A stretch of 64,000 nucleotides of DNA from Bacteroidota bacterium (GCA_036675075.1 JAKFFM010000039.1:13010-77009), one strand, 5' to 3'; numbered from the stretch's first letter, positions 1-64,000 are shown. Numbers and translations are program-made. Notes: generated by a model from the sequence alone, not told the origin.

Positions 1-1
1 A

Positions 2-79
2 TCCAAGATCGATTTTACCCGGGATACTGCAGTGGTTAAGGTTTATTATTACGATGATCAGTCAACATGTACACAGTGA
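2..79 (+). CDS. probable 3' end of an upstream gene (truncated by window edge)
   Basis: Frame starting at 2 is open from the edge (SKIDFTRDTAVVKVYYYDDQSTCTQ*) and stops at 79, overlapping the next ATG at 67. Confidence 0.35.
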   Translation, partial: SKIDFTRDTAVVKVYYYDDQSTCTQ

Positions 80-744
80 AGTTGTTTTTAGTTATAATGA
101 TGTTTGGGTTGAGTGTACCGGCGTTTGCCCAGTACTCCGACCTCAATGCCTGGACGAACCTTTATGTTGAAAAGCGTCTGGTTCGCGGATTAAACCTGCA
201 CCTTGAGGCACAGGGCAGGATCAATGAGAATGTCACCAACTTTTATTATTCAAGCCTCGACCTTGGGTTAACCTTCAAGCCCCTGAAGTGGCTTAATGTG
301 TCAGGAGCCTATGTGGTATCGGGCAAGGAGATGAAAGAAGGAGGCGTGAATATGCGTAATCAATATTACGTGAGTGCTCTTTTTAAGTTTAAGAAGGATT
401 GGCTTCGGGTAAATAACCGTGTGATGCTGCAATCAAAAAACAACGATTCTTACCTCGCCGATGAAATGATCCAGTACAGAGACAATTACTTCCGCGATAA
501 GCTTTCGGTAAAGGTGGATCTTACACGAAGACTTACTCCTTACATTGCACAGGAGTTTTATTTCGAGCTGAACGATCCTTCAGGAAATGATATCAGCCGT
601 TCAAGGAGCTTTATTGGGATAGAGTTTCTGATCAACAAACGTTCACAGGTGGAGTTGTATCACATGCTTCAGAAAGAACTGAATCAGAAACGCCCACAGA
701 ATGATTATGTGATCGGTATCGGGTATGAGATCTATCTGAAGTAA
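67..744 (+). CDS. DUF2490-like outer-membrane beta-barrel protein
   Basis: Signal peptide (..AFA/Q), amphipathic beta-strand pattern, C-terminal IGIGYEIYL. Confidence 0.7.
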   Translation: MYTVKLFLVIMMFGLSVPAFAQYSDLNAWTNLYVEKRLVRGLNLHLEAQGRINENVTNFYYSSLDLGLTFKPLKWLNVSGAYVVSGKEMKEGGVNMRNQYYVSALFKFKKDWLRVNNRVMLQSKNNDSYLADEMIQYRDNYFRDKLSVKVDLTRRLTPYIAQEFYFELNDPSGNDISRSRSFIGIEFLINKRSQVELYHMLQKELNQKRPQNDYVIGIGYEIYLK

Positions 745-778
745 CCTTCGTCTTTTTGAAGGCTTTCTTCATCAAGAC

Positions 779-1258
779 TTACTTCTTCTCAATAAGCGCA
801 ACTGCATAAGCACATGCGCCTTCCTCTCTTCCAACAAACCCCATCTTCTCATTGGTTGTGGCCTTGATGGAAATATCATCTATGGTTATATTGCAGATGC
901 GTGCAATGACTTCCTGCATGGCGGGCACATGCTTTCCGATCTTTGGTTTTTCAAGGCAAAGGGATGCGTCGATGTTTCCGACAGTATATCCTTTTTCTCC
1001 GATCAGCCTTATCACTTCTTTTAAAAGCTCCTTGCTGTCTGCTCCTTTAAATTCACTGCTTGTATCAGGGAAATGGTATCCGATATCACGAAGGTTCGCT
1101 GCTCCTAACAACGCGTCACAGATCGCATGAAGCAATACATCAGCATCTGAATGTCCTACAGCTCCTTTGGAATGTTCAAGTTTAATTCCGCCCAGCCAGA
1201 GGTCATAGCCTTCTGAAAGCTGGTGCACATCGTAGCCGAAGCCAACGCGTATTTTCAT
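779..1258 (-). CDS. ispF: 2-C-methyl-D-erythritol 2,4-cyclodiphosphate synthase
   Basis: RVGFGYDVH, GHSDADVLLHAICDALLGA and KATTNEKMGFVGREEG motifs. Confidence 0.97.
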   Translation of the reverse strand: MKIRVGFGYDVHQLSEGYDLWLGGIKLEHSKGAVGHSDADVLLHAICDALLGAANLRDIGYHFPDTSSEFKGADSKELLKEVIRLIGEKGYTVGNIDASLCLEKPKIGKHVPAMQEVIARICNITIDDISIKATTNEKMGFVGREEGACAYAVALIEKK

Positions 1259-1264
1259 AAATAA

Positions 1265-2473
1265 TTATGGGTTCTCTTCACCTGTATTGCCAGACTTGAA
1301 TGATTCAAAGTCAAAGTGCACGGTGAAACGTAAAGTGTTGGCAAGCGGGCTTTGCTGCCTTGTTGCTACAAGATATGAAAGGTCAATACCAAACACATTG
1401 TACTTCAAACCTGCTCCAACGGTGAGGTATTGCCTGTTCCCTTTGTAAGGATCTTCATAGAAATATCCTGCCCTGAATGCAAAAAGTTTGTCATACCAGT
1501 ATTCCATTCCGAATGATACGGTGACTTCAGAAAGCTCCTCGCTGAAGCCTCCCGGTGCATCACTGAATGACTGAAGCATGCCTGCTGCTACAGGTCGGTC
1601 AGGGTTCTTTCCTTTGAGGATCTTCTTTTGTCCATTTTCGATCTTCGGTGCACCGCTGGCGGTTGTATCATACAATGGATTCGTTGGCACAAGCAGCTTG
1701 TTCAGATCAAAGGTGAATGTCAGGTCATTGTACTCATCCAGGTGAGTTGTTAAAGCTGGACCTAAACGCAGGTTGATCGGAATAAAATCTCTTTCAGAGG
1801 TTTCTGTGTAAGATACTTTTCCTCCTATGTTGGAAATGTTGGCTCCAAAAGCAAAAGTTCCTTTTTTCTCACCCATCGAGAAATTGCGTTTCCTATAATA
1901 GGCTGAAATATCGGCAGCTACCGTTTGACCAGGTTTTGAGTTAGCTCCCTGGACATTGATACCCCCTGTAAGGTTTGAATAAATGTAGCGAAGTGCCATC
2001 CCTCCCGACCATTCGTCAGAAAGCTTTCTTGAATAGGCAGCATCAAGCGCAAATTCATTCGGCTTGAAATTGGAAATTGTATTCCCGTTGTTATCTGTGA
2101 AGGTGATATCTCCCAGCGAGAAATACCTCAGAGAGCCCCCAACTGCCTGGTCTTTACCGATCTTTTTATATCCGGCCACATATGCCATGTGAATGTCGTT
2201 CACAAGCTGCCTGAGCCATGGAGTGTAGTTAAGTGAAAATCCAAGGTTCTTGTCTGAAAAAGCAAGCTTGGATGGATTCCAGTGAATGGAGTTCGCATCA
2301 GGACTTGTTGCCACACCTGCATCGCCCATCGCACCACCGCGTGAATCAGGGGCAATGATAAGAAATGGTACAGCTGTCGTGATGGTGTTTATTCTCTTCT
2401 GTGCAAATCCTGCGACAGGAACAAGTGCTCCGGCAACGATCAGCATTAGCAGATATCGTGAAAGTATCCTCAT
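1265..2473 (-). CDS. porV: T9SS outer membrane shuttle protein PorV
   Basis: ITTAVPFLIIAPDSRGGAMGD N-terminus, YTPWL, LANTLRF; directly downstream of porU. Confidence 0.95.
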   Translation of the reverse strand: MRILSRYLLMLIVAGALVPVAGFAQKRINTITTAVPFLIIAPDSRGGAMGDAGVATSPDANSIHWNPSKLAFSDKNLGFSLNYTPWLRQLVNDIHMAYVAGYKKIGKDQAVGGSLRYFSLGDITFTDNNGNTISNFKPNEFALDAAYSRKLSDEWSGGMALRYIYSNLTGGINVQGANSKPGQTVAADISAYYRKRNFSMGEKKGTFAFGANISNIGGKVSYTETSERDFIPINLRLGPALTTHLDEYNDLTFTFDLNKLLVPTNPLYDTTASGAPKIENGQKKILKGKNPDRPVAAGMLQSFSDAPGGFSEELSEVTVSFGMEYWYDKLFAFRAGYFYEDPYKGNRQYLTVGAGLKYNVFGIDLSYLVATRQQSPLANTLRFTVHFDFESFKSGNTGEENP

Positions 2474-2481
2474 AGTTTTTG

Positions 2482-2489
2482 CAAAGATA
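2482..2489 (-). promoter_or_regulatory. Bacteroidota -7 promoter element (TATCTTTG) for porV
   Basis: Exact TAnnTTTG match 8 nt upstream of the porV ATG. Confidence 0.6.
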
Positions 2490-2503
2490 TTTATTTCAGT
2501 TCC

Positions 2504-5500
2504 TTAATTAAGAATCACAAGCTTTTCATAATGATCTGCCACACTACCGTTTGATGCAATCACTTTGATCCTGTAAACGTAAACTCCTCTACCAATTTTA
2601 TCGCCAAAGTCATCAAGCCCATCCCAGTCAATTGGTTCTGTACGGTATCCCTCCGTCTTTACTCTTTTATCAATCGTTTTTACAAGCTTTCCTGATACAG
2701 TAAAAATCTGAATCTGAACATCCATTCCAAGACATGCCTGGTTGTGTTCAAAGAAGAATGAGGTATGTGTCGTGAATGGATTCGGATAGTTCAACACATG
2801 CTTTAATGCCAACTCCGCAGATGGTGATACAACAAAATCAATCACTCGTTCAGATGAATTGTTGTTGATGTCCCAGACTTTCAGCGTAAGGTTATGCGGA
2901 CCTTCAGTAAGCTTCTTGTAAGGATACCTGATCACACCACTCTGGAAGCTGTTTAGGTCTGCTTCATAATAATCATTCAGGACTACCGAATGCTCTGTGT
3001 TTTTATCAAGGATCGCTACGATATCATGACCGATGCCTGTACCCACTGTGTTAATGCCGCTGCTGTCGAAAACTGTTGCAAACAGGGATGGATTTTCGTT
3101 GGTCATTCCTCCGGAAATGAAGTTCTTGTCGTTCATGAACAGCTTCACTTCTGGTCCGAGGTTATCATTAAGGCCGTTTGGATTCGATCCTCCGATAATG
3201 AACTGATCAAAGGCCGCTGCACCATCACCCGATTCATTCATAAAGTAATAGCTGATCCTGCCTTTTCCAAAGTTGTATGAAATGTCTTTCGGAACCATAA
3301 AGCTGAATGTAAAGTCTCCATTCGTGATGCTCGCTTTTCCTTTATATATGGTATTCTTCTGAAGTGAGAAGTTTCTCGGACTGCTGTCACCATCATTGCC
3401 TAGGGTGCGGATAGTTGCTGGCTTATCAAAGATGGTTGGTACGATGATGCCGTTATAGCCTGAAAGCTTGTTTCCTGCCTTGTCTGTAACATATCCATTG
3501 ATCGTTACTTTGGTGAGTGCTCTTACAGTATCAATTGTCACCTGCGGATCTTTCGAATTCACCAGGGTTGTTTTGGCCCTATTTTCAGGATATGCAAGTC
3601 TGATCGCCGGATCACCAAGAAGCGTAAAGTTTCTGTGATTCACACCACCGCCTGTTGAAGCGGCATTCTTGGTCTTCCTGCATACATCTCCGATCCGTGG
3701 CATTTCGCCGCCGATAGGTTCAAATACATTCTGGTAGAAATGCAGGTTAAGTACCCAGTTAGGTCCTGAGAAAACAAGGCGGGTTGTCGATAGTAATGAG
3801 ATGCCCCCACCGGTTGGATTGAGCAGTACATACTCACCCGCGGATATTCGTGCCGGGTCATCGAACCTGCTGAATTCACAGGTTGCGGTTACAAACAGCG
3901 GAAGCCTTGGTGAATTCGCCCATCCGTTAATGTCAGCGATCTCAAGAACCCGTTCATGAGAAAGTCCGAGCTCGCCGCCATGCCCTGTATAGTTTACCAT
4001 CAATGCGCCTTTTTCGACACGATGGTTGAAGGCATCACGTGCATCCGGATAACGCTGGCCTCCCGGAACGGTCTGCTGCTGGTAAGAGTCGAAATAGATC
4101 TTGTCGATATTGTATATGCCCGCTTCCGGATTATTCTTTACAGTATCGGCAAGTGATTCCGCATCCCTCAAATGCTGATTCTGGTCCTGGTCATCTGCAA
4201 TGAATGCAACATAGGTTCTCCAGTCTCCATAGTTGTTATTGGTTGCCACCGTGTTGCAGCATGATTGAGCCAGTGTGGACGGATCCATCGGCTTGGTGTA
4301 TGCATCAATCTTATCAACGATTCCTCTGGCCTGAATAATGTCCTGCACAGGGAAACGACCAATTCCAAGATCAACCAGGTCGCGGACATCTTCGCCTTCA
4401 TTGTCATCAAGTAATCCCAGGTAATCATCGCTTACATAGGATACCACGGGGTTTGTTGAATTAAAAGACTCGTAGGTCGGAACGAAATTCGAATTACCTG
4501 AAACTGATTTATAAGCGTAGGATCCATCTCCAAATAAAAGGAGATAGGATGGAAGAGAATCCTGGTTGGTGCCTGCCCTGTCATAAAACATCTTCATGAA
4601 ATCCTTGATAGATGTAAGTTCTGGCGCGCCTCCTCCAAATTCATTGTAGATCTGATTTACAGGAACAACCACTGTTTTAAGTCCGCTTCGTGTCCTGTGG
4701 ATATTCGCAAGCCTGTTTGCCTGCGTCAGAAATTTTTCATGGGATACGATCACATACTCGTATTGTGAAAGCCCGTGGAGGTTTTGGTTCTGGATCTTTC
4801 CTTTTTTTACTGGTGAAGGAAATGTGTTGTTATTAAACGCAGCGAACTCGCGAAGGCTGTCTGTCTGAACTCTGAAAACGATGGAGTTCCCGTTCGTTGC
4901 AGTGCCCTGAATGGTGATGTCGTACGGATCTGTTACATCCCAGATGGTATAGCCAGCAGATGCATCTGTTAAAGTAAATTCTGCAACCTGGTTTAATCCT
5001 TTGGATTTAATATCTCTGAAGAACAGCTGATTTCCGGCAGGCTTGAGAAATCTTCTTGCATTGATCTCCATAAAATCGAGGTACGCAGATGAACCTGAAT
5101 TCCCCTTTGTAAATGTCATGTTCAAAGAGAACTGCGATGATGATGGAGTAAAGCAAAAGTTGTTTGTTCCAGGAAGGGTATAGTCACAATAATAGCAGTC
5201 ATAAATGTTCTGATTCAGCACAGGAACATTAAAAACATTCGATCCACCCGGATGTTCGATCGTGAATTTGCTGGAGGAGCTAGTCGTACGAACCATATAG
5301 GTTGTGGTGACACATGCCTGGGAAGATGGATCGATATTCGGAAAGCTGAATGGAATGGAGTGGGTGAGTGTCAGGTCAAATGATTCACCATACCAGTTCC
5401 TTCCTGATTTCACAAGGTTGACACTTTCCTGTTCATGTGCCTGAAAATCATCGAAGGTGTTTACGAAATGTGTAGCCGGTTGTGTTGTGGAGCTTCTTGT

Positions 5501-6409
5501 TTTAACTCTTTGAGCGGGTCCGAGCCCACCATCAGTTGTAATAAAATAAAATGTTGTGTCGGTAAAAAGGTTCAGTGTGTGCCGGAATCGCTGGTCATTA
5601 TAGTCATATTCCCATTTATGCGGGCTTTGTCCATAAAAGAGAACATAATCTGTTGAGTCGAATCTTCCATCGGATTCACCGGAAACCCAGATCGGATTCT
5701 CTTTCAGATCATCAGGACGGTATTCGGCATTCACATAAGGGAGCATGGCACCACCGTTACCATATACCCTGATATTTCGTGGATTAACAGTTTTGACGTC
5801 GATCCCGATGCTGTCCAGGAAGCCATAGCTCAGCCTGTAGATCCCTTCAGAAGTAACCCCTACCTTATACCAGGTGCCTGTGGATAATACAGAAAAAGAT
5901 GCATAGCTTCTGGCTGCAGCTGCTGATGTACGTGATGTTCCGGGAGTAAAGACATAGGAAAAGGATACCAGCTTTTCAATGGTTCCTGATGACGTTCTTC
6001 TGAGTGGAATAAATGAAAAGGATGTGGTTGATTGTTTTCTGGCAGTTTTTATATGAACGGCTGGTTGAAAGTCTGAAGGGATTTTATCCAGGTACTTGAT
6101 TGAAGTAAGTTGTGCTGCCGGGATCTCTTCGGTAACAACCGAGGTTAATTTAACGGATCCTGATTGTGCCGTGGTGTTGAGTTCGGCTGTATATACCGGT
6201 AAAAAATATTCATTATACGAGGCACCATCCAGGGCAAGATAATCCAGCTTAATACCTTCAGAAATGACACTTGACTGATTGGGAAGCCATGCAAGTGTTA
6301 GTTCTTTCACAGGCTTTGAAGGCAAAACACGCCTTTGAGCATAGAGAAAACCAGAAAAAGTAATGAAGAGTACTGAAAGGAATATTAAGGTGCGGTTTGT
6401 GCAACGCAT
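2504..6409 (-). CDS. porU: T9SS sortase PorU (C25 peptidase)
   Basis: SVLSTGTWYK, RVYGNGG, catalytic YTGHGGE and TATCEF motifs, C-terminal NYPNPF T9SS sorting domain. Confidence 0.95.
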   Translation of the reverse strand: MRCTNRTLIFLSVLFITFSGFLYAQRRVLPSKPVKELTLAWLPNQSSVISEGIKLDYLALDGASYNEYFLPVYTAELNTTAQSGSVKLTSVVTEEIPAAQLTSIKYLDKIPSDFQPAVHIKTARKQSTTSFSFIPLRRTSSGTIEKLVSFSYVFTPGTSRTSAAAARSYASFSVLSTGTWYKVGVTSEGIYRLSYGFLDSIGIDVKTVNPRNIRVYGNGGAMLPYVNAEYRPDDLKENPIWVSGESDGRFDSTDYVLFYGQSPHKWEYDYNDQRFRHTLNLFTDTTFYFITTDGGLGPAQRVKTRSSTTQPATHFVNTFDDFQAHEQESVNLVKSGRNWYGESFDLTLTHSIPFSFPNIDPSSQACVTTTYMVRTTSSSSKFTIEHPGGSNVFNVPVLNQNIYDCYYCDYTLPGTNNFCFTPSSSQFSLNMTFTKGNSGSSAYLDFMEINARRFLKPAGNQLFFRDIKSKGLNQVAEFTLTDASAGYTIWDVTDPYDITIQGTATNGNSIVFRVQTDSLREFAAFNNNTFPSPVKKGKIQNQNLHGLSQYEYVIVSHEKFLTQANRLANIHRTRSGLKTVVVPVNQIYNEFGGGAPELTSIKDFMKMFYDRAGTNQDSLPSYLLLFGDGSYAYKSVSGNSNFVPTYESFNSTNPVVSYVSDDYLGLLDDNEGEDVRDLVDLGIGRFPVQDIIQARGIVDKIDAYTKPMDPSTLAQSCCNTVATNNNYGDWRTYVAFIADDQDQNQHLRDAESLADTVKNNPEAGIYNIDKIYFDSYQQQTVPGGQRYPDARDAFNHRVEKGALMVNYTGHGGELGLSHERVLEIADINGWANSPRLPLFVTATCEFSRFDDPARISAGEYVLLNPTGGGISLLSTTRLVFSGPNWVLNLHFYQNVFEPIGGEMPRIGDVCRKTKNAASTGGGVNHRNFTLLGDPAIRLAYPENRAKTTLVNSKDPQVTIDTVRALTKVTINGYVTDKAGNKLSGYNGIIVPTIFDKPATIRTLGNDGDSSPRNFSLQKNTIYKGKASITNGDFTFSFMVPKDISYNFGKGRISYYFMNESGDGAAAFDQFIIGGSNPNGLNDNLGPEVKLFMNDKNFISGGMTNENPSLFATVFDSSGINTVGTGIGHDIVAILDKNTEHSVVLNDYYEADLNSFQSGVIRYPYKKLTEGPHNLTLKVWDINNNSSERVIDFVVSPSAELALKHVLNYPNPFTTHTSFFFEHNQACLGMDVQIQIFTVSGKLVKTIDKRVKTEGYRTEPIDWDGLDDFGDKIGRGVYVYRIKVIASNGSVADHYEKLVILN

Positions 6410-6581
6410 ATATTTCTTATATGAAACTATAAAAGGTCTTTACCGTTAAACGAGCAAAAACCTGATGAAAACGAGGTCAATTTACAAATATTGTATGGAA
6501 CCTCATTTTATTTGGCTTACAGTGACATGCTATGTATTTAAGAAATAATATCGTATAATTGTCTCTCTTAAACTGAAATCA

Positions 6582-7550
6582 ATGTTGAGGAAACTACTGC
6601 TGATATTCTTTGCAGGTATGGTTGTGTCTTCCACAGCTTACGCTCAGGATCCTGAGTTTACGCAGTTTTATGCGAATCCTCTATACCTGAATCCTGCATT
6701 TGCCGGTTCGGCTCGTTGTCCGAGGATCATTCTGAATTACAGGAATCAGTGGCCAGGTATCGGTCAGTTCGTAACGATGAATGCATCTTATGACCAGCAT
6801 ATTGATGGAATGTCAGGAGGTTTAGGTTTACTCGTGAACCGCGATGATGCAGGTGATGCCACGTATGTGACTTCTTCTTACAGCGCGATGTACGCTTACC
6901 AGCTATCTCTTTCCCGGAATTTCTCGATTCGTTTCGGTGCCCAGGCATCCATGAGACAAAAGACTCTTGACTGGACAAAGCTGAATTTCGGTGATCAGAT
7001 CGACAGGAGAAATGGATTTATCTATCCGACAAATGAAGTGCTGCAGGGTGTTCAGACGGTAACTTATCCTGACTTTTCCGCAGGTATCCTGGCTTACAGC
7101 AAGAGATACTTTGGTGGTGCGGCAGTCCATCATATTGCTGAACCAGATGAACAGTTTACCGGCACATCAAAAGTTGCTTCAGGTCTTCCAAGAAAATATA
7201 CAGCACACTTCGGTGCAGTAATTCCTTTGGCTGGAAATAACGGCGATGATGCCAGCATCTCTCCAAATATACTTTTCCAGAAGCAGCAGGATTTCCAGCA
7301 GCTGAATCTTGGAGTTTACCTGAACAAAGGACCGCTTGTTGGCGGACTCTGGTACAGGAATGTTGACTCATTTATTTTACTTTTAGGCTTCCAGCAGAAA
7401 ACCTTTAAGTTCGGTTACTCGTATGACGTAACTATTTCCAAGCTGACAAACAATGCAACAACAGGTTCACATGAAGTTTCTTTCGCGCTGCAATTTGATT
7501 GCAAGCCGAAAAAGAAAAAATTCAGGACAATAAGTTGCCCATCCTTCTAG
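6582..7550 (+). CDS. PorP/SprF family T9SS membrane protein
   Basis: AQDPEFTQFYANPLYLNPAFAG, YRNQW, GYSYD, GSHEVS motifs. Confidence 0.92.
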   Translation: MLRKLLLIFFAGMVVSSTAYAQDPEFTQFYANPLYLNPAFAGSARCPRIILNYRNQWPGIGQFVTMNASYDQHIDGMSGGLGLLVNRDDAGDATYVTSSYSAMYAYQLSLSRNFSIRFGAQASMRQKTLDWTKLNFGDQIDRRNGFIYPTNEVLQGVQTVTYPDFSAGILAYSKRYFGGAAVHHIAEPDEQFTGTSKVASGLPRKYTAHFGAVIPLAGNNGDDASISPNILFQKQQDFQQLNLGVYLNKGPLVGGLWYRNVDSFILLLGFQQKTFKFGYSYDVTISKLTNNATTGSHEVSFALQFDCKPKKKKFRTISCPSF

Positions 7551-7585
7551 TTATTGCAAATACCCATTTTATATAATTATCTGAA

Positions 7586-9061
7586 ATGAACAGATCGGTT
7601 CTAAAGTTAATGTTCGCAGCAGGCCTTGCAGTTATGGCATCCTGCCAGTCAGAAACTTCTTCCGTTACCGGTTGGGAATACAACAATCCTGACAACGGCG
7701 GTTTTCAGAAGATCGATTACCTTGAGCAGGAAACCGGCCCGGGACTCGTCCTTATTGAGGGTGGTACATTTACCATGGGACGTGTTGAACAGGATGTCCT
7801 TTATGATTGGAACAACATCCCGAGAAGGGTCACTGTATCTTCATTCTATATGGATGAAACAGAGGTTACCAACCTGAACTACCTTGAATATCTATACTGG
7901 CTGCGTAACGTGTATGCAGCGGATTATCCTGAGGTATTCAAGAAAGCGCTTCCTGATACACTTGTATGGAGAGAAAAGCTTGCTTACAACGAGCCATTTG
8001 TTGAATACTATCTGAGACATCCGGCCTACCAGGATTATCCTGTGGTTGGAGTGAACTGGCTTCAGGCAAATGATTTCTGTGCATGGAGAACGGATCGCGT
8101 GAACGAATTCATCCTTGTTCGTGAAGGCCTTCTTGAATTCGACCCTACAAACTGGGTTAATGAAAATACTTTCAGCACGGATGCTTACCTGGCCGGACAA
8201 TATGAAGGTCTTGTAAGACAAAATATTCCTGACATCAACCCCAAAAGTGGTGGTGAGAGAAAGGTTAGAATGGAAGACGGTATCCTGCTTCCACGTTACC
8301 GACTCCCGACCGAAGCTGAATGGGAATTCGCTGCATACTCGCTTATTGGTAACTCTGTAGGTAATGGTGGCGAAATGATCGTTGAAAGAAAATTATTCCC
8401 ATGGAATGGTCACTATGTACGTAATGCTGATGAGAAGTATATCGGTCAGATGATGGCTAACTTCAAGCGTGGCCGTGGTGATAACATGGGTGTTGCCGGT
8501 GCGCTTAATGATAATGCGGATATCACAGCTCCTGTTTACTCTTACTGGCCTAATGACTACGGTCTTTACAACATGGCTGGAAACGTGAGCGAGTGGGTGA
8601 TGGATACTTATCGTCCGCTATCTCCGGAAGATAAATCAGACTTCCGTCCTTTCCGTGGTAACGTATTCAAAACACAGGAACGTGACGCTGATGGTAACAT
8701 CGCTGAAAAAGATTCTCTCGGCCAGATCAAATGGAGAAATGTCGAACTTGATAAAGACAACCTGGCTGAAAGAAGAAACTACCGTAAGGCAGATAACATC
8801 AACCACCTGGATGGAGATTTCGAAAGCTCTGTTTATTACAACCAGGAAGATAAAAGAGAAACTCCTGACAAGCTGATGTATGACTTTGGATTCACTTCAA
8901 TGATCAATGATAATGCGAAGGTTTACAAAGGCGGTTCCTGGAAAGACAGGGTTTACTATATGAACCCCGGAACACGCAGATTCCTCGATCAGAAGCAGTC
9001 TTCTGCCTGGTTAGGATTCCGTTGTGCCATGACAAGAGTCGGCAGCCCTAAAGGATTCTGA
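7586..9061 (+). CDS. gldJ: gliding motility lipoprotein GldJ
   Basis: Lipobox (MASC), QETGPGLVLIEGGTFTMG..DWNN, RLPTEAEWEFAA, GFRCAM (FGE-sulfatase fold); position between porU locus and murF. Confidence 0.9.
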   Translation: MNRSVLKLMFAAGLAVMASCQSETSSVTGWEYNNPDNGGFQKIDYLEQETGPGLVLIEGGTFTMGRVEQDVLYDWNNIPRRVTVSSFYMDETEVTNLNYLEYLYWLRNVYAADYPEVFKKALPDTLVWREKLAYNEPFVEYYLRHPAYQDYPVVGVNWLQANDFCAWRTDRVNEFILVREGLLEFDPTNWVNENTFSTDAYLAGQYEGLVRQNIPDINPKSGGERKVRMEDGILLPRYRLPTEAEWEFAAYSLIGNSVGNGGEMIVERKLFPWNGHYVRNADEKYIGQMMANFKRGRGDNMGVAGALNDNADITAPVYSYWPNDYGLYNMAGNVSEWVMDTYRPLSPEDKSDFRPFRGNVFKTQERDADGNIAEKDSLGQIKWRNVELDKDNLAERRNYRKADNINHLDGDFESSVYYNQEDKRETPDKLMYDFGFTSMINDNAKVYKGGSWKDRVYYMNPGTRRFLDQKQSSAWLGFRCAMTRVGSPKGF

Positions 9062-9079
9062 TTAGAAATCAATAACTTT

Positions 9080-9111
9080 AAAACCCCCGGTAAAACATCG
9101 GGGGTTTTTTT
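9080..9111 (+). terminator. intrinsic terminator after gldJ
   Basis: AAAACCCCCG...CGGGGGTTTT stem followed by T run. Confidence 0.8.
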
Positions 9112-10410
9112 ATGCATATGAATATCCAGGAACTGTATTCAATTTACTTACGACATTCTAAGGTCAGCACGGACACCAGGCAGATCGAAAAGGATTCGAT
9201 TTTCTTTGCCCTTAAAGGCACTTCTTTTAATGGAAATGAATTCGCTGCAGCAGCACTTGAAAAAGGCGCATCCTATGTTGTAGTTGATGATCCTGCACTC
9301 AGGGATAAAGGACCTTCATTTATTTATGTAGATGATGTCCTTGTTACACTTCAGCAGCTGGCGAACCATCACAGGAAACAGCTTGCAATACCTGTTCTTG
9401 CCATTACCGGAACCAACGGTAAAACAACTACCAAAGAGCTCGTGAGTGCCGTGCTTGCAAAAAAATTTCAGGTGCTCTATACACTTGGAAACCTGAATAA
9501 CCATATCGGTGTGCCACTTACCTTATTAAGGCTGTCATCACAACATGAACTTGCGGTGATCGAAATGGGAGCCAATCACCTCGGTGATATCGAACTCTTA
9601 TGCAACATCGCGGAGCCAGACTATGGTATCATTACGAACATTGGTAGAGCACACCTGGAAGGATTTGGAAGTCCACAGGGAATCATAAAAACGAAAAGTG
9701 AGCTCTACAGGTTTATCAAAGCGAAAGGAAAGCTACTGTTCGTCAATGGGGATAATGATCTGCTTACAACACTCTCGCAAGACATTGAATCTGTTAAATA
9801 TGGAAACGATCCATCCAGCTTTGTATCAGGAAAGCTCCTGGGAGCAGATCCATTTGTGAAGATAGGGTGGAAGCGAAATGAAACAGCGGAGCATGTTGTA
9901 ACCACACAGCTGATTGGAGGATACAATTTTGAGAATATCCTGGCAGCATGTACGATCGGCGCATATTTCAAGGTGCCGGATGAACTGATCAATGAAGCAT
10001 TGCAGGATTACACGCCATCCAATAACAGGTCACAGGTAATCCGTAAAGTAAAGAATACTCTGATCATGGATGCTTACAATGCAAATCCAACAAGTATGGA
10101 TGCAGCAGTGAAGAGCTTCGCTGCTATGGAACATGCGAATAAATGGCTGGTGCTGGGTGATATGCTGGAGCTTGGAGCAGACAGTCTGAAAGAACATCAG
10201 CAGCTTGTAGAAACGTTACATTCTAAGAATCTTTTGAATGTTGTACTCATAGGACCTGAATTTTCCAAAACAAACCATGAAGGTTTTAAAACATTCCTGG
10301 ATACGAATCAGGCAAAGAGGTTCCTCGAAGAGAAGCAGATCAGTGACGGACTGGTTCTGTTAAAGGGCTCACGTGGCATGAAGCTCGAAACACTGGCAGA
10401 TCTTTTCTGA
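9112..10410 (+). CDS. murF: UDP-N-acetylmuramoyl-tripeptide--D-Ala-D-Ala ligase
   Basis: ITGTNGKTTTKE, GNLNNHIGVPLT, DAYNANP, LGDMLELG, KGSRG; start may be 9118. Confidence 0.97.
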   Translation: MHMNIQELYSIYLRHSKVSTDTRQIEKDSIFFALKGTSFNGNEFAAAALEKGASYVVVDDPALRDKGPSFIYVDDVLVTLQQLANHHRKQLAIPVLAITGTNGKTTTKELVSAVLAKKFQVLYTLGNLNNHIGVPLTLLRLSSQHELAVIEMGANHLGDIELLCNIAEPDYGIITNIGRAHLEGFGSPQGIIKTKSELYRFIKAKGKLLFVNGDNDLLTTLSQDIESVKYGNDPSSFVSGKLLGADPFVKIGWKRNETAEHVVTTQLIGGYNFENILAACTIGAYFKVPDELINEALQDYTPSNNRSQVIRKVKNTLIMDAYNANPTSMDAAVKSFAAMEHANKWLVLGDMLELGADSLKEHQQLVETLHSKNLLNVVLIGPEFSKTNHEGFKTFLDTNQAKRFLEEKQISDGLVLLKGSRGMKLETLADLF

Positions 10411-10415
10411 AATTT

Positions 10416-10482
10416 TTCAATAGCATAAATAAACAAGGGCTTCCCTTTTGAATGAAAGCCCTTGTTTATTTATGCTATTGAA
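10416..10482. terminator. 27-bp perfect inverted repeat between convergent genes, probable bidirectional terminator
   Basis: TTCAATAGCATAAATAAACAAGGGCTT (10416-10442), 13-nt loop, exact reverse complement at 10456-10482. Confidence 0.7.
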
Positions 10483-10487
10483 TGATC

Positions 10488-11627
10488 TTAACCTATAACC
10501 GCACGGCTGATCACGATCTTTTGAACTTCAGTTGTTCCTTCATAGATCTGAGTGATCTTTGCGTCACGCATCAATCTTTCAACGTGGTACTCCTTCACGT
10601 AGCCATAACCACCATGAACCTGAACAGCTTCTGTAGTGACTTCCATGGCAACACGTGAAGCGAACACTTTAGCCATTGCGCTGGCAGTGCTGTAATCCAT
10701 ATGCTGATCCTTCAGCCATGCAGCTTTAAGACAAAGCAAACGGGCAGCATCGATCTCAGTGGCCATGTCTGCAAGCTTAAACTGAATTGCCTGGTGCTGG
10801 CTGATTGTTTTACCAAAAGCTTTTCTTTCTTTCGAATAGCCAAGTGCCAGCTCATAAGCTCCGGCTGCGATACCCAGAGCCTGGGCTGCAATACCGATCC
10901 TTCCGCCAGCCAATGTTTTCATGGCAAACTTAAATCCGAAGCCATCTTCACCAATGCGGTTCTCTTTCGGAACTTTTACATCAGTGAACATCAAACTATG
11001 CGTATCGGAACCTCTGATTCCAAGCTTGTTTTCTTTAGGTCCAACAACAAATCCTTCCATGTCCTTTTCAACAATAAGGCAGTTGATCCCGCGGTGTCCT
11101 TTTGCAACATCCGTTTGTGCCATCACAAGGTAAACAGATGCTGATCCACCGTTGGTGATCCAGTTTTTTGTACCATTCAGGAGGTAATGATCTCCTTTGT
11201 CTATAGCCGTTGTTCTTTGTGATGTTGCATCAGATCCTGCTTCAGGTTCTGAAAGACAGAATGCACCAATGACCTCACCTTTTGCAAGTGGTACAAGGTA
11301 TTTGCGTTTTTGTTCTTCAGTTCCGAAATTCTCAAGTCCCCAGCATACAAGCGAGTTGTTGACAGACATTACAACAGATACCGATGCATCCACTTTGGAG
11401 ATCTCTTCCATTGCAAGAACATACGATATTGTATCAAGGCCGCCACCACCATACTCAGGGCTTACCATCATACCAAGGAAACCAAGCTCACCAAGCTGAC
11501 GAATTTCATCATGAGGAAACTTCTGGTGTTCATCACGTTCGATCACACCTGGTTTAAGAACATCGTTTGCAAAATCTCTTGCAGCTTTTCTGATCATCAA
11601 ATGTTCTTCGGATAATTCAAACTTCAT
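10488..11627 (-). CDS. acyl-CoA dehydrogenase (short/branched-chain type)
   Basis: FCLSEPEAGSDA, NGTKNWITN, GGYGY..ERLMRDAKITQIYEGT; start set at MKFELSEE because a TACATTTG element lies at 11675-11682. Confidence 0.95.
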   Translation of the reverse strand: MKFELSEEHLMIRKAARDFANDVLKPGVIERDEHQKFPHDEIRQLGELGFLGMMVSPEYGGGGLDTISYVLAMEEISKVDASVSVVMSVNNSLVCWGLENFGTEEQKRKYLVPLAKGEVIGAFCLSEPEAGSDATSQRTTAIDKGDHYLLNGTKNWITNGGSASVYLVMAQTDVAKGHRGINCLIVEKDMEGFVVGPKENKLGIRGSDTHSLMFTDVKVPKENRIGEDGFGFKFAMKTLAGGRIGIAAQALGIAAGAYELALGYSKERKAFGKTISQHQAIQFKLADMATEIDAARLLCLKAAWLKDQHMDYSTASAMAKVFASRVAMEVTTEAVQVHGGYGYVKEYHVERLMRDAKITQIYEGTTEVQKIVISRAVIG

Positions 11628-11727
11628 TTTCAGATGGTATAAATGGGTTAAAAATGCTTGATTTTCTAGATAAACAAATGTAACCTTTATTCTCAAAATT
11701 TGCTAATCTTGCCGGGCGCTCAGAGCT

Positions 11728-12780
11728 ATGAAAGAACTTAAGGTAACAGGGATCATGTCAGGAACTTCACTCGATGGTGTTGACCTGGCACTATGTGCAT
11801 TCTCGGAAGTTGATGGACGTATTACCTACAGAATTTTAAAAGCCATTACGGTCGGTTATTCTGATGAGTGGAAATCTAATCTTCGTTCGTTGGAAACGGC
11901 TTCTGCTGAAGAGCTTGCGTTCATGCACAGTACATACGGTGATTACCTTGGGCTGCTTGCAAAGGAGTTCCATGAAGGTGAGCAGGTTGACTTTATCAGC
12001 TCTCATGGGCATACGATCTTCCATCAGCCTCATCGCAGGTTTACTTTTCAGCTTGGCTCAGGTGCTTCCATCGCTGCGATTGCGGGTGTCCCTGTTGTAT
12101 GTGATTTCAGAAGTAAAGATGTCGCGTTGAAAGGGCAGGGTGCACCTTTGGTTCCTATTGGAGACGAACTGCTTTTCAGTGAATATGATTTTTGCCTTAA
12201 CCTTGGAGGGATCGCCAACATCTCCTATCGTTCGGATAAAAACAGGATCGCGTATGATATTTGTCCTGCTAACCTTGTTCTGAATGAACTCGCTTCTGAA
12301 GCTGGAATGAGCTATGATAATAAAGGATATCTTGCTTCACAGGGTACACTGATCAATGAACTCTTTACTGAACTGAATGCGCTCAGTTATTATTCGACAC
12401 CTTCTCCAAAGTCACTGGGCAGAGAGAATGTTGTTGAACTCTTTTTGCCATTGATGCAGCGGTATGCTCATCATTCGCTTTCTGATCGTTTGTTTACTTT
12501 CTCGTTGCATATTGCTAAGCAGCTCTCTCATGCTGCTTCATTCGGATCATCACAAAGGATGCTGGTAACAGGAGGTGGTGCATTCAATGATCATTTAATT
12601 AGTTTGATCAGAACGATGTGTGGCTGTGAAGTGATCGTGCCTGAAAAGAAGATCGTGGAGTTTAAGGAAGCTTTGATCTTCGCATTTCTGGGAATTCTGA
12701 GGTGGGAGGGAAGGGTGAATACGCTTGGTTCAGTGACCGGTGCAATTTCAGATTCCTGCGGAGGATGTGTGTATAAATGA
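11728..12780 (+). CDS. anmK: anhydro-N-acetylmuramic acid kinase
   Basis: GIMSGTSLDGVD, SHGHTIFHQP, GQGAPLVP, LNLGGIAN, PKSLGRE, KEALIFA. Confidence 0.95.
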   Translation: MKELKVTGIMSGTSLDGVDLALCAFSEVDGRITYRILKAITVGYSDEWKSNLRSLETASAEELAFMHSTYGDYLGLLAKEFHEGEQVDFISSHGHTIFHQPHRRFTFQLGSGASIAAIAGVPVVCDFRSKDVALKGQGAPLVPIGDELLFSEYDFCLNLGGIANISYRSDKNRIAYDICPANLVLNELASEAGMSYDNKGYLASQGTLINELFTELNALSYYSTPSPKSLGRENVVELFLPLMQRYAHHSLSDRLFTFSLHIAKQLSHAASFGSSQRMLVTGGGAFNDHLISLIRTMCGCEVIVPEKKIVEFKEALIFAFLGILRWEGRVNTLGSVTGAISDSCGGCVYK

Positions 12781-12805
12781 AAAGTCCCGGACTTGCCGGG
12801 ACTTT
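12781..12805. terminator. bidirectional terminator between anmK and the small K/D-rich gene
   Basis: AAAGTCCCGG-ACTTG-CCGGGACTTT perfect 10-bp stem. Confidence 0.8.
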
Positions 12806-12808
12806 ATG

Positions 12809-13036
12809 TTAAAAATCATCATCATCATCATCGAGACCAACCCCGCCTTCAAAATCATCCAGACCCACATCGTCCGGGTTAAAATCATCATCATCATTCT
12901 CGAAGGCTTTTGGATTTTTGCTTCGCTTAACTTCTTTTGATTTAAGAGGTTTTAGCTTGGAAGCTTTTTTTCCTGCGGCTTCAGAGCTCTTAGCAGTTTT
13001 TTTGGCTGCGCTCTTTTTTGCACCGGTTTTTTTCAT
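12809..13036 (-). CDS. small low-complexity protein with Lys-rich N-half and Asp-rich C-half
   Basis: 75-aa ATG ORF filling an otherwise empty gap and ending at the terminator hairpin; strongly non-random composition. Confidence 0.7.
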   Translation of the reverse strand: MKKTGAKKSAAKKTAKSSEAAGKKASKLKPLKSKEVKRSKNPKAFENDDDDFNPDDVGLDDFEGGVGLDDDDDDF

Positions 13037-13227
13037 GTTTGAAAGCTATGCTTTTAATATGACAGCAATTATACAAAGTTTGTAGAAAAAACTAAAATGG
13101 AAAAATATAATTCAACATTCGTTCCTTTTATTTTTTTTCATACTGAAAACACATGAAAGTTTCAAACATGTATGCAACATGAAAAAAGTCATTTTACTTT
13201 CTTTCCTGATCATTCGGGCGAGAACGT

Positions 13228-13235
13228 TAATTTTG
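13228..13235 (+). promoter_or_regulatory. -7 promoter element (TAATTTTG)
   Basis: Exact TAnnTTTG match upstream of ATG 13252. Confidence 0.6.
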
Positions 13236-13251
13236 CCAGACAATTTACATT

Positions 13252-14478
13252 ATGAAGAATCTTTTAGATCAGTTTGAAAATAAACGTCCGGAAATCGTAT
13301 TTGAATGGAAGGATGCGGAAAGTGAAGCGGAAGGCTGGGTGGTGATCAACTCGTTACGTGGTGGTGCTGCAGGTGGTGGAACACGCATGAGGAAAGGACT
13401 TGACCGTCGTGAAGTGGAATCTCTTGCAAAGACAATGGAAGTGAAGTTCACCGTTTCTGGCCCTGCGATCGGCGGTGCGAAGTCAGGTATCAATTTCGAT
13501 CCTGCTGATCCAAGAAAAGCGGCTGTTCTCAGAAGATGGTATAAAGCGGTGATGCCTCTGCTGAAGAATTATTACGGCACAGGCGGTGACCTTAATGTTG
13601 ATGAGATCCATGAAGTGATCCCTATCACCGAAGATTTCGGATTATGGCATCCACAGGAAGGCGTTGTGAACGGATACTTCTCTCCTAAAGAAAATGAAAA
13701 GATCCATAAGATCGGTCAGCTCAGAATGGGCGTTTCAAAAGTGCTTGAGGATGCAACGTTCTCTCCTGACCTGAATAGAAAATATACCATCGCTGACATG
13801 ATCACCGGTTACGGCGTTGCCGAGTCGGTTCGACATTATTACAACAGCTCTTCAGAATCAGTTGCCGGAAAGCGTGTGATCATCCAGGGTTGGGGGAATG
13901 TCGCTGCAGCAGCAGGATATTACCTCGCAGCGAATGGCGCACGCATCACAGGGATTATCGACAGAAACGGTGGTCTTATTAAACCTGAAGGTTTTTCTTT
14001 TGAAGAGATCAGTGAGTTATTCCTGAACCGTGATGGCAATGCATTGAAAGCTCCGAATATGTTATCATCTGAAGAGATCAGTAAAGCGATCTGGTCATCA
14101 GGTGCTGAAGTGTTCATACCGGCCGCAGCGAGTCGTCTGGTAACAAGAGATCAGATTGATCAGCTTATCAAAGGCGGACTCGAAGTGATCTCATGTGGCG
14201 CGAATGTCCCGTTTGCTGACAAGGAGATTTTTTTCGGACCAATTGCAGAGCATGCTGACCAGGCAGTGGCCGTGATTCCAGACTTTGTCGCGAATTGTGG
14301 TATGGCTCGTGTGTTTGCATTCCTTATGCAGGAAAAGATCGAGATCTCCGATAAAGCGATCTTCAATGATGTCTCTTCAACAATTGGTAATGCGATACTG
14401 AACATCAGGAAGAGGCACCAGGATAAAAAGAATCTTTCTAAAACAGCCTTCGAAATAGCCCTTGAACAGCTTCTCTGA
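13252..14478 (+). CDS. Glu/Leu/Phe/Val dehydrogenase family protein
   Basis: GGAAGGGTRM, MEVKF..GGAKSG, QGWGNV nucleotide-binding loop, GAN, PDFVANCG. Confidence 0.9.
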   Translation: MKNLLDQFENKRPEIVFEWKDAESEAEGWVVINSLRGGAAGGGTRMRKGLDRREVESLAKTMEVKFTVSGPAIGGAKSGINFDPADPRKAAVLRRWYKAVMPLLKNYYGTGGDLNVDEIHEVIPITEDFGLWHPQEGVVNGYFSPKENEKIHKIGQLRMGVSKVLEDATFSPDLNRKYTIADMITGYGVAESVRHYYNSSSESVAGKRVIIQGWGNVAAAAGYYLAANGARITGIIDRNGGLIKPEGFSFEEISELFLNRDGNALKAPNMLSSEEISKAIWSSGAEVFIPAAASRLVTRDQIDQLIKGGLEVISCGANVPFADKEIFFGPIAEHADQAVAVIPDFVANCGMARVFAFLMQEKIEISDKAIFNDVSSTIGNAILNIRKRHQDKKNLSKTAFEIALEQLL

Positions 14479-15562
14479 CATATACTTCTTCCAAAAGAAG
14501 TTCATGGGTAATACGGTGGAGACGTACACGTACTTCATCATTATCATCATCATCGGACTTCTGTTTAAAAAGCTGCTCTCGAAGCTTCTTACAAGATTCC
14601 TGTATGGCTTTTTGCAGAAGTATTCCAAAGGTGTCAGCTATGATGCCTTTCTAATCCTGGTTGAGAAGCCTATTGGTTTCTGTATCCTTTTAATCACTTT
14701 TTACTTTGCCTTTGATCAGCTGGCTTTTCCTGCGAGCTGGAAGATGGCTGATAAGGATGAATTTGGGTTAAGAATGGTTTTGCATCGTGGATACCTTGTA
14801 GCTCTGGTGCTCAGCTTCACCTGGGTAATCCTCCGTGTTGTTGATTTTTTCGGGCTGATCTTCATTCACCGTGCTTCGCTTACCGAAAGTAAAACCGATG
14901 ATCAGATCATCCCGTTTATCAAGGAGAGCATTAAGATCATCCTGATCATCTTCAGCATCTTTTTTATCCTCGGAACGGTCTTCAACCTGAACATCACATC
15001 ACTCATCGCGGGTCTTGGTATTGGAGGTTTGGCGATCGCACTGGCAGCCAAGGAATCACTTGAAAACCTTCTCGGATCGTTCACGATTTTCCTTGATAAG
15101 CCTTTCACTGTTGGTGATGCTGTCAAAATAGGAAATGTAAGCGGCACTGTTGAACGCATTGGATTCCGCAGCACAAGGATCAGAACAGTTGACAGAACAT
15201 TTGTGACGGTACCCAATAAAAAAATGGTGGATACGGAACTTGATAACCTGTCGCTGAGGAACTATTGGCGTGCACGATTTGATGTACCTGTCATCTTCGA
15301 AACTTCAGAAGAGAGCATGAAAGAAATTCTCGCTCAGTCGAGAAAGTACATTTCAGAACATCCAATGATCATCAATGATACTACTGTGCACTTTATAGAT
15401 TTCGGAGAGTATTCATTGAAACTGTATGTGCAGTATTTTGTAAACACTACCGACTGGGAGCAATTCTGTAAGGTCAGGGAAGAGATCAATCTTAAAATGA
15501 TCTCGATTATACGCTCTAATGGAAGCGACCTGGCTTATCCGGTTAGCAAGGTGAAAGGCTGA
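14462..15562 (+). CDS. small-conductance mechanosensitive channel (MscS family)
   Basis: AGLGIGGLAIALAAKESLENL, DKPFTVGD, GTVERIGFRSTRIRT; TTG start, alternative ATG at 14504. Confidence 0.92.
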   Translation: MNSFSDIYFFQKKFMGNTVETYTYFIIIIIIGLLFKKLLSKLLTRFLYGFLQKYSKGVSYDAFLILVEKPIGFCILLITFYFAFDQLAFPASWKMADKDEFGLRMVLHRGYLVALVLSFTWVILRVVDFFGLIFIHRASLTESKTDDQIIPFIKESIKIILIIFSIFFILGTVFNLNITSLIAGLGIGGLAIALAAKESLENLLGSFTIFLDKPFTVGDAVKIGNVSGTVERIGFRSTRIRTVDRTFVTVPNKKMVDTELDNLSLRNYWRARFDVPVIFETSEESMKEILAQSRKYISEHPMIINDTTVHFIDFGEYSLKLYVQYFVNTTDWEQFCKVREEINLKMISIIRSNGSDLAYPVSKVKG

Positions 15563-15569
15563 TCAGCTG

Positions 15570-16829
15570 TTACCTCAAAACCTGAAGTCTGTAAGAATCA
15601 AGCTTGATAAAAATAAAGAGCAGCACGGTAAAGGCCCACAGTGAAGATCCTCCGTAGCTGAAGAATGGCAGAGGGATACCGATCACCGGCATCAGTCCCA
15701 TGGTCATTCCAATGTTTACTGTGAGGTGAAAGAAAATGATCGAGGCGACACCATATCCATAGATCCTGCTGAAAGCTGACCGCTGTCGTTCAGCCACTAG
15801 AATGATGCGTACCAGCAGGGTGACAAAAAGGCTGATCACAACAAGACTTCCTACAAATCCCCATTCTTCTCCTACCGTGCAGAAAATAAAGTCTGTACTT
15901 TGTTCAGGAACGAAATCATATTTAGTCTGAGTTCCCTGAAGATAACCTTTACCGAGAAATCCTCCGGATCCAATTGCGATCATTGATTGATTCACATTGT
16001 ATCCAGCCTTCTTTTTATCAGTCTCTTTACCAAGAAAAACATTGATCCTTTTTTTCTGATGTGGCTCCAGCTTATCGAATGCAAAGTTCACACTGAAGAT
16101 CGTTCCAAGTGCAATGAAAGCGCCCAGGAGAAGCTTCGCTAAGTTCTTTCCATTCTTTTTCATGGCAATAAAGATGATCACCGAAACAGCTGCCACAGTT
16201 GCAAAGAGTGTCACCTTGTTAATCAGCAGGGCGAGAAGAAACAGGATGATCATGGAAAATCCAAGAAGAAGAATGTTACCTGAAAGCCCTTCTCTGTACA
16301 ACACAAAAATGAACGATGCGGAAACCAATGCAACACCTGTTTCATTTTCAAGGAGGATCAACACCATCGGAAGAAGGATAAAGATCCCGGAGATTACCTT
16401 TGTCTTCAGGTCGCTGATCCGGATGTTCACGGTACTCAGAAACTTGGCGAGTGCGAGGTTCGTGGTGAACTTGGCAAATTCTGCAGGCTGTATTCCTATC
16501 TCGCCAAAGCGGAACCATGAACGGCTTCCTTTCACATCGGTACCAAAAAACAGAACAGCGATGAGCGCTATGATCCCTATGATGTAGATGGGATAGGCAA
16601 AGGTGGTGTAGAATGCGCCATCGATGATGAGAATGACCGTTGCAAGCACTACAGCTGTAATGATCCAGATCATCTGCTTGCCATACTTTTCATTCACGTC
16701 GAAGATGCTTGAATGCTCTTCATTGAAGACTGCTGCATAAATATTCAGCCAGCCCATGATGACCAGTGCCAGGTACAATCCTACAAGTAGAAGATCCAGG
16801 TTTTGGAATATGCTTTTTTGCTCTCTCAC
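15570..16829 (-). CDS. rodA: rod shape-determining protein RodA (SEDS)
   Basis: QPAEFAK, QSMIAIGSGG..GKG, PEQSTDFIF, GIPLPFFSYGGSS; follows mrdA. Confidence 0.96.
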   Translation of the reverse strand: MREQKSIFQNLDLLLVGLYLALVIMGWLNIYAAVFNEEHSSIFDVNEKYGKQMIWIITAVVLATVILIIDGAFYTTFAYPIYIIGIIALIAVLFFGTDVKGSRSWFRFGEIGIQPAEFAKFTTNLALAKFLSTVNIRISDLKTKVISGIFILLPMVLILLENETGVALVSASFIFVLYREGLSGNILLLGFSMIILFLLALLINKVTLFATVAAVSVIIFIAMKKNGKNLAKLLLGAFIALGTIFSVNFAFDKLEPHQKKRINVFLGKETDKKKAGYNVNQSMIAIGSGGFLGKGYLQGTQTKYDFVPEQSTDFIFCTVGEEWGFVGSLVVISLFVTLLVRIILVAERQRSAFSRIYGYGVASIIFFHLTVNIGMTMGLMPVIGIPLPFFSYGGSSLWAFTVLLFIFIKLDSYRLQVLR

Positions 16830-18649
16830 TGTTTGATTGTTGTGGTGATCAGGTTGCCATCGAACATCCGCTTTTCAAGTTCCGGGCGGGTAATTGTGTC
16901 ATTCAGGTATTTCTCAAGCATCAGGCTGGCGATAGGAGCTGCCCAGGTTGCACCGAATCCGGAGTTCTCTACCATCACAGCAATGGCGATCTTTGGATTG
17001 TCCTTGGGTGCAAAGCATACAAACAATGAGTGATCCTTTCCATGCGGATTCTGCGCAGTACCAGTTTTCCCGCAGATCTGCATTCCTTTAATCTTGGCTA
17101 CCCTTGCAGTTCCTGCTTCAACTACCTGTTCCATCCCGTCGATGATCGTTCCGAAATGTTCAGGATCGATCCTGGTATAATTCTTCTCAAGGAAATCAGG
17201 TCTGAAATTGGTCTGGCCGGCAACGGACTTTATGATATGCGGGACATAATAATATCCACGGTTCGCAATGGTACACATGATATTGGCCATCTGCAGAGGT
17301 GTGATCCCAAGTTCTCCCTGACCGATCGACAATGACACGATCGTTGATGATTTCCATGAGCCTTTTCCAAAATACTTGTCATAGTACTTTACTGAAGGCA
17401 CCATTCCTCTAAGCTCCTGCGGAAGATCTGTGTTCAGCTTGCGTCCTATACCAAAGCTCATTACATAGTCACGCCATGCCTGGTAGCCTTCTTCTGTGTT
17501 CTTGTATTTTTTGTTATCGATGATGCTTCTGAAAACATAGCAGTAATATGAATTACATGAATGCTGAACAGACTGTGAGAGATCAAGCGGTGAAGCATGA
17601 GGGTGACAACCCGGACGACCACCCATTACAGGATATCCGCGTGCGCATGGATACCTGGTCTCAGGCCTGAGCACTCCTTCCTGCTGCCCGATCAGGCCGT
17701 TGATCAGCTTGAACGTTGAACCCGGCGGATAGTATGCCATCAGCGCCCTGTTGAAGAGCGGAACGAGTACGGTATCCTTTAATAGCTTCCCATAATTTTT
17801 CGTACGGTCACGGCCTACAAGCAGATTCGGATTGTATGAAGGGCTGGTGACAGCTGCGAGGATCTCTCCTGTGGATGGTTCTATGGCAACCACGGATCCT
17901 TTTTTATTCTGCATCAGCAACTCACCATACGCCTGAAGTTCAGCGTCAAGTGTGCTCATCAGGTTTTTCCCTGGAAGGGCCAGGGTATCGTAGATGCCAT
18001 TCATATAGCTGCCCTTTTCCCTGTTGTGCACATCAACCATGACGATCCGGACACCACGCTGGCCGCGTAATTCCTTCTCATACGATTTTTCAATCCCACT
18101 GATGCCAATGTAATCACCTTCACGGTAGTATCCCTGTTTTGCGATCTCAGGATTTACTTCACCGATGTAGCCAAGTGTATGGGCAGCCACTTCACTTGGA
18201 TATTTTCGAAGGGTACGTGACTGTACAAAGAATCCATTGAATTTATAGAGCTTTTCCTGAAGAACAGCATAGGTCTCAACAGAGATCTGCTTTTCAAAGA
18301 TGGATGGCTTGTAGCGTGAATAGGCGGTCGCTTCCGAGAGCTTTTTTTCAAACTGCTCTCTTGTGATACCAATGGAATTGCAAAGGTCCATGGTGTCAAT
18401 ATCTTTCACCTGCTTTGGAAGAACCATCAGGTCATACGCTGCCTCGTTATAAACAAGAAGCGTTCCGTTACGGTCATAAATAAGACCCCTCGCAGGATAG
18501 TCAATGGTGTAGCGGAATGCCTGGTTCTTGGCATCCAGCTTATAGGTGTCATCAATCACCTGTATGTAAAAAAGCCGAAGAAGGAAAATGAATCCGACCC
18601 CGATGATGATCAGGATCATTACGATCTTGCGGTCTGAAAAATTGTTCAT
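16826..18649 (-). CDS. mrdA: penicillin-binding protein 2
   Basis: PARGLIYDRNG, PPGSTFK (SxxK), SCN, GKTGTAQ. Confidence 0.96.
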   Translation of the reverse strand: MNNFSDRKIVMILIIIGVGFIFLLRLFYIQVIDDTYKLDAKNQAFRYTIDYPARGLIYDRNGTLLVYNEAAYDLMVLPKQVKDIDTMDLCNSIGITREQFEKKLSEATAYSRYKPSIFEKQISVETYAVLQEKLYKFNGFFVQSRTLRKYPSEVAAHTLGYIGEVNPEIAKQGYYREGDYIGISGIEKSYEKELRGQRGVRIVMVDVHNREKGSYMNGIYDTLALPGKNLMSTLDAELQAYGELLMQNKKGSVVAIEPSTGEILAAVTSPSYNPNLLVGRDRTKNYGKLLKDTVLVPLFNRALMAYYPPGSTFKLINGLIGQQEGVLRPETRYPCARGYPVMGGRPGCHPHASPLDLSQSVQHSCNSYYCYVFRSIIDNKKYKNTEEGYQAWRDYVMSFGIGRKLNTDLPQELRGMVPSVKYYDKYFGKGSWKSSTIVSLSIGQGELGITPLQMANIMCTIANRGYYYVPHIIKSVAGQTNFRPDFLEKNYTRIDPEHFGTIIDGMEQVVEAGTARVAKIKGMQICGKTGTAQNPHGKDHSLFVCFAPKDNPKIAIAVMVENSGFGATWAAPIASLMLEKYLNDTITRPELEKRMFDGNLITTTIKQ

Positions 18650-19164
18650 GCTTTATTCCTGCTCCTGTAAAACAGAAATTGGGTTATAATGATTAACGAG
18701 AACGTAAAACCGCTGCTTAATATTACTCTTAAAAATGTTCTCCAGAATTCATCAAACCGAAAGATCTCAAGGTAGAATAAAGCGAAATGGTGAAGGATCA
18801 CAAGAATGCCTGCATATGAGAAATACCATTTCGGCCCCAGGTGATGCAATGTGGGCTGTGTTCCGAATTCATAACCTTCCCGGGGAGAGATCAGCTTCAG
18901 CACTTTAGGCCTCATGAAAGCCAGGAAGACCGTGGCTGCTGCATGTAGTCCCATGGTGTCCATGAACATGTCGATGGTAAGACCAGTGACAAGGCCCAGC
19001 AGCATGAGCAATGCGGAAGGTGTCTCGAATGGCAGCATGAGTACAAACAGGATGTACAGAAATGGATTCAGGTACCCACTCACCTGGAAATTATTCAGCA
19101 CCAGGATCTGTATGAGCATCAGGAAAATAAACCTGAAAAAGTTCCGCAGTATTTCGTTAATCAT
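18646..19164 (-). CDS. mreD: rod shape-determining protein MreD
   Basis: Hydrophobic 172-aa protein with GLTIDMF..GLHA; lies between mreC and mrdA. Confidence 0.9.
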   Translation of the reverse strand: MINEILRNFFRFIFLMLIQILVLNNFQVSGYLNPFLYILFVLMLPFETPSALLMLLGLVTGLTIDMFMDTMGLHAAATVFLAFMRPKVLKLISPREGYEFGTQPTLHHLGPKWYFSYAGILVILHHFALFYLEIFRFDEFWRTFLRVILSSGFTFSLIIITQFLFYRSRNKA

Positions 19165-19987
19165 TCTGAGACCTCATTTCTAGTTTTTGCTGCTCCTCTT
19201 TCATCAGGTTATCGATCACATAGACATAGCTAAGGTTTTTAAAGTCTGTGGATAGCTTGACCCTGATCACATAAAAGTTCTTTCCTGGCTTAAGCTCAAA
19301 GCTTTCAATCACTCCAGCCATCACGCCTTCCGGAAAAAGTGTGGAATAAGCATTCGTTTGAATGGTATCTCCTTTAGCCAGCTCCACGTTTACAGGAATG
19401 TCGTTAAGCGTTGCATACCTGTAGTCGCCGCCTTCCCATACCAGTGAACCAAAGAAGTTTGTGTGTTTGATCTTTACGCTGATGCGTGCATCTTTATGAA
19501 GCAGGCAAAGGATGCTTGAGAAGTTATCCGATACATCTTTTACAATGCCTACAATGCCATTGCTGCAGATTACTGCGGTTTCTGGCTTGATACCCTGCAG
19601 TCGGCCTCTGTCGATCGTGAGGTAATTGTTCCTGCGGTTTACGGAATTGTTGATCACCCGTGCGCTGGTATAATGGTATTGCTGACGAAGCAGGGTGTCT
19701 TTGATCAGGCTGTCACGAACTTTCAGATCCATATAAGAATCCTTCAGCATGTTATGCAGCATCGCATTTTCATTTGCGAGCGCTTCGTTGGCATTTTTCA
19801 GTCTGAAATACTGGCCAACCTGGCTCATGCCCTGATAGACCTGTCCTGCTACACGGTTGGCTGAAGTAATGTATGCAGCTTTATGAAAGTTGTTGTTTTG
19901 AAATAGCAGAAAGAAACATCCAACCTCAAGGATCAGAAAGAGGAAGTATTCATAATTTCTCCAGATAAAGGCAAATAAGTTGCGCAT
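19157..19987 (-). CDS. mreC: rod shape-determining protein MreC
   Basis: N-terminal TM, coiled coil, NYLTIDRG, GIVG, FPEG; operon position. Confidence 0.93.
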   Translation of the reverse strand: MRNLFAFIWRNYEYFLFLILEVGCFFLLFQNNNFHKAAYITSANRVAGQVYQGMSQVGQYFRLKNANEALANENAMLHNMLKDSYMDLKVRDSLIKDTLLRQQYHYTSARVINNSVNRRNNYLTIDRGRLQGIKPETAVICSNGIVGIVKDVSDNFSSILCLLHKDARISVKIKHTNFFGSLVWEGGDYRYATLNDIPVNVELAKGDTIQTNAYSTLFPEGVMAGVIESFELKPGKNFYVIRVKLSTDFKNLSYVYVIDNLMKEEQQKLEMRSQND

Positions 19988-20021
19988 TCGGAATGGTTGC
20001 TCCCTCTATTTTGATTAGGTT

Positions 20022-21044
20022 TTAACGCATCAGGAAAGGGAACTTTCCGATATTCTTTAAAGCAATACCAGTACCTCTGGCTACTGCACGAAGTGGATCT
20101 TCGGCAATATGTACAGGAAGCTTTGTTTTCATGGAGATTCGCTTATCCAGTCCTCTTAGCATGGAGCCTCCTCCTGCCAGGTAGATCCCGGTTCTGTAGA
20201 TATCCGCAGATAGTTCCGGTGGTGTCATCTCAAGAGCATTCAGGATAGCCTCTTCAATCTTTGCAATAGACTTGTCAAGTGCATGAGCGATCTCAACATA
20301 CGATACATGGATCTCTTTAGGGATACCTGTCATGAGATCTCTTCCGTGCACTGCATAGTCTGGCGGAGGATTGTCGATCTCTGTCATGGCCGCACCTACC
20401 TCGATCTTTACACGTTCAGCTGAACGTTCACCGATGAGGATGTTGTGCTGGCGACGCATGTATTCTTCGATGTTCGAAGTAAATTCATCACCCGCAATTC
20501 GGATGGATTTATCACAAACGATCCCTCCCAATGCGATAACTGCGATCTCACTAGTACCTCCACCGATGTCGATGATCATGTTACCCATCGGTTCTTCAAC
20601 GTCGATACCAATACCGATCGCTGCTGCCATCGGTTCATGGATCAGGTAAACTTCTTTTCCACCGGCATGTTCAGCGGAATCTCTTACAGCCCGCTTCTCA
20701 ACTTCAGTGATACCTGATGGTATGCAGATCACCATACGAAGTGACGGATTGAAAAGCTTTCTGCCAGGGTTTATCATTTTAATCATTCCCCTGATCATGT
20801 GTTCAGCAGCATCGAAATCCGCGATCACACCGTCTTTCAGAGGACGGATCGTTTTGATGTTCTCATGGGTCTTTCCGTGCATCTGCATGGCCTGCTTGCC
20901 TACAGCGATCACCTTCCCTGAAGTTCGGTCAATAGCCACGATGGATGGTTCATCTACAACAACCTTATCGTTGTGGATGATCAGCGTGTTCGCCGTACCA
21001 AGGTCGATGGCTATTTCCTGAGTGAATAAGTCGAATAAACCCAT
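20022..21044 (-). CDS. mreB: actin-like protein MreB
   Basis: IAIDLGTANT, RPLKDGVIADF, EPMAAAIG, DIGGGT. Confidence 0.98.
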   Translation of the reverse strand: MGLFDLFTQEIAIDLGTANTLIIHNDKVVVDEPSIVAIDRTSGKVIAVGKQAMQMHGKTHENIKTIRPLKDGVIADFDAAEHMIRGMIKMINPGRKLFNPSLRMVICIPSGITEVEKRAVRDSAEHAGGKEVYLIHEPMAAAIGIGIDVEEPMGNMIIDIGGGTSEIAVIALGGIVCDKSIRIAGDEFTSNIEEYMRRQHNILIGERSAERVKIEVGAAMTEIDNPPPDYAVHGRDLMTGIPKEIHVSYVEIAHALDKSIAKIEEAILNALEMTPPELSADIYRTGIYLAGGGSMLRGLDKRISMKTKLPVHIAEDPLRAVARGTGIALKNIGKFPFLMR

Positions 21045-21058
21045 AGATGTATTTTATT

Positions 21059-22588
21059 CTAATGTTTGAAATGTCTAATTCCTGTCAGTACCATAGAAAT
21101 CCCTTTCTGGTCTGCCTTTTCAATTGAATCTTTATCCCTGATCGATCCTCCTGGCTGAAGCACTGCAGTGATGCCCGCTTCAGCAGCAATTTCGACGCAA
21201 TCAGGAAACGGGAAAAATGCATCCGAAGACATCACCGCTCCTTCAAGTTCAAAGTTAAAATTCTTCGCTTTTGCAATGGCGTGGTTCAGCGCATCGATTC
21301 GTGATGTCTGTCCTGTTCCGCTACCCAGAAGCTGCTTGTTCTTAACGAGAACAATTGCATTTGAGCGTGTATGCTTTACAATTTTTGTTGCAAACTCAAG
21401 GTCTTCCATTTCTGTCATGAGCGGAAGTCGTTCTGTAACCGGCCTCATGTCGGCTGTTTCCTCGAATCTTTTATCACGTTCCTGGTACAATACACCGTTC
21501 AGAACACTACGGAACTGGTGCGTTGGAAGGTCATGATGCTTTAATTTAAGGATGATCCTGTTTGTTTTCTGCTTCAATAGCTCCAGTGCCTTTTCGTCAT
21601 AATCGGGCGCGATGAGCACTTCAAAAAAGATCTGGTGCATGGCCGTGGCGGTCTCCAGGTCAACTTTCCGGTTCGAAACGATCACTCCTCCAAAAGCTGA
21701 TACCGGATCACCTGCAAGGGCATCGCGGAATGATTCAGCCAGAAGATGCCGTGATGCAATTCCGCAGGTATTGTTATGCTTGATGACAGCTACCGTGGTT
21801 TCAGCAAAGTCGCTGATGAGTGTGACAGCTGCATCGATGTCGAGAATGTTGTTGTATGAAAGCTCTTTTCCATTAAGCTTTTCGATCATTTCATCAAGCT
21901 TGCCAAAATAGGTGCCTTGCTGATGTGGGTTCTCACCATACCGCAATGCCACTGCTCCAGTGAATGTTTCCTTGAATGTTTCAGGGGTGTCGTTCTGTGA
22001 ATCGAAATACCTGAAGATCTCACTATCGTACGCACTTGAGATGTTAAAGGCCTGTCGTGCGAAGTTCTTACGCTGCGCGATGGTGGTATATCCGTTGCCT
22101 TCTTCGATCATCTGAAGAAGTGCTGTGTACTGATCTTTGGAGCTGATGATCACGACATCTTTAAAGTTCTTCGCTGCTGCACGGATCAATGAGATTCCGC
22201 CGATATCGATCTTCTCGATCACATCGCTTTCAGAAGCTCTTTTTGCGACGGTCTCTGAAAACGGATACAGGTCTACGATCACAAGGTCGATCTCAGGTAT
22301 CTTGTATGCCTCCAGCTGCGCGACATCTTCTGTGAGCTCTCTTCTTCCGAGAATTCCTCCGAATACTTTGGGATGCAATGTCTTCACACGGCCGCCAAGA
22401 ATCGAAGGATACCCTGTGAGGTCTTCAACTGCCTGAACAGGAATGCCTGCTTTCTTAATAAATTCTTCAGTTCCTCCTGTTGAATAAATTGTGACACCAA
22501 GGTCATTCAACTTCTTCACAAGAGGTTCAAGATGATCTTTGTAAAATACTGAAATTAACGCGCTTTTAATCCTTTTACGGCCTTCCAT
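21059..22588 (-). CDS. purH: bifunctional AICAR transformylase/IMP cyclohydrolase
   Basis: GRVKTLHP, IDIGG, LRYGENPHQ, SDAFFPF, RHFKH; start 22588 or 22597. Confidence 0.97.
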   Translation of the reverse strand: MEGRKRIKSALISVFYKDHLEPLVKKLNDLGVTIYSTGGTEEFIKKAGIPVQAVEDLTGYPSILGGRVKTLHPKVFGGILGRRELTEDVAQLEAYKIPEIDLVIVDLYPFSETVAKRASESDVIEKIDIGGISLIRAAAKNFKDVVIISSKDQYTALLQMIEEGNGYTTIAQRKNFARQAFNISSAYDSEIFRYFDSQNDTPETFKETFTGAVALRYGENPHQQGTYFGKLDEMIEKLNGKELSYNNILDIDAAVTLISDFAETTVAVIKHNNTCGIASRHLLAESFRDALAGDPVSAFGGVIVSNRKVDLETATAMHQIFFEVLIAPDYDEKALELLKQKTNRIILKLKHHDLPTHQFRSVLNGVLYQERDKRFEETADMRPVTERLPLMTEMEDLEFATKIVKHTRSNAIVLVKNKQLLGSGTGQTSRIDALNHAIAKAKNFNFELEGAVMSSDAFFPFPDCVEIAAEAGITAVLQPGGSIRDKDSIEKADQKGISMVLTGIRHFKH

Positions 22589-22728
22589 ACAGGGCATACC
22601 TATTAAGTTGCAAGTTTACTTAAATTCGATGGGAGCTTTCTCGCCCTTCCTTACTATTTTCGGGAATGTTGAAAAAAATGCCGGCATTGTTGAAAAGCTT
22701 GATTTCTCAGGTACTCAACAGCAAAATG

Positions 22729-22736
22729 TAACTTTG
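22729..22736 (+). promoter_or_regulatory. -7 promoter element (TAACTTTG)
   Basis: Exact consensus match upstream of the ABC permease. Confidence 0.55.
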
Positions 22737-22743
22737 AAAAAAA

Positions 22744-23988
22744 TTGGTGATGGTTTTATTCCTCATTAAAGAAAGTTTCCTGTTTGCATTGAAATCTTTG
22801 CTTGTTAACAAGCTGAGGACATTTCTTTCTTTGCTGGGGATCACCATAGGCATTTTCGCTATCATTTCGGTGTTTACGATCGTTGATTCTCTTGAAAGCA
22901 ATATCCGGAAAAGTGTTGAATCACTTGGTACGAACGTCGTTTTTGTACAGAAATGGCCCTGGGCTTTTGGATCAGAATATCCCTGGTGGAAATACATGAA
23001 TCGCCCTGTTCCTGCATTGTCTGAGCTTCCGGAAATTCAACGCCGGTCTGCTTCCGCCGATGCTGTCGCTTTTACTGTTCATTTCAGAAAGACTGCAAAA
23101 TTCAGAAATAACAGTGTGGAAAACGCCGACATCTCAGCGGTGTCGCACGATTACCAGCGTGTTCAGGCTATCGATCTTGAAAATGGAAGATACTTCACCG
23201 AGCAGGAATCTAAGAGTGGAAAGGCGGTCTGCATCCTCGGTGGTGTGATCGCCGAAAGCCTTTTTCCGGGTGGCGAAGCGCTGGGTCAAAAAATTAAGGT
23301 GGGTGGTGAAAAGCTGCTCGTCGTAGGTGTGATCCGAAAGGAAGGAAGTTCACTGATCAAAACTTCATTTGATAACCAGGTGCTGCTGCCTGTCAACTTC
23401 GCCCGGAACCTCATCGATCTTCGTGATGAACGAATGGATCCGATGATCATGGTGAAAGCGAAACCAGGAATTTCTAATGAGGAACTTAAAGATGATCTGA
23501 CAGGTGTGATGCGTTCGCTGCGAAGTCTTAAGCCGATGGCGGATGACAATTTCGCGTTGAACGAAACGAGTCTGCTTACACAGGGCCTGAATGGATTATT
23601 CGCTGCTGTTGGCCTTGCGGGCTGGGTTATCGGAGGCTTTTCAATCATCGTTGGTGGGTTCGGAATTGCCAACATCATGTTCGTGTCTGTGAAAGAACGA
23701 ACGCCCATCATTGGAATTGAAAAATCCCTGGGTGCGCGGAATTATTTCATCCTCATTGAATTCCTCGTTGAAGCTGTCGTGCTGAGCCTCGTAGGCGGTA
23801 TCATCGGGTTGTTGCTGATCTTTTTCGGTACGGTCATCGCGAATTCATTCTTTGATCTTGGTGTTTCCCTCAGCTTTCAAAACATCGTCATGGGATTATC
23901 TGTTTCGGGGATCATTGGTGTGGTTTCCGGATTTGTTCCTGCCTATACTGCAAGCAGGCTCGATCCTGTTGTTGCGATGAGAAGCTAA
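22744..23988 (+). CDS. ABC transporter permease, MacB/FtsX family
   Basis: NKLRTFLSLLGITIGI, VGGFGIANIMFVSVKERT..IG, ASRLDPV; no ATPase gene adjacent. Confidence 0.92.
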   Translation: MVMVLFLIKESFLFALKSLLVNKLRTFLSLLGITIGIFAIISVFTIVDSLESNIRKSVESLGTNVVFVQKWPWAFGSEYPWWKYMNRPVPALSELPEIQRRSASADAVAFTVHFRKTAKFRNNSVENADISAVSHDYQRVQAIDLENGRYFTEQESKSGKAVCILGGVIAESLFPGGEALGQKIKVGGEKLLVVGVIRKEGSSLIKTSFDNQVLLPVNFARNLIDLRDERMDPMIMVKAKPGISNEELKDDLTGVMRSLRSLKPMADDNFALNETSLLTQGLNGLFAAVGLAGWVIGGFSIIVGGFGIANIMFVSVKERTPIIGIEKSLGARNYFILIEFLVEAVVLSLVGGIIGLLLIFFGTVIANSFFDLGVSLSFQNIVMGLSVSGIIGVVSGFVPAYTASRLDPVVAMRS

Positions 23989-24350
23989 CTTCTGGCTGGC
24001 AGGATCTTTCTTATTCTCTGTAGCAGTTCATTGATGTTTAATGGCTTGAAAAGGTAGTCTGATGCACCCAGCCCCATTGCTGATAATATCACCTCGCCTT
24101 TATCAAGCGCAGATATGAGGATGACAGGAACCTTGTCGAAATAAAATCTTTTAAGGATGCTGAGTAATCCAAGTCCGGATAGATTAGGCATGAGGATATC
24201 ACTGATGATGAGGTTGATCTTTTTGCTCTGCAGGATCTCCAGCGCTTCGATGCCATCTCCGGCAGTGGTTACAGAATAGCCTTCCGCGCGTAGTGAAAAT
24301 GAAACAGCATCACGAACGATCTTGTCATCATCAATAAGCAATATCTCCAT
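23985..24350 (-). CDS. single-domain response regulator (REC only)
   Basis: LLIDDD, ISDILMP, ISA, KP receiver motifs; 121 aa. Confidence 0.92.
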   Translation of the reverse strand: MEILLIDDDKIVRDAVSFSLRAEGYSVTTAGDGIEALEILQSKKINLIISDILMPNLSGLGLLSILKRFYFDKVPVILISALDKGEVILSAMGLGASDYLFKPLNINELLQRIRKILPARS

Positions 24351-24862
24351 CAGATGAACCTGCTGATTATGAAAAGAACGATGATCACGACAATGATCAC
24401 AATGTTGATCGTTTTGTAATAAGAAAGCTTTTTGTTCAGTTCAAGGGCAGTCTTCCTGTTGTTTGCATAATTGCCTACGATGTTCCTGACTTTCACAAGG
24501 GCACTCTCGCTTTTGCTGACATAATCATATGCTCCAGACTTCATCGTTTCCATGGCGACTTCAATATTATCCTGCGCGGATAGCATGATCACTCGGGTTT
24601 CAGGGTATGTCGACTTGATCCTTTTCAGCACCTCCATGCCGTTCAGGCTCTTGTCGCTTTTACCTGATGTGAGGTAATAATCAAGTACAATGATATCCGG
24701 CTTCTCTTCAAGGTGCGACAGGCAATCCTCGCCCGTCGTAAAGGATCGTATATCTGCCTCAAAATCCTGTGAGGTGAGGAAATGAGTTAGTGATTCAAGG
24801 AAAAATATATCATCATCTACAAGAAAGACCTTGACTTTCTTATTTTCTTCTGCCTCAGCCAT
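24350..24862 (-). CDS. response regulator receiver with C-terminal transmembrane anchor
   Basis: LVDDD, VLDYYL, MLSAQ, YVSK motifs, then hydrophobic INIVIIVVIIVLFII at the C-terminus. Confidence 0.85.
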   Translation of the reverse strand: MAEAEENKKVKVFLVDDDIFFLESLTHFLTSQDFEADIRSFTTGEDCLSHLEEKPDIIVLDYYLTSGKSDKSLNGMEVLKRIKSTYPETRVIMLSAQDNIEVAMETMKSGAYDYVSKSESALVKVRNIVGNYANNRKTALELNKKLSYYKTINIVIIVVIIVLFIISRFI

Positions 24863-27800
24863 TGTTTTGTGGTGCGTTCAGGTTTTCTAATTCCCTGGTT
24901 AGTTCTTCTATTGAATGATTGCAAATGTCAACTACCTTTTGGATCAGCCCGGGAATTGCATCGAGGTTGATCCTTTCTTTCGCGTTCTTTTCGAGCGCAA
25001 GTATTGGTTCCTTCAGCTCTGAGATCCCTACAAAATGTAAAGAGGGCTTGATCTTGTGCGCTGAGCCGTGAACAGCATCCCAGTCTTTCTGGGCAAGTCC
25101 TACCTGCATCTTTTTTATCTCTTCTCTCGTTTGCTTAATGAATGAGTTGATGATCTTGTTCATGAATTCATTGCTGCCTTTGGCGATGCTTTTCAGAAAG
25201 GTAAGGTCCGTGTACCGGAGCGGTGTTCCTGTATCCGAAGTATTGTTCTCTTCGTTCATATGATTGATGTTAACTGTGATCATTCTATATAACTCCCGTA
25301 TGTTGAATGGTTTTGAAATGTATCCATTCATTCCTGATTCAATACATTTCTCCGCTTCCCAGGTTGCTGCATGCGCCGTCAGTGCAATGATCGGTACCAT
25401 GCGTTGCTTTCCTTTCATCTGCCTGATGCGTCGGGTGGCTTCATATCCATCCATCTCAGGCATTTTTATATCCATCAGCACCAGGTCATACGTTTTCATT
25501 TCCAACTTTTCCAATGCGATCCTTCCGTTATCAGCAACGGAGATATTGCATCCCCAATCAGAAAGCAATTTTTCAGCCAGCAACTGATTTACAGGGTTAT
25601 CTTCCACAAGAAGCACGTCGATACCATTCAAAGATTTATAATTAAAATCATCTTCTTCGTGCATGTTCTCTTTACAGGTCATCCCATCCCAGGGCTTTCT
25701 TAGTCTCAGCATAAAACTGAATTCACTGCCTTTCCCAACTTCACTTTCAACAGTAACAGTTCCACCCTGCAGTTCCACAAGCCTTTTTGCAATGGATAAC
25801 CCCAATCCTGTACCACCGTATTTTCTTGTGACATCCGTACTTGCTTGTGTGAAGTCCAGGAATAATGTGTGCAGGCGGTCTTGCGGAATGCCCGGACCAG
25901 TGTCTTTTACCTTGATGCTGATCAGCGCTGATTCATCATTCTGGGCATGAAGTGCCGCTGAGAGTTCAATGGATCCTTTTTCTGTGAACTTTACAGCATT
26001 GCTGACCAGGTTCATGATGATCTGATTCAACCTGACAGGATCTCCTACCAGGACCTCAGGAAAATTGGGCTGTATGTTTCTTGTCAGCTTTATGTTCTTC
26101 TCTCGTGCTTTTGGAGTGAATAATTCGAGCACTGAATGAAGTATGCTGCTGAATTTAAACGGAATCTCCTCAAAGGTCATTTTGCCTGCCTCGATCTTGG
26201 ATAGATCAAGGATGTCATTGATCACCACCATCAGTGTATCTCCTGATCGCTTGATGGCTTGCAGGAACTCACGCTGTTCTGTATTGACCGTGCTTTTCAG
26301 TAAAAGGTCTGTCAGGCCGATGATGCCATTCATTGGTGTCCTGATCTCATGTGATATGTGTGCAAGGAATTGTTCTTTCGCACGCATGGTCTCTTCGAGT
26401 GTCTGTTTGGCCAGCGTGAGCTCACTGAGTGCACGGTTTCCTTTGATCAGGCTGTTCTCGGCGATCTTGTTGGCAAGCTTCAGTTGCTCTTCCATTTTTT
26501 TCCTGAGTGTGATATCAGAGTCAATGGAGATGATCTTATCTACTTCATTTTTTTCATTAAGCACAGGTGTTAATGTAGTAATCGTCCAGAATTCCATCCC
26601 TGATTTTGTATAGCTTCTGCTCTCATAGGTCATAGGCTCTTTTCTTTTCTGCAACTGTTCCAATAGCTGATCATGATTCACCAGACTTGAATCTTCCGAC
26701 TTCCTAAGAACCTCACCCCGTGTGCCTTTTACATTATCAAGTGTGTATCCGGTAAGCTTTGTAAACCCTTCATTTGTCCATTCGATTATCCCTGTTTTAT
26801 CGGTAATGATCACCGAGTTAAAAGATTTTGTAGCAGCAATCACAAGCTGTTCTAATTCCGCTTCACGTTTCTTTGCAGTGATGTCTGTGATTGCGCCGAC
26901 TGTTCCAAGAATTTCTCCTGATGCATTTCTGAACGGTGCTGCATTCACACGCGCCATAAAGGTTGATCCGTCTTTTCTAATAAAAGGAAGCTCATAGGTT
27001 TCTGATTGTCCTGCAAGCCGTTCCTTCATTCTTGCACGCATGCTGTCATAAAGCTGTGGTGAGAGAAAAAGCTCATACTCGATTTTCCCTAGAAGCTCTG
27101 ATCGTGAATACCCTGTCAGCTTTTCAAATCGTGAATTTGCATACGTTATCCTGTCTTCCGTGTCTGTGATTACAAGGCCTTCGAAGAGGCTTTCGACAAC
27201 TGTCCGGTATAATTCTTCTTTTTCTCTTAAAAGATCTTCTCCCAGCTTTTGTTCAGAGATGTCCCTGACGAAAAGCATGAACAGTTGTGATGAATTGAGC
27301 CTGATAGACGAGACTGTTATCTCCGCGGGGAAGCTGCTTTCATCTTTGCGTATTACTTGAAGATCTGCCTTGTTAATCCTCTTCAGGTATGTGTCCGATG
27401 CAGAGTAGTTCTTGACCAGTGACTGGAACACCTTGATGCTCCGGTCTTTTAAAGCAATCTCACAAAATGATTTTCCAATAACATCCTTGGCTGTCCACCC
27501 AAAATATTCTTCAGACTTATTATTCCACTCGCGGATCACACCTGTTTCATCAATAACAACTATAGCATCGGGAGATGAATCTAAAAGAATATGAAACTTG
27601 CTGTCTTCGATTACTTTCTCCGTGACATCCTTTACGGTACCTGCCATCATCTGTGGGATACCTGAAGAGTTGCGCAATATTTTACCCCTTGAGTGAATAA
27701 ATCGCATGGTATTGTCTGCCTTGGTAATCCTGTAATACAGATTAAATGGCTTTCCCTGCATGTAACATTCGCGCAAGGTGTTTTGTACCTTTTCCCTGTC

Positions 27801-28139
27801 AGAATAAAAAACAGGCTTGAGCAGTTCATCCAGGCTGGAGACGGTCACATTGCCTTCTATGCCATACAATCGAAGCAATCCTTCGGTGACATTCAGCGAG
27901 TTGTTGTCAGGGTCCCAGATCCAGCGGGCATTCTCTGGTGATCCATGCTCAAAATCTCCTGAATGAATATGCTGCTGTTTTCCAATGAGGGTATTAAGAA
28001 TACCCACAAGCTCATGAAGCTCGTCATCAGCCGAGGGCAATGTAAGTGACGTACCTGTTCTGCCTGCCTGTTCTAATTCCTGCTTCAGGATGGAAATCCG
28101 TGATCGTAGCTGTTCCCTGTAGGCATGAAGCTCTTCCAT
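24855..28139 (-). CDS. cytoplasmic multi-PAS hybrid histidine kinase (4 PAS-HisKA-HATPase-REC-HPt)
   Basis: Four PAS/PAC units ending DVT/DIS/DIT/DIT, SHEIRTPMNG H-box, NLVSNAVKFT, DTGPGI, GGTGLGL, LMDIKMP, HPt AHKIKPS; no TM segment seen. Confidence 0.93.
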   Translation of the reverse strand: MEELHAYREQLRSRISILKQELEQAGRTGTSLTLPSADDELHELVGILNTLIGKQQHIHSGDFEHGSPENARWIWDPDNNSLNVTEGLLRLYGIEGNVTVSSLDELLKPVFYSDREKVQNTLRECYMQGKPFNLYYRITKADNTMRFIHSRGKILRNSSGIPQMMAGTVKDVTEKVIEDSKFHILLDSSPDAIVVIDETGVIREWNNKSEEYFGWTAKDVIGKSFCEIALKDRSIKVFQSLVKNYSASDTYLKRINKADLQVIRKDESSFPAEITVSSIRLNSSQLFMLFVRDISEQKLGEDLLREKEELYRTVVESLFEGLVITDTEDRITYANSRFEKLTGYSRSELLGKIEYELFLSPQLYDSMRARMKERLAGQSETYELPFIRKDGSTFMARVNAAPFRNASGEILGTVGAITDITAKKREAELEQLVIAATKSFNSVIITDKTGIIEWTNEGFTKLTGYTLDNVKGTRGEVLRKSEDSSLVNHDQLLEQLQKRKEPMTYESRSYTKSGMEFWTITTLTPVLNEKNEVDKIISIDSDITLRKKMEEQLKLANKIAENSLIKGNRALSELTLAKQTLEETMRAKEQFLAHISHEIRTPMNGIIGLTDLLLKSTVNTEQREFLQAIKRSGDTLMVVINDILDLSKIEAGKMTFEEIPFKFSSILHSVLELFTPKAREKNIKLTRNIQPNFPEVLVGDPVRLNQIIMNLVSNAVKFTEKGSIELSAALHAQNDESALISIKVKDTGPGIPQDRLHTLFLDFTQASTDVTRKYGGTGLGLSIAKRLVELQGGTVTVESEVGKGSEFSFMLRLRKPWDGMTCKENMHEEDDFNYKSLNGIDVLLVEDNPVNQLLAEKLLSDWGCNISVADNGRIALEKLEMKTYDLVLMDIKMPEMDGYEATRRIRQMKGKQRMVPIIALTAHAATWEAEKCIESGMNGYISKPFNIRELYRMITVNINHMNEENNTSDTGTPLRYTDLTFLKSIAKGSNEFMNKIINSFIKQTREEIKKMQVGLAQKDWDAVHGSAHKIKPSLHFVGISELKEPILALEKNAKERINLDAIPGLIQKVVDICNHSIEELTRELENLNAPQNNG

Positions 28140-28185
28140 AGCTTCCTTGATTGGTGCAACACAGAAAGGAGCAAAAAATATTCCG

Positions 28186-31100
28186 CTATTCGTCGTCCTG
28201 TGCCGGGAGGATCTGTCTTAATACAGCAACTGCTTCAGAAACGGATGATATGTTTTCGAAAGTGATCATCAGTTTGTTGTTGCTCTCTTTCATCCTGCAT
28301 AAATGCGGATGTGATTGCACAAATGAAAGGATGCGTGTAAATGTTTCTGACTGATAGAATGGTGATTGCTGATTGGAGATAAAATAAGCAACCATCTTCC
28401 TGCTTTTAAGAACAAGCTTTTCTATTCCTGCCCGGCCTGCAATCCATCGTAGCCGCACTGTTTCAACAAGCTCTTCAACACTGGCAGGAGGATTTCCAAA
28501 GCGATCGCGTACTGTCGTTAAAAATTTCTGCAGATCTTCTTCTTCTGATGAATCATCCAGCTGCTTATACAGTGAAAGTCGTTCCGTGATGTTTGATACG
28601 TATTCATCGGGGATCAGGATCTCAAGGTCACTGTCAATCTGTGTGTCCTTGACAAATGTTTTTGCACGCGGTCTTTTTCTCAGCTCCAATGTGTCTGACT
28701 GCCTGTCTTTGAAGATTTCTTTGAAATCAGATTCCTTAAGCTCCTCAATGGCTTCATCCAGCACTTTCATGTACATTTCAAATCCGATCTCTGAAATGAA
28801 TCCACTTTGCTCTGCTCCAAGAATATTTCCCGCTCCACGAATGTCAAGATCCCGAAGCGCAATGTTAAACCCGCTGCCAAGATCTGAGAATTCCTCAATG
28901 GCTTTCAGTCGTTTTCTTGCTTCGGATGTCAGTACCGACAAAGGCGGAGTGAGGAGATAGCAGAATGCTTTTTTGTTTGTACGGCCTACACGCCCTCTCA
29001 TCTGGTGAAGATCGGATAGACCAAACATGTGTGCACTGTTGATGATGATCGTATTCGCATTTGGAATGTCAAGTCCTGATTCAATGATCGTTGTAGCGAC
29101 GAGTACATCATATTCTCCGTTGATGAATTTCATCATGACTTCTTCGAGCTCTTCGCCCGACATCTGTCCATGACCCGTGATCACCCGTGCATCCGGACAT
29201 AATCGCTGGATCATGCCTGCCATCTCTTTGATATTTCCAACCTTGTTATGGATGAAGAATACTTGTCCGCCTCTTGCAATTTCATAAGCTACAGCATCTC
29301 TGATGATCTCTTCATTGAAGGTATGGAGCTCTGTCTGTATAGGGTAACGGTTTGGAGGTGGTGTGGTGATCACCGACAGATCCCGTGCGCCCATCATTGA
29401 AAACTGGAGTGTACGGGGAATTGGCGTTGCTGTAAGTGTCAGCGTATCGACATTGGTTCTGATCGTTTTCAGCTTTTCCTTCACAGATACACCAAACTTC
29501 TGTTCTTCATCAATGATCAGAAGCCCGAGGTCTTTGAATTTGACATCTTTTCCGACGATTCGATGTGTGCCAATCAGGATGTCGATCTTGCCTTCAACAA
29601 CACCCTGCAAGGTTTCTTTTTGCTGTTTGGTTGTTTTGAACCTGTTGATGTAATCGACCTTGCATGGCAGATCAGCAAGCCTGTCAGAGAATGTTTTGAA
29701 GTGCTGTAAGGCAAGGATTGTGGTCGGTACAAGAACAGCCACCTGCTTTCCATCGGTCACCGCTTTAAATGCTGCACGTATCGCGATCTCCGTTTTCCCG
29801 AATCCAACATCACCGCAAATCAAACGATCCATCGGGAATGGAGCTTCCATGTCTTTTTTTACTGCCGCTGTTGATTTTTCCTGGTCTGGTGTATCCTCAT
29901 AAATGAATGATGCTTCAAGTTCATTCTGCAGATAGGAGTCAGGTGAGTATTCGAATCCTTTCTGGGATTTTCTTTTTGCGTATAGTGAGATCAGGTCGAA
30001 TGCGAGCTCCTTGACCTTGTTCTTTGTTTTCTGCTTCAATGAGCTCCATGCATTCGTTCCAAGCTTGCTGATCTTGGGAACATGGCCTTCCTGTCCGCTG
30101 AACTTCGAAATGCGATGAAGTGAATGGATACTGACGTAAAGGATGTCGTTGTCTTTATAAACGATCCTGATCGCTTCCTGGATCTTTCCGTTGACATCGA
30201 TCTTTTCGAGTCCCCCGAATCTGCCAATACCATGGTCGATGTGAACCACATAATCACCCGGGTTAAGTCCCTGAAGTTCTTTCAGCGTGATCGCTTCCCG
30301 TTTTTTATTGAAGCTTGATTTTAATCTGAATCGATGGTAACGTTCGAAGATCTGGTGATCAGTATAACAGGCAATGGAAAGATCTTTATCAACGAAACCT
30401 TCATGAATGGAAAGCATGATCGAAGTGAAGGCATCGGGCTTATCCTTAAAGAGGTCAGGTGATATGTCTTCAATGATGGTGTAGATCCTCTCTGCCTGCT
30501 TTGCAGTGTCTGTGAACAAAAGACTTGAGATTCCTTTCGAGACGTTGCTTCTTAATTCCGCAATGAGTAAGTCAAAGTTCTTTTTGAATACAGGCTGCGG
30601 ACTTTGGTTGAATTGAACGACCGATGCTGCTTTCCTCCACTGGTTAGGCGCCTGGTAAAGGAAGCTGAATTCAGAGAGTTGATTCTTATAATCTTCACTT
30701 CGCATAAAAAGCTCTTCAGGTGATGAGCGATGCATGATCGTTGTTTCGGAGTTGAATATTTTCTCTGCGGATTCAAATTCCTTATCCACCTTTTCACCAA
30801 ACAGGTCCGGAGTTTTGATCCATACAAGTGTAGTGTCCGGAAGGAATTCAAGCATTGAAACGCGCGATTCAGAAACCTGCCTGTCAACAATGTTTGGGAG
30901 GATCGTGATTTTTTCATGCTGGCTGACCGATAGCTGATCAACAATGTCGAATGTTCTTAACGAGTCAACTTCTTTTCCGAAAAATTCTATCCTGAATGGA
31001 AGCTCGCTCGCATAGGAAAATACATCGATGATTCCACCTCTCACTGAATACTGTCCCGGAGAAAGAACAAAATCGATCCGTTCAAAATCGAGATCATTGA

Positions 31101-31578
31101 GTACATCAATTACAAATTCAGGATCAACTTTTTCGCCTCGGTTGAGCTCCAGCGTTTTTTTCGTCAGTGTCTTTTTTGCAATCACTTTCTCACCAAGCGC
31201 TTCGGGATAGGTGATGATCAGGAATGGCTTTGAAGATCTGTTCAGCAGATCCAGGGTTTCGGCTCTTGAAAGGATATTGGCATTGTCGGTGTCTTCGACG
31301 TGATAAGGCTTCCTGTAGCTTTGAGGAAAGAATAATACATGCTCTTTTCCATTCAGGTTTTCAATATCATTCAGAAAGTACGCAGCTTCTTCGCGATCAT
31401 CCAGGATCATGAGGATGTGAGAGCGATGAAGGGAATATAAAGCGGATGCGATAAAAGACCCTGCTGAACCAGTGAGCCCTTTCAGCTGTGTTGTTGCTTT
31501 ACCGGACGCAATATTCGTTGAGATCTCTCTTACCTGGTTTGAGTTCCGGAATCTTTCGAGCACCTGTTCTGCGGTCAT
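28186..31578 (-). CDS. mfd: transcription-repair coupling factor
   Basis: GDYVVHIDHGIG, CGDVGFGKTE, DEEQKFG, TATPIPRTL, QMRGRVGR. Confidence 0.98.
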   Translation of the reverse strand: MTAEQVLERFRNSNQVREISTNIASGKATTQLKGLTGSAGSFIASALYSLHRSHILMILDDREEAAYFLNDIENLNGKEHVLFFPQSYRKPYHVEDTDNANILSRAETLDLLNRSSKPFLIITYPEALGEKVIAKKTLTKKTLELNRGEKVDPEFVIDVLNDLDFERIDFVLSPGQYSVRGGIIDVFSYASELPFRIEFFGKEVDSLRTFDIVDQLSVSQHEKITILPNIVDRQVSESRVSMLEFLPDTTLVWIKTPDLFGEKVDKEFESAEKIFNSETTIMHRSSPEELFMRSEDYKNQLSEFSFLYQAPNQWRKAASVVQFNQSPQPVFKKNFDLLIAELRSNVSKGISSLLFTDTAKQAERIYTIIEDISPDLFKDKPDAFTSIMLSIHEGFVDKDLSIACYTDHQIFERYHRFRLKSSFNKKREAITLKELQGLNPGDYVVHIDHGIGRFGGLEKIDVNGKIQEAIRIVYKDNDILYVSIHSLHRISKFSGQEGHVPKISKLGTNAWSSLKQKTKNKVKELAFDLISLYAKRKSQKGFEYSPDSYLQNELEASFIYEDTPDQEKSTAAVKKDMEAPFPMDRLICGDVGFGKTEIAIRAAFKAVTDGKQVAVLVPTTILALQHFKTFSDRLADLPCKVDYINRFKTTKQQKETLQGVVEGKIDILIGTHRIVGKDVKFKDLGLLIIDEEQKFGVSVKEKLKTIRTNVDTLTLTATPIPRTLQFSMMGARDLSVITTPPPNRYPIQTELHTFNEEIIRDAVAYEIARGGQVFFIHNKVGNIKEMAGMIQRLCPDARVITGHGQMSGEELEEVMMKFINGEYDVLVATTIIESGLDIPNANTIIINSAHMFGLSDLHQMRGRVGRTNKKAFCYLLTPPLSVLTSEARKRLKAIEEFSDLGSGFNIALRDLDIRGAGNILGAEQSGFISEIGFEMYMKVLDEAIEELKESDFKEIFKDRQSDTLELRKRPRAKTFVKDTQIDSDLEILIPDEYVSNITERLSLYKQLDDSSEEEDLQKFLTTVRDRFGNPPASVEELVETVRLRWIAGRAGIEKLVLKSRKMVAYFISNQQSPFYQSETFTRILSFVQSHPHLCRMKESNNKLMITFENISSVSEAVAVLRQILPAQDDE

Positions 31579-31593
31579 TTCAAAAAAATAAGG

Positions 31594-31621
31594 ATAGCCG
31601 GAAATGTCTATTCCCGGCTAT
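31594..31621. terminator. hairpin between fbp and mfd
   Basis: ATAGCCGG...CCGGCTAT stem; a T-rich tract follows on the minus strand. Confidence 0.5.
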
Positions 31622-31714
31622 TTTAAGGTTGTAAAAATAAAGCCAGCTTTAAATGGCTCCTGGTTATTTGATCAACAAGTGATCAGTGTATACTGTCTTT
31701 TATCTGAATAAAAA

Positions 31715-32728
31715 TTAAACGGTCTGCTTTGAGAATTTCTTCATCATCTCTTCTGATTTACTCACCATCTGTTTGGATCCTATGAATAACGGAGTGCGCT
31801 GATGAATGCTTTCCGGCTGAAGATCAAGGATCCTGTTAAATCCGTCTGTTGCGCAACCGCCTGCCTGCTCGGCAATGAGAGCAAGCGGATTGCATTCATA
31901 GAGCAGACGAAGTTTTCCATTCGGAGCCTTCGATGTTGGAGGATAAATAAAGATCCCGCCTTTCAAAAGGTTTCTGTGGAAGTCAGCCACAAGTGAACCG
32001 ATGTAACGTAATGAATATGGACGATTTGTGGCCTTGTCTTCTTCCTGACAGAACTTGATGTACTCTTTTACACCGTCAGGGAAATGAACAAAATTTCCCT
32101 GGTTCAGAGAGTATAAAGCACCATTCTCAGGAGTCTTCATGTCAGGATGTGAAAGACAGAATTCACCAATTGAAGGATCTAATGTAAATCCGTTTACACC
32201 GCGACCTGTTGTATATACCAGCATGGTGCTGGAGCCATAGATCACGTACCCGGCCGCAACCTGTGAACTGCCTTTCTGAAGAAAATCTTCCGCTGTGGCA
32301 TCTTCACCGGTGCTCACCCTTCTGTAAATGGAAAAAATCGTTCCAATGGAAACATTGACATCGATGTTTGAAGATCCATCAAGTGGATCCATGCACACCA
32401 CATATTTAGAATCGGAATTCACTTTGTTTTTGATCTGGATGATATCCTCATTTTCTTCAGATGCGATTGCGCGACACTCACCACCGCTGGCAAGTGCTGC
32501 AATGAACTGGTCATTCGCGATCACATCGAGCTTCTTCACCTCCTCACCCTGAACATTCACATCTCCATGATCTCCAAGGATATCCATCAGCCCGGCTTTA
32601 TTGACAGACCGGTTCACAATCTTTGCAGCGATGCCGATGTCTCTTAATAATCTTGATAATTCGCCTTTTGCATAGGGAAAATCATTTTGTCTTTCAATAA
32701 TAAACTGGCCCAGAGTAGTTACTTTCAT
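31715..32728 (-). CDS. fbp: class 1 fructose-1,6-bisphosphatase
   Basis: [30 protein letters not shown]. Confidence 0.97.
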
Positions 32729-32780
32729 TGGAGATTGGTTGGTTCTGTAAATATCGCAATTTATCCAGGAAATAGATTCG

Positions 32781-32788
32781 TAATTTTG
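32781..32788 (+). promoter_or_regulatory. -7 promoter element (TAATTTTG), 5 nt before ATG
   Basis: Exact consensus match. Confidence 0.6.
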
Positions 32789-32793
32789 CCCGC

Positions 32794-33273
32794 ATGCTCA
32801 TCCGCCAGGGAACACCAGAAGATATTCCGTCAATACTATGTCTTATCAGGGAGTTAGCACTTTATGAGAAAGCTCCGGAGGAGGTGATCGTGAATGAAAA
32901 AATTTTAAACGAAGATGGCTTCGGTAAAGATCCGCAATTCAAATTCTTTGTCGCTGAAAGTTCTTCAGGGATCATTGGACTGGCTCTGTACTTCCCACGT
33001 TATTCCACATGGAAAGGCCGTTGCTATCACCTTGAAGATATCATTGTAAAAGAGGAGCACCGCGGATTCGGCATAGGTAAACTATTGTTTGATGCTGTAG
33101 TGGATGTCTGCATCAGTGAAAAAGCAAAAAGGTTGTACTGGCAGGTGCTTGACTGGAATGAACCGGGAATAAACTTCTATAAAAAATTGAATGCACGATT
33201 TGACCATGAGTGGCTCAGCTGCAAGCTCACAGATGATGATATGAAACAGTATAAATTCAGCAAGCAGCCATGA
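32794..33273 (+). CDS. GNAT N-acetyltransferase (diamine acetyltransferase-like)
   Basis: ELALYEK, YSTWKG, LEDIIV..RGFGIG, VLDWNEP..FY. Confidence 0.9.
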
Positions 33274-34532
33274 AAGTGTTCAAGTTTGGTGGTGCATCTG
33301 TAAAGGATGCGGCTGCTGTTAGAAATGTAGCGTCTATACTGAAAGGTTATCTTTCAGATAAGATCATCGTTGTTGTTTCAGCGATGGGAAAAACAACCAA
33401 TGCGCTGGAAAAGGTGGTTGACGGGATCTTCCATGATAAAGAGCATGCCCTGGATTCCCTTGAGCAGGTCAGGAAGTTTCATTTTGATATTCTTGATGAT
33501 CTGTTTCCTGAAAAAGGTAAAGTGCATGAAGAGGTGCACAATCTCTTTGTCGAGCTGGAATGGTCTATTGACGGGGATCCTGAGTTGCCATACGACCAGG
33601 AATATGATCAGATCGTATCTGTAGGTGAGTTGATATCCTCCGTGATATTGAGTCATTACCTGCGCGCTGAAGGATTCACCAATACATGGATCGATGCACG
33701 TGATATCATCCGGACTGATGATCATTACAGAGAAGGAAATGTGGACTGGAACAGCACAAAGGACCTGGTGAAATCAAAGCTTATTCCTGAATTTGATAAA
33801 GCTTCTCTCATTGTTACACAAGGATTTATCGGTGTCACTTCCGAAAACTATACGATTACCCTTGGCAGGGAAGGATCAGATTACACGGCTGCAATACTTG
33901 CCTATTGCACCGATGCCGATGAAGTGTTGATTTGGAAAGATGTACCCGGCGTTCTAAATGCTGATCCCAAATGGTTTAATGATACGATTCTCTTAAAGCA
34001 GATTTCTTATCATGATGCTATAGAGCTTGCATTTTACGGAGCAACCATTCTGCACCCGAAAACGATCAAACCCTTGCAGAACAAAAAGATCCCTTTACGT
34101 GTGAAATCGTTTATTGATCCGGAAAAGGAGGGGACGGTCATTAATGATTTTGAAAATTCACGGCTTGTTCCATCATTTATTTTCAAGGTTGACCAAGTGC
34201 TTGTTTCGATATCACCTAAAGACCTGAGTTTCATCGTGGAGGAAAACCTCAGCAGTATTTTCGATGTGTTTGCAAAAGCTGGTGTGAGGATCAACATGAT
34301 GCAGAATTCTGCTGTGAGCTTTTCAGTTTGTATTGATAACCGGAAAGACCGGTTTGAAGAGCTTATTAACGAGTTGGGCAAAGACTTTAAAGTGAAGTAC
34401 AATACTGATCTGGAACTGATCACTGTGCGTTATTATGATGATGCAACGGTGAAGCGTGTCATGACTGGCAAGGAAATGATCCTTGAGCAGAAAAGCCGTA
34501 ATACGATTCAGCTTGTCGTGCGTAACACATAG
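33270..34532 (+). CDS. lysC: aspartate kinase
   Basis: KFGGASV, VVSAMG, LGREGSDYTA, DVPGV..ADP, ACT-like C-terminus. Confidence 0.93.
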   Translation: MKVFKFGGASVKDAAAVRNVASILKGYLSDKIIVVVSAMGKTTNALEKVVDGIFHDKEHALDSLEQVRKFHFDILDDLFPEKGKVHEEVHNLFVELEWSIDGDPELPYDQEYDQIVSVGELISSVILSHYLRAEGFTNTWIDARDIIRTDDHYREGNVDWNSTKDLVKSKLIPEFDKASLIVTQGFIGVTSENYTITLGREGSDYTAAILAYCTDADEVLIWKDVPGVLNADPKWFNDTILLKQISYHDAIELAFYGATILHPKTIKPLQNKKIPLRVKSFIDPEKEGTVINDFENSRLVPSFIFKVDQVLVSISPKDLSFIVEENLSSIFDVFAKAGVRINMMQNSAVSFSVCIDNRKDRFEELINELGKDFKVKYNTDLELITVRYYDDATVKRVMTGKEMILEQKSRNTIQLVVRNT

Positions 34533-34563
34533 TTTTGGATCATTCCTTGTACCCTGAAATCTG

Positions 34564-35109
34564 ATGGAAAAAAAAGACCTTGTGATACTTGTTGATACAA
34601 CAGGTAATTATGTTGGCCTCATGGAAAAGATGGAAGCTCACAGGCAGGGCATCCTTCACAAGGCATTCAGCGTGATCATCTTTAACAGCAAAGGTGAAAT
34701 GCTGATTCAGAAAAGAGCGATGCACAAGTACCATTTCAAAGGATTGTGGAGCAATGCCTGCTGCAGCCACCAGCGACCTGAAGAAACTACGGAGCAAGCT
34801 GTAAGCCGTCGTCTCATGGAAGAGCTGAATCTTGAGAATGTGCGGACAGAATATCTCTTCACATTCATTTATAAAGCACAGGATGCGGAAACAAGCCTGA
34901 TTGAACATGAATATGATGAAGTGTATATCGGTGTTTATGATGGCCCGGTAAATCCTAATCCTGAAGAGATCGATGAGGTGCGCTGGATAAGCATGAATGA
35001 TCTTCGTGGTGAGATCGAGCTTGATCCCGAAAGGTTCAGCTTCTGGTTCAGGGAGATCGTTAAGGAGCTTAATACGATCTCGTTAAATAACCCTGCATTT
35101 AATAACTGA
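34564..35109 (+). CDS. idi: type 1 isopentenyl-diphosphate delta-isomerase
   Basis: LHKAFS, WSNACCSH, EHEYD, NPEE. Confidence 0.93.
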   Translation: MEKKDLVILVDTTGNYVGLMEKMEAHRQGILHKAFSVIIFNSKGEMLIQKRAMHKYHFKGLWSNACCSHQRPEETTEQAVSRRLMEELNLENVRTEYLFTFIYKAQDAETSLIEHEYDEVYIGVYDGPVNPNPEEIDEVRWISMNDLRGEIELDPERFSFWFREIVKELNTISLNNPAFNN

Positions 35110-35204
35110 GCGAACCCTCGTCCCAATTTTCTGTCTTCAATTGAAGCAATCAATATTTCCTTAGTTTTACAACCAGCTAACAACTAACCGAAATAATTTA
35201 TCCC

Positions 35205-35624
35205 ATGAGTCCTATCGTTAGAAACATACTTGCTGTCGTTGCAGGTTTGATCGTTGGAAGTATCGTTAATATGGCCATTGTCATGATCAGTGGTTCCATC
35301 ATTCCGCCTCCTGAGGGTGTTGATGTTACCACGATGGAAGGTTTGAAGTCAACAATGCATCTGTTCGAGCCAAAGCATTTCCTTATGCCTTTCCTGGCCC
35401 ATGCGTTAGGTACGCTTGCAGGCGCTTACATTGCTGCCTTAATAGCTGTTTCCGCGAAGATTAAGGTCGCCATGGTCATCGGTTTTTTCTTCCTTGTTGG
35501 TGGAATCGCGAATGTTATGATGCTTCCTTCTCCGACATGGTTCACTGTGCTTGATCTTGTTGTTGCATACCTTCCAATGGCGTACCTCGGTGGAAAGCTG
35601 GGAAGCCGCCGAAAGAACGCCTGA
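35205..35624 (+). CDS. small integral membrane protein of unknown function
   Basis: About 4 hydrophobic segments, PFLAHALGT motif. Confidence 0.75.
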   Translation: MSPIVRNILAVVAGLIVGSIVNMAIVMISGSIIPPPEGVDVTTMEGLKSTMHLFEPKHFLMPFLAHALGTLAGAYIAALIAVSAKIKVAMVIGFFFLVGGIANVMMLPSPTWFTVLDLVVAYLPMAYLGGKLGSRRKNA

Positions 35625-35631
35625 AGAACGA

Positions 35632-36582
35632 TCACCTGATCACATTCATCATTTTCTCAAACAGCGCACGCGCGATCTTCTCATTGGATTCATGTGTCCA
35701 TCCGGCAATGTGAGGTGTAAGGATCACCTTGCTGTTCTGCTGAAGATATTCAAAAGCTTCTTTCAATTCAGGATCAGGATTGCGACTTAGTCCTTCAAAA
35801 GATATATCCTCTATTTCCTGCACATCCAGGCAGGCGCCACTGATGCGTCCATTTTTTAATGCCTGCACAAGGCCTTTGGTATCAACCACTTTTCCCCGTG
35901 CAGTGTTTATGAAATAGAGGCTCTTCTTAAAAGAGTTGAAGAATGCTTCATTTCCCAGATGATAGGTTTCTTCGGTCAGTGGTATATGAAAGCTCAGGAT
36001 GTCTGAAAATTCTTTCAGTTCTTCCAGGGTGGATTCTGTTACATTGTCGTTGGAGAAGCCAGAAACATATTTGTCATAGGCAAGGATCTTCACATCAAAG
36101 CCACGAAGTCTTTTAGCAAAGGTGGAGCCCATGTTGCCATAACCAATGATGCCGACCGTTTTTCCATTGAGCTCAATGCCTCTGTTGCCTTCACGGATCC
36201 ATTTTCCATCGCGCACTTCACGATCAGCGCGAAGGATGTTATTGAAAAGGCAGAGCAGCATTCCTATAGCGTGTTCGGCCACAGCATCCCGATTCCCTTC
36301 GGGTGCATGTACACACCGGATACCTTTCGATTCAGCATATCCAACATCGATATTTTCCATGCCTGCCCCTGCCCTCGCAATCACTTTTACTTTACTGAGT
36401 GTTGACAGGATGTTTCTGTCGAGCCTGAACCTGCTTCGAATGACAAGCCCATCGAAATGATCTAGCTGCTGTATGACTTCTTCTTTGCCAGCTGTTGATA
36501 GATCAATGCATGCAATGCCGCTGGCTGTCAGTGCGTCCCATAAAGAGTGATGCACCGAATCAATAAAACCGATTGTAATCAT
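35632..36582 (-). CDS. D-isomer-specific 2-hydroxyacid dehydrogenase (SerA-like)
   Basis: RAGAGMENID, GIIGYGNMG, INTARG, LTPHIAG. Confidence 0.92.
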   Translation of the reverse strand: MITIGFIDSVHHSLWDALTASGIACIDLSTAGKEEVIQQLDHFDGLVIRSRFRLDRNILSTLSKVKVIARAGAGMENIDVGYAESKGIRCVHAPEGNRDAVAEHAIGMLLCLFNNILRADREVRDGKWIREGNRGIELNGKTVGIIGYGNMGSTFAKRLRGFDVKILAYDKYVSGFSNDNVTESTLEELKEFSDILSFHIPLTEETYHLGNEAFFNSFKKSLYFINTARGKVVDTKGLVQALKNGRISGACLDVQEIEDISFEGLSRNPDPELKEAFEYLQQNSKVILTPHIAGWTHESNEKIARALFEKMMNVIR

Positions 36583-37982
36583 TATACAAGTAACCCTTTA
36601 AGAAAGAGGATGGAGAATGAGAAGTAAATAACAAGACCTGTGACATCCACAAGTGTCGCGACGAATGGAGCTGATGATACAGCAGGGTCAAGTTTAAATC
36701 GTTTCAGTATGATCGGAAAGATCGAACCTGTAAATGTGCCCCACATCACGACACCTACCAGCGATAGTCCGATGGTGTATGCGAGCATAATGTAATGCGG
36801 ACCATAGCTCTGAACAAATATCGACCACAGGACGACACGTAGAAATCCGATGATACCTAGCACCATCCCAAGTGCGAATCCGGAAGCAAGCTCCTTCTTG
36901 ATAATCGTCCACCAGTCCCTGATCGTAACCTCTCCCAGCGCCATGGCACGAATAATAAGTGTTGATGCCTGTGAACCAGCGTTACCACCACTTGAAATGA
37001 TCAATGGAACAAACATGGCCAGGATGACGGCTCTGGAGATCTGATCTTCAAAAAAGCTCATGGCCGTTGCAGTGAGCGTTTCACCCAGGAAAAGAAGGAT
37101 CAGCCAGCCCACACGTTTACGGATCATCTGCAGGAGTGGCACCGACATGTACGGTTCATCCAGCGCTTCCATACCTCCCATCTTCTGTACAACTTCTGTT
37201 TCTTCTTCCCTGATCACATCCACGACGTCATCGATCGTGATCCGGCCAACAAGTCGGTTCAGGCCGTCAACGACAGGTAATGCGACAAGGTCATACTTGT
37301 CCATGATGTCAGACACTTCTTCTGATGGTGTGTTGACCTTTACGCTGATGACCCTGGAGTGATAGATGTCTCTGATCTTGGTTCTTAAGGGCGTTGTTAA
37401 AAGCTTTTTAAGTGAGAGTAATCCAAGCAGTCGTTCATCTTCATCAACAACATACACTGAATAGATGTGCTCAACTTCTTCAGCCTGGCTGCGCATTTCC
37501 CGTACGCACTGGAGAACATTGCTGTCAACATGAACTTTAATAAGCTCGGTTCCCATAAGTCCTCCCGCCGTATTCTCATCGTAGTTCAGGAGGTCGAGGA
37601 TGTCGCTTGCCTGTTCAGTGTCTTCGAGGAGAGCAAGTACTTCTTCCTGTTTCTTGTCAGGAAGTTCAGCGATGATGTCCGCAGCATCATCCGAGTCCAT
37701 ATTATCTATGAACTGCTTGGCGATCTGCTCTGAGGATAAAGATGCAAGGAACTTTTCCCTTACTTCTTCTTCAAGTTCAACGAGAATATCCGCTGCAATT
37801 TCAGGATCGATCGTATTGTAGAGATACGTTGCTTCTTCAATGTCGAGCTCATCGAAAATACTCGCGAAATCAATAGGGTGAAGATCTTTGGTGTGCTCCA
37901 GGATATAGCCATTATCCTTTGTTGATATGGCATCTCGCAGGGCAGTTAAAAAGTCGGGAGTAAGTCGGAATTGATTTCTCAT
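36582..37982 (-). CDS. mgtE: magnesium transporter MgtE
   Basis: N-domain, CBS pair, GGNAGSQ, DPAVSSAPFVATLVDVTG. Confidence 0.96.
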   Translation of the reverse strand: MRNQFRLTPDFLTALRDAISTKDNGYILEHTKDLHPIDFASIFDELDIEEATYLYNTIDPEIAADILVELEEEVREKFLASLSSEQIAKQFIDNMDSDDAADIIAELPDKKQEEVLALLEDTEQASDILDLLNYDENTAGGLMGTELIKVHVDSNVLQCVREMRSQAEEVEHIYSVYVVDEDERLLGLLSLKKLLTTPLRTKIRDIYHSRVISVKVNTPSEEVSDIMDKYDLVALPVVDGLNRLVGRITIDDVVDVIREEETEVVQKMGGMEALDEPYMSVPLLQMIRKRVGWLILLFLGETLTATAMSFFEDQISRAVILAMFVPLIISSGGNAGSQASTLIIRAMALGEVTIRDWWTIIKKELASGFALGMVLGIIGFLRVVLWSIFVQSYGPHYIMLAYTIGLSLVGVVMWGTFTGSIFPIILKRFKLDPAVSSAPFVATLVDVTGLVIYFSFSILFLKGLLV

Positions 37983-38012
37983 AGCTCGCCGTGATCTTTC
38001 AGGGGCTTGAAA

Positions 38013-38777
38013 TTAAGCTTTAATCAGGAGATTTGTTACCCGTACAAAATCCTTTACAGAAAGTTGTTCTGCTCTTTTGTCAAAGATGGGGTCATCGCAA
38101 ACCTTGCTGCCCAAGCCTGACAACGCATTCCGGAGTGTTTTTCTTCGCTGGTTGAATGCGGCCTTCACCACTTTGAAAAAATCTTTTTCATTACATCCCA
38201 GTTCTTCCTGCTCATTTCGGCGAAGCCTGATGACTGCTGAACGAACCTTTGGTGGTGGGGTGAAGGCACCGGGTTCAACGATGAAAAGATATTCTGTATG
38301 ATAGAAAGCCTGGATGAGGACACTTAAGATCCCGTACACTTTCGATCCTGGCTTACTGACAACGCGGTCTGCAACTTCTTTCTGGAACATGCCTACCATC
38401 ACAGGGACTTTTTCTTTGTTCTCAAGAATCCTGAAGAGGATCTGTGATGAAATATTGTAAGGAAAATTTCCAATCACTGCATAGGGTGGTGTAACGATCT
38501 GATCTAGATTTGCCTGGAGAAAATCAGCGTTCAGCACGCGGTCTTTGAGTAAAGGAAAATTGAAGTTCAGGTAGTCAACCGACTCACGGTCAAGCTCAAT
38601 AACCTTAAGATCGATCTCCTCAATGCCGAGAAGGTATTTGGTCAGAACGCCCATGCCTGGGCCGATTTCAAGAACCGATCGAGTTTCAGGCGGCAACAAT
38701 GCATCTACGATCTTTTTCGCTATGGATTCATCACGGAGAAAATGCTGTCCGAAATGTTTTTTAGGTCTTACTGTCAT
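38013..38777 (-). CDS. rsmA: 16S rRNA adenine dimethyltransferase
   Basis: KKHFGQHFL, LEIGPG, GNFPYNISS, PPPKV, QRRKTLRN. Confidence 0.97.
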   Translation of the reverse strand: MTVRPKKHFGQHFLRDESIAKKIVDALLPPETRSVLEIGPGMGVLTKYLLGIEEIDLKVIELDRESVDYLNFNFPLLKDRVLNADFLQANLDQIVTPPYAVIGNFPYNISSQILFRILENKEKVPVMVGMFQKEVADRVVSKPGSKVYGILSVLIQAFYHTEYLFIVEPGAFTPPPKVRSAVIRLRRNEQEELGCNEKDFFKVVKAAFNQRRKTLRNALSGLGSKVCDDPIFDKRAEQLSVKDFVRVTNLLIKA

Positions 38778-39073
38778 ACAAGTTTCAGTATCGTCCTGAA
38801 TGCAACGAACTTGTTTGCATAACGTGAAGCATGTTCTTTCTGCAATGCTGTAGCATACTGTTCCTGGTATGTTTCAAGATCATCCATGCTTCTTAGTGTG
38901 TACTGAACTGAATATGTAGTGCCTGATTCTTCATTGACCATCACTCTGAAGATGCGGTTTTCAATGAACAATCCCGTTTTCATTACATCTGGAATGTGAA
39001 CGTCTTTCATCCATGTAAGCCATTCCTCTCTCACATCATCATCAATATTGACAGTTACATTATAAAGTATCAT
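38774..39073 (-). CDS. DUF4286 family protein
   Basis: ILYNVT..WL.WM...HIP, TYSVQY, FRT pattern typical of this Bacteroidota family. Confidence 0.8.
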   Translation of the reverse strand: MILYNVTVNIDDDVREEWLTWMKDVHIPDVMKTGLFIENRIFRVMVNEESGTTYSVQYTLRSMDDLETYQEQYATALQKEHASRYANKFVAFRTILKLV

Positions 39074-39074
39074 A

Positions 39075-40889
39075 CTAGTTCAGTTTATCGCCCCGAAGAG
39101 CACGGAATCGTTTTCTTGCTTCAACGGTGTACAGGCTCCCAGGATATTTCGTAAGGATCTCCTGGTAATGCTGCTTTGCCTTTTCAATGTCCTTCATGTA
39201 GATTTCTTCAAGCTCTGCAAGTGCAAAGAGTGCATCATCACCAAGTATGTCTTCTCCATGTTCATCGAGCAGCTTTGTGTACAGCTCCATTGAACGTTTT
39301 TCATCTCCGCGCTTTTTATAGATCTGTGCTTTTTTGTAAATGATGTTATCAGCCAGAGGATGTGAAGGAAATTGTGATGTGATGCTGTCCAGTGTGACGA
39401 GTGCTAAGGAATCCTGGTTTTGATAATGCAGAAGATCAGCACGGGCGTAGATCATCATTGGAACCATGTTGCTGTCGAGTCCTGTATTGTCTGTTATAAG
39501 TAGTGAAAGCTCCAGTGCGTCATTGGCGATGAGTTTTGATGTGGAAGCTTTCAGCACGGTGAGCTGTCCCTGAGCCCACTCAAAATCTCCTGTGAAATAA
39601 GACAGTCGCGCATTTCTGAATTTTGCTTCCTGTCCTAACAAGTCTTCATGAAATGCCTTCTCAACCTGGGAGTACAGTAGGGTTGCTTCCCAGCGTTCTC
39701 CTGAAAACAGATAGATGTCACCAAGCTCCAGTTTTACCTGGCCGGCCATTTTCTGGGGAAGCTGTGGCATGTTAAGCAGCTCTTGCAATCGTTCAATGGC
39801 CTGGTCTGTTTTGTTAAGATAAAAGGCTTCAAGGTTCGCTAACCCTTTGATCACTGTGGCAACGGCTGCTGATTTACCAAGATCGGCAAGTGTGCTTTGA
39901 TAAAGTTTTTCAAGTTCAAGAATGTCCTGGCGAGTGTATGCTGACTCCAGGATCTTTTTATTCATGACCTGCAGAAGCTCCATTCTGGCGTATGAATAGA
40001 AATAGCTTTCAGTGCCTTTCGATACAATGTACTGGTAGCATTTCACAGCGACATCATAATTCCTGTTTGCAGCTGCAACCTGGGCAAGGGACATGATCCT
40101 CGAGCCATCCTGCTTCAGTCTTTTATCCAGTGCCTTGCTCTGAAAAAATGCTGCGCCAAAATCTTTCTCCTGGAGATAAAGCCAGATAAGCATCTCTGCA
40201 TAAAGCACCCTGTCCGGGTTAGACTGCACTTTCTTTAATAGCTGTGTACGAAGAAGCTCTGACTTTTTATTCTCAGGATCATCCACGATAAAGTCCTGGA
40301 GTGAGTTCTGAACCTGCTGCAAATAGGCATCACCAAGATCAAGCGCACCAAGATATTCAGAGATCATTGCGGGGTAATCGCCTTTCTTTTCATACACCTC
40401 GGCAAGCTCGAAGTTGAATGGATAGATCTCTCTGAGCAGCTTTCGTCCGTGCATATACGTTTTCACAACAAGATCAGATTTCTGGCTGTTCATGAATGAT
40501 GTGGCAAGCATGATGACCTGGTCTGGATCGGCAGTGAGGTTGGAGATTGCACGCTCGTATTCCTTTTCCGCTTTCTGTGGTTCATCCATGAGCTCATATA
40601 CAGTTCCGAGGTCAACATAGAGGTAGAGCCTTGAAGGGTCTTTCCTGATCTGCTTTTTCGTGATCTTCTCTGCATCCTTATATTCCTTAAGCTTAAGCAG
40701 GCAGTCGAAATAATCGGTGTAATATGCGGATGGATTTTTTGAATAGAGCTTTTCAAACAGGTCAGCCGCTTTGTCATATTCCTGCTGCTCGTAAAATTGC
40801 CTCGCTAGCTTTTCATCAGTGTCTGTCTGTGCAAGCACTGCATGACAGCTGATCAATAAGATGAATAAGAGTTTTAGAAGTTGCTTCAA
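39075..40889 (-). CDS. exported tetratricopeptide repeat protein
   Basis: Signal peptide plus multiple TPR-like helical repeats, IANDALEL motif; TTG start overlapping the upstream stop. Confidence 0.85.
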   Translation of the reverse strand: MKQLLKLLFILLISCHAVLAQTDTDEKLARQFYEQQEYDKAADLFEKLYSKNPSAYYTDYFDCLLKLKEYKDAEKITKKQIRKDPSRLYLYVDLGTVYELMDEPQKAEKEYERAISNLTADPDQVIMLATSFMNSQKSDLVVKTYMHGRKLLREIYPFNFELAEVYEKKGDYPAMISEYLGALDLGDAYLQQVQNSLQDFIVDDPENKKSELLRTQLLKKVQSNPDRVLYAEMLIWLYLQEKDFGAAFFQSKALDKRLKQDGSRIMSLAQVAAANRNYDVAVKCYQYIVSKGTESYFYSYARMELLQVMNKKILESAYTRQDILELEKLYQSTLADLGKSAAVATVIKGLANLEAFYLNKTDQAIERLQELLNMPQLPQKMAGQVKLELGDIYLFSGERWEATLLYSQVEKAFHEDLLGQEAKFRNARLSYFTGDFEWAQGQLTVLKASTSKLIANDALELSLLITDNTGLDSNMVPMMIYARADLLHYQNQDSLALVTLDSITSQFPSHPLADNIIYKKAQIYKKRGDEKRSMELYTKLLDEHGEDILGDDALFALAELEEIYMKDIEKAKQHYQEILTKYPGSLYTVEARKRFRALRGDKLN

Positions 40890-41425
40890 TGGACGTTCAT
40901 TAAACTGTCTGCCATAACCTTTTGATTCAGCAATTCATTTGCCGTTATGAACGTTTCTCTTGCTGAGTCAAACCACTGATCCATTTTTTTGAGATTTCTC
41001 TGTAGCATTTCAATGGCAGCTTTCTCTGTAGAGGCATTATTCTCAAGCTCATCAAGGCTTACACTTTTTTCAGAGGCATCTTTTGTGAGGTTTTCAACCT
41101 GCTTAATACTGTATGAGACCTCTTTCTCAAGTGTATCCTTGCCGGTTTTGTAATCTCTGAGAGATGACTGCAGCTCAAGGTAATCTTCAAGGATCGTCTC
41201 TGTTTCAGCTGTCATGGTATCTGCCAGAACATTTCTGACTCTTTCAAGAGTTCCGTCCATCAACAATAAAATGCTGTCTTCAGGATTCTTATTGAGAATA
41301 ACGAAAAGTGAATCCGTTTGTTTTAACTGATTCTCAAGCATGGGTACCACCTCGTTCTTTTTTTCCTGTTCACCCTGGCAGGCTATGAATAGGAACATAA
41401 CGAAAATGATCGCAAGCTTTTTCAT
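40886..41425 (-). CDS. hypothetical helical lipoprotein
   Basis: Lipobox FIAC after MKK plus a hydrophobic stretch; TGATG overlap with the serS stop. Confidence 0.7.
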   Translation of the reverse strand: MKKLAIIFVMFLFIACQGEQEKKNEVVPMLENQLKQTDSLFVILNKNPEDSILLLMDGTLERVRNVLADTMTAETETILEDYLELQSSLRDYKTGKDTLEKEVSYSIKQVENLTKDASEKSVSLDELENNASTEKAAIEMLQRNLKKMDQWFDSARETFITANELLNQKVMADSLMNVH

Positions 41426-42696
41426 CAATTGATCAGGTCAAAGCCAGTGTAATTCTTCAGAATGGATGGAACGCGGATGCCTTGCTCTGTCTGGTTGTTC
41501 TCAAGGATTGACGCAACTATACGTGGCAGAGCCAGTGCACTTCCATTAAGTGTATGAGCGAGCACTGGCTTTTTGTCGCCTTCACGGAAACGAAGCTTCA
41601 GCCTGTTGCTCTGGTAGCTTTCAAAGTTGGATACAGAGCTTACTTCCAGCCATCTTTTCTGAGCAGCTGAATACACTTCCATGTCGTAGGTGAGGGCAGA
41701 GGTGAAGCCCATGTCTCCTCCGCAAAGTCTTAGAACACGGTAAGGCAGTTCAAGTTTTTTTAAAAGGCCTGCAACATATTCACGCATCTGTTCGAGCGCT
41801 TCATAGGATTTATCTGGATGAGCAACCTGTACGATCTCGACTTTGTCAAACTGATGCAGTCTGTTCAGACCACGTACATCCTTTCCGTATGATCCGGCTT
41901 CACGTCGGAAGCAAGGTGTATAAGCAGTGTTCCTGACCGGCAGCTGTTCTGCTTTCAGGATCACGTCACGGTAAATATTGGTTACTGGTACTTCAGCAGT
42001 TGGGATAAGATAGAGGTTGTCAATACCTACATGGTACATCTGGCCTTCCTTGTCAGGTAGCTGTCCTGTGCCAAATCCTGAATCTTCATTCACGAGGATC
42101 GGTGGCTGCACTTCCATGTACCCTTCTGCTGTAGCCTGGTCAAGGAAAAAGTTAATGAGTGCGCGTTGTAATTTTGCTCCTTTTCCTTTGTAAACAGGAA
42201 AGCCTGCCCCGGTAAGCTTTACACCAAGTTCGAAATCGATCAGATCATATTTCGCTGCAAGCTCCCAATGTGGTAAAGCATTTTCAGGAAGGTTTGGGAT
42301 ATCGCCTTCACGGTGTATTGTTTCATTATCTTCTGCTGATCTCCCGGCAGGAACTGTATGATGTGGTGTATTCGGTATCAGGACAAGCGCCTTGTGAAGG
42401 TCATTTTCAAGGACGCTGAGGTTTTCCTGGAGAGTTTTTGACTGTTCTTTGAGATCTGCTGTTTTAGCTTTCAGCTCATTGGCTTCACTTTGTTTCCCGG
42501 ATTTGAAAAGTTCACCGATCTGTTTAGCGAGAGCATTTGAGGCGGCAAGGTTCTCATCAAGGTCATTCTGGGCTTTCCTGCGCTGTACGTCAATCTCCAG
42601 CACCCTGTTAATATGTTCTTCTGCCGGAAAATTTCTTTTTTTCAGGCGTGTGATGACTTCTTCCTTGTTATCGCGGATTGTTTGAATCTGCAGCAT
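41425..42696 (-). CDS. serS: serine--tRNA ligase
   Basis: LIPTAEV, FRREAGSYG, HQFDKVE, EVSSVSN, HTLNGS. Confidence 0.98.
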   Translation of the reverse strand: MLQIQTIRDNKEEVITRLKKRNFPAEEHINRVLEIDVQRRKAQNDLDENLAASNALAKQIGELFKSGKQSEANELKAKTADLKEQSKTLQENLSVLENDLHKALVLIPNTPHHTVPAGRSAEDNETIHREGDIPNLPENALPHWELAAKYDLIDFELGVKLTGAGFPVYKGKGAKLQRALINFFLDQATAEGYMEVQPPILVNEDSGFGTGQLPDKEGQMYHVGIDNLYLIPTAEVPVTNIYRDVILKAEQLPVRNTAYTPCFRREAGSYGKDVRGLNRLHQFDKVEIVQVAHPDKSYEALEQMREYVAGLLKKLELPYRVLRLCGGDMGFTSALTYDMEVYSAAQKRWLEVSSVSNFESYQSNRLKLRFREGDKKPVLAHTLNGSALALPRIVASILENNQTEQGIRVPSILKNYTGFDLIN

Positions 42697-42714
42697 AGTT
42701 CATTATTAGAGCTG

Positions 42715-42722
42715 CAAAAGTA
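42715..42722 (-). promoter_or_regulatory. -7 promoter element (TACTTTTG) for serS operon
   Basis: Exact consensus match 18 nt upstream of ATG. Confidence 0.6.
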
Positions 42723-42794
42723 AGAAACAGGACGATTGGATGAAGCGTAAGCGGAGTAAAGTGTAAAGATTGTGCGGGATGAACCGGATGAAAT

Positions 42795-42824
42795 AAAAAA
42801 GGCTACCTCATGGAGATAGCCTTT
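42795..42824 (-). terminator. intrinsic terminator after rpmA
   Basis: Minus strand AAAGGCTATCTC-CAT-GAGGTAGCCTTTTTT. Confidence 0.8.
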
Positions 42825-42842
42825 CAATGGGTCAGTGATATA

Positions 42843-43106
42843 TTATTCAGCAGTCACAGGTACTACAGATACAAACGATCTGTTAGCCTTAGTCTTCTTG
42901 AAAAGTACAGTACCATCAACAAGAGCGAAAAGAGTATGGTCTTTGCCAATACCTACGTTTTCACCCGGGTGATGAGAGGTACCTCTCTGGCGAACAATAA
43001 TATTTCCAGCTAATGCAACCTGGCCACCATAGATCTTGATGCCAAGGCGTTTACTGTGTGATTCCCTACCGTTTTTGGAGCTACCGGCCCCTTTCTTATG
43101 TGCCAT
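42843..43106 (-). CDS. rpmA: 50S ribosomal protein bL27
   Basis: [33 protein letters not shown]. Confidence 0.98.
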
Positions 43107-43126
43107 TTCCTAAACTGTTTACCTGA

Positions 43127-43438
43127 TTATAGTGTGATGTTCTCGATCTGGATCTTCGTCATGTACTGACGGTGTCCATTTGATTTCTGGTAACCTTTTC
43201 TTCTTTTCTTCTTGAAAACGATCACCTTATCACCCTTCACATGTGAAAGGATCTTTGCGGAGACTTTAGCTCCTTTTAGCATGGGGGCGCCAACCTGTAC
43301 CTTGTCACCATCTCCTACAAGAAGCACATTTCCGAACTCTACTGAAGAGTTCTCTGCTCCTTCAAGACGATGTACAAAGATCTGCTGGTCTTTAGAGATC
43401 TTGAACTGCTGCCCCGCAATGTCAACGATTGCAAACAT
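43127..43438 (-). CDS. rplU: 50S ribosomal protein bL21
   Basis: MFAIVDIAGQQFK...KVIVFKKKRRKGY..GHRQ; start trimmed from the ORF track's 43525. Confidence 0.97.
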   Translation of the reverse strand: MFAIVDIAGQQFKISKDQQIFVHRLEGAENSSVEFGNVLLVGDGDKVQVGAPMLKGAKVSAKILSHVKGDKVIVFKKKRRKGYQKSNGHRQYMTKIQIENITL

Positions 43439-43499
43439 TTTGTTGTGTTTTAAAACTTTAAACGTTAATACCCAGAAAAACTTTTCCGGGGTTTCAAAA

Positions 43500-44414
43500 T
43501 TAAGCTTTTTTTGGATTCTCCACAATTTTTTGCCGGTTTTCGTCTGAGGATTTCCTGTTTATAAGGAAAATTCCGCCTAAAATCAGTGAAATAGCGAGCA
43601 AATGGATCAGCCCAACCTCTTCATTATCCAGGATCCCCCATCCGAGCGCCACAATAGGGATCAGGTATGTCACGGAGGATGCAAATATCGCGTTTGTATT
43701 CCTGATCAGCATGTTAAAAAGCATCACTGCGCTGGCAGTTCCCACAATGCCCAGGATGGCGATATAACCCAGTGAACTGTATCCCTCAGGACTTGATAGC
43801 CGCAAATGAACATCGGTTGTTAAAAGATACGCTCCTGCAAATGGTGAAGTAAGCATAAATGCCCAGAAGGTAGTCGTGATTGAATTTACTTCGGAAAGGT
43901 GTTTTCTGATCACATTGACGCTGATCCCATAAAAAACCGTTGCCAGTACCACGAGCAGCCCAAACACTGCATCCTCATTAAAGGCAGCCATTCCAGGACC
44001 TATAATAAGCACTGCCGCACCAATGAAGCCCAGGATGATTCCAAGAATATGATTTTTTCTGACGGTCATTCCAAAGAAAAGCATTCCCAGGACTAAGGTA
44101 AATGTGGGTGTCAGCGAATTCAGAAGTCCGGCCAGTGAGCTGGAAACTTTTGTCTCGGCAAGTGTGAAGAGAAACGCAGGAATAAAATTTCCGAATAAGC
44201 CTACGGCAAAAAAGTATTTCAATTTGGAAGGATGCCATTTCCGAAACTGAATGATGCCGAAGGGAAGCAGAAAAAGGCCTGCGATGACCAGTCGTAACGC
44301 GGCGACCTGGTTGCTGTTAAAGGCCACAAGACCTTTTTTCATCAGGATAAATGAGCTTCCCCAGATTAATGCAAGAATGATCAGTAATAAAATGGAAATT
44401 AACCTGGATTTCAA
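43500..44414 (-). CDS. DMT/EamA family transporter
   Basis: LALIWGSSF, about 10 TM segments in two EamA repeats, VTYLIP. Confidence 0.92.
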   Translation of the reverse strand: MKSRLISILLLIILALIWGSSFILMKKGLVAFNSNQVAALRLVIAGLFLLPFGIIQFRKWHPSKLKYFFAVGLFGNFIPAFLFTLAETKVSSSLAGLLNSLTPTFTLVLGMLFFGMTVRKNHILGIILGFIGAAVLIIGPGMAAFNEDAVFGLLVVLATVFYGISVNVIRKHLSEVNSITTTFWAFMLTSPFAGAYLLTTDVHLRLSSPEGYSSLGYIAILGIVGTASAVMLFNMLIRNTNAIFASSVTYLIPIVALGWGILDNEEVGLIHLLAISLILGGIFLINRKSSDENRQKIVENPKKA

Positions 44415-44466
44415 TTCCTGCGCTTTTGACTCTAAATTTACAGCTTCAAATCCTACTAACTATACT

Positions 44467-44682
44467 ATGTCTATAATAACTGAAAACATAAAAGTCACCG
44501 GCATGACGTGCGGCCACTGCCAAAAATTTGTAAGCAATGTGATCAATGCGATTCCAGGTGTAACCGGAAGTGAAGTATCTCTTCAGGATCATGTTGCAAC
44601 GATCACCTATGATTCTGATAAAACCAGCCGTGACCAGATCGTGAAAGCAGTCAACGAAACTCAAACTTACCACGCAGAATAA
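44467..44682 (+). CDS. heavy-metal-associated (CopZ-like) chaperone
   Basis: GMTCGHC motif in a 71-aa HMA domain; start trimmed to ATG 44467. Confidence 0.9.
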   Translation: MSIITENIKVTGMTCGHCQKFVSNVINAIPGVTGSEVSLQDHVATITYDSDKTSRDQIVKAVNETQTYHAE

Positions 44683-46107
44683 ATGAGCCAGGCGATCTAC
44701 GAGATTTATGCAGGTGGTAAGTTCATTAAAACAAAGGATGTTCTTGATGTCACAGATCCATACACATCTCGTGTTTTCGCCAAAACATTTCTTGCTGGAA
44801 AAAGAGAACTCGAACAATCGGTAAAAGCGGCTCAGTTAGTTAGAAAAGAACTTGCTGCATTGCCGGCATTCAGGCGATACGAGATACTTTCTTACATTTC
44901 TCAGGAGATCAGTAAGCATCGTGAAAGGCTTGCTTCTGTTTTATGTATGGAGTCTGCAAAGCCCATGAGATACGCACTTGCGGAGATCGACAGGGCTGCA
45001 CAAACCTTCCTTGTTGCTGCTGAGGAGAGCAAAAGACTGCCATCTGAATACATCTCGCTCGACTGGACTCCTGCCGGAGAGAGGAAAGAAGGCCTGGTAA
45101 AATATTTTCCATCGGGCATCATTGCAGGCATCTCTCCGTTCAACTTCCCTATGAACCTTGCAGTACATAAGATTGCACCTGCTATTGCTTCTGGTTGTCC
45201 GATTATTCTGAAGCCTGCAAGCGCCACTCCATTGTCAACTCTGGAGCTTGCAAAGATCATTGACTCATCAGATCTTCCGAAGGGCGCTGTATCCATACTT
45301 CCCATGAATCGGGAGAATGGTCAGTTGCTGGTCACTGATGAGAGGTTCAGTCTATTATCCTTCACTGGCTCTGTACCTGTTGGCTGGAAAATGAAAGAGC
45401 AGTCTGGTAAGAAACGTGTTGTACTAGAGCTGGGAGGTAATGCTGCTGTGATCGTTGCCAGCTCTGCTGATCTGGAGCATGCTCTTAAAAAGTGCATCGT
45501 ATCTGCTTTTGCCTATTCAGGCCAGATCTGCATTCATGCGCAACGTTTTTATGTGCATGATTCGCTCTATAAGAAATTCGTAAAGGAAATGGTTCGTCTT
45601 GCAAAGAAGTTAAGGTATGGTGAACCCCAGGATCCGTCGACCGAAATTTCAAGCATGATCGACCTGGAAAACGCGAAACGCACCGAGCGCTGGGTGAATG
45701 AGGCCGTTAAGAAAGGAGCAAAGTTGTTATGCGGTGGAAAAAGGGAAGGTACATTCTATCATCCTACCATCCTCACGGATACAAAAAGCTCAATGAAGGT
45801 TTGTGCGGAAGAAGTGTTTGCACCTGTGATCACGATCGAATCATTTTCTGATTTTGAAGATGCGATAAGGATGACAAATGAAACTCGCTTCGGTCTGCAG
45901 GCATCTGTTTTTACGAATGATACCGATGAGCTTGATAAAGCATTCAGCATGATCGAGTCGGGGAGTGTGATCCATAATGATTCTCCATCCTTCAGGGTTG
46001 ATCATATGCCTTACGGTGGTGTAAAGGATTCAGGATTCGGAAGGGAAGGCGTGAAGTATGCGATACTTGATATGATGGAAGCAAGGATCCTTGTTAGATC
46101 CATGTAA
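44683..46107 (+). CDS. aldehyde dehydrogenase family protein
   Basis: PFNFP, LKPA, FTGS, LELGGN, GQIC, EEVFAP, PYGGVKDSG. Confidence 0.95.
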   Translation: MSQAIYEIYAGGKFIKTKDVLDVTDPYTSRVFAKTFLAGKRELEQSVKAAQLVRKELAALPAFRRYEILSYISQEISKHRERLASVLCMESAKPMRYALAEIDRAAQTFLVAAEESKRLPSEYISLDWTPAGERKEGLVKYFPSGIIAGISPFNFPMNLAVHKIAPAIASGCPIILKPASATPLSTLELAKIIDSSDLPKGAVSILPMNRENGQLLVTDERFSLLSFTGSVPVGWKMKEQSGKKRVVLELGGNAAVIVASSADLEHALKKCIVSAFAYSGQICIHAQRFYVHDSLYKKFVKEMVRLAKKLRYGEPQDPSTEISSMIDLENAKRTERWVNEAVKKGAKLLCGGKREGTFYHPTILTDTKSSMKVCAEEVFAPVITIESFSDFEDAIRMTNETRFGLQASVFTNDTDELDKAFSMIESGSVIHNDSPSFRVDHMPYGGVKDSGFGREGVKYAILDMMEARILVRSM

Positions 46108-46135
46108 GAAAAATAGCACTCAGGCTGAAATAGAA

Positions 46136-46747
46136 CTATCCTTTGAACTGTGGCTCGGTCGTTAAGGTGTTCTTTTTCTTTTTGACATGAATGTTAAATC
46201 CTAATCCGAAAGAGAAACGGAATTCATTCATTGGCATATTCAGATAATAACTGCGATGCTTACCATGGATGTATCTTGCCTCTGCTGTCAGATGGAAATA
46301 CTTTGTCGCGTAAAAGTTAATTCCCGCATTTCCTGAGATCAATGGATCTACGGAGTTTAGCCTTTTATCATTTTCCAGATTGATGCCTTCAACTTTTGAA
46401 AATGTGAATCCTGGTTCAAAGCTTACAAAAGGATCGAACTTTCTTTCACGGGTAAAATGATAAGAGAGACCTGCAAACAACGAATGATTGTATTTGAACA
46501 TGCTGAAAAAGTCATTGTCTGAAACATTGTAGTAGCCAGTACCTCTCACTGAAACATGTTCATTAAGGTAATATTCCAGATCACCTTCAATGTAAACAGG
46601 TTTGAGCGGATAGTTTAGAACGATGCCCGGACTGATTGCAGCTTTTGCCCTGATCTGTCCATCCTTAATGAAAGGATCCTGCGCAATGGCCTGATTGAAC
46701 ATACATGCAAAAATGATCAGGAAAGAAAGTGATATACAGTTTCTCAT
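46136..46747 (-). CDS. putative small outer-membrane beta-barrel protein
   Basis: Signal peptide, alternating beta pattern, FSFGLGFN near the C-terminus. Confidence 0.65.
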   Translation of the reverse strand: MRNCISLSFLIIFACMFNQAIAQDPFIKDGQIRAKAAISPGIVLNYPLKPVYIEGDLEYYLNEHVSVRGTGYYNVSDNDFFSMFKYNHSLFAGLSYHFTRERKFDPFVSFEPGFTFSKVEGINLENDKRLNSVDPLISGNAGINFYATKYFHLTAEARYIHGKHRSYYLNMPMNEFRFSFGLGFNIHVKKKKNTLTTEPQFKG

Positions 46748-46753
46748 AGTGGT

Positions 46754-47386
46754 TTACCAGAGATCAGCAAGCTGAACATTTACGCTGAGTGAAATAAAAA
46801 GATGTCCTTCAAGTCCAAGGTCTCCTTCATAAATCCGAAGGTCATCATCTCCTGCTGTGTTTTTATATTCTTCTGTGTTGATGTCTTTCCCAAGATGAAG
46901 CATGTACTGCGTTGATAAAGAAAGGTCCGCTTTTTTGCCAATCGGAAAATGTGTTCCAGCACCAAGATGAACTGCTGAGCTCCATCTGTCAAGCATGTCA
47001 TTTGAATAATGTTTTGCAACCTTGGTGTAATCGAAGCAATGACCGGCAAGCAGGTAGGGGTTAAGAATATAGCTCTTGTCCTGGTCAAGGGTGTAGAACA
47101 TCACCGACCATCCTATATGCGCATCCGTTCTTCGGGCAAATTCTCCAATGTCTGACTTTATATAATCTGCAAACCATTCTGTATTGACCTGCTTCAAAAG
47201 CCTGATCCGGAACTGGCCGCCTGCACCAATGCCTGAGCTTGATTCATCACTGAACGCGCTGATGGTGCTTCTCATACCAAGCATCAGTTTACCGCCTTCC
47301 GTTTCTTTGTCCGGAAGTACCTCCTGGGCTGTCGCAATAGATAAAAAGATCATGGACATGATCCCCGTCAAGAGCAGCTTTTTCAT
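46754..47386 (-). CDS. putative small outer-membrane beta-barrel protein
   Basis: Signal peptide (ATA/Q), GGQFRIRL, PYLLAG, terminal aromatic W. Confidence 0.65.
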   Translation of the reverse strand: MKKLLLTGIMSMIFLSIATAQEVLPDKETEGGKLMLGMRSTISAFSDESSSGIGAGGQFRIRLLKQVNTEWFADYIKSDIGEFARRTDAHIGWSVMFYTLDQDKSYILNPYLLAGHCFDYTKVAKHYSNDMLDRWSSAVHLGAGTHFPIGKKADLSLSTQYMLHLGKDINTEEYKNTAGDDDLRIYEGDLGLEGHLFISLSVNVQLADLW

Positions 47387-47522
47387 AAAGCGTGTTTAGA
47401 TACCCATGAAACGGGTATTGGATTTTTCTTATTGCGAAAGTTAATAACTCTACCCGAATGCAAAGATTGATTGCATGAAAATCATGTTCGTTGTATTCTA
47501 AAAATTACTGTCCTTTGCAGGA

Positions 47523-48488
47523 ATGAATGTTCAAGACGATAAAGGTTTTTTCAAGCTCGCAGTATGGTGCCTTGTCTTTACATACCTAGTCATCATCGCC
47601 GGAGCTGTTGTAAGGGCAACGGGTTCAGGTATGGGATGTCCTGACTGGCCGAAATGTTTTGGTAAATGGATTCCACCTACTGATGTCTCAGAGCTTCCTG
47701 CAAATTACCAGGAGATCTATAAACACAGAGGGTATTCTGACACTTCATTTAATGTATATCACACCTGGACAGAGTATGTGAACAGGCTTTGTGGAGCGAC
47801 ACTTGGTGTTCTTCTGATCTTCCTTTCCTTCCGTTCATTGAAGTTTCGCAAATCCAACAGAACGGTTACCATACTGTCTTTTTTCATCCTTTTCCTCACC
47901 ATGTTCCAGGGCTGGTTGGGTGCAAAAGTGGTTTACTCAAACCTTTCACCATACAAGATCACTGTCCATATGCTCATTGCTTTGGTGATACTTTACCTTG
48001 TGATCTTCCTTCTGACACTGATCCGAAGTGGAAAGGACATTATCAGGATCAGTAAGCCAGTTCAGTTCTGGGGATACGTCCTGCTTGCCCTGATCCTTAT
48101 TCAGGTCCTTTTTGGAACACAGGTGAGGGAAGAGGTCGATGAGATCAATGCAAGAATGAGTGGCATGGAACGCGAAACATGGGTTGATCAGCTGGGGATC
48201 TTTTTCTATATCCACAGATCCTATTCAATCGTGCTCCTTGGATTCACGTTGTTCTTTATGTTGAAAGTGATCAGGGCAACCGGATTAAAACTTGAATACA
48301 AAGTAGCTGTGATCGTGCTGATGTCGCTGATCGTTCTTGAAGCTCTTACGGGAGTGATCCTGAGCTATTTCGGATTACCGGGGCTCATTCAGCCGGTGCA
48401 TCTCGTACTGGCCGCTGTGATATTCGGATACCTCAGCTTTCTTTTGTTATTCCCCGGAATCACTTCCAGCGAAAGCTTGTCAGAATAG
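47523..48488 (+). CDS. ctaA: heme A synthase (COX15/CtaA family)
   Basis: GAVVRATGSGMGCPDWPKC, WTEYVNR, His residues in TM helices. Confidence 0.9.
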   Translation: MNVQDDKGFFKLAVWCLVFTYLVIIAGAVVRATGSGMGCPDWPKCFGKWIPPTDVSELPANYQEIYKHRGYSDTSFNVYHTWTEYVNRLCGATLGVLLIFLSFRSLKFRKSNRTVTILSFFILFLTMFQGWLGAKVVYSNLSPYKITVHMLIALVILYLVIFLLTLIRSGKDIIRISKPVQFWGYVLLALILIQVLFGTQVREEVDEINARMSGMERETWVDQLGIFFYIHRSYSIVLLGFTLFFMLKVIRATGLKLEYKVAVIVLMSLIVLEALTGVILSYFGLPGLIQPVHLVLAAVIFGYLSFLLLFPGITSSESLSE

Positions 48489-49026
48489 TATCGATATCAG
48501 CCATTACAAATTCCTGGACAGGAGCAATGGAATCAAAGTTTGGAGATGCATTGAAATATAATGCGCCTCTCACGAAATGGTTTGTGCTGTCAGTTAGGTA
48601 GAACTGTACCGATGATGCTGCATTCCCCGCAATTTCATAAATAAGTCCGTTTACATTTTTGCCAGGAGACATGAATAGTGTTTCGTCGATGGCGTTTGCT
48701 TTTACACTGTGCTTGAATGCCAGAGCCCTTGAATCTTCTATATGTTTAGAAAGATCATCGTGAAGTGAATAATAGCTCAGGTGGATCGTGCCTTTGAATT
48801 TCGGAAATTCAATATTGAACCAGCAGGATTCTTTCTGTGATCCGGCATAAGGAACAACAACGGAATATACCGGATGTCTGAAGGTAAACGGGCAATCACT
48901 TTTAAATTCCTTATATGATTTTACCGGAAGATCAATTCTGAAATAACCTTTAGGCTTGGGAATGGAATCTCCTCCACAGGATACCATGATCATTGCAATG
49001 AATATGAACAAAATCCTAGTTGTCAT
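48460..49026 (-). CDS. gldD: gliding motility lipoprotein GldD
   Basis: Lipobox, PKPKGYFRIDLP, GNAASSVQFYLTDS..HFVRGALYF. Confidence 0.94.
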   Translation of the reverse strand: MTTRILFIFIAMIMVSCGGDSIPKPKGYFRIDLPVKSYKEFKSDCPFTFRHPVYSVVVPYAGSQKESCWFNIEFPKFKGTIHLSYYSLHDDLSKHIEDSRALAFKHSVKANAIDETLFMSPGKNVNGLIYEIAGNAASSVQFYLTDSTNHFVRGALYFNASPNFDSIAPVQEFVMADIDTILTSFRWK

Positions 49027-50347
49027 TTCCTTCTTCCACAGTTTTATTGATCGTCAGCTTTACACGTTTAATCCTTCTGCCATCAGCGGATTCGATCTTG
49101 AATTCATAGTCATTGAACTTCACCCGTTCATTCTTTCTGGGTATCCTTCCGGTAAGTTCAAGGATAAAGCCAGCAAGTGTATCTGAATCGCCTCTTGATT
49201 CTTCGAATTCTGTCTCGTCAATATCCAGAACCCTGAACATATCATTCAACAGGATCTTTCCTTCGAAAACATAATTGTTATCATCCAGCTTGGAGTAGGT
49301 GATGTCTTCATCATCAAATTCATCGGAGATATCTCCAACGATCTCTTCAAGGATATCTTCAAGTGTAACTAGCCCGGATGTCCCGCCATATTCATCCACC
49401 ACTATAGCGAGGTGGATCTTTTTGTGCTGGAATTCTTTCAGAAGGTCATCCAGCTTTTTTGTTTCAGGAACAAAGAATGCCGGATTGATAAGCTCCTGCC
49501 ATTTAAAATCTGCGGGCTTATTCATGTGTTCAAGAAGATCTTTCACGAACAGCACGCCTTCAATGTGATCAAGTGTTTCCCTGTACACAGGGATCCTTGA
49601 GTAACCAGCTTCGATCAGGTCTTTAAGCACCTTGTCGAATGTGGATGAATATTCAAAAGCGGTCACGTCAACACGTGATCTCATGATCTCACTGACTTCA
49701 GTGGTTCCGAATTTCACGATGCCTTCAAGGATCTTCTGTTCCTGTTCGTTGTTTCGGGAAGGTGAGGTAAGCTCCAGTGCATGTGAGAGCTGATCCACGG
49801 ATATATATTGACCTCGTTTCTTGATCCTTTTGTCAATCACCGAGGTCGATGCCATGAGTACAGCGCTTAATGGAGTGGCAATCGTCTGCAGGATATTCAC
49901 CGGCACCACCATGAATTTAGCCACTTTTACAGGATGCTGTGTGGAGTAGATCTTTGGGATCACTTCTGCAACAAGCAAGATCAGGAAGGTCACCACGATC
50001 ACCTGTACAATGAAATCGATAACAGGATCGCCGAAATTGAGAAGTTCCTCGCTGATAACCGTAGAGAGAACAACAACACCGATATTCAGAAAGTTGACCC
50101 AGATCAGCAGTGTGGCAAGAAGCTTTTTAGGCCTTTCAAGCAGCTGCATTACTTTGCCTGCATTTTGTGATTTATCTGATTTTAATTCAGAGAGGTCCGC
50201 TGGCTCAAGTGAAAAGTAAGCTACCTCTGCAGCAGATAAAAGCGAAGAGCACAATAGTAGTATGATGATTACCAGCAGGCTTAAAATGACTCCTGGTTCA
50301 AGAAGCGTTGATGCGAAGAGGTATGTCAGATTCGGGTCGGGGTCCAC
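49016..50347 (-). CDS. gldE: gliding motility-associated CBS/CorC-family protein GldE
   Basis: DUF21 TM region, YSRIPVY, VVDEYGGTSGLVTLEDILEEIVG; lies between ssb and gldD. Confidence 0.92.
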   Translation of the reverse strand: MDPDPNLTYLFASTLLEPGVILSLLVIIILLLCSSLLSAAEVAYFSLEPADLSELKSDKSQNAGKVMQLLERPKKLLATLLIWVNFLNIGVVVLSTVISEELLNFGDPVIDFIVQVIVVTFLILLVAEVIPKIYSTQHPVKVAKFMVVPVNILQTIATPLSAVLMASTSVIDKRIKKRGQYISVDQLSHALELTSPSRNNEQEQKILEGIVKFGTTEVSEIMRSRVDVTAFEYSSTFDKVLKDLIEAGYSRIPVYRETLDHIEGVLFVKDLLEHMNKPADFKWQELINPAFFVPETKKLDDLLKEFQHKKIHLAIVVDEYGGTSGLVTLEDILEEIVGDISDEFDDEDITYSKLDDNNYVFEGKILLNDMFRVLDIDETEFEESRGDSDTLAGFILELTGRIPRKNERVKFNDYEFKIESADGRRIKRVKLTINKTVEEGNDN

Positions 50348-50363
50348 GTATTAAGGACTTAAA

Positions 50364-50834
50364 TTAAAAGGGAAGGTCTTCAGGTTCTGAAGATATTGGT
50401 GAACCTGTCGATTCAGGATATGTTGCCGGTGCAGACTGGCTGTTCTGTGTAAATGATGGAGCCTGCGTCTGCTGTTGCTGTTGCGGGGATTGATTGTCAT
50501 CGCGCTTACCGCCAAGCATGGTCATTGTTTCTCCAACGATCTCTGTCTTGTATTTTTTAGTGCCATCCTTGTCTTCCCAGGAGCTTGTCCTGATCTTACC
50601 TTCAAGGTAGATGCTCATTCCTTTGCGCAGGTATTTTTCTGCGATTTCAGCAAGGCCTCTCCATAAAACAACATTATGCCATTCGGTTTGTTCGATACGG
50701 TTCCCGGTCTTGTCTTTATAGAATTCAGTTGTAGCAAGCGTAAAATTGGCAACTACAGCTCCTCCTTCAAGATGTCTTATTTCAGGATCTCTGCCGAGGT
50801 TTCCAACCAGAATGACTTTGTTAACGCCTGCCAT
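50364..50834 (-). CDS. ssb: single-stranded DNA-binding protein
   Basis: VNKVILVGNLGRDPE, TEWH, acidic tail EDLPF. Confidence 0.98.
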   Translation of the reverse strand: MAGVNKVILVGNLGRDPEIRHLEGGAVVANFTLATTEFYKDKTGNRIEQTEWHNVVLWRGLAEIAEKYLRKGMSIYLEGKIRTSSWEDKDGTKKYKTEIVGETMTMLGGKRDDNQSPQQQQQTQAPSFTQNSQSAPATYPESTGSPISSEPEDLPF

Positions 50835-50870
50835 AGGATAATATATGAATGCTTAAAAATGAGAGTAACT

Positions 50871-50878
50871 CAAAAGTA
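50871..50878 (-). promoter_or_regulatory. -7 promoter element (TACTTTTG) for ssb
   Basis: Exact consensus match. Confidence 0.55.
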
Positions 50879-50889
50879 GCAAAAATCCG

Positions 50890-51936
50890 CTAAATGTTTT
50901 CTTCAAGGTACTTGTCTATAAGTCTGGGAAAGGGATATCGGATCAGTTCCTCCACATTTACATACTCACTGTTCAGGAATTCGAATGTCCCCTGGTATCG
51001 GATCTTCCAGAATCGTGCATGAATAACCTGGTGTGAAAGCACATGCCTGACAGTTGGAGAGATCTGTTCAATCCCGATCTTTTTCCTGCTGAAATACTTT
51101 TTCCATTCTTCTGACTCACGTACGATCAAAGGATCAAGCTGATCATCCAGTTCTATAGATGGAAAATCATACATGTTTTGCCAGATGTCGTCGGCTCCGC
51201 GTTTTCTTAACAGAAGTCCCTGGTCATTCTGAAGAACGAAATATTCAATGTAGCGTTGAGTGGCTTTTGGCTTTTTCTTTTTGAAGGGCAGTTGTCTGAT
51301 AAGGTTTTTCTCTCTCGCGATGCACATCATGGAAACAGGACATTCCTCACATTTAGGCTGATGAGGTGTGCAGACAGTCGCACCGAGCTCCATAACAGCC
51401 TGGTTGTGGTTTCCCGGGTTGTTCTTGTCGAGTAGCGCCTGCGCCAGGTTGTAGAATTTAGTCTTGGCTTTCGCAGATAAAATATCATCATGAATATTGA
51501 ATACTCTTGAAAGTACACGGAAAACATTTCCATCCACAACAGCATAAGGTTGTTTGAATGCGAAAGAAGCGATAGCTGCTGCGGTGTAATCTCCAATGCC
51601 CTTGAGCTTCCGTATTTCTACGTAGTCTGAAGGAAATTTTCCATTGAACTGATCACGGATGGTTTGTGCAGTATAATGGAGATTTCTGGCTCTTGAATAA
51701 TAGCCCAGGCCTTGCCACGTCTTGAGTACAAGCTGTTCATCGGCATTGGCAAGATCCACGATGGTTGGAAATTGTTCGATGAATTTGTCGTAATAAGAGA
51801 GCCCTTGGTCGACTCTTGTCTGTTGAAGTATGATCTCTGAAAGCCAGATATGATAAGGATTCTCAGTATTTCGCCAGGGAAGGCTGCGATGACTTTTGTC
51901 ATACCATTTTAGTATTGATTTTGAAAAATGATGCAT
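50890..51936 (-). CDS. mutY: A/G-specific adenine glycosylase
   Basis: LPWR, SEIILQQT, WQGLGYYSRARNL, VDGNV, C-x6-C-x2-C-x5-C Fe-S motif. Confidence 0.97.
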   Translation of the reverse strand: MHHFSKSILKWYDKSHRSLPWRNTENPYHIWLSEIILQQTRVDQGLSYYDKFIEQFPTIVDLANADEQLVLKTWQGLGYYSRARNLHYTAQTIRDQFNGKFPSDYVEIRKLKGIGDYTAAAIASFAFKQPYAVVDGNVFRVLSRVFNIHDDILSAKAKTKFYNLAQALLDKNNPGNHNQAVMELGATVCTPHQPKCEECPVSMMCIAREKNLIRQLPFKKKKPKATQRYIEYFVLQNDQGLLLRKRGADDIWQNMYDFPSIELDDQLDPLIVRESEEWKKYFSRKKIGIEQISPTVRHVLSHQVIHARFWKIRYQGTFEFLNSEYVNVEELIRYPFPRLIDKYLEENI

Positions 51937-52004
51937 TAGTGTACCAAAATACTGTATTAGCCGAATAAATGATTTTTAATGATTATGCCTCATTTCTAAG
52001 GTGT

Positions 52005-52012
52005 TATCTTTG
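52005..52012 (+). promoter_or_regulatory. -7 promoter element (TATCTTTG) for the HU gene
   Basis: Exact consensus match. Confidence 0.6.
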
Positions 52013-52073
52013 CATTGCTTTAGTAGCAAGTAATAGAACGAACAATTAAAGTTAAAATTAAAGGACGACAGAG

Positions 52074-52358
52074 ATGACAAAGTCAGACATTGTGAACGAG
52101 ATTTCAGAGAAGACAGGAATCGAGAAAGTGACAGTACAAGCTACAGTCGAGGCTTTTATGAAAACTGTAAAGAATGCAATGAGCAAAGGTAGCAACGTGT
52201 ACCTCAGAGGATTCGGCAGTTTTGTAGTAAAGAAAAGAGCAGAAAAAACAGGAAGGAACATTTCAAAAAATACTCCTATCATCATTCCTGCTCACTATAT
52301 TCCTGCATTTAAGCCTGCAAAAACGTTTACTGACAAAGTAAAGAAAAGCGTAAAATAA
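52074..52358 (+). CDS. HU/IHF family DNA-binding protein
   Basis: MTKSDIV, LRGFGSF, GRNI, PAFKP. Confidence 0.95.
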   Translation: MTKSDIVNEISEKTGIEKVTVQATVEAFMKTVKNAMSKGSNVYLRGFGSFVVKKRAEKTGRNISKNTPIIIPAHYIPAFKPAKTFTDKVKKSVK

Positions 52359-52379
52359 TTCTTTGCTATCTTCGGAGCG

Positions 52380-53189
52380 ATGGGATTCAAATTAAAGCAT
52401 TGGCTGCTGATTGGAGTATCCATCGCTCTGTTTATTTTAATTTACTTCCTTCCTAAAACAACGGAAAAAGGAAGTGAAGGACAACCTACAGCAGCGACGG
52501 ATCACGGAGATCATATCAAGCCATATATCGATTCAGTAGTAGCGGCACTTCCTGAGCAGGACAAGCAGATTCTTAAAGAAAAGGAACAATACTTCAAGGT
52601 ATCCGCGGATTCAATTGCATCTTTCTGGAACAAACGCAGATTCCCCGGTGTAGCAGGATACTACCTGGCAGATTTTTCAAAAGACCATAGCAGTAAGGCG
52701 AACTGGTTGCTTACCGGAAATTCGTTTTACATGGCTACCAGGCTTATGACCACTGAAGACCTCAGACATCATTTTTATGAAGAGGCAATCAAGGCATATG
52801 AAAAGGCGCTGGAAGAAGATCCTGAAGATCTTGAGGTGAAGACCAGGCTGGGTGTGTGTTATGTTGAAGGTACAGGTGAACCGATGAAAGGGATCTCTTT
52901 CCTGAGAGAGGTTGTCGCTAAAGATTCAGCGAACACTGAGGCACAGCTGAACCTCGCATTGTTCGCGATACAGTCAGGACAGTACGATAAGGCAGCTACA
53001 AGACTGGAAGGCTTAGCAGCCATGAAGCCAGAATTCGCTGAAGTATATTTATACCTCGGACAAACGTATGCGGCCATGAACGATAAAGACAAGGCTATTA
53101 AGGCTTTAACAAGGTTTTCTGAGATGACAGATGATGCTCTTGTGCGTTCTGAGGTCGAAAAGTATATTAAAGAATTAAAAAATAGTTAA
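52380..53189 (+). CDS. membrane-anchored TPR protein
   Basis: N-terminal TM, C-terminal TPR repeats (PMKGI..LREV). Confidence 0.85.
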   Translation: MGFKLKHWLLIGVSIALFILIYFLPKTTEKGSEGQPTAATDHGDHIKPYIDSVVAALPEQDKQILKEKEQYFKVSADSIASFWNKRRFPGVAGYYLADFSKDHSSKANWLLTGNSFYMATRLMTTEDLRHHFYEEAIKAYEKALEEDPEDLEVKTRLGVCYVEGTGEPMKGISFLREVVAKDSANTEAQLNLALFAIQSGQYDKAATRLEGLAAMKPEFAEVYLYLGQTYAAMNDKDKAIKALTRFSEMTDDALVRSEVEKYIKELKNS

Positions 53190-53211
53190 TTTCGCAAAAA
53201 AATAGAAGGAC

Positions 53212-53304
53212 ATGCCAAGCGGTAAAAAAAGAAAAAGACATAAGATTTCAACCCACAAGCGTAAGAAGCGTCTGAGAAAAAACAGACACAAGAAGAAGAA
53301 GTAA
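53212..53304 (+). CDS. 30S ribosomal protein bS22 (AURKAIP1/COX24-like), 30 aa, absent from ORF track
   Basis: MPSGKKRKRHKISTHKRKKRLRKNRHKKKK*; matches my recollection of the Bacteroidota bS22 sequence. Confidence 0.88.
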   Translation: MPSGKKRKRHKISTHKRKKRLRKNRHKKKK

Positions 53305-53402
53305 TTTCATTGAGACACAGTTCTCCTGTTGTCTTTAGAATTCCATTATTTTTCATCTTTACGCCCTTCCATATTCTGTGGAAGGGTTAAAATTTTTCAG
53401 GG

Positions 53403-54950
53403 TTGAACGAATTAGTAATTGATTCCTCCCCTGGCGAGGTTACCATCGCACTGTTAGCAGAAAAGCGTCTGGTTGAGCTTCACCGGGAAAAGAGGAATAA
53501 TAGTTATTCAGTAGGGGATATCTACCTGGGCAGAATCAAAAAGGTGATGCCAGGCTTGAACGCTGCATTTGTTGATGTAGGGTACGAGAAAGATGCATTC
53601 CTGCACTACCTGGACCTGGGGCCTCAGGTTCAGTCGCTGATAGCTTATACAAAACGCACCCAGGGAAGTAAGCAGAATGAAGCAGGGCTTGAGAATTTCA
53701 AGCTTGAGCCGGATATCGACAAGACTGGTAAGATTACCCAGGTGGTTTCATCCAATCAGAATATCCTGGTACAGATTGCGAAGGAGCCTATCTCTACGAA
53801 GGGCCCCAGGATCACATCTGAGCTTTCATTAGCAGGAAGGTATCTCGTACTTGTTCCATTCTCCGACAGGATCTCAGTTTCGCAGAAGATTAAAAATTCT
53901 GAAGAAAAAGATCGTCTCAAAAAACTGATCCAGAGCATCAAGCCAAAGAATTTTGGTGTGATCGTTCGTACAGTTGCTGAGAACAAGAAAGTCGCTGACC
54001 TCCATGCTGACCTGAACGACCTGATCAAAAAATGGGAAAACCTGTACAGTGAGCTCAAAACTGCCAAGCCTCCTCAAAAGGTGCTGGGTGAGCTCGACAG
54101 GACCAATGCAATTCTGCGTGATCTTCTGAATGCTTCATTCAATGGGATTTATGTAAATGACCAGGCTGTATATGACGAGCTGAAGTCTTACCTGCATACC
54201 ATCGCCCCTGATAAAGAAAAGATCCTGAAGCTTCATAAAGGCAAGGAACCGATCTTCGAGGCTTTTGGTATCGACAGGCAGATCAAGGCATCATTCGGGA
54301 AAACAGTCACGATGAAAAGCGGTGCCTACCTTGTTGTTGAGCATACAGAAGCTTTGCATGTTGTGGACGTGAACAGCGGCCATCGTGCAAAATCAGATAA
54401 CAATCAGGAAGCCAATGCACTCGAGGTGAATCTCGAAGCCGCAACGGAAGTTGCCCGCCAGCTAAGGCTGCGTGATATGGGTGGTATCATTGTCATCGAT
54501 TTCATCGATCTCCATAATCCTGAGAACAGAAAGCTTCTTTTCAATAAGATCCGTGAAGAGATGAAGAGCGATCGTGCAAAGCACAATATCCTTCCTCCGA
54601 GCAAATTCGGACTGGTTCAGATCACACGGCAGCGTGTAAGGCCGGAGATGAATATCACCACGGTTGAAAAATGCCCATGCTGCTCCGGAACAGGTGAAGT
54701 GCAGGCAAGCATTCTTCTTGAAGATGAGATTGAAAACACATTGAGATACATTTTCCAGGAACAGAATGAATCAGCTGTTACACTCGTCGTACATCCGTTC
54801 ATTGAAGCTTACCTGACAAAAGGATTGATCTCTAAGCGCCGTCGCTGGCAGCTTAAGTTCAAGCGTAGTATCAAAGTGAAGGCTTCTCCTGCAATGGCAT
54901 ATCTTGACTTCAAGTTCTTCAACAAGAACGAGGAAGAGATCATCCTGTAA
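53403..54950 (+). CDS. Rne/Rng family ribonuclease (RNase G/E)
   Basis: GDIYLGRI..PGLNAAFVD, KEPISTKGPR, DVNSG, LRDMGGIIVIDFID, CPCCSG; TTG start. Confidence 0.95.
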   Translation: MNELVIDSSPGEVTIALLAEKRLVELHREKRNNSYSVGDIYLGRIKKVMPGLNAAFVDVGYEKDAFLHYLDLGPQVQSLIAYTKRTQGSKQNEAGLENFKLEPDIDKTGKITQVVSSNQNILVQIAKEPISTKGPRITSELSLAGRYLVLVPFSDRISVSQKIKNSEEKDRLKKLIQSIKPKNFGVIVRTVAENKKVADLHADLNDLIKKWENLYSELKTAKPPQKVLGELDRTNAILRDLLNASFNGIYVNDQAVYDELKSYLHTIAPDKEKILKLHKGKEPIFEAFGIDRQIKASFGKTVTMKSGAYLVVEHTEALHVVDVNSGHRAKSDNNQEANALEVNLEAATEVARQLRLRDMGGIIVIDFIDLHNPENRKLLFNKIREEMKSDRAKHNILPPSKFGLVQITRQRVRPEMNITTVEKCPCCSGTGEVQASILLEDEIENTLRYIFQEQNESAVTLVVHPFIEAYLTKGLISKRRRWQLKFKRSIKVKASPAMAYLDFKFFNKNEEEIIL

Positions 54951-55027
54951 TTCTCAAGAATTATTCTTTATTGAGATGCATCAGAAAGCTATTTAGTGCA
55001 TCCTGTTATCCGGAAATCGGTTTGTGC

Positions 55028-55450
55028 TTATTCTGCCGGATAGAGTTTCTGCAAATTCTCCACACTACCTTTAACCATTTCTTCAAGAACACTGGTATCA
55101 ATATCTGAAAGCTTGTTGATGTAGACACAACCTTTCGCTGCTTTATGCTTTCCGAAGTTTTTGAGTATATCATGTGAGTGCATGATCGCTCCCATTACAT
55201 ACAGGGAGATCTTTCCTTTGCGTGGTGAGAAGCCGACGAGGAACGAGTTACCTTCATGTCCACTTGCATACTTGTAATGATACGATCCAAAACCGATCAT
55301 CGTTCCTCCCCACATTACAGGCTCGAATCCGCTTGCTTTTTTCATGATTTTAATGATCTCCCTGCTGTCATCACGCTGACGTTCACTTTCCAGTGAATCG
55401 ATGAAGTTCTGGACATCCGCTGATGTGGGTTTGGTTTTTGTCTCCGCCAT
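55028..55450 (-). CDS. DUF1801 (YdhG-like) protein
   Basis: MWG..IGFGSYHYKYASG, GFSPRK, GKHK..KGC.YI. Confidence 0.85.
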   Translation of the reverse strand: MAETKTKPTSADVQNFIDSLESERQRDDSREIIKIMKKASGFEPVMWGGTMIGFGSYHYKYASGHEGNSFLVGFSPRKGKISLYVMGAIMHSHDILKNFGKHKAAKGCVYINKLSDIDTSVLEEMVKGSVENLQKLYPAE

Positions 55451-55507
55451 GATACCGGTTTCTTGATGTTTTTGAAAATAGAATTATCATCTAAAATAAT
55501 AAAAGGG

Positions 55508-56767
55508 TCACTCGTACTGCTTAAGCTTCATCTGCAAAGGGATTACAGAAAGTACAATGAACAGGGCACCGATAAAAAACGTCCATGTCACGTTGGAGCC
55601 TTCAGCAAAAAATGGTATTGAAAACACACCGATAAGGGCTGACCGTACAAGGATATTGATCACCTGGAATACACTGCCTGCTCTGCCCATGTAAGTATTT
55701 GGAATATTATTGAATAGATAGGTCACTCTGAGAACGCGCGTGCCTGCATTCGTAATTCCTATGATGAAGGAAAACAAAAAGAACAGGACGAGGCTTTTTG
55801 TGAATGATACGAGCAGAAGGCCAGCTACCGTGATCCACATGAGAATGATGATCGCCTTCACTGGTGAGGTGTTTCTGAACATGTTCCGGATTCCTACACC
55901 TGCAAGCAAAGCACCGATCGCGTAATAGATGTCTGCTGAAGCATAAGTGTCAGCTCCTGCTTCAAGATGATTGCTGATATACAATGGGAGAAGGAAATGT
56001 ACTTCGATGAGGAGGAAGACAAAGATGGAGTAGGACAAATTTCCAAACCAGAAAATTGTCGGATTTTCTTTGAGGTACCTGATGCCAAGTCTTATTCGTT
56101 CATACACAGATCCTTCATGAATATGCCTTTCAGATGTCGGCGTATATTTTATAAATAGCAGGAGCAGAATGGATATGGCATAAGTAATTCCATCCAGTAA
56201 GAAGATCTCATGCAGCTCCCATTTTTGTACATCGAATGGCAGGTGCGTTTGAAATCCGAGCAGGTTGATGTTGCCATTCTCTGTGCCCGACAGAAGAATT
56301 GATCCGGCTGCACCTCCGAGGATGGTAGTTGCCTGTCCCTGGATTTCAAAGAGCGCATTTGTTTTTCCATAATTCACCTTTTCAGTGATCTCTTGTCCGA
56401 AGGCATACAATGCAGGGTAATGAATGTTGTAAATAAAAACTGTCACGGCAAAAACAAGTCCTACCATCAACGCAGGAACCATCCCATGATAAAAACCATA
56501 GAGCGCCACGCCGTTGACAATAACTCCTCCGCAAACATTGATCAGGATGAAGATCTTCTTGCGGGAATATTTATCAATCAGAGTTCCTGTATATAAGCTC
56601 CAGAAAACTGTACCCAATGTGATGATCGCGTAAAGCCATCCGTAGAGGGTTGTCTGTTTTGTTACCGTGGTGAAGTACCATGGTATCGCAAGCATGCTGA
56701 TCCCCTGAGCAAAACCGGAAATGATGTTGGCGATTAAGAGTAACGTTAATGCCTGCCGGTTTTTCAT
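55508..56767 (-). CDS. MFS transporter
   Basis: About 12 TM segments, GTLIDKYSRK motif A; start trimmed to ATG 56767, with TACTTTTG at 56772-56779. Confidence 0.9.
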   Translation of the reverse strand: MKNRQALTLLLIANIISGFAQGISMLAIPWYFTTVTKQTTLYGWLYAIITLGTVFWSLYTGTLIDKYSRKKIFILINVCGGVIVNGVALYGFYHGMVPALMVGLVFAVTVFIYNIHYPALYAFGQEITEKVNYGKTNALFEIQGQATTILGGAAGSILLSGTENGNINLLGFQTHLPFDVQKWELHEIFLLDGITYAISILLLLFIKYTPTSERHIHEGSVYERIRLGIRYLKENPTIFWFGNLSYSIFVFLLIEVHFLLPLYISNHLEAGADTYASADIYYAIGALLAGVGIRNMFRNTSPVKAIIILMWITVAGLLLVSFTKSLVLFFLFSFIIGITNAGTRVLRVTYLFNNIPNTYMGRAGSVFQVINILVRSALIGVFSIPFFAEGSNVTWTFFIGALFIVLSVIPLQMKLKQYE

Positions 56768-56915
56768 TAAACAAAAGTAATCAGAACTGCTGTTGTTCTT
56801 GAAAAATATAATCGGAATCAGGCAAATTGAAGGTCCTTGAAAGCCTTGCTCCATGTATATTTCAGCATCTTCAGTATCTTTAAACCTGAATGAACAGGAA
56901 GATCTAAAGAGCGGA

Positions 56916-57386
56916 ATGGATTCATCATCAACAATAAGGCCCACAGCTGATCCGCTTGAAAAAGCCAGACGCTTTTGTGCATACCAGGAACGTGCACAGC
57001 AGGAAGTTCGTGACAAACTTTATGAATGGGGTTGTCACCAGGAGGAGGTGGAGAATATCATCATTGCACTCATTGAAGAAAATTTCCTGAATGAAGAACG
57101 TTTTGCGAAGACCTATGCACGCGGAAAGTTCAGGATCAAAAAATGGGGACGACAAAAGATCAAAGCATCACTTAAGTTTAAAAAGATAAGTGATTCATGC
57201 ATCCGGATCGGTCTCGCAGAGATCAATGACCATGAATATCGTGCTGTCCTGGAAGAGCTTGTTGAAGAGCGCTCAAAAAAAGAGACGGAAAAGAATCTGC
57301 TTCGAAGAAATTATAAAATTGTCAGCTACCTCATGTCACGAGGTTTTGAACCTGACCTGATCTGGGATTGCCTTAAGTCCGAATGA
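56916..57386 (+). CDS. recX: regulatory protein RecX
   Basis: FCAYQER..EV..KL, FLNEERFA, KWGRQKI, RGFE; start 56916 or 56853. Confidence 0.92.
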   Translation: MDSSSTIRPTADPLEKARRFCAYQERAQQEVRDKLYEWGCHQEEVENIIIALIEENFLNEERFAKTYARGKFRIKKWGRQKIKASLKFKKISDSCIRIGLAEINDHEYRAVLEELVEERSKKETEKNLLRRNYKIVSYLMSRGFEPDLIWDCLKSE

Positions 57387-57430
57387 CTGATGGGTGCTTA
57401 AATCTTATGATTTTAGCTATCTTCGCACCC

Positions 57431-58520
57431 ATGATCACAATAGAACAGCTGAAAGAGCTTGTAGAGCGACGTGACGCTCTGAGGGGGCATCTTTGACCTT
57501 GACAGGAAACAGAGAGAACTAGAAGAATTACAGGAAAAGACCCTGGCACCGGATTTCTGGAATGACCCCAAGAAAGCCGAAGACCTGCTGAAACAGGTAC
57601 AATCAAAAAAGATCTGGACGGATGGATTTAAAAAGGTAAGCGACAGTGTCGATGACCTTAGCACCATCTTCGAATTCTTTAAGGAAGGAGAAGCATCTGA
57701 ATCGGATGTGATGGAGCAGTACAACCTTGCTTTGAAGCTTGTTGAGGATCTTGAATTCAAAAACATGTTAAGTGGCAAGGAAGATGCGCTTAGTGCCGTG
57801 CTTACCATCAACTCTGGCGCCGGTGGTACTGAAAGCCAGGACTGGGTGAGCATCCTTCTGCGTATGTATGTGATGTGGGCTGAAAAGCATGGATTCAAAG
57901 TCGTGGAAACTGACCGTGTTGAAGGTGATGTTGCAGGCATAAAGTCTGTGACGATCCAGGTGGAGGGTGAGTTTGCCTATGGATATCTGAAAGGTGAGAA
58001 CGGAGTGCACAGGCTTGTGAGGATCTCTCCATTCGATGCCAATGCAAAACGTCATACCTCATTCGCGTCGGTCTATGCATATCCGCTGATCGATGATACG
58101 ATCGAGATCGATGTTAACCCTGGTGATATTGAATGGGAAACATTCCGCTCAGGCGGTGCCGGCGGACAGAATGTAAACAAGGTGGAAACAGCTGTAAGGC
58201 TTTATCACAAACCTTCCGGGATTGTCATTAAGAACCAGGAAAGCCGCAGTCAGCTTCAGAATAAAGAGAACGCTGTCAAGCTCCTCAAATCACAGCTTTA
58301 TGAAGTGGAGATGCGTAAGCGTCGTGAATCGATTGCAGCTATTGAGGGCAGCAAGAAGAAGATCGAATGGGGCTCGCAGATCAGGAACTATGTGTTACAT
58401 CCATATAAGCTGATCAAAGATCTGCGGACAGACCATGAAACATCGAATACCCAGGCGGTGCTTGATGGTGACCTCGATGATTTCATCAAGTCATACCTGA
58501 TGGAATACGGAAATGCCTAA
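57431..58520 (+). CDS. prfB: peptide chain release factor 2, programmed +1 frameshift at 57491-57497
   Basis: [21 protein letters not shown] then AGGGGG-CAT-CTT-TGA-C; +1 frame continues DLDRK..PDFWND into the 57708 ORF with SPF and GGQ motifs. Confidence 0.97.
57482..57497 (+). promoter_or_regulatory. RF2 autoregulatory frameshift site
   Basis: AGGGGG + 3 nt + CTT TGA C, the canonical arrangement. Confidence 0.95.
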
Positions 58521-58562
58521 GCAGGAAATGAACCATCGTCAAAAGACCCAATAGCTTCTCCT

Positions 58563-59384
58563 ATGGTCAGATACAATACCAGGGAATGGTTCTCACTCAT
58601 ATTCCGTTTTCATAAAAGCGATACGTTCAGGATCCTGTTTCCTGCAATGATCATCACAGCATTGTATAGCTGGGGTGTTGCATGGTTTGAAATAACCTAC
58701 CTCGATGGTGCACGGAAGACCAGCTCGCTCATGCATAGTCTTCTTGGTTTCGTGATCTCATTACTTCTTGTATTCCGTACCAATACAGCCTACGAGCGGT
58801 GGTGGGAAGGACGGAAGCTATGGGGAACACTGGTGAACAGCTGCCGGAACATCGCAATCAAAGCAAATGCATTCTCACCGGATGAGCATGAAAAAGAACG
58901 CTTTGCCAGTCAGCTCATCGCTTTTCCTCATGCATTAAAGGATCATCTAAGGGACAAGTATTCAGTCGCAGAACATGTTCCCCTGAAGATCTCCGGAGAC
59001 ATCTATCAGACGATCACATCATGGCATAAGGCGGGCTCAATCAATGAGGCGCAGTACATGAACCTGAACGCTGATCTTACATCCCTCATGGACATTTGCG
59101 GCGGATGTGAAAGAATCAAAAGAACTCCGATCCCCTTCTCGTATAGCCTGTTCCTGAAGAAATTCATTTTCGTGTATATCATGACGATGCCCTTCGGTCT
59201 TGTAAAAGATTTTGGGTACTGGGTGATCATCATTGTGGTCTTTATGTTTTATGTCCTTGCAAGCCTTGAGCTGATCGCGGAAGAAATCGAAGATCCATTC
59301 GGAGATGATTCAAATGACCTTCCTACAGAAGAGATTGCAAACAATATTGAAAAAAACGTCAGGCAGGTATTGCGTGTCAGGTGA
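58563..59384 (+). CDS. bestrophin family ion channel (YneE-like)
   Basis: LLVFRTNTAYERWWEGR..WG, ERIK.TPIP..Y, IEDPFG. Confidence 0.93.
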   Translation: MVRYNTREWFSLIFRFHKSDTFRILFPAMIITALYSWGVAWFEITYLDGARKTSSLMHSLLGFVISLLLVFRTNTAYERWWEGRKLWGTLVNSCRNIAIKANAFSPDEHEKERFASQLIAFPHALKDHLRDKYSVAEHVPLKISGDIYQTITSWHKAGSINEAQYMNLNADLTSLMDICGGCERIKRTPIPFSYSLFLKKFIFVYIMTMPFGLVKDFGYWVIIIVVFMFYVLASLELIAEEIEDPFGDDSNDLPTEEIANNIEKNVRQVLRVR

Positions 59385-59387
59385 GAA

Positions 59388-59738
59388 ATGGAAAATAAAA
59401 TAACTATTTACTACAACCCGGAATGTTCGAAATGTCAGACTGCCTTGTGTTCTATTGAAGAGCGGGGTTTACAGACGGAGATCATTGAATATCTGAAAGA
59501 CTCCCCTACTGAAGAAGACATCGCAGGGCTGCTTAAAAAGCTTGGTATTCCTGCCAGAGAGCTTGTAAGAGTTTCCGAACCATTGTTCCAGGAAATGTTT
59601 AAAGATGCTAACCTGACTGAATCTGAGTGGATTGGCGTCATGGCCAAATACCCCATATTGATCCAGCGTCCGATCATAATCAGGGGTGATAAAGCAGTGT
59701 TGGGAAGATCAAAAGATCAGCTGGATTCTATTCTCTGA
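59388..59738 (+). CDS. ArsC/Spx/MgsR family protein
   Basis: IYYNPECSKC, LIQRPII, GR. Confidence 0.88.
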   Translation: MENKITIYYNPECSKCQTALCSIEERGLQTEIIEYLKDSPTEEDIAGLLKKLGIPARELVRVSEPLFQEMFKDANLTESEWIGVMAKYPILIQRPIIIRGDKAVLGRSKDQLDSIL

Positions 59739-59846
59739 ACCGGATATTGCTCTTTCTGAAATGCGCTAATGTCAAGCATTTCCGGAATTCTGCGTGTGTC
59801 GCGAGCTTTAATTAGTCTGCTCATTGCTTCTCTCGCCTTTTAAGCT

Positions 59847-59854
59847 TAAATTTG
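59847..59854 (+). promoter_or_regulatory. -7 promoter element (TAAATTTG) for dnaX
   Basis: Exact consensus match 16 nt upstream of ATG. Confidence 0.6.
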
Positions 59855-59870
59855 TTAGAGGAGCATTCTG

Positions 59871-61664
59871 ATGGAGAATTTTATTGTTTCAGCGCGTAAA
59901 TACAGGCCAGCAACGTTTGATACGGTTGTAGGTCAAAGTTCAATCACAACCACACTTAAAAATGCGATCAAGAATAACCATCTTGCCCAGGCATTTTTAT
60001 TCTGTGGACCTCGTGGTGTTGGAAAAACAACGTGTGCACGTATCCTTGCAAAAACGATAAACTGCTTCAATATCACCGAATCGGTTGAAGCATGTGACCA
60101 ATGTGAATCATGCATATCCTTCACACAGGGACATTCCCTGAACATCTACGAGCTCGATGCGGCATCAAATAACTCGGTGGATGATATCCGAAATCTTGTT
60201 GACCAGGTAAGGTTTGCTCCGCAGCTTGGAAAATATAAGATCTATATCATCGATGAGGTTCACATGCTTTCTCAGGCTGCATTCAATGCATTTCTGAAGA
60301 CTCTTGAAGAGCCACCCAAGCACGCGATCTTCATTCTCGCAACAACTGAAAAGCACAAAATCATTCCAACGATCCTGTCCCGCTGCCAGATCTTTGACTT
60401 CAGCAGGATCGGCATCGAAGATATCGCTGATCATCTTGCATATATTGCTGGTAACGAAAACATCACTGCTGAGCACGATGCACTTCACATCATCGCGCAG
60501 AAAGCGGATGGAGCCCTGAGGGATGCCTGTTCGATATTTGACAGGATCGTGACTTTTGCTGGTAACAACATCACCTACAAGGCAGTCATTGAGAACCTGA
60601 ATATCCTTGATTACGATTACTACTTCAAAATCACTTCACAGATCCTCAGCTCTGATATTCCGAATTGTCTTCTGACGTTTAACGAGATCCTTAACAACGG
60701 TTTCGACGGACATAACTTTACAAACGGACTTTCTGAACATTTCAGGAACCTGCTTGTGGCGCAGGATCCGATCACAGTGCAGCTTCTTGAAGTTGGAGTG
60801 AACATCAAAGAGAAATACAAAAACCAAAGTCAACAGTGTGGCAGGGATTTTCTTGTTCGCGCTCTTGAACTGAATAATAAATCTGATCTCAATTATCGTA
60901 TCAGCAAAAGCCCCCGCCTCCTGGTTGAGCTTACGCTGATGCAGCTTTGTACTCTTGCATCAGGTGTAGCGCCTATGCAGGAAAAAAAAAATCCTATAGC
61001 GCCGGCTGAGCGCCCTTTATCAACGCAACAACTGCCTGCCCAGCAGGTTCAAGTTCCTCAGGGACAGCCAGTAAAGCCTGTTGCAACGGAATTGCCACCA
61101 AGCGCCCGACCAGTTGATCCTGTCTCTGCAAAGCCATCCGAATATCCGAAGATCACAGTCGATCCTTCAGTACAGGCAGCAGAAAAAAAGCAGCCTGCAG
61201 TGGGAATGGGAGGAGCATTGTCTTTGAAAGACATGCTAAAGAAGAACAAGATCGAAGATGCTCCCGCTGATCCTGCATCTCCGGTGAACCAGTCAGCCGT
61301 GCCTTTCACTGCCGCGCAGCTTGGAAAAGCATGGAACGATTACGCTGAAAGCATGAAGAACCAGGGAAAGGTGAGTCTCTATACAACACTCATGATGAGG
61401 CAACCCGAACTTCATGAAAATTATACCGCCTTTTTTCAGCTGGATAATAAAGTTCAGGAGGATGCTCTGAAAAGTGAGATGCCTGAAATCCTGGGATACC
61501 TGAGATCGAAGCTGAACAACTATTCGCTAGTAATTAAAACGGAGATCAATAAAGTGGCAGCTGAAAAGCGTCCTTATACAGCTCAGGACAAGTACCGTCG
61601 CATGACTGAGATAAATCCTGCAATCCAGGATTTCCGTCAACAATTTGACCTTGATATAGATTAA
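59871..61664 (+). CDS. dnaX: DNA polymerase III subunit gamma/tau
   Basis: ARKYRP, GPRGVGKTT, DAASNN, IIDEVHML, SRCQ; Pro/Gln-rich linker then a C-terminal domain; internal A10 run at 60982-60991. Confidence 0.97.
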   Translation: MENFIVSARKYRPATFDTVVGQSSITTTLKNAIKNNHLAQAFLFCGPRGVGKTTCARILAKTINCFNITESVEACDQCESCISFTQGHSLNIYELDAASNNSVDDIRNLVDQVRFAPQLGKYKIYIIDEVHMLSQAAFNAFLKTLEEPPKHAIFILATTEKHKIIPTILSRCQIFDFSRIGIEDIADHLAYIAGNENITAEHDALHIIAQKADGALRDACSIFDRIVTFAGNNITYKAVIENLNILDYDYYFKITSQILSSDIPNCLLTFNEILNNGFDGHNFTNGLSEHFRNLLVAQDPITVQLLEVGVNIKEKYKNQSQQCGRDFLVRALELNNKSDLNYRISKSPRLLVELTLMQLCTLASGVAPMQEKKNPIAPAERPLSTQQLPAQQVQVPQGQPVKPVATELPPSARPVDPVSAKPSEYPKITVDPSVQAAEKKQPAVGMGGALSLKDMLKKNKIEDAPADPASPVNQSAVPFTAAQLGKAWNDYAESMKNQGKVSLYTTLMMRQPELHENYTAFFQLDNKVQEDALKSEMPEILGYLRSKLNNYSLVIKTEINKVAAEKRPYTAQDKYRRMTEINPAIQDFRQQFDLDID

Positions 61665-61668
61665 TCCC

Positions 61669-64000
61669 ATGAATAAATTCTTCTCAAAAGCAGGCCTGAT
61701 CCTGCTGCTTGTAATTTCTCATGCAGCAATATTCGCTCAGTCATACAAGTATGAAACTGTTGCGAATGATCCACTGAATGCACGGATCTATAAGCTCTCG
61801 AACGGACTTACCGTTTACATGAGCGTTTATAAGAATGCTCCTCGGATCCAGACCTATATCGCAGTGCGTGCAGGAAGTAAAAATGATCCGGCTGACGCGA
61901 CAGGTCTTGCACACTATTTAGAGCATATGCTTTTTAAGGGAACGGATAAGTATGGTTCGCTTGACTTTCAGAAGGAAAAGCCATTGCTTGACAAAATAGA
62001 GAAGCTTTACGAAACATACCGTGCCACCAAGGACGAATCAAAACGAAAAGTGATCTATCGTGAGATCGACAGTATTTCGGGAGTGGCTGCAAAATATGCT
62101 ATCGCGAATGAATACGATAAGGTTGTAGCTGCGATAGGAGCAAAAGGTTCTAACGCATATACATCAGTTGAACAAACAGTTTACGTATGCGACATTCCAT
62201 CAAACCAGCTGGAAAAATGGCTTACCATTGAGGCGGAACGATTCCGTGCACCTCAGATGAGGATCTTTCATACAGAGCTGGAAGCAGTGTACGAAGAAAA
62301 GAACAGGTCACTTGATACGGACGATGATAAAGTATGGGAAACCTTATTCGCGGGGATGTTTAAAAAGCATCAGTATGGAACACAAACCACCATTGGTACG
62401 ATCGATCATTTGAAGAACCCGAGCATCACCAAGATCAGGGAATACTATGATCAGTACTATATTCCAAACAATATGGCGATCTGTCTTTCAGGGGATTTTG
62501 ACCCTGAAGAAGCGATCAGGCTGATCGATAAGAAATTCTCATCATGGAAATCAGGGAAGCTGAAACCATATGATGCACCTAAAGAGGCACCTATCACAAA
62601 GCCATTGGTATATGATGTAACGGGACCTGATGCAGAGTCTGTGACCTTTGGATTTCGCCTGCCTGGTGCAGGTTCTAAAGAAGCTGATCTGATGCGTGTG
62701 ATGTCTGCCCTGATCTATAACGGAACAGCAGGTCTTGCAGATTTGAATCTGAATCAGAAGCAGGCAATGCTTTCTGCGATGGCATATCCGATGGTTGTGA
62801 AGGATTATTCAGTATTCCTGATGATGGGTAGTCCTAAGGCAGGACAATCTCTGGAAGAAGCAAAGCAGCTGATGCTTGAGCAGATAAACCTTGTAAAAAA
62901 AGGTGAATTTCCTGACTGGATGATTGAAGCTGCTGTAAATGATCTGAAGCTGCAGGAGATTCGTTCATTTGAGAACAACCGTGAAAGAGCTTCTGCCTTT
63001 GTGGAGGCATTTGTGCTTGGACTTCCCTGGAAAGAATATATCCATACAAACACACGGCTTGAAGGAATCACCAAGAAAGAGGTCGTTGAATTCGCGAACA
63101 AGCATTTCAGTGAGAATTATGTTGTAGTGAACAAACGTACAGGAGAAGACAAAAATGTTCAGAAAGTGGTAAAGCCTGCGATCACGCCTGTTGAGGTTAA
63201 TCGTGAGGCGCAATCTGATTTTGTAAAGACGCTTGTAGGCACTTCGGTGTCAGACATTAACCCGGTGTTTGTTGACTACAAGAAAGACATTGTTCAGCTG
63301 AAGGCAGAGAGCAGTGTTCCGGTTCTTTATAAAAAGAACGATGAAAATAATCTGTTCAGCCTGTATTACTATTACGACTTCGGAAGTAATGCGGATCCCA
63401 TGCTTCCTGTTGCGCTGGATTATCTTCAGTACATAGGAACAGCAAAGATGACCGCTGCTGAGGTGCAGCAGGAGTTTTATAAGCTGGGCTGCAGGTTTTC
63501 TGTGTTCACTGCGGAAGACCAGATCTATGTTTCTTTAACAGGTCTTGCAACGAACCAGGAAAAGGCAATGAAGCTTCTTGAAGAGCTAATGACAGCCGGT
63601 AAAGCGGATCAGGTTGCACTTAATAATCTTGTTGATGGTATACTGAAGCAGAGGGCAGATAACAAGCTTTCAAAGAATGTGATCCTGTGGCAGGCGATGA
63701 ACAATTATGCGATCTACGGTCCTAAAAATCCGTTTACGAATATTCTTTCAGAGAAAGAGCTGAAGGCACTGACACCTGAGGGTTTGTTAAAGCTGAACAA
63801 GGAGCTTCTGTCGTACGAACACAAGGTGCTTTACTATGGACCAGTTGCTCCTGACAATTTACTTGCACAGGTGAATGATCTGCATAAAGCTCCGGCAAAG
63901 CTGAAGCAGATGCCATTGGCAAACCAGATCACAGAACTGGATAACAAAGAAACCAATGTGTACATCGTTGATTACGAAATGAAGCAGGCTGAGATCATGA
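61669..64000 (+). CDS. M16 (insulinase) family zinc peptidase, truncated at window end, absent from ORF track
   Basis: ATG 61669, signal peptide, LSNGL, GSKND..TGLAHYLEHMLFKGT (HxxEH), NAYT, VYEE; frame appears open to the edge. Confidence 0.92.
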   Translation, partial: MNKFFSKAGLILLLVISHAAIFAQSYKYETVANDPLNARIYKLSNGLTVYMSVYKNAPRIQTYIAVRAGSKNDPADATGLAHYLEHMLFKGTDKYGSLDFQKEKPLLDKIEKLYETYRATKDESKRKVIYREIDSISGVAAKYAIANEYDKVVAAIGAKGSNAYTSVEQTVYVCDIPSNQLEKWLTIEAERFRAPQMRIFHTELEAVYEEKNRSLDTDDDKVWETLFAGMFKKHQYGTQTTIGTIDHLKNPSITKIREYYDQYYIPNNMAICLSGDFDPEEAIRLIDKKFSSWKSGKLKPYDAPKEAPITKPLVYDVTGPDAESVTFGFRLPGAGSKEADLMRVMSALIYNGTAGLADLNLNQKQAMLSAMAYPMVVKDYSVFLMMGSPKAGQSLEEAKQLMLEQINLVKKGEFPDWMIEAAVNDLKLQEIRSFENNRERASAFVEAFVLGLPWKEYIHTNTRLEGITKKEVVEFANKHFSENYVVVNKRTGEDKNVQKVVKPAITPVEVNREAQSDFVKTLVGTSVSDINPVFVDYKKDIVQLKAESSVPVLYKKNDENNLFSLYYYYDFGSNADPMLPVALDYLQYIGTAKMTAAEVQQEFYKLGCRFSVFTAEDQIYVSLTGLATNQEKAMKLLEELMTAGKADQVALNNLVDGILKQRADNKLSKNVILWQAMNNYAIYGPKNPFTNILSEKELKALTPEGLLKLNKELLSYEHKVLYYGPVAPDNLLAQVNDLHKAPAKLKQMPLANQITELDNKETNVYIVDYEMKQAEIM

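Follow-up and report, generated by a model that had tools for sequence, protein, structure and literature searches.

A conserved run of ten adenines at the gamma/tau boundary of Bacteroidota dnaX as a probable transcriptional slippage site

Introduction

The part of E. coli tau that is absent from gamma binds the helicase and the polymerase. Why bacteria retain gamma, the shorter form, alongside tau is a matter of continuing debate, and three unrelated routes to it are on record, according to passages of a preprint on the subject (bioRxiv 10.1101/2022.11.10.516041). A dnaX gene found in a stretch of Bacteroidota DNA (64 kb, analysed as a whole and called the window below) carries ten consecutive adenines (A10) at the boundary between gamma and tau. 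This locus raises the question of whether such a run allows a single gene to supply both proteins and, if so, whether the reading frame is changed during transcription or during translation. A first interpretation of the window, made from its bases alone and called the sequence-only reading here, had proposed that tau and gamma are both made from this gene by recoding, probably by RNA polymerase slippage. In the following, the gene is compared with relatives found in a collection of species-representative genomes, and the explanations that have been put forward for adenine runs are weighed at the points where the comparison bears on them.

Materials and methods

The collection of species-representative genomes was scanned with the DnaX protein of the window, and at least 599 confirmed relatives were obtained among at least 600 candidate stretches. 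None of the six peptide words used in the scan includes residues encoded by the run, so that the sample is blind to it. The best 80 of the at least 599 relatives, all of which belong to Bacteroidota, form the comparison set (loci L001-L080). In each locus, local tblastn was used to assign reading frames to the N-terminal part (residues 1-370) and to the C-terminal part (residues 441-597), and the longest A run was sought in a segment reaching from 90 nt ahead of the point where the N-terminal match ends to 300 nt beyond it. Closure of the off-frames behind the run in 67 genes, those of the 66 run-bearing loci and that of the window, was compared with closure at 13,400 positions drawn at random from their N-terminal parts. 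A tree of the DnaX N-terminal parts was built with FastTree from 79 loci and the window over 364 columns, the truncated L040 being left out.

The dnaX gene of the window and its adenine run

The gene matches the NCBIfam equivalog NF011531 (DNA polymerase III subunit gamma/tau) over residues 1-597 with 816.8 bits against a cut-off of 685, which identifies it as dnaX, and its residues 6-360 match TIGR02397 (dnaX_nterm) with 437.9 bits against a cut-off of 250. The Pfam domains follow each other in the order of a clamp loader: the clamp-loader AAA+ module DNA_pol3_delta2 (PF13177, residues 22-179), the lid (PF22608, residues 185-230) and domain III (PF12169, residues 245-370). The sequence GPRGVGKT, which we take to be the P-loop, and an SRC motif are both visible in the translation. 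In tblastn, the N-terminal part shows 58-75% identity to the N-terminal parts of those loci that match over the full length, and 85% identity to L040 over the 254 aa of that locus, and residues 441-597 of the window's tau match the C-terminal parts of relatives. The N-terminal and C-terminal parts lie in one frame, so that the gene is not of the two-ORF type collected by Antonov et al. (2013). Its parts are listed in Table 1 together with the occurrence of the run in the relatives.

Table 1. Features of dnaX in the window, and state of the corresponding site in related loci
Feature	Position or occurrence	Strand	Basis
dnaX zero-frame ORF, tau form, 597 aa	59871..61664	+	ORF listing, NF011531, Pfam
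Part common to tau and gamma: domains I-III, residues 1-370 and first base of codon 371	59871..60981	+	TIGR02397, PF12169
A10 run, proposed slippage site, starting at codon position 2 (GAA AAA AAA AAT)	60982..60991	+	Sequence; equivalents in relatives
Tau-only part: Pro/Gln-rich linker and C-terminal domain, residues 375-597	60992..61664	+	Translation, tblastn, NF011531
TAG ending the +1-frame product (mRNA with A9): predicted gamma, 375 aa, ends EKKIL	60997..60999	+	
TGA ending the -1-frame product (mRNA with A11, or -1 ribosomal shift): predicted gamma, 379 aa, ends EKKKSYSAG	61007..61009	+	
Exactly A10 at the site	61/80 loci (best 80 of at least 599)		
A9 at the site	2/80 loci (L002, L069)		
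A11 at the site	2/80 loci (L015, L033)		
A13 at the site	1/80 loci (L037)		
No run of 8 or more at the site	14/80 loci, including L040 (contig ends before the site)		
Tau C-terminal domain and N-terminal part in one frame	47/66 loci with run		
Tau needs one extra A (-1 frame)	16/66 loci with run		
Tau needs one A fewer (+1 frame)	3/66 loci with run (L027, L044, L047)		

The run occupies codons 371-374, one codon past the end of domain III and 62% along the ORF. The gene thus has the layout of the Thermus type, with a sense-strand run of at least nine As at the gamma/tau boundary, tau in the zero frame and close stops in both other frames, the three products being 597, 379 and 375 aa long. An mRNA with A12 would also stop at the TAG, after one Lys more than in the A9 product (376 aa predicted).

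Most of what the sequence-only reading had said of this site is borne out. The ten As are present at the positions that it gave, and no other homopolymer in the 64-kb window, whatever its base, is as long, the next-longest being one A8 and one T8. Its placement of the run at the end of the clamp-loader core agrees with the domain matches, of which PF12169 stops at residue 370 and TIGR02397 at residue 360, with the Pro/Gln-rich linker coming next. Both shifted-frame products were reproduced from the sequence by a script, namely the 379-aa product ending in EKKKSYSAG upon gain of one A or a -1 shift, and the 375-aa product ending in EKKIL upon loss of one A. The start coordinate attached to the site was slightly off: the CAG with which the quoted bases open is found at 60978, and 60975 falls on the ATG of codon 369.

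When the window is shuffled with its dinucleotides preserved, A10 or T10 appears 0.90 times per shuffle on average and at least once in 48 of 100 shuffles. Significance of the run from the window alone was therefore dropped as a line of argument; with the window by itself compatible with chance, the weight of the run comes from its conservation in other genomes. An expectation of about one A10 per 64 kb speaks for an explanation without any recoding, according to which a Lys-rich linker happens to be written in the preferred AAA codon, or the tract is a mutable piece of DNA (phase variation), and only tau is produced.

Conservation of the run in Bacteroidota

The sequence-only reading had suggested looking for a conserved A run with AAA-only Lys codons at this position in Bacteroidota dnaX. 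Such a run was found: exactly ten As stand there in 61 of the best 80 loci, and five more have A9, A11 or A13 (Table 1). Relative to the point where the N-terminal match ends, the start of the run ranges from 22 nt upstream to 62 nt downstream in 65 loci out of 66 and lies 271 nt downstream in L014. The remainder of the 352,572 bases of the best 80 loci contains no A or T run of ten or longer, while 10 runs of length 9 and 72 of length 8 occur. According to the assignments in the records of these loci, the run is seen in six classes, Bacteroidia, Chitinophagia, Cytophagia, Flavobacteriia, Saprospiria and Sphingobacteriia. It is absent from 13 of the 79 informative loci, ten of them Bacteroidales, and hence is not universal. 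A length fixed at ten in 61 of 80 loci, in sequences where no other run reaches ten, is contrary to what would be expected if no recoding took place.

The A10 runs start at codon position 1 in 6 loci, at position 2 in 39 and at position 3 in 16. Because the phase varies, the run does not always encode the same residues, and its outermost As fall into different codons. Within 20 columns of the run on each side, no column holds more than 0.53 bits among the 66 loci. AAA is indeed the commoner Lys codon in the N-terminal parts (1045 AAA versus 415 AAG, 72%), as the explanation without recoding would have it, but this usage is far too low to account for an invariant ten, and the first and last As of the runs lie in non-Lys codons. 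Judged from these alignments, the constraint is on DNA or RNA rather than on the protein.

A second pattern is found directly behind the run. Both frames other than that of tau are closed no more than five codons past it in 57 of the 67 genes (66 loci and the window), and the farther of the two off-frame stops lies at a median distance of 4 codons and at most 14 codons away. At the control positions, both off-frames are closed within five codons in 10.9% of cases, and the median distance of the farther stop is 17 codons. By this comparison, closure of both alternative frames after the run is on purpose, and frames closed so much sooner than at control positions are again at odds with a linker from which only tau is made.

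Relatives with tau in another frame

The sequence-only reading had also proposed a search for homologues whose C-terminal domain is out of frame. They were found in 19 of the 66 run-bearing loci and in both directions (Table 1). In these loci, synthesis of tau depends entirely on recoding at the run. Among those that need one extra A are two cultured isolates, Flavobacterium quisquiliarum EA-12 (L077) and F. denitrificans DSM 15936 (L080); in the latter, the zero frame ends with ...GEKKKLSNS and a stop, and the tau part carries on in the -1 frame. The three loci that need one A fewer are all from metagenome-assembled genomes, in which a homopolymer could conceivably have been miscalled.

Of the 19 out-of-frame loci, 18 have kept a run of exactly A10, the exception being the A13 of L037, and the difference in frame therefore lies in the flanks and not in the run. 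For those 18, this is unlike a residue of slippage at the DNA level. The comparative data thus already contradict the explanation in which a Lys-rich linker or a mutable tract leaves tau as the only product, and it is the least probable of those weighed here. On the strength of these comparisons, it is close to certain that A10 functions as a recoding site, by whatever mechanism.

On the FastTree tree, the arrangement of the tau frame changed at least 12 times, at least six of these changes being forced by well-supported branches alone, and the run itself was gained or lost at least six times; since support is below 80 on 25 of the 77 inner branches, these counts are rough.

The out-of-frame genes have a bearing on annotation, since dnaX looks broken in roughly one in four of the sampled species. 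At least one out-of-frame dnaX protein is labelled 'LOW QUALITY PROTEIN' by NCBI. A comparison of the -1-frame C-terminal ORF of F. denitrificans with longer proteins gave 194 matches at E≤1e-20 (best, 78% identical) and no sign of an annotated joined tau of that species. The out-of-frame arrangement is most likely normal rather than broken.

Search for translational stimulators

If the frame were changed by the ribosome, one candidate would be -1 programmed ribosomal frameshifting on the in-phase A_AAA_AAA at 60983-60989, by which a homogeneous mRNA would give the gamma of 379 aa as in E. coli dnaX. Any A10 holds a heptamer of the X_XXY_YYZ form, A_AAA_AAA in phase, whatever the codon phase of the run, so that -1 frameshifting by the ribosome could add to the effect. 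The -1 frame of the window's dnaX stops six codons past the run, and exactly the -1 direction is needed for tau in 16 relatives, both of which suit such a mechanism. Seven bases would suffice for it, yet 61 of the 66 runs are exactly ten As long, and three loci need the opposite direction.

The elements that would be expected to assist the ribosome were sought around the run. The in-phase heptamer in the window is A_AAA_AAA, and no A_AAA_AAG is present in phase within the run; the former is much less shift-prone than the latter in E. coli, as stated in part of PMC5009743. No Shine-Dalgarno-like element about 10 nt upstream is conserved among the 66 loci, the 20 upstream columns being as poor in information as described above, and Bacteroidia ribosomes are said, in a passage of PMC9976891, not to recognise Shine-Dalgarno sequences. 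Folding of the 60 nt that follow the run in the window gave a z of 0.00, 97 of 200 shuffles folding as well, and the mean downstream z of the 67 genes is -0.09 against -0.15 in the controls (mononucleotide shuffles). A downstream stimulatory hairpin was rejected on these values, and the remark of the sequence-only reading that no strong stimulatory hairpin is to be seen holds for the window and for the average of the 67 genes alike. The Rfam DnaX element was found neither in 60700-61300 of the window at E up to 10 nor in 18 loci at the gathering score, where the sole match was a tmRNA in L024. On the upstream side, where a hairpin could assist slippage, the 60 nt before the run in the window have a z of -0.40. 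Over all 67 genes, the 45 nt upstream have a mean z of -0.78 compared with -0.15 in the controls (mononucleotide shuffles), a weak signal of slightly better folding. A local 9-bp stem at 60936-60963 in the window has a z of -2.53, its borders having been picked by eye. With neither a conserved downstream hairpin nor informative flanks nor an Rfam match, -1 programmed frameshifting as the whole explanation is unlikely.

Sliding of the ribosome on poly(A), by which the frame is lost in either direction over AAA codons and translation terminates at nearby off-frame stops, would be independent of phase, dependent on length and bidirectional, as is the pattern in the loci. Sliding has been described for E. 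coli ribosomes, and passages of the same report state that the truncated product is robust with A11 and that there is little of it with A9 or A10 (PMC4363877). The runs found here are A10 in 61 of 66 loci and longer in only three, which makes this explanation highly improbable.

Relatives lacking the run

Two loci without A10, L056 and L017 (Pontibacter rugosus), carry an apparent cassette of the E. coli type at the same place, and ribosomal shifting may thus occur in this phylum, a point in favour of -1 frameshifting. In L056, GGAGGG (2613-2618) is followed after a gap of 9 nt by A_AAA_AAG in phase (2628-2634) and by a -1-frame TGA (2637-2639); a hairpin downstream of the cassette has a minimum free energy of -16.9 kcal/mol (z -2.15), which was equalled in 6 of 200 shuffles. 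L017 has A_AAA_AAA in phase (1267-1273) with a purine-rich stretch upstream and a -1-frame TAA directly after it, and its hairpin is not significant (z +0.26). The Rfam DnaX element was detected in neither locus at E up to 10.

Three loci from gut or rumen Bacteroidales (L045, L071 and L073) show another arrangement, in which an in-frame TAG stands at residue 366-367 and tau goes on beyond it without a change of frame. The TAG lies inside a 14-nt block, CATAGATTGC(A/T)AGG, in which a single base varies among the three, and the surroundings diverge. The neighbouring dapF of L073 ends in TAG, which is therefore an ordinary stop in that genome. The consensus fold downstream of the TAG in the three loci is weak (-3.39 kcal/mol, 7 pairs). 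No title or abstract opening found in the literature describes stop-codon readthrough of this sort in dnaX.

In the window itself, a classical +1 frameshift site is present in prfB, 3.4 kb upstream of dnaX.

Transcriptional slippage as the preferred explanation

We regard transcriptional slippage of the Thermus type at A10, by which one dnaX would yield tau and a gamma of about 375-379 aa, as the probable explanation, with a likelihood of roughly three in four. RNA polymerase would realign the nascent RNA on a homopolymer of ten bases, which is about the length of the RNA:DNA hybrid, and the mRNA pool would then contain A11, A9 and further lengths besides A10. Tau of 597 aa would be translated from transcripts with A10, or with A10 plus or minus 3. 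Those with A11 would be read to the TGA at 61007-61009 to give a gamma of 379 aa, and those with A9 or A12 to the TAG at 60997-60999 to give 375 or 376 aa. Each such gamma would retain the ATPase domains I-III and be devoid of the tau-only part.

The fixed ten, the independence of codon phase, the two directions of shift and the unconserved flanks are together what would be predicted for an event at the level of the polymerase. Occurrence of both shift directions is the criterion by which Antonov et al. (2013; PMC3711429) assign transcriptional realignment. Dependence of tau on the shift in 19 of the 66 relatives is, in addition, an indirect argument that the two proteins may be made in comparable amounts. 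The proposal that tau and gamma arise by recoding, probably through RNA polymerase slippage, is in this way supported by both comparative tests, the conservation of the run and the search for out-of-frame homologues, while the level of the shift and the short protein are deduced from sequence. By homology, the window's own dnaX probably yields gamma as well. We infer that the shift takes place in transcription, and the same applies to its efficiency and to a use of gamma in the clamp loader.

A wider reading that joins these observations is tentative, and we hold it to be possible though less than even in probability. The Bacteroidota A10 might be a frame-agnostic switch, at which slippage of the polymerase, by gain as well as by loss of an A, would be frequent enough for the essential tau to fit any of the three frames. 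Lineages would then have switched between the frames a dozen or more times with the run held at ten, a length that fills the RNA:DNA hybrid and is one below the A11 of robust ribosome sliding. Where the run was lost, other devices apparently took over at the same codon, namely the E. coli-like -1 cassette in L056 and L017 and, in the three Bacteroidales loci of gut or rumen origin, the in-frame TAG, which through stop-codon readthrough would add a fourth way to gamma and tau.

The comparison shows very strict selection on run length across six classes of Bacteroidota. The repeated switching of the frame of tau is a natural experiment on how efficient polymerase slippage has to be and on which gamma:tau ratio is tolerated.

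Comparison with known systems

Transcriptional slippage on A9 in Thermus thermophilus dnaX was reportedly described by Larsen et al. in 2000. In this gene, tau is encoded by one ORF and stops lie nearby in both other frames, according to passages of two papers (PMC1088944, PMC5009743). The window's dnaX resembles it in that tau occupies a single zero-frame ORF with a sense-strand A run at the gamma/tau boundary, and since in both genes the two other frames are soon stopped, any change of run length by a number that is not a multiple of three gives gamma. It differs in having ten As instead of nine, in belonging to another phylum and in being known from its sequence only. Unlike the run in Thermus, moreover, the same run in the window's relatives serves tau in any of the three frames.

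E. coli dnaX undergoes -1 frameshifting at A_AAA_AAG with the aid of a Shine-Dalgarno-like element upstream and a stem-loop downstream. The window's gene shares with it the gene itself, a boundary after domain III and a gamma that would end a few codons past the shift, whereas AAG, a conserved upstream element, a downstream hairpin and an Rfam match are all missing from the window. In Caulobacter crescentus, gamma is generated from DnaX by partial proteolysis by ClpXP, as given in part of the preprint cited above (bioRxiv 10.1101/2022.11.10.516041). Two forms come from one gene there too, but the route is post-translational, and nothing in the window points to it; proteolysis of the ClpXP type could, by analogy, apply to the Bacteroidaceae loci that have no run.

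A further counterpart on record is the set of 17 two-ORF dnaX genes reported by Antonov et al. (2013), nine of which have exactly 10 As and for which transcriptional realignment was proposed (PMC3711429, in part). Their arrangement is shared by 16 of the best 80 of the at least 599 relatives. In those genes gamma is read in the zero frame and tau needs the shift, and the window's dnaX is the reverse of this. The method of that study is blind to single-ORF cases, as a passage of Sharma et al. (2014; PMC4066793) notes, and part of the text of Baranov et al. (2005; PMC1088944) says that cases in which slippage shortens the product were left out. The literature found on poly-A recoding of dnaX outside Thermus consists of Antonov et al. 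(2013) and of reviews in which that study is cited; in PMC3971599, dnaX appears in a gene table only. A10 in dnaX is thus already on record, and the window's gene adds to the known slippage class a member from a large and ecologically important phylum. The fixity at ten throughout this phylum and the repeated switching of frames may go beyond what is in print, the supplementary species list of Antonov et al. (2013) aside.

Recoding and structure around dnaX

The window also carries a classical +1 programmed frameshift in prfB, the gene for release factor 2, where AGGGGG (57482-57487) lies 3 nt 5' of CTT TGA C (57491-57497). The short open reading frame (57383-57496) ends there with the C-terminus ...RGHL, and the main RF2 frame extends to 58520. 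Together with dnaX, this makes two recoded genes less than 3.5 kb apart.

A 9-bp hairpin, CUGAUGCAG...UUGCAUCAG, is located 18 nt 5' of the A10 run of dnaX, with a minimum free energy of -10.9 kcal/mol and a z of -2.53 for borders that were picked by eye. Over the 67 genes (the window dnaX and 66 loci with the run), folding in the 45 nt 5' of the run is slightly better than in control windows (mean z -0.78 vs -0.15), a pattern that might just be a side effect of the conserved helix encoded there.

Coordinates of prfB, the upstream hairpin and features of dnaX relatives (L coordinates are positions within each locus)
Feature	Locus	Coordinates	Strand	Remark
prfB (release factor 2)	window	57383-58520	+	classical +1 programmed frameshift, site 57482-57497
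Hairpin 5' of A10 run	window	60936-60963		
TAG region, gamma/tau boundary	L045	2593-2650		
TAG region, gamma/tau boundary	L071	2593-2650		
TAG region, gamma/tau boundary	L073	2596-2653		
E. coli-like -1 frameshift cassette	L056	2613-2665		at place of A10 run
E. coli-like -1 frameshift cassette	L017	1250-1305		at place of A10 run
TAA closing zero frame	L046	~2640-2660		
Tau-like stretch	L040	6-368	-	

Relatives and their annotation

Among the best 80 of at least 599 Bacteroidota relatives, the closest to the window DnaX (L040) shares 85% identity over 254 aa, its contig ending early. A stretch with 46% identity to the C-terminal part of tau lies on the strand opposite to this dnaX, about 1.1 kb upstream of its start; either a misjoined contig or a second copy could account for it.

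NCBI labels the Flavobacterium sp. 81 product of dnaX (P0007) 'LOW QUALITY PROTEIN', and no fused tau at least 90% identical to the F. denitrificans sequence was found among the longer proteins, the best reaching 78%. Annotation seems to handle the out-of-frame arrangement as an error, not as recoding.

Boundaries without the long run

In three gut or rumen Bacteroidales genomes (L045, L071 and L073), the run is absent, and an in-frame TAG is present at the boundary, after which tau goes on with the frame unchanged. The TAG falls within the block CATAGATTGC(A/T)AGG, which varies at one base only among the three loci, and structure 3' of it is weak. TAG is an ordinary stop in L073, because the adjoining dapF terminates in it. 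These genes are candidates for programmed stop-codon readthrough. In L046, which also lacks a long run, GGGAGTGCTAAAAATCC holds a TAA that closes the zero frame at residue 383, with the remainder of tau encoded in the +1 frame; a shift site in the +1 direction, a misassembly or a broken gene could each explain this.

Four Bacteroides and Bacteroidaceae loci (L020, L025, L055 and L065) show neither run, slippery heptamer nor early off-frame design at ~2590-2650, and share a short motif 3' of domain III, G-(R/G)-(S/K)-P ... (I/L)-(K/R/H)-P-(I/V)-F. In each of them dnaX is a single open reading frame, from which gamma, if they do make it, would have to come.

Two further relatives, L056 and L017, have E. 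coli-like cassettes. An Rfam search of both gave no match for the cassette. The hairpin has a z of -2.15 in L056, and its folding is not significant in L017. In each cassette a slippery heptamer lies in phase (A_AAA_AAG in L056, A_AAA_AAA in L017), preceded by a Shine-Dalgarno-like stretch and followed by a -1-frame stop at most two codons on and by the hairpin about 5 nt downstream, as in an E. coli-like -1 frameshift.
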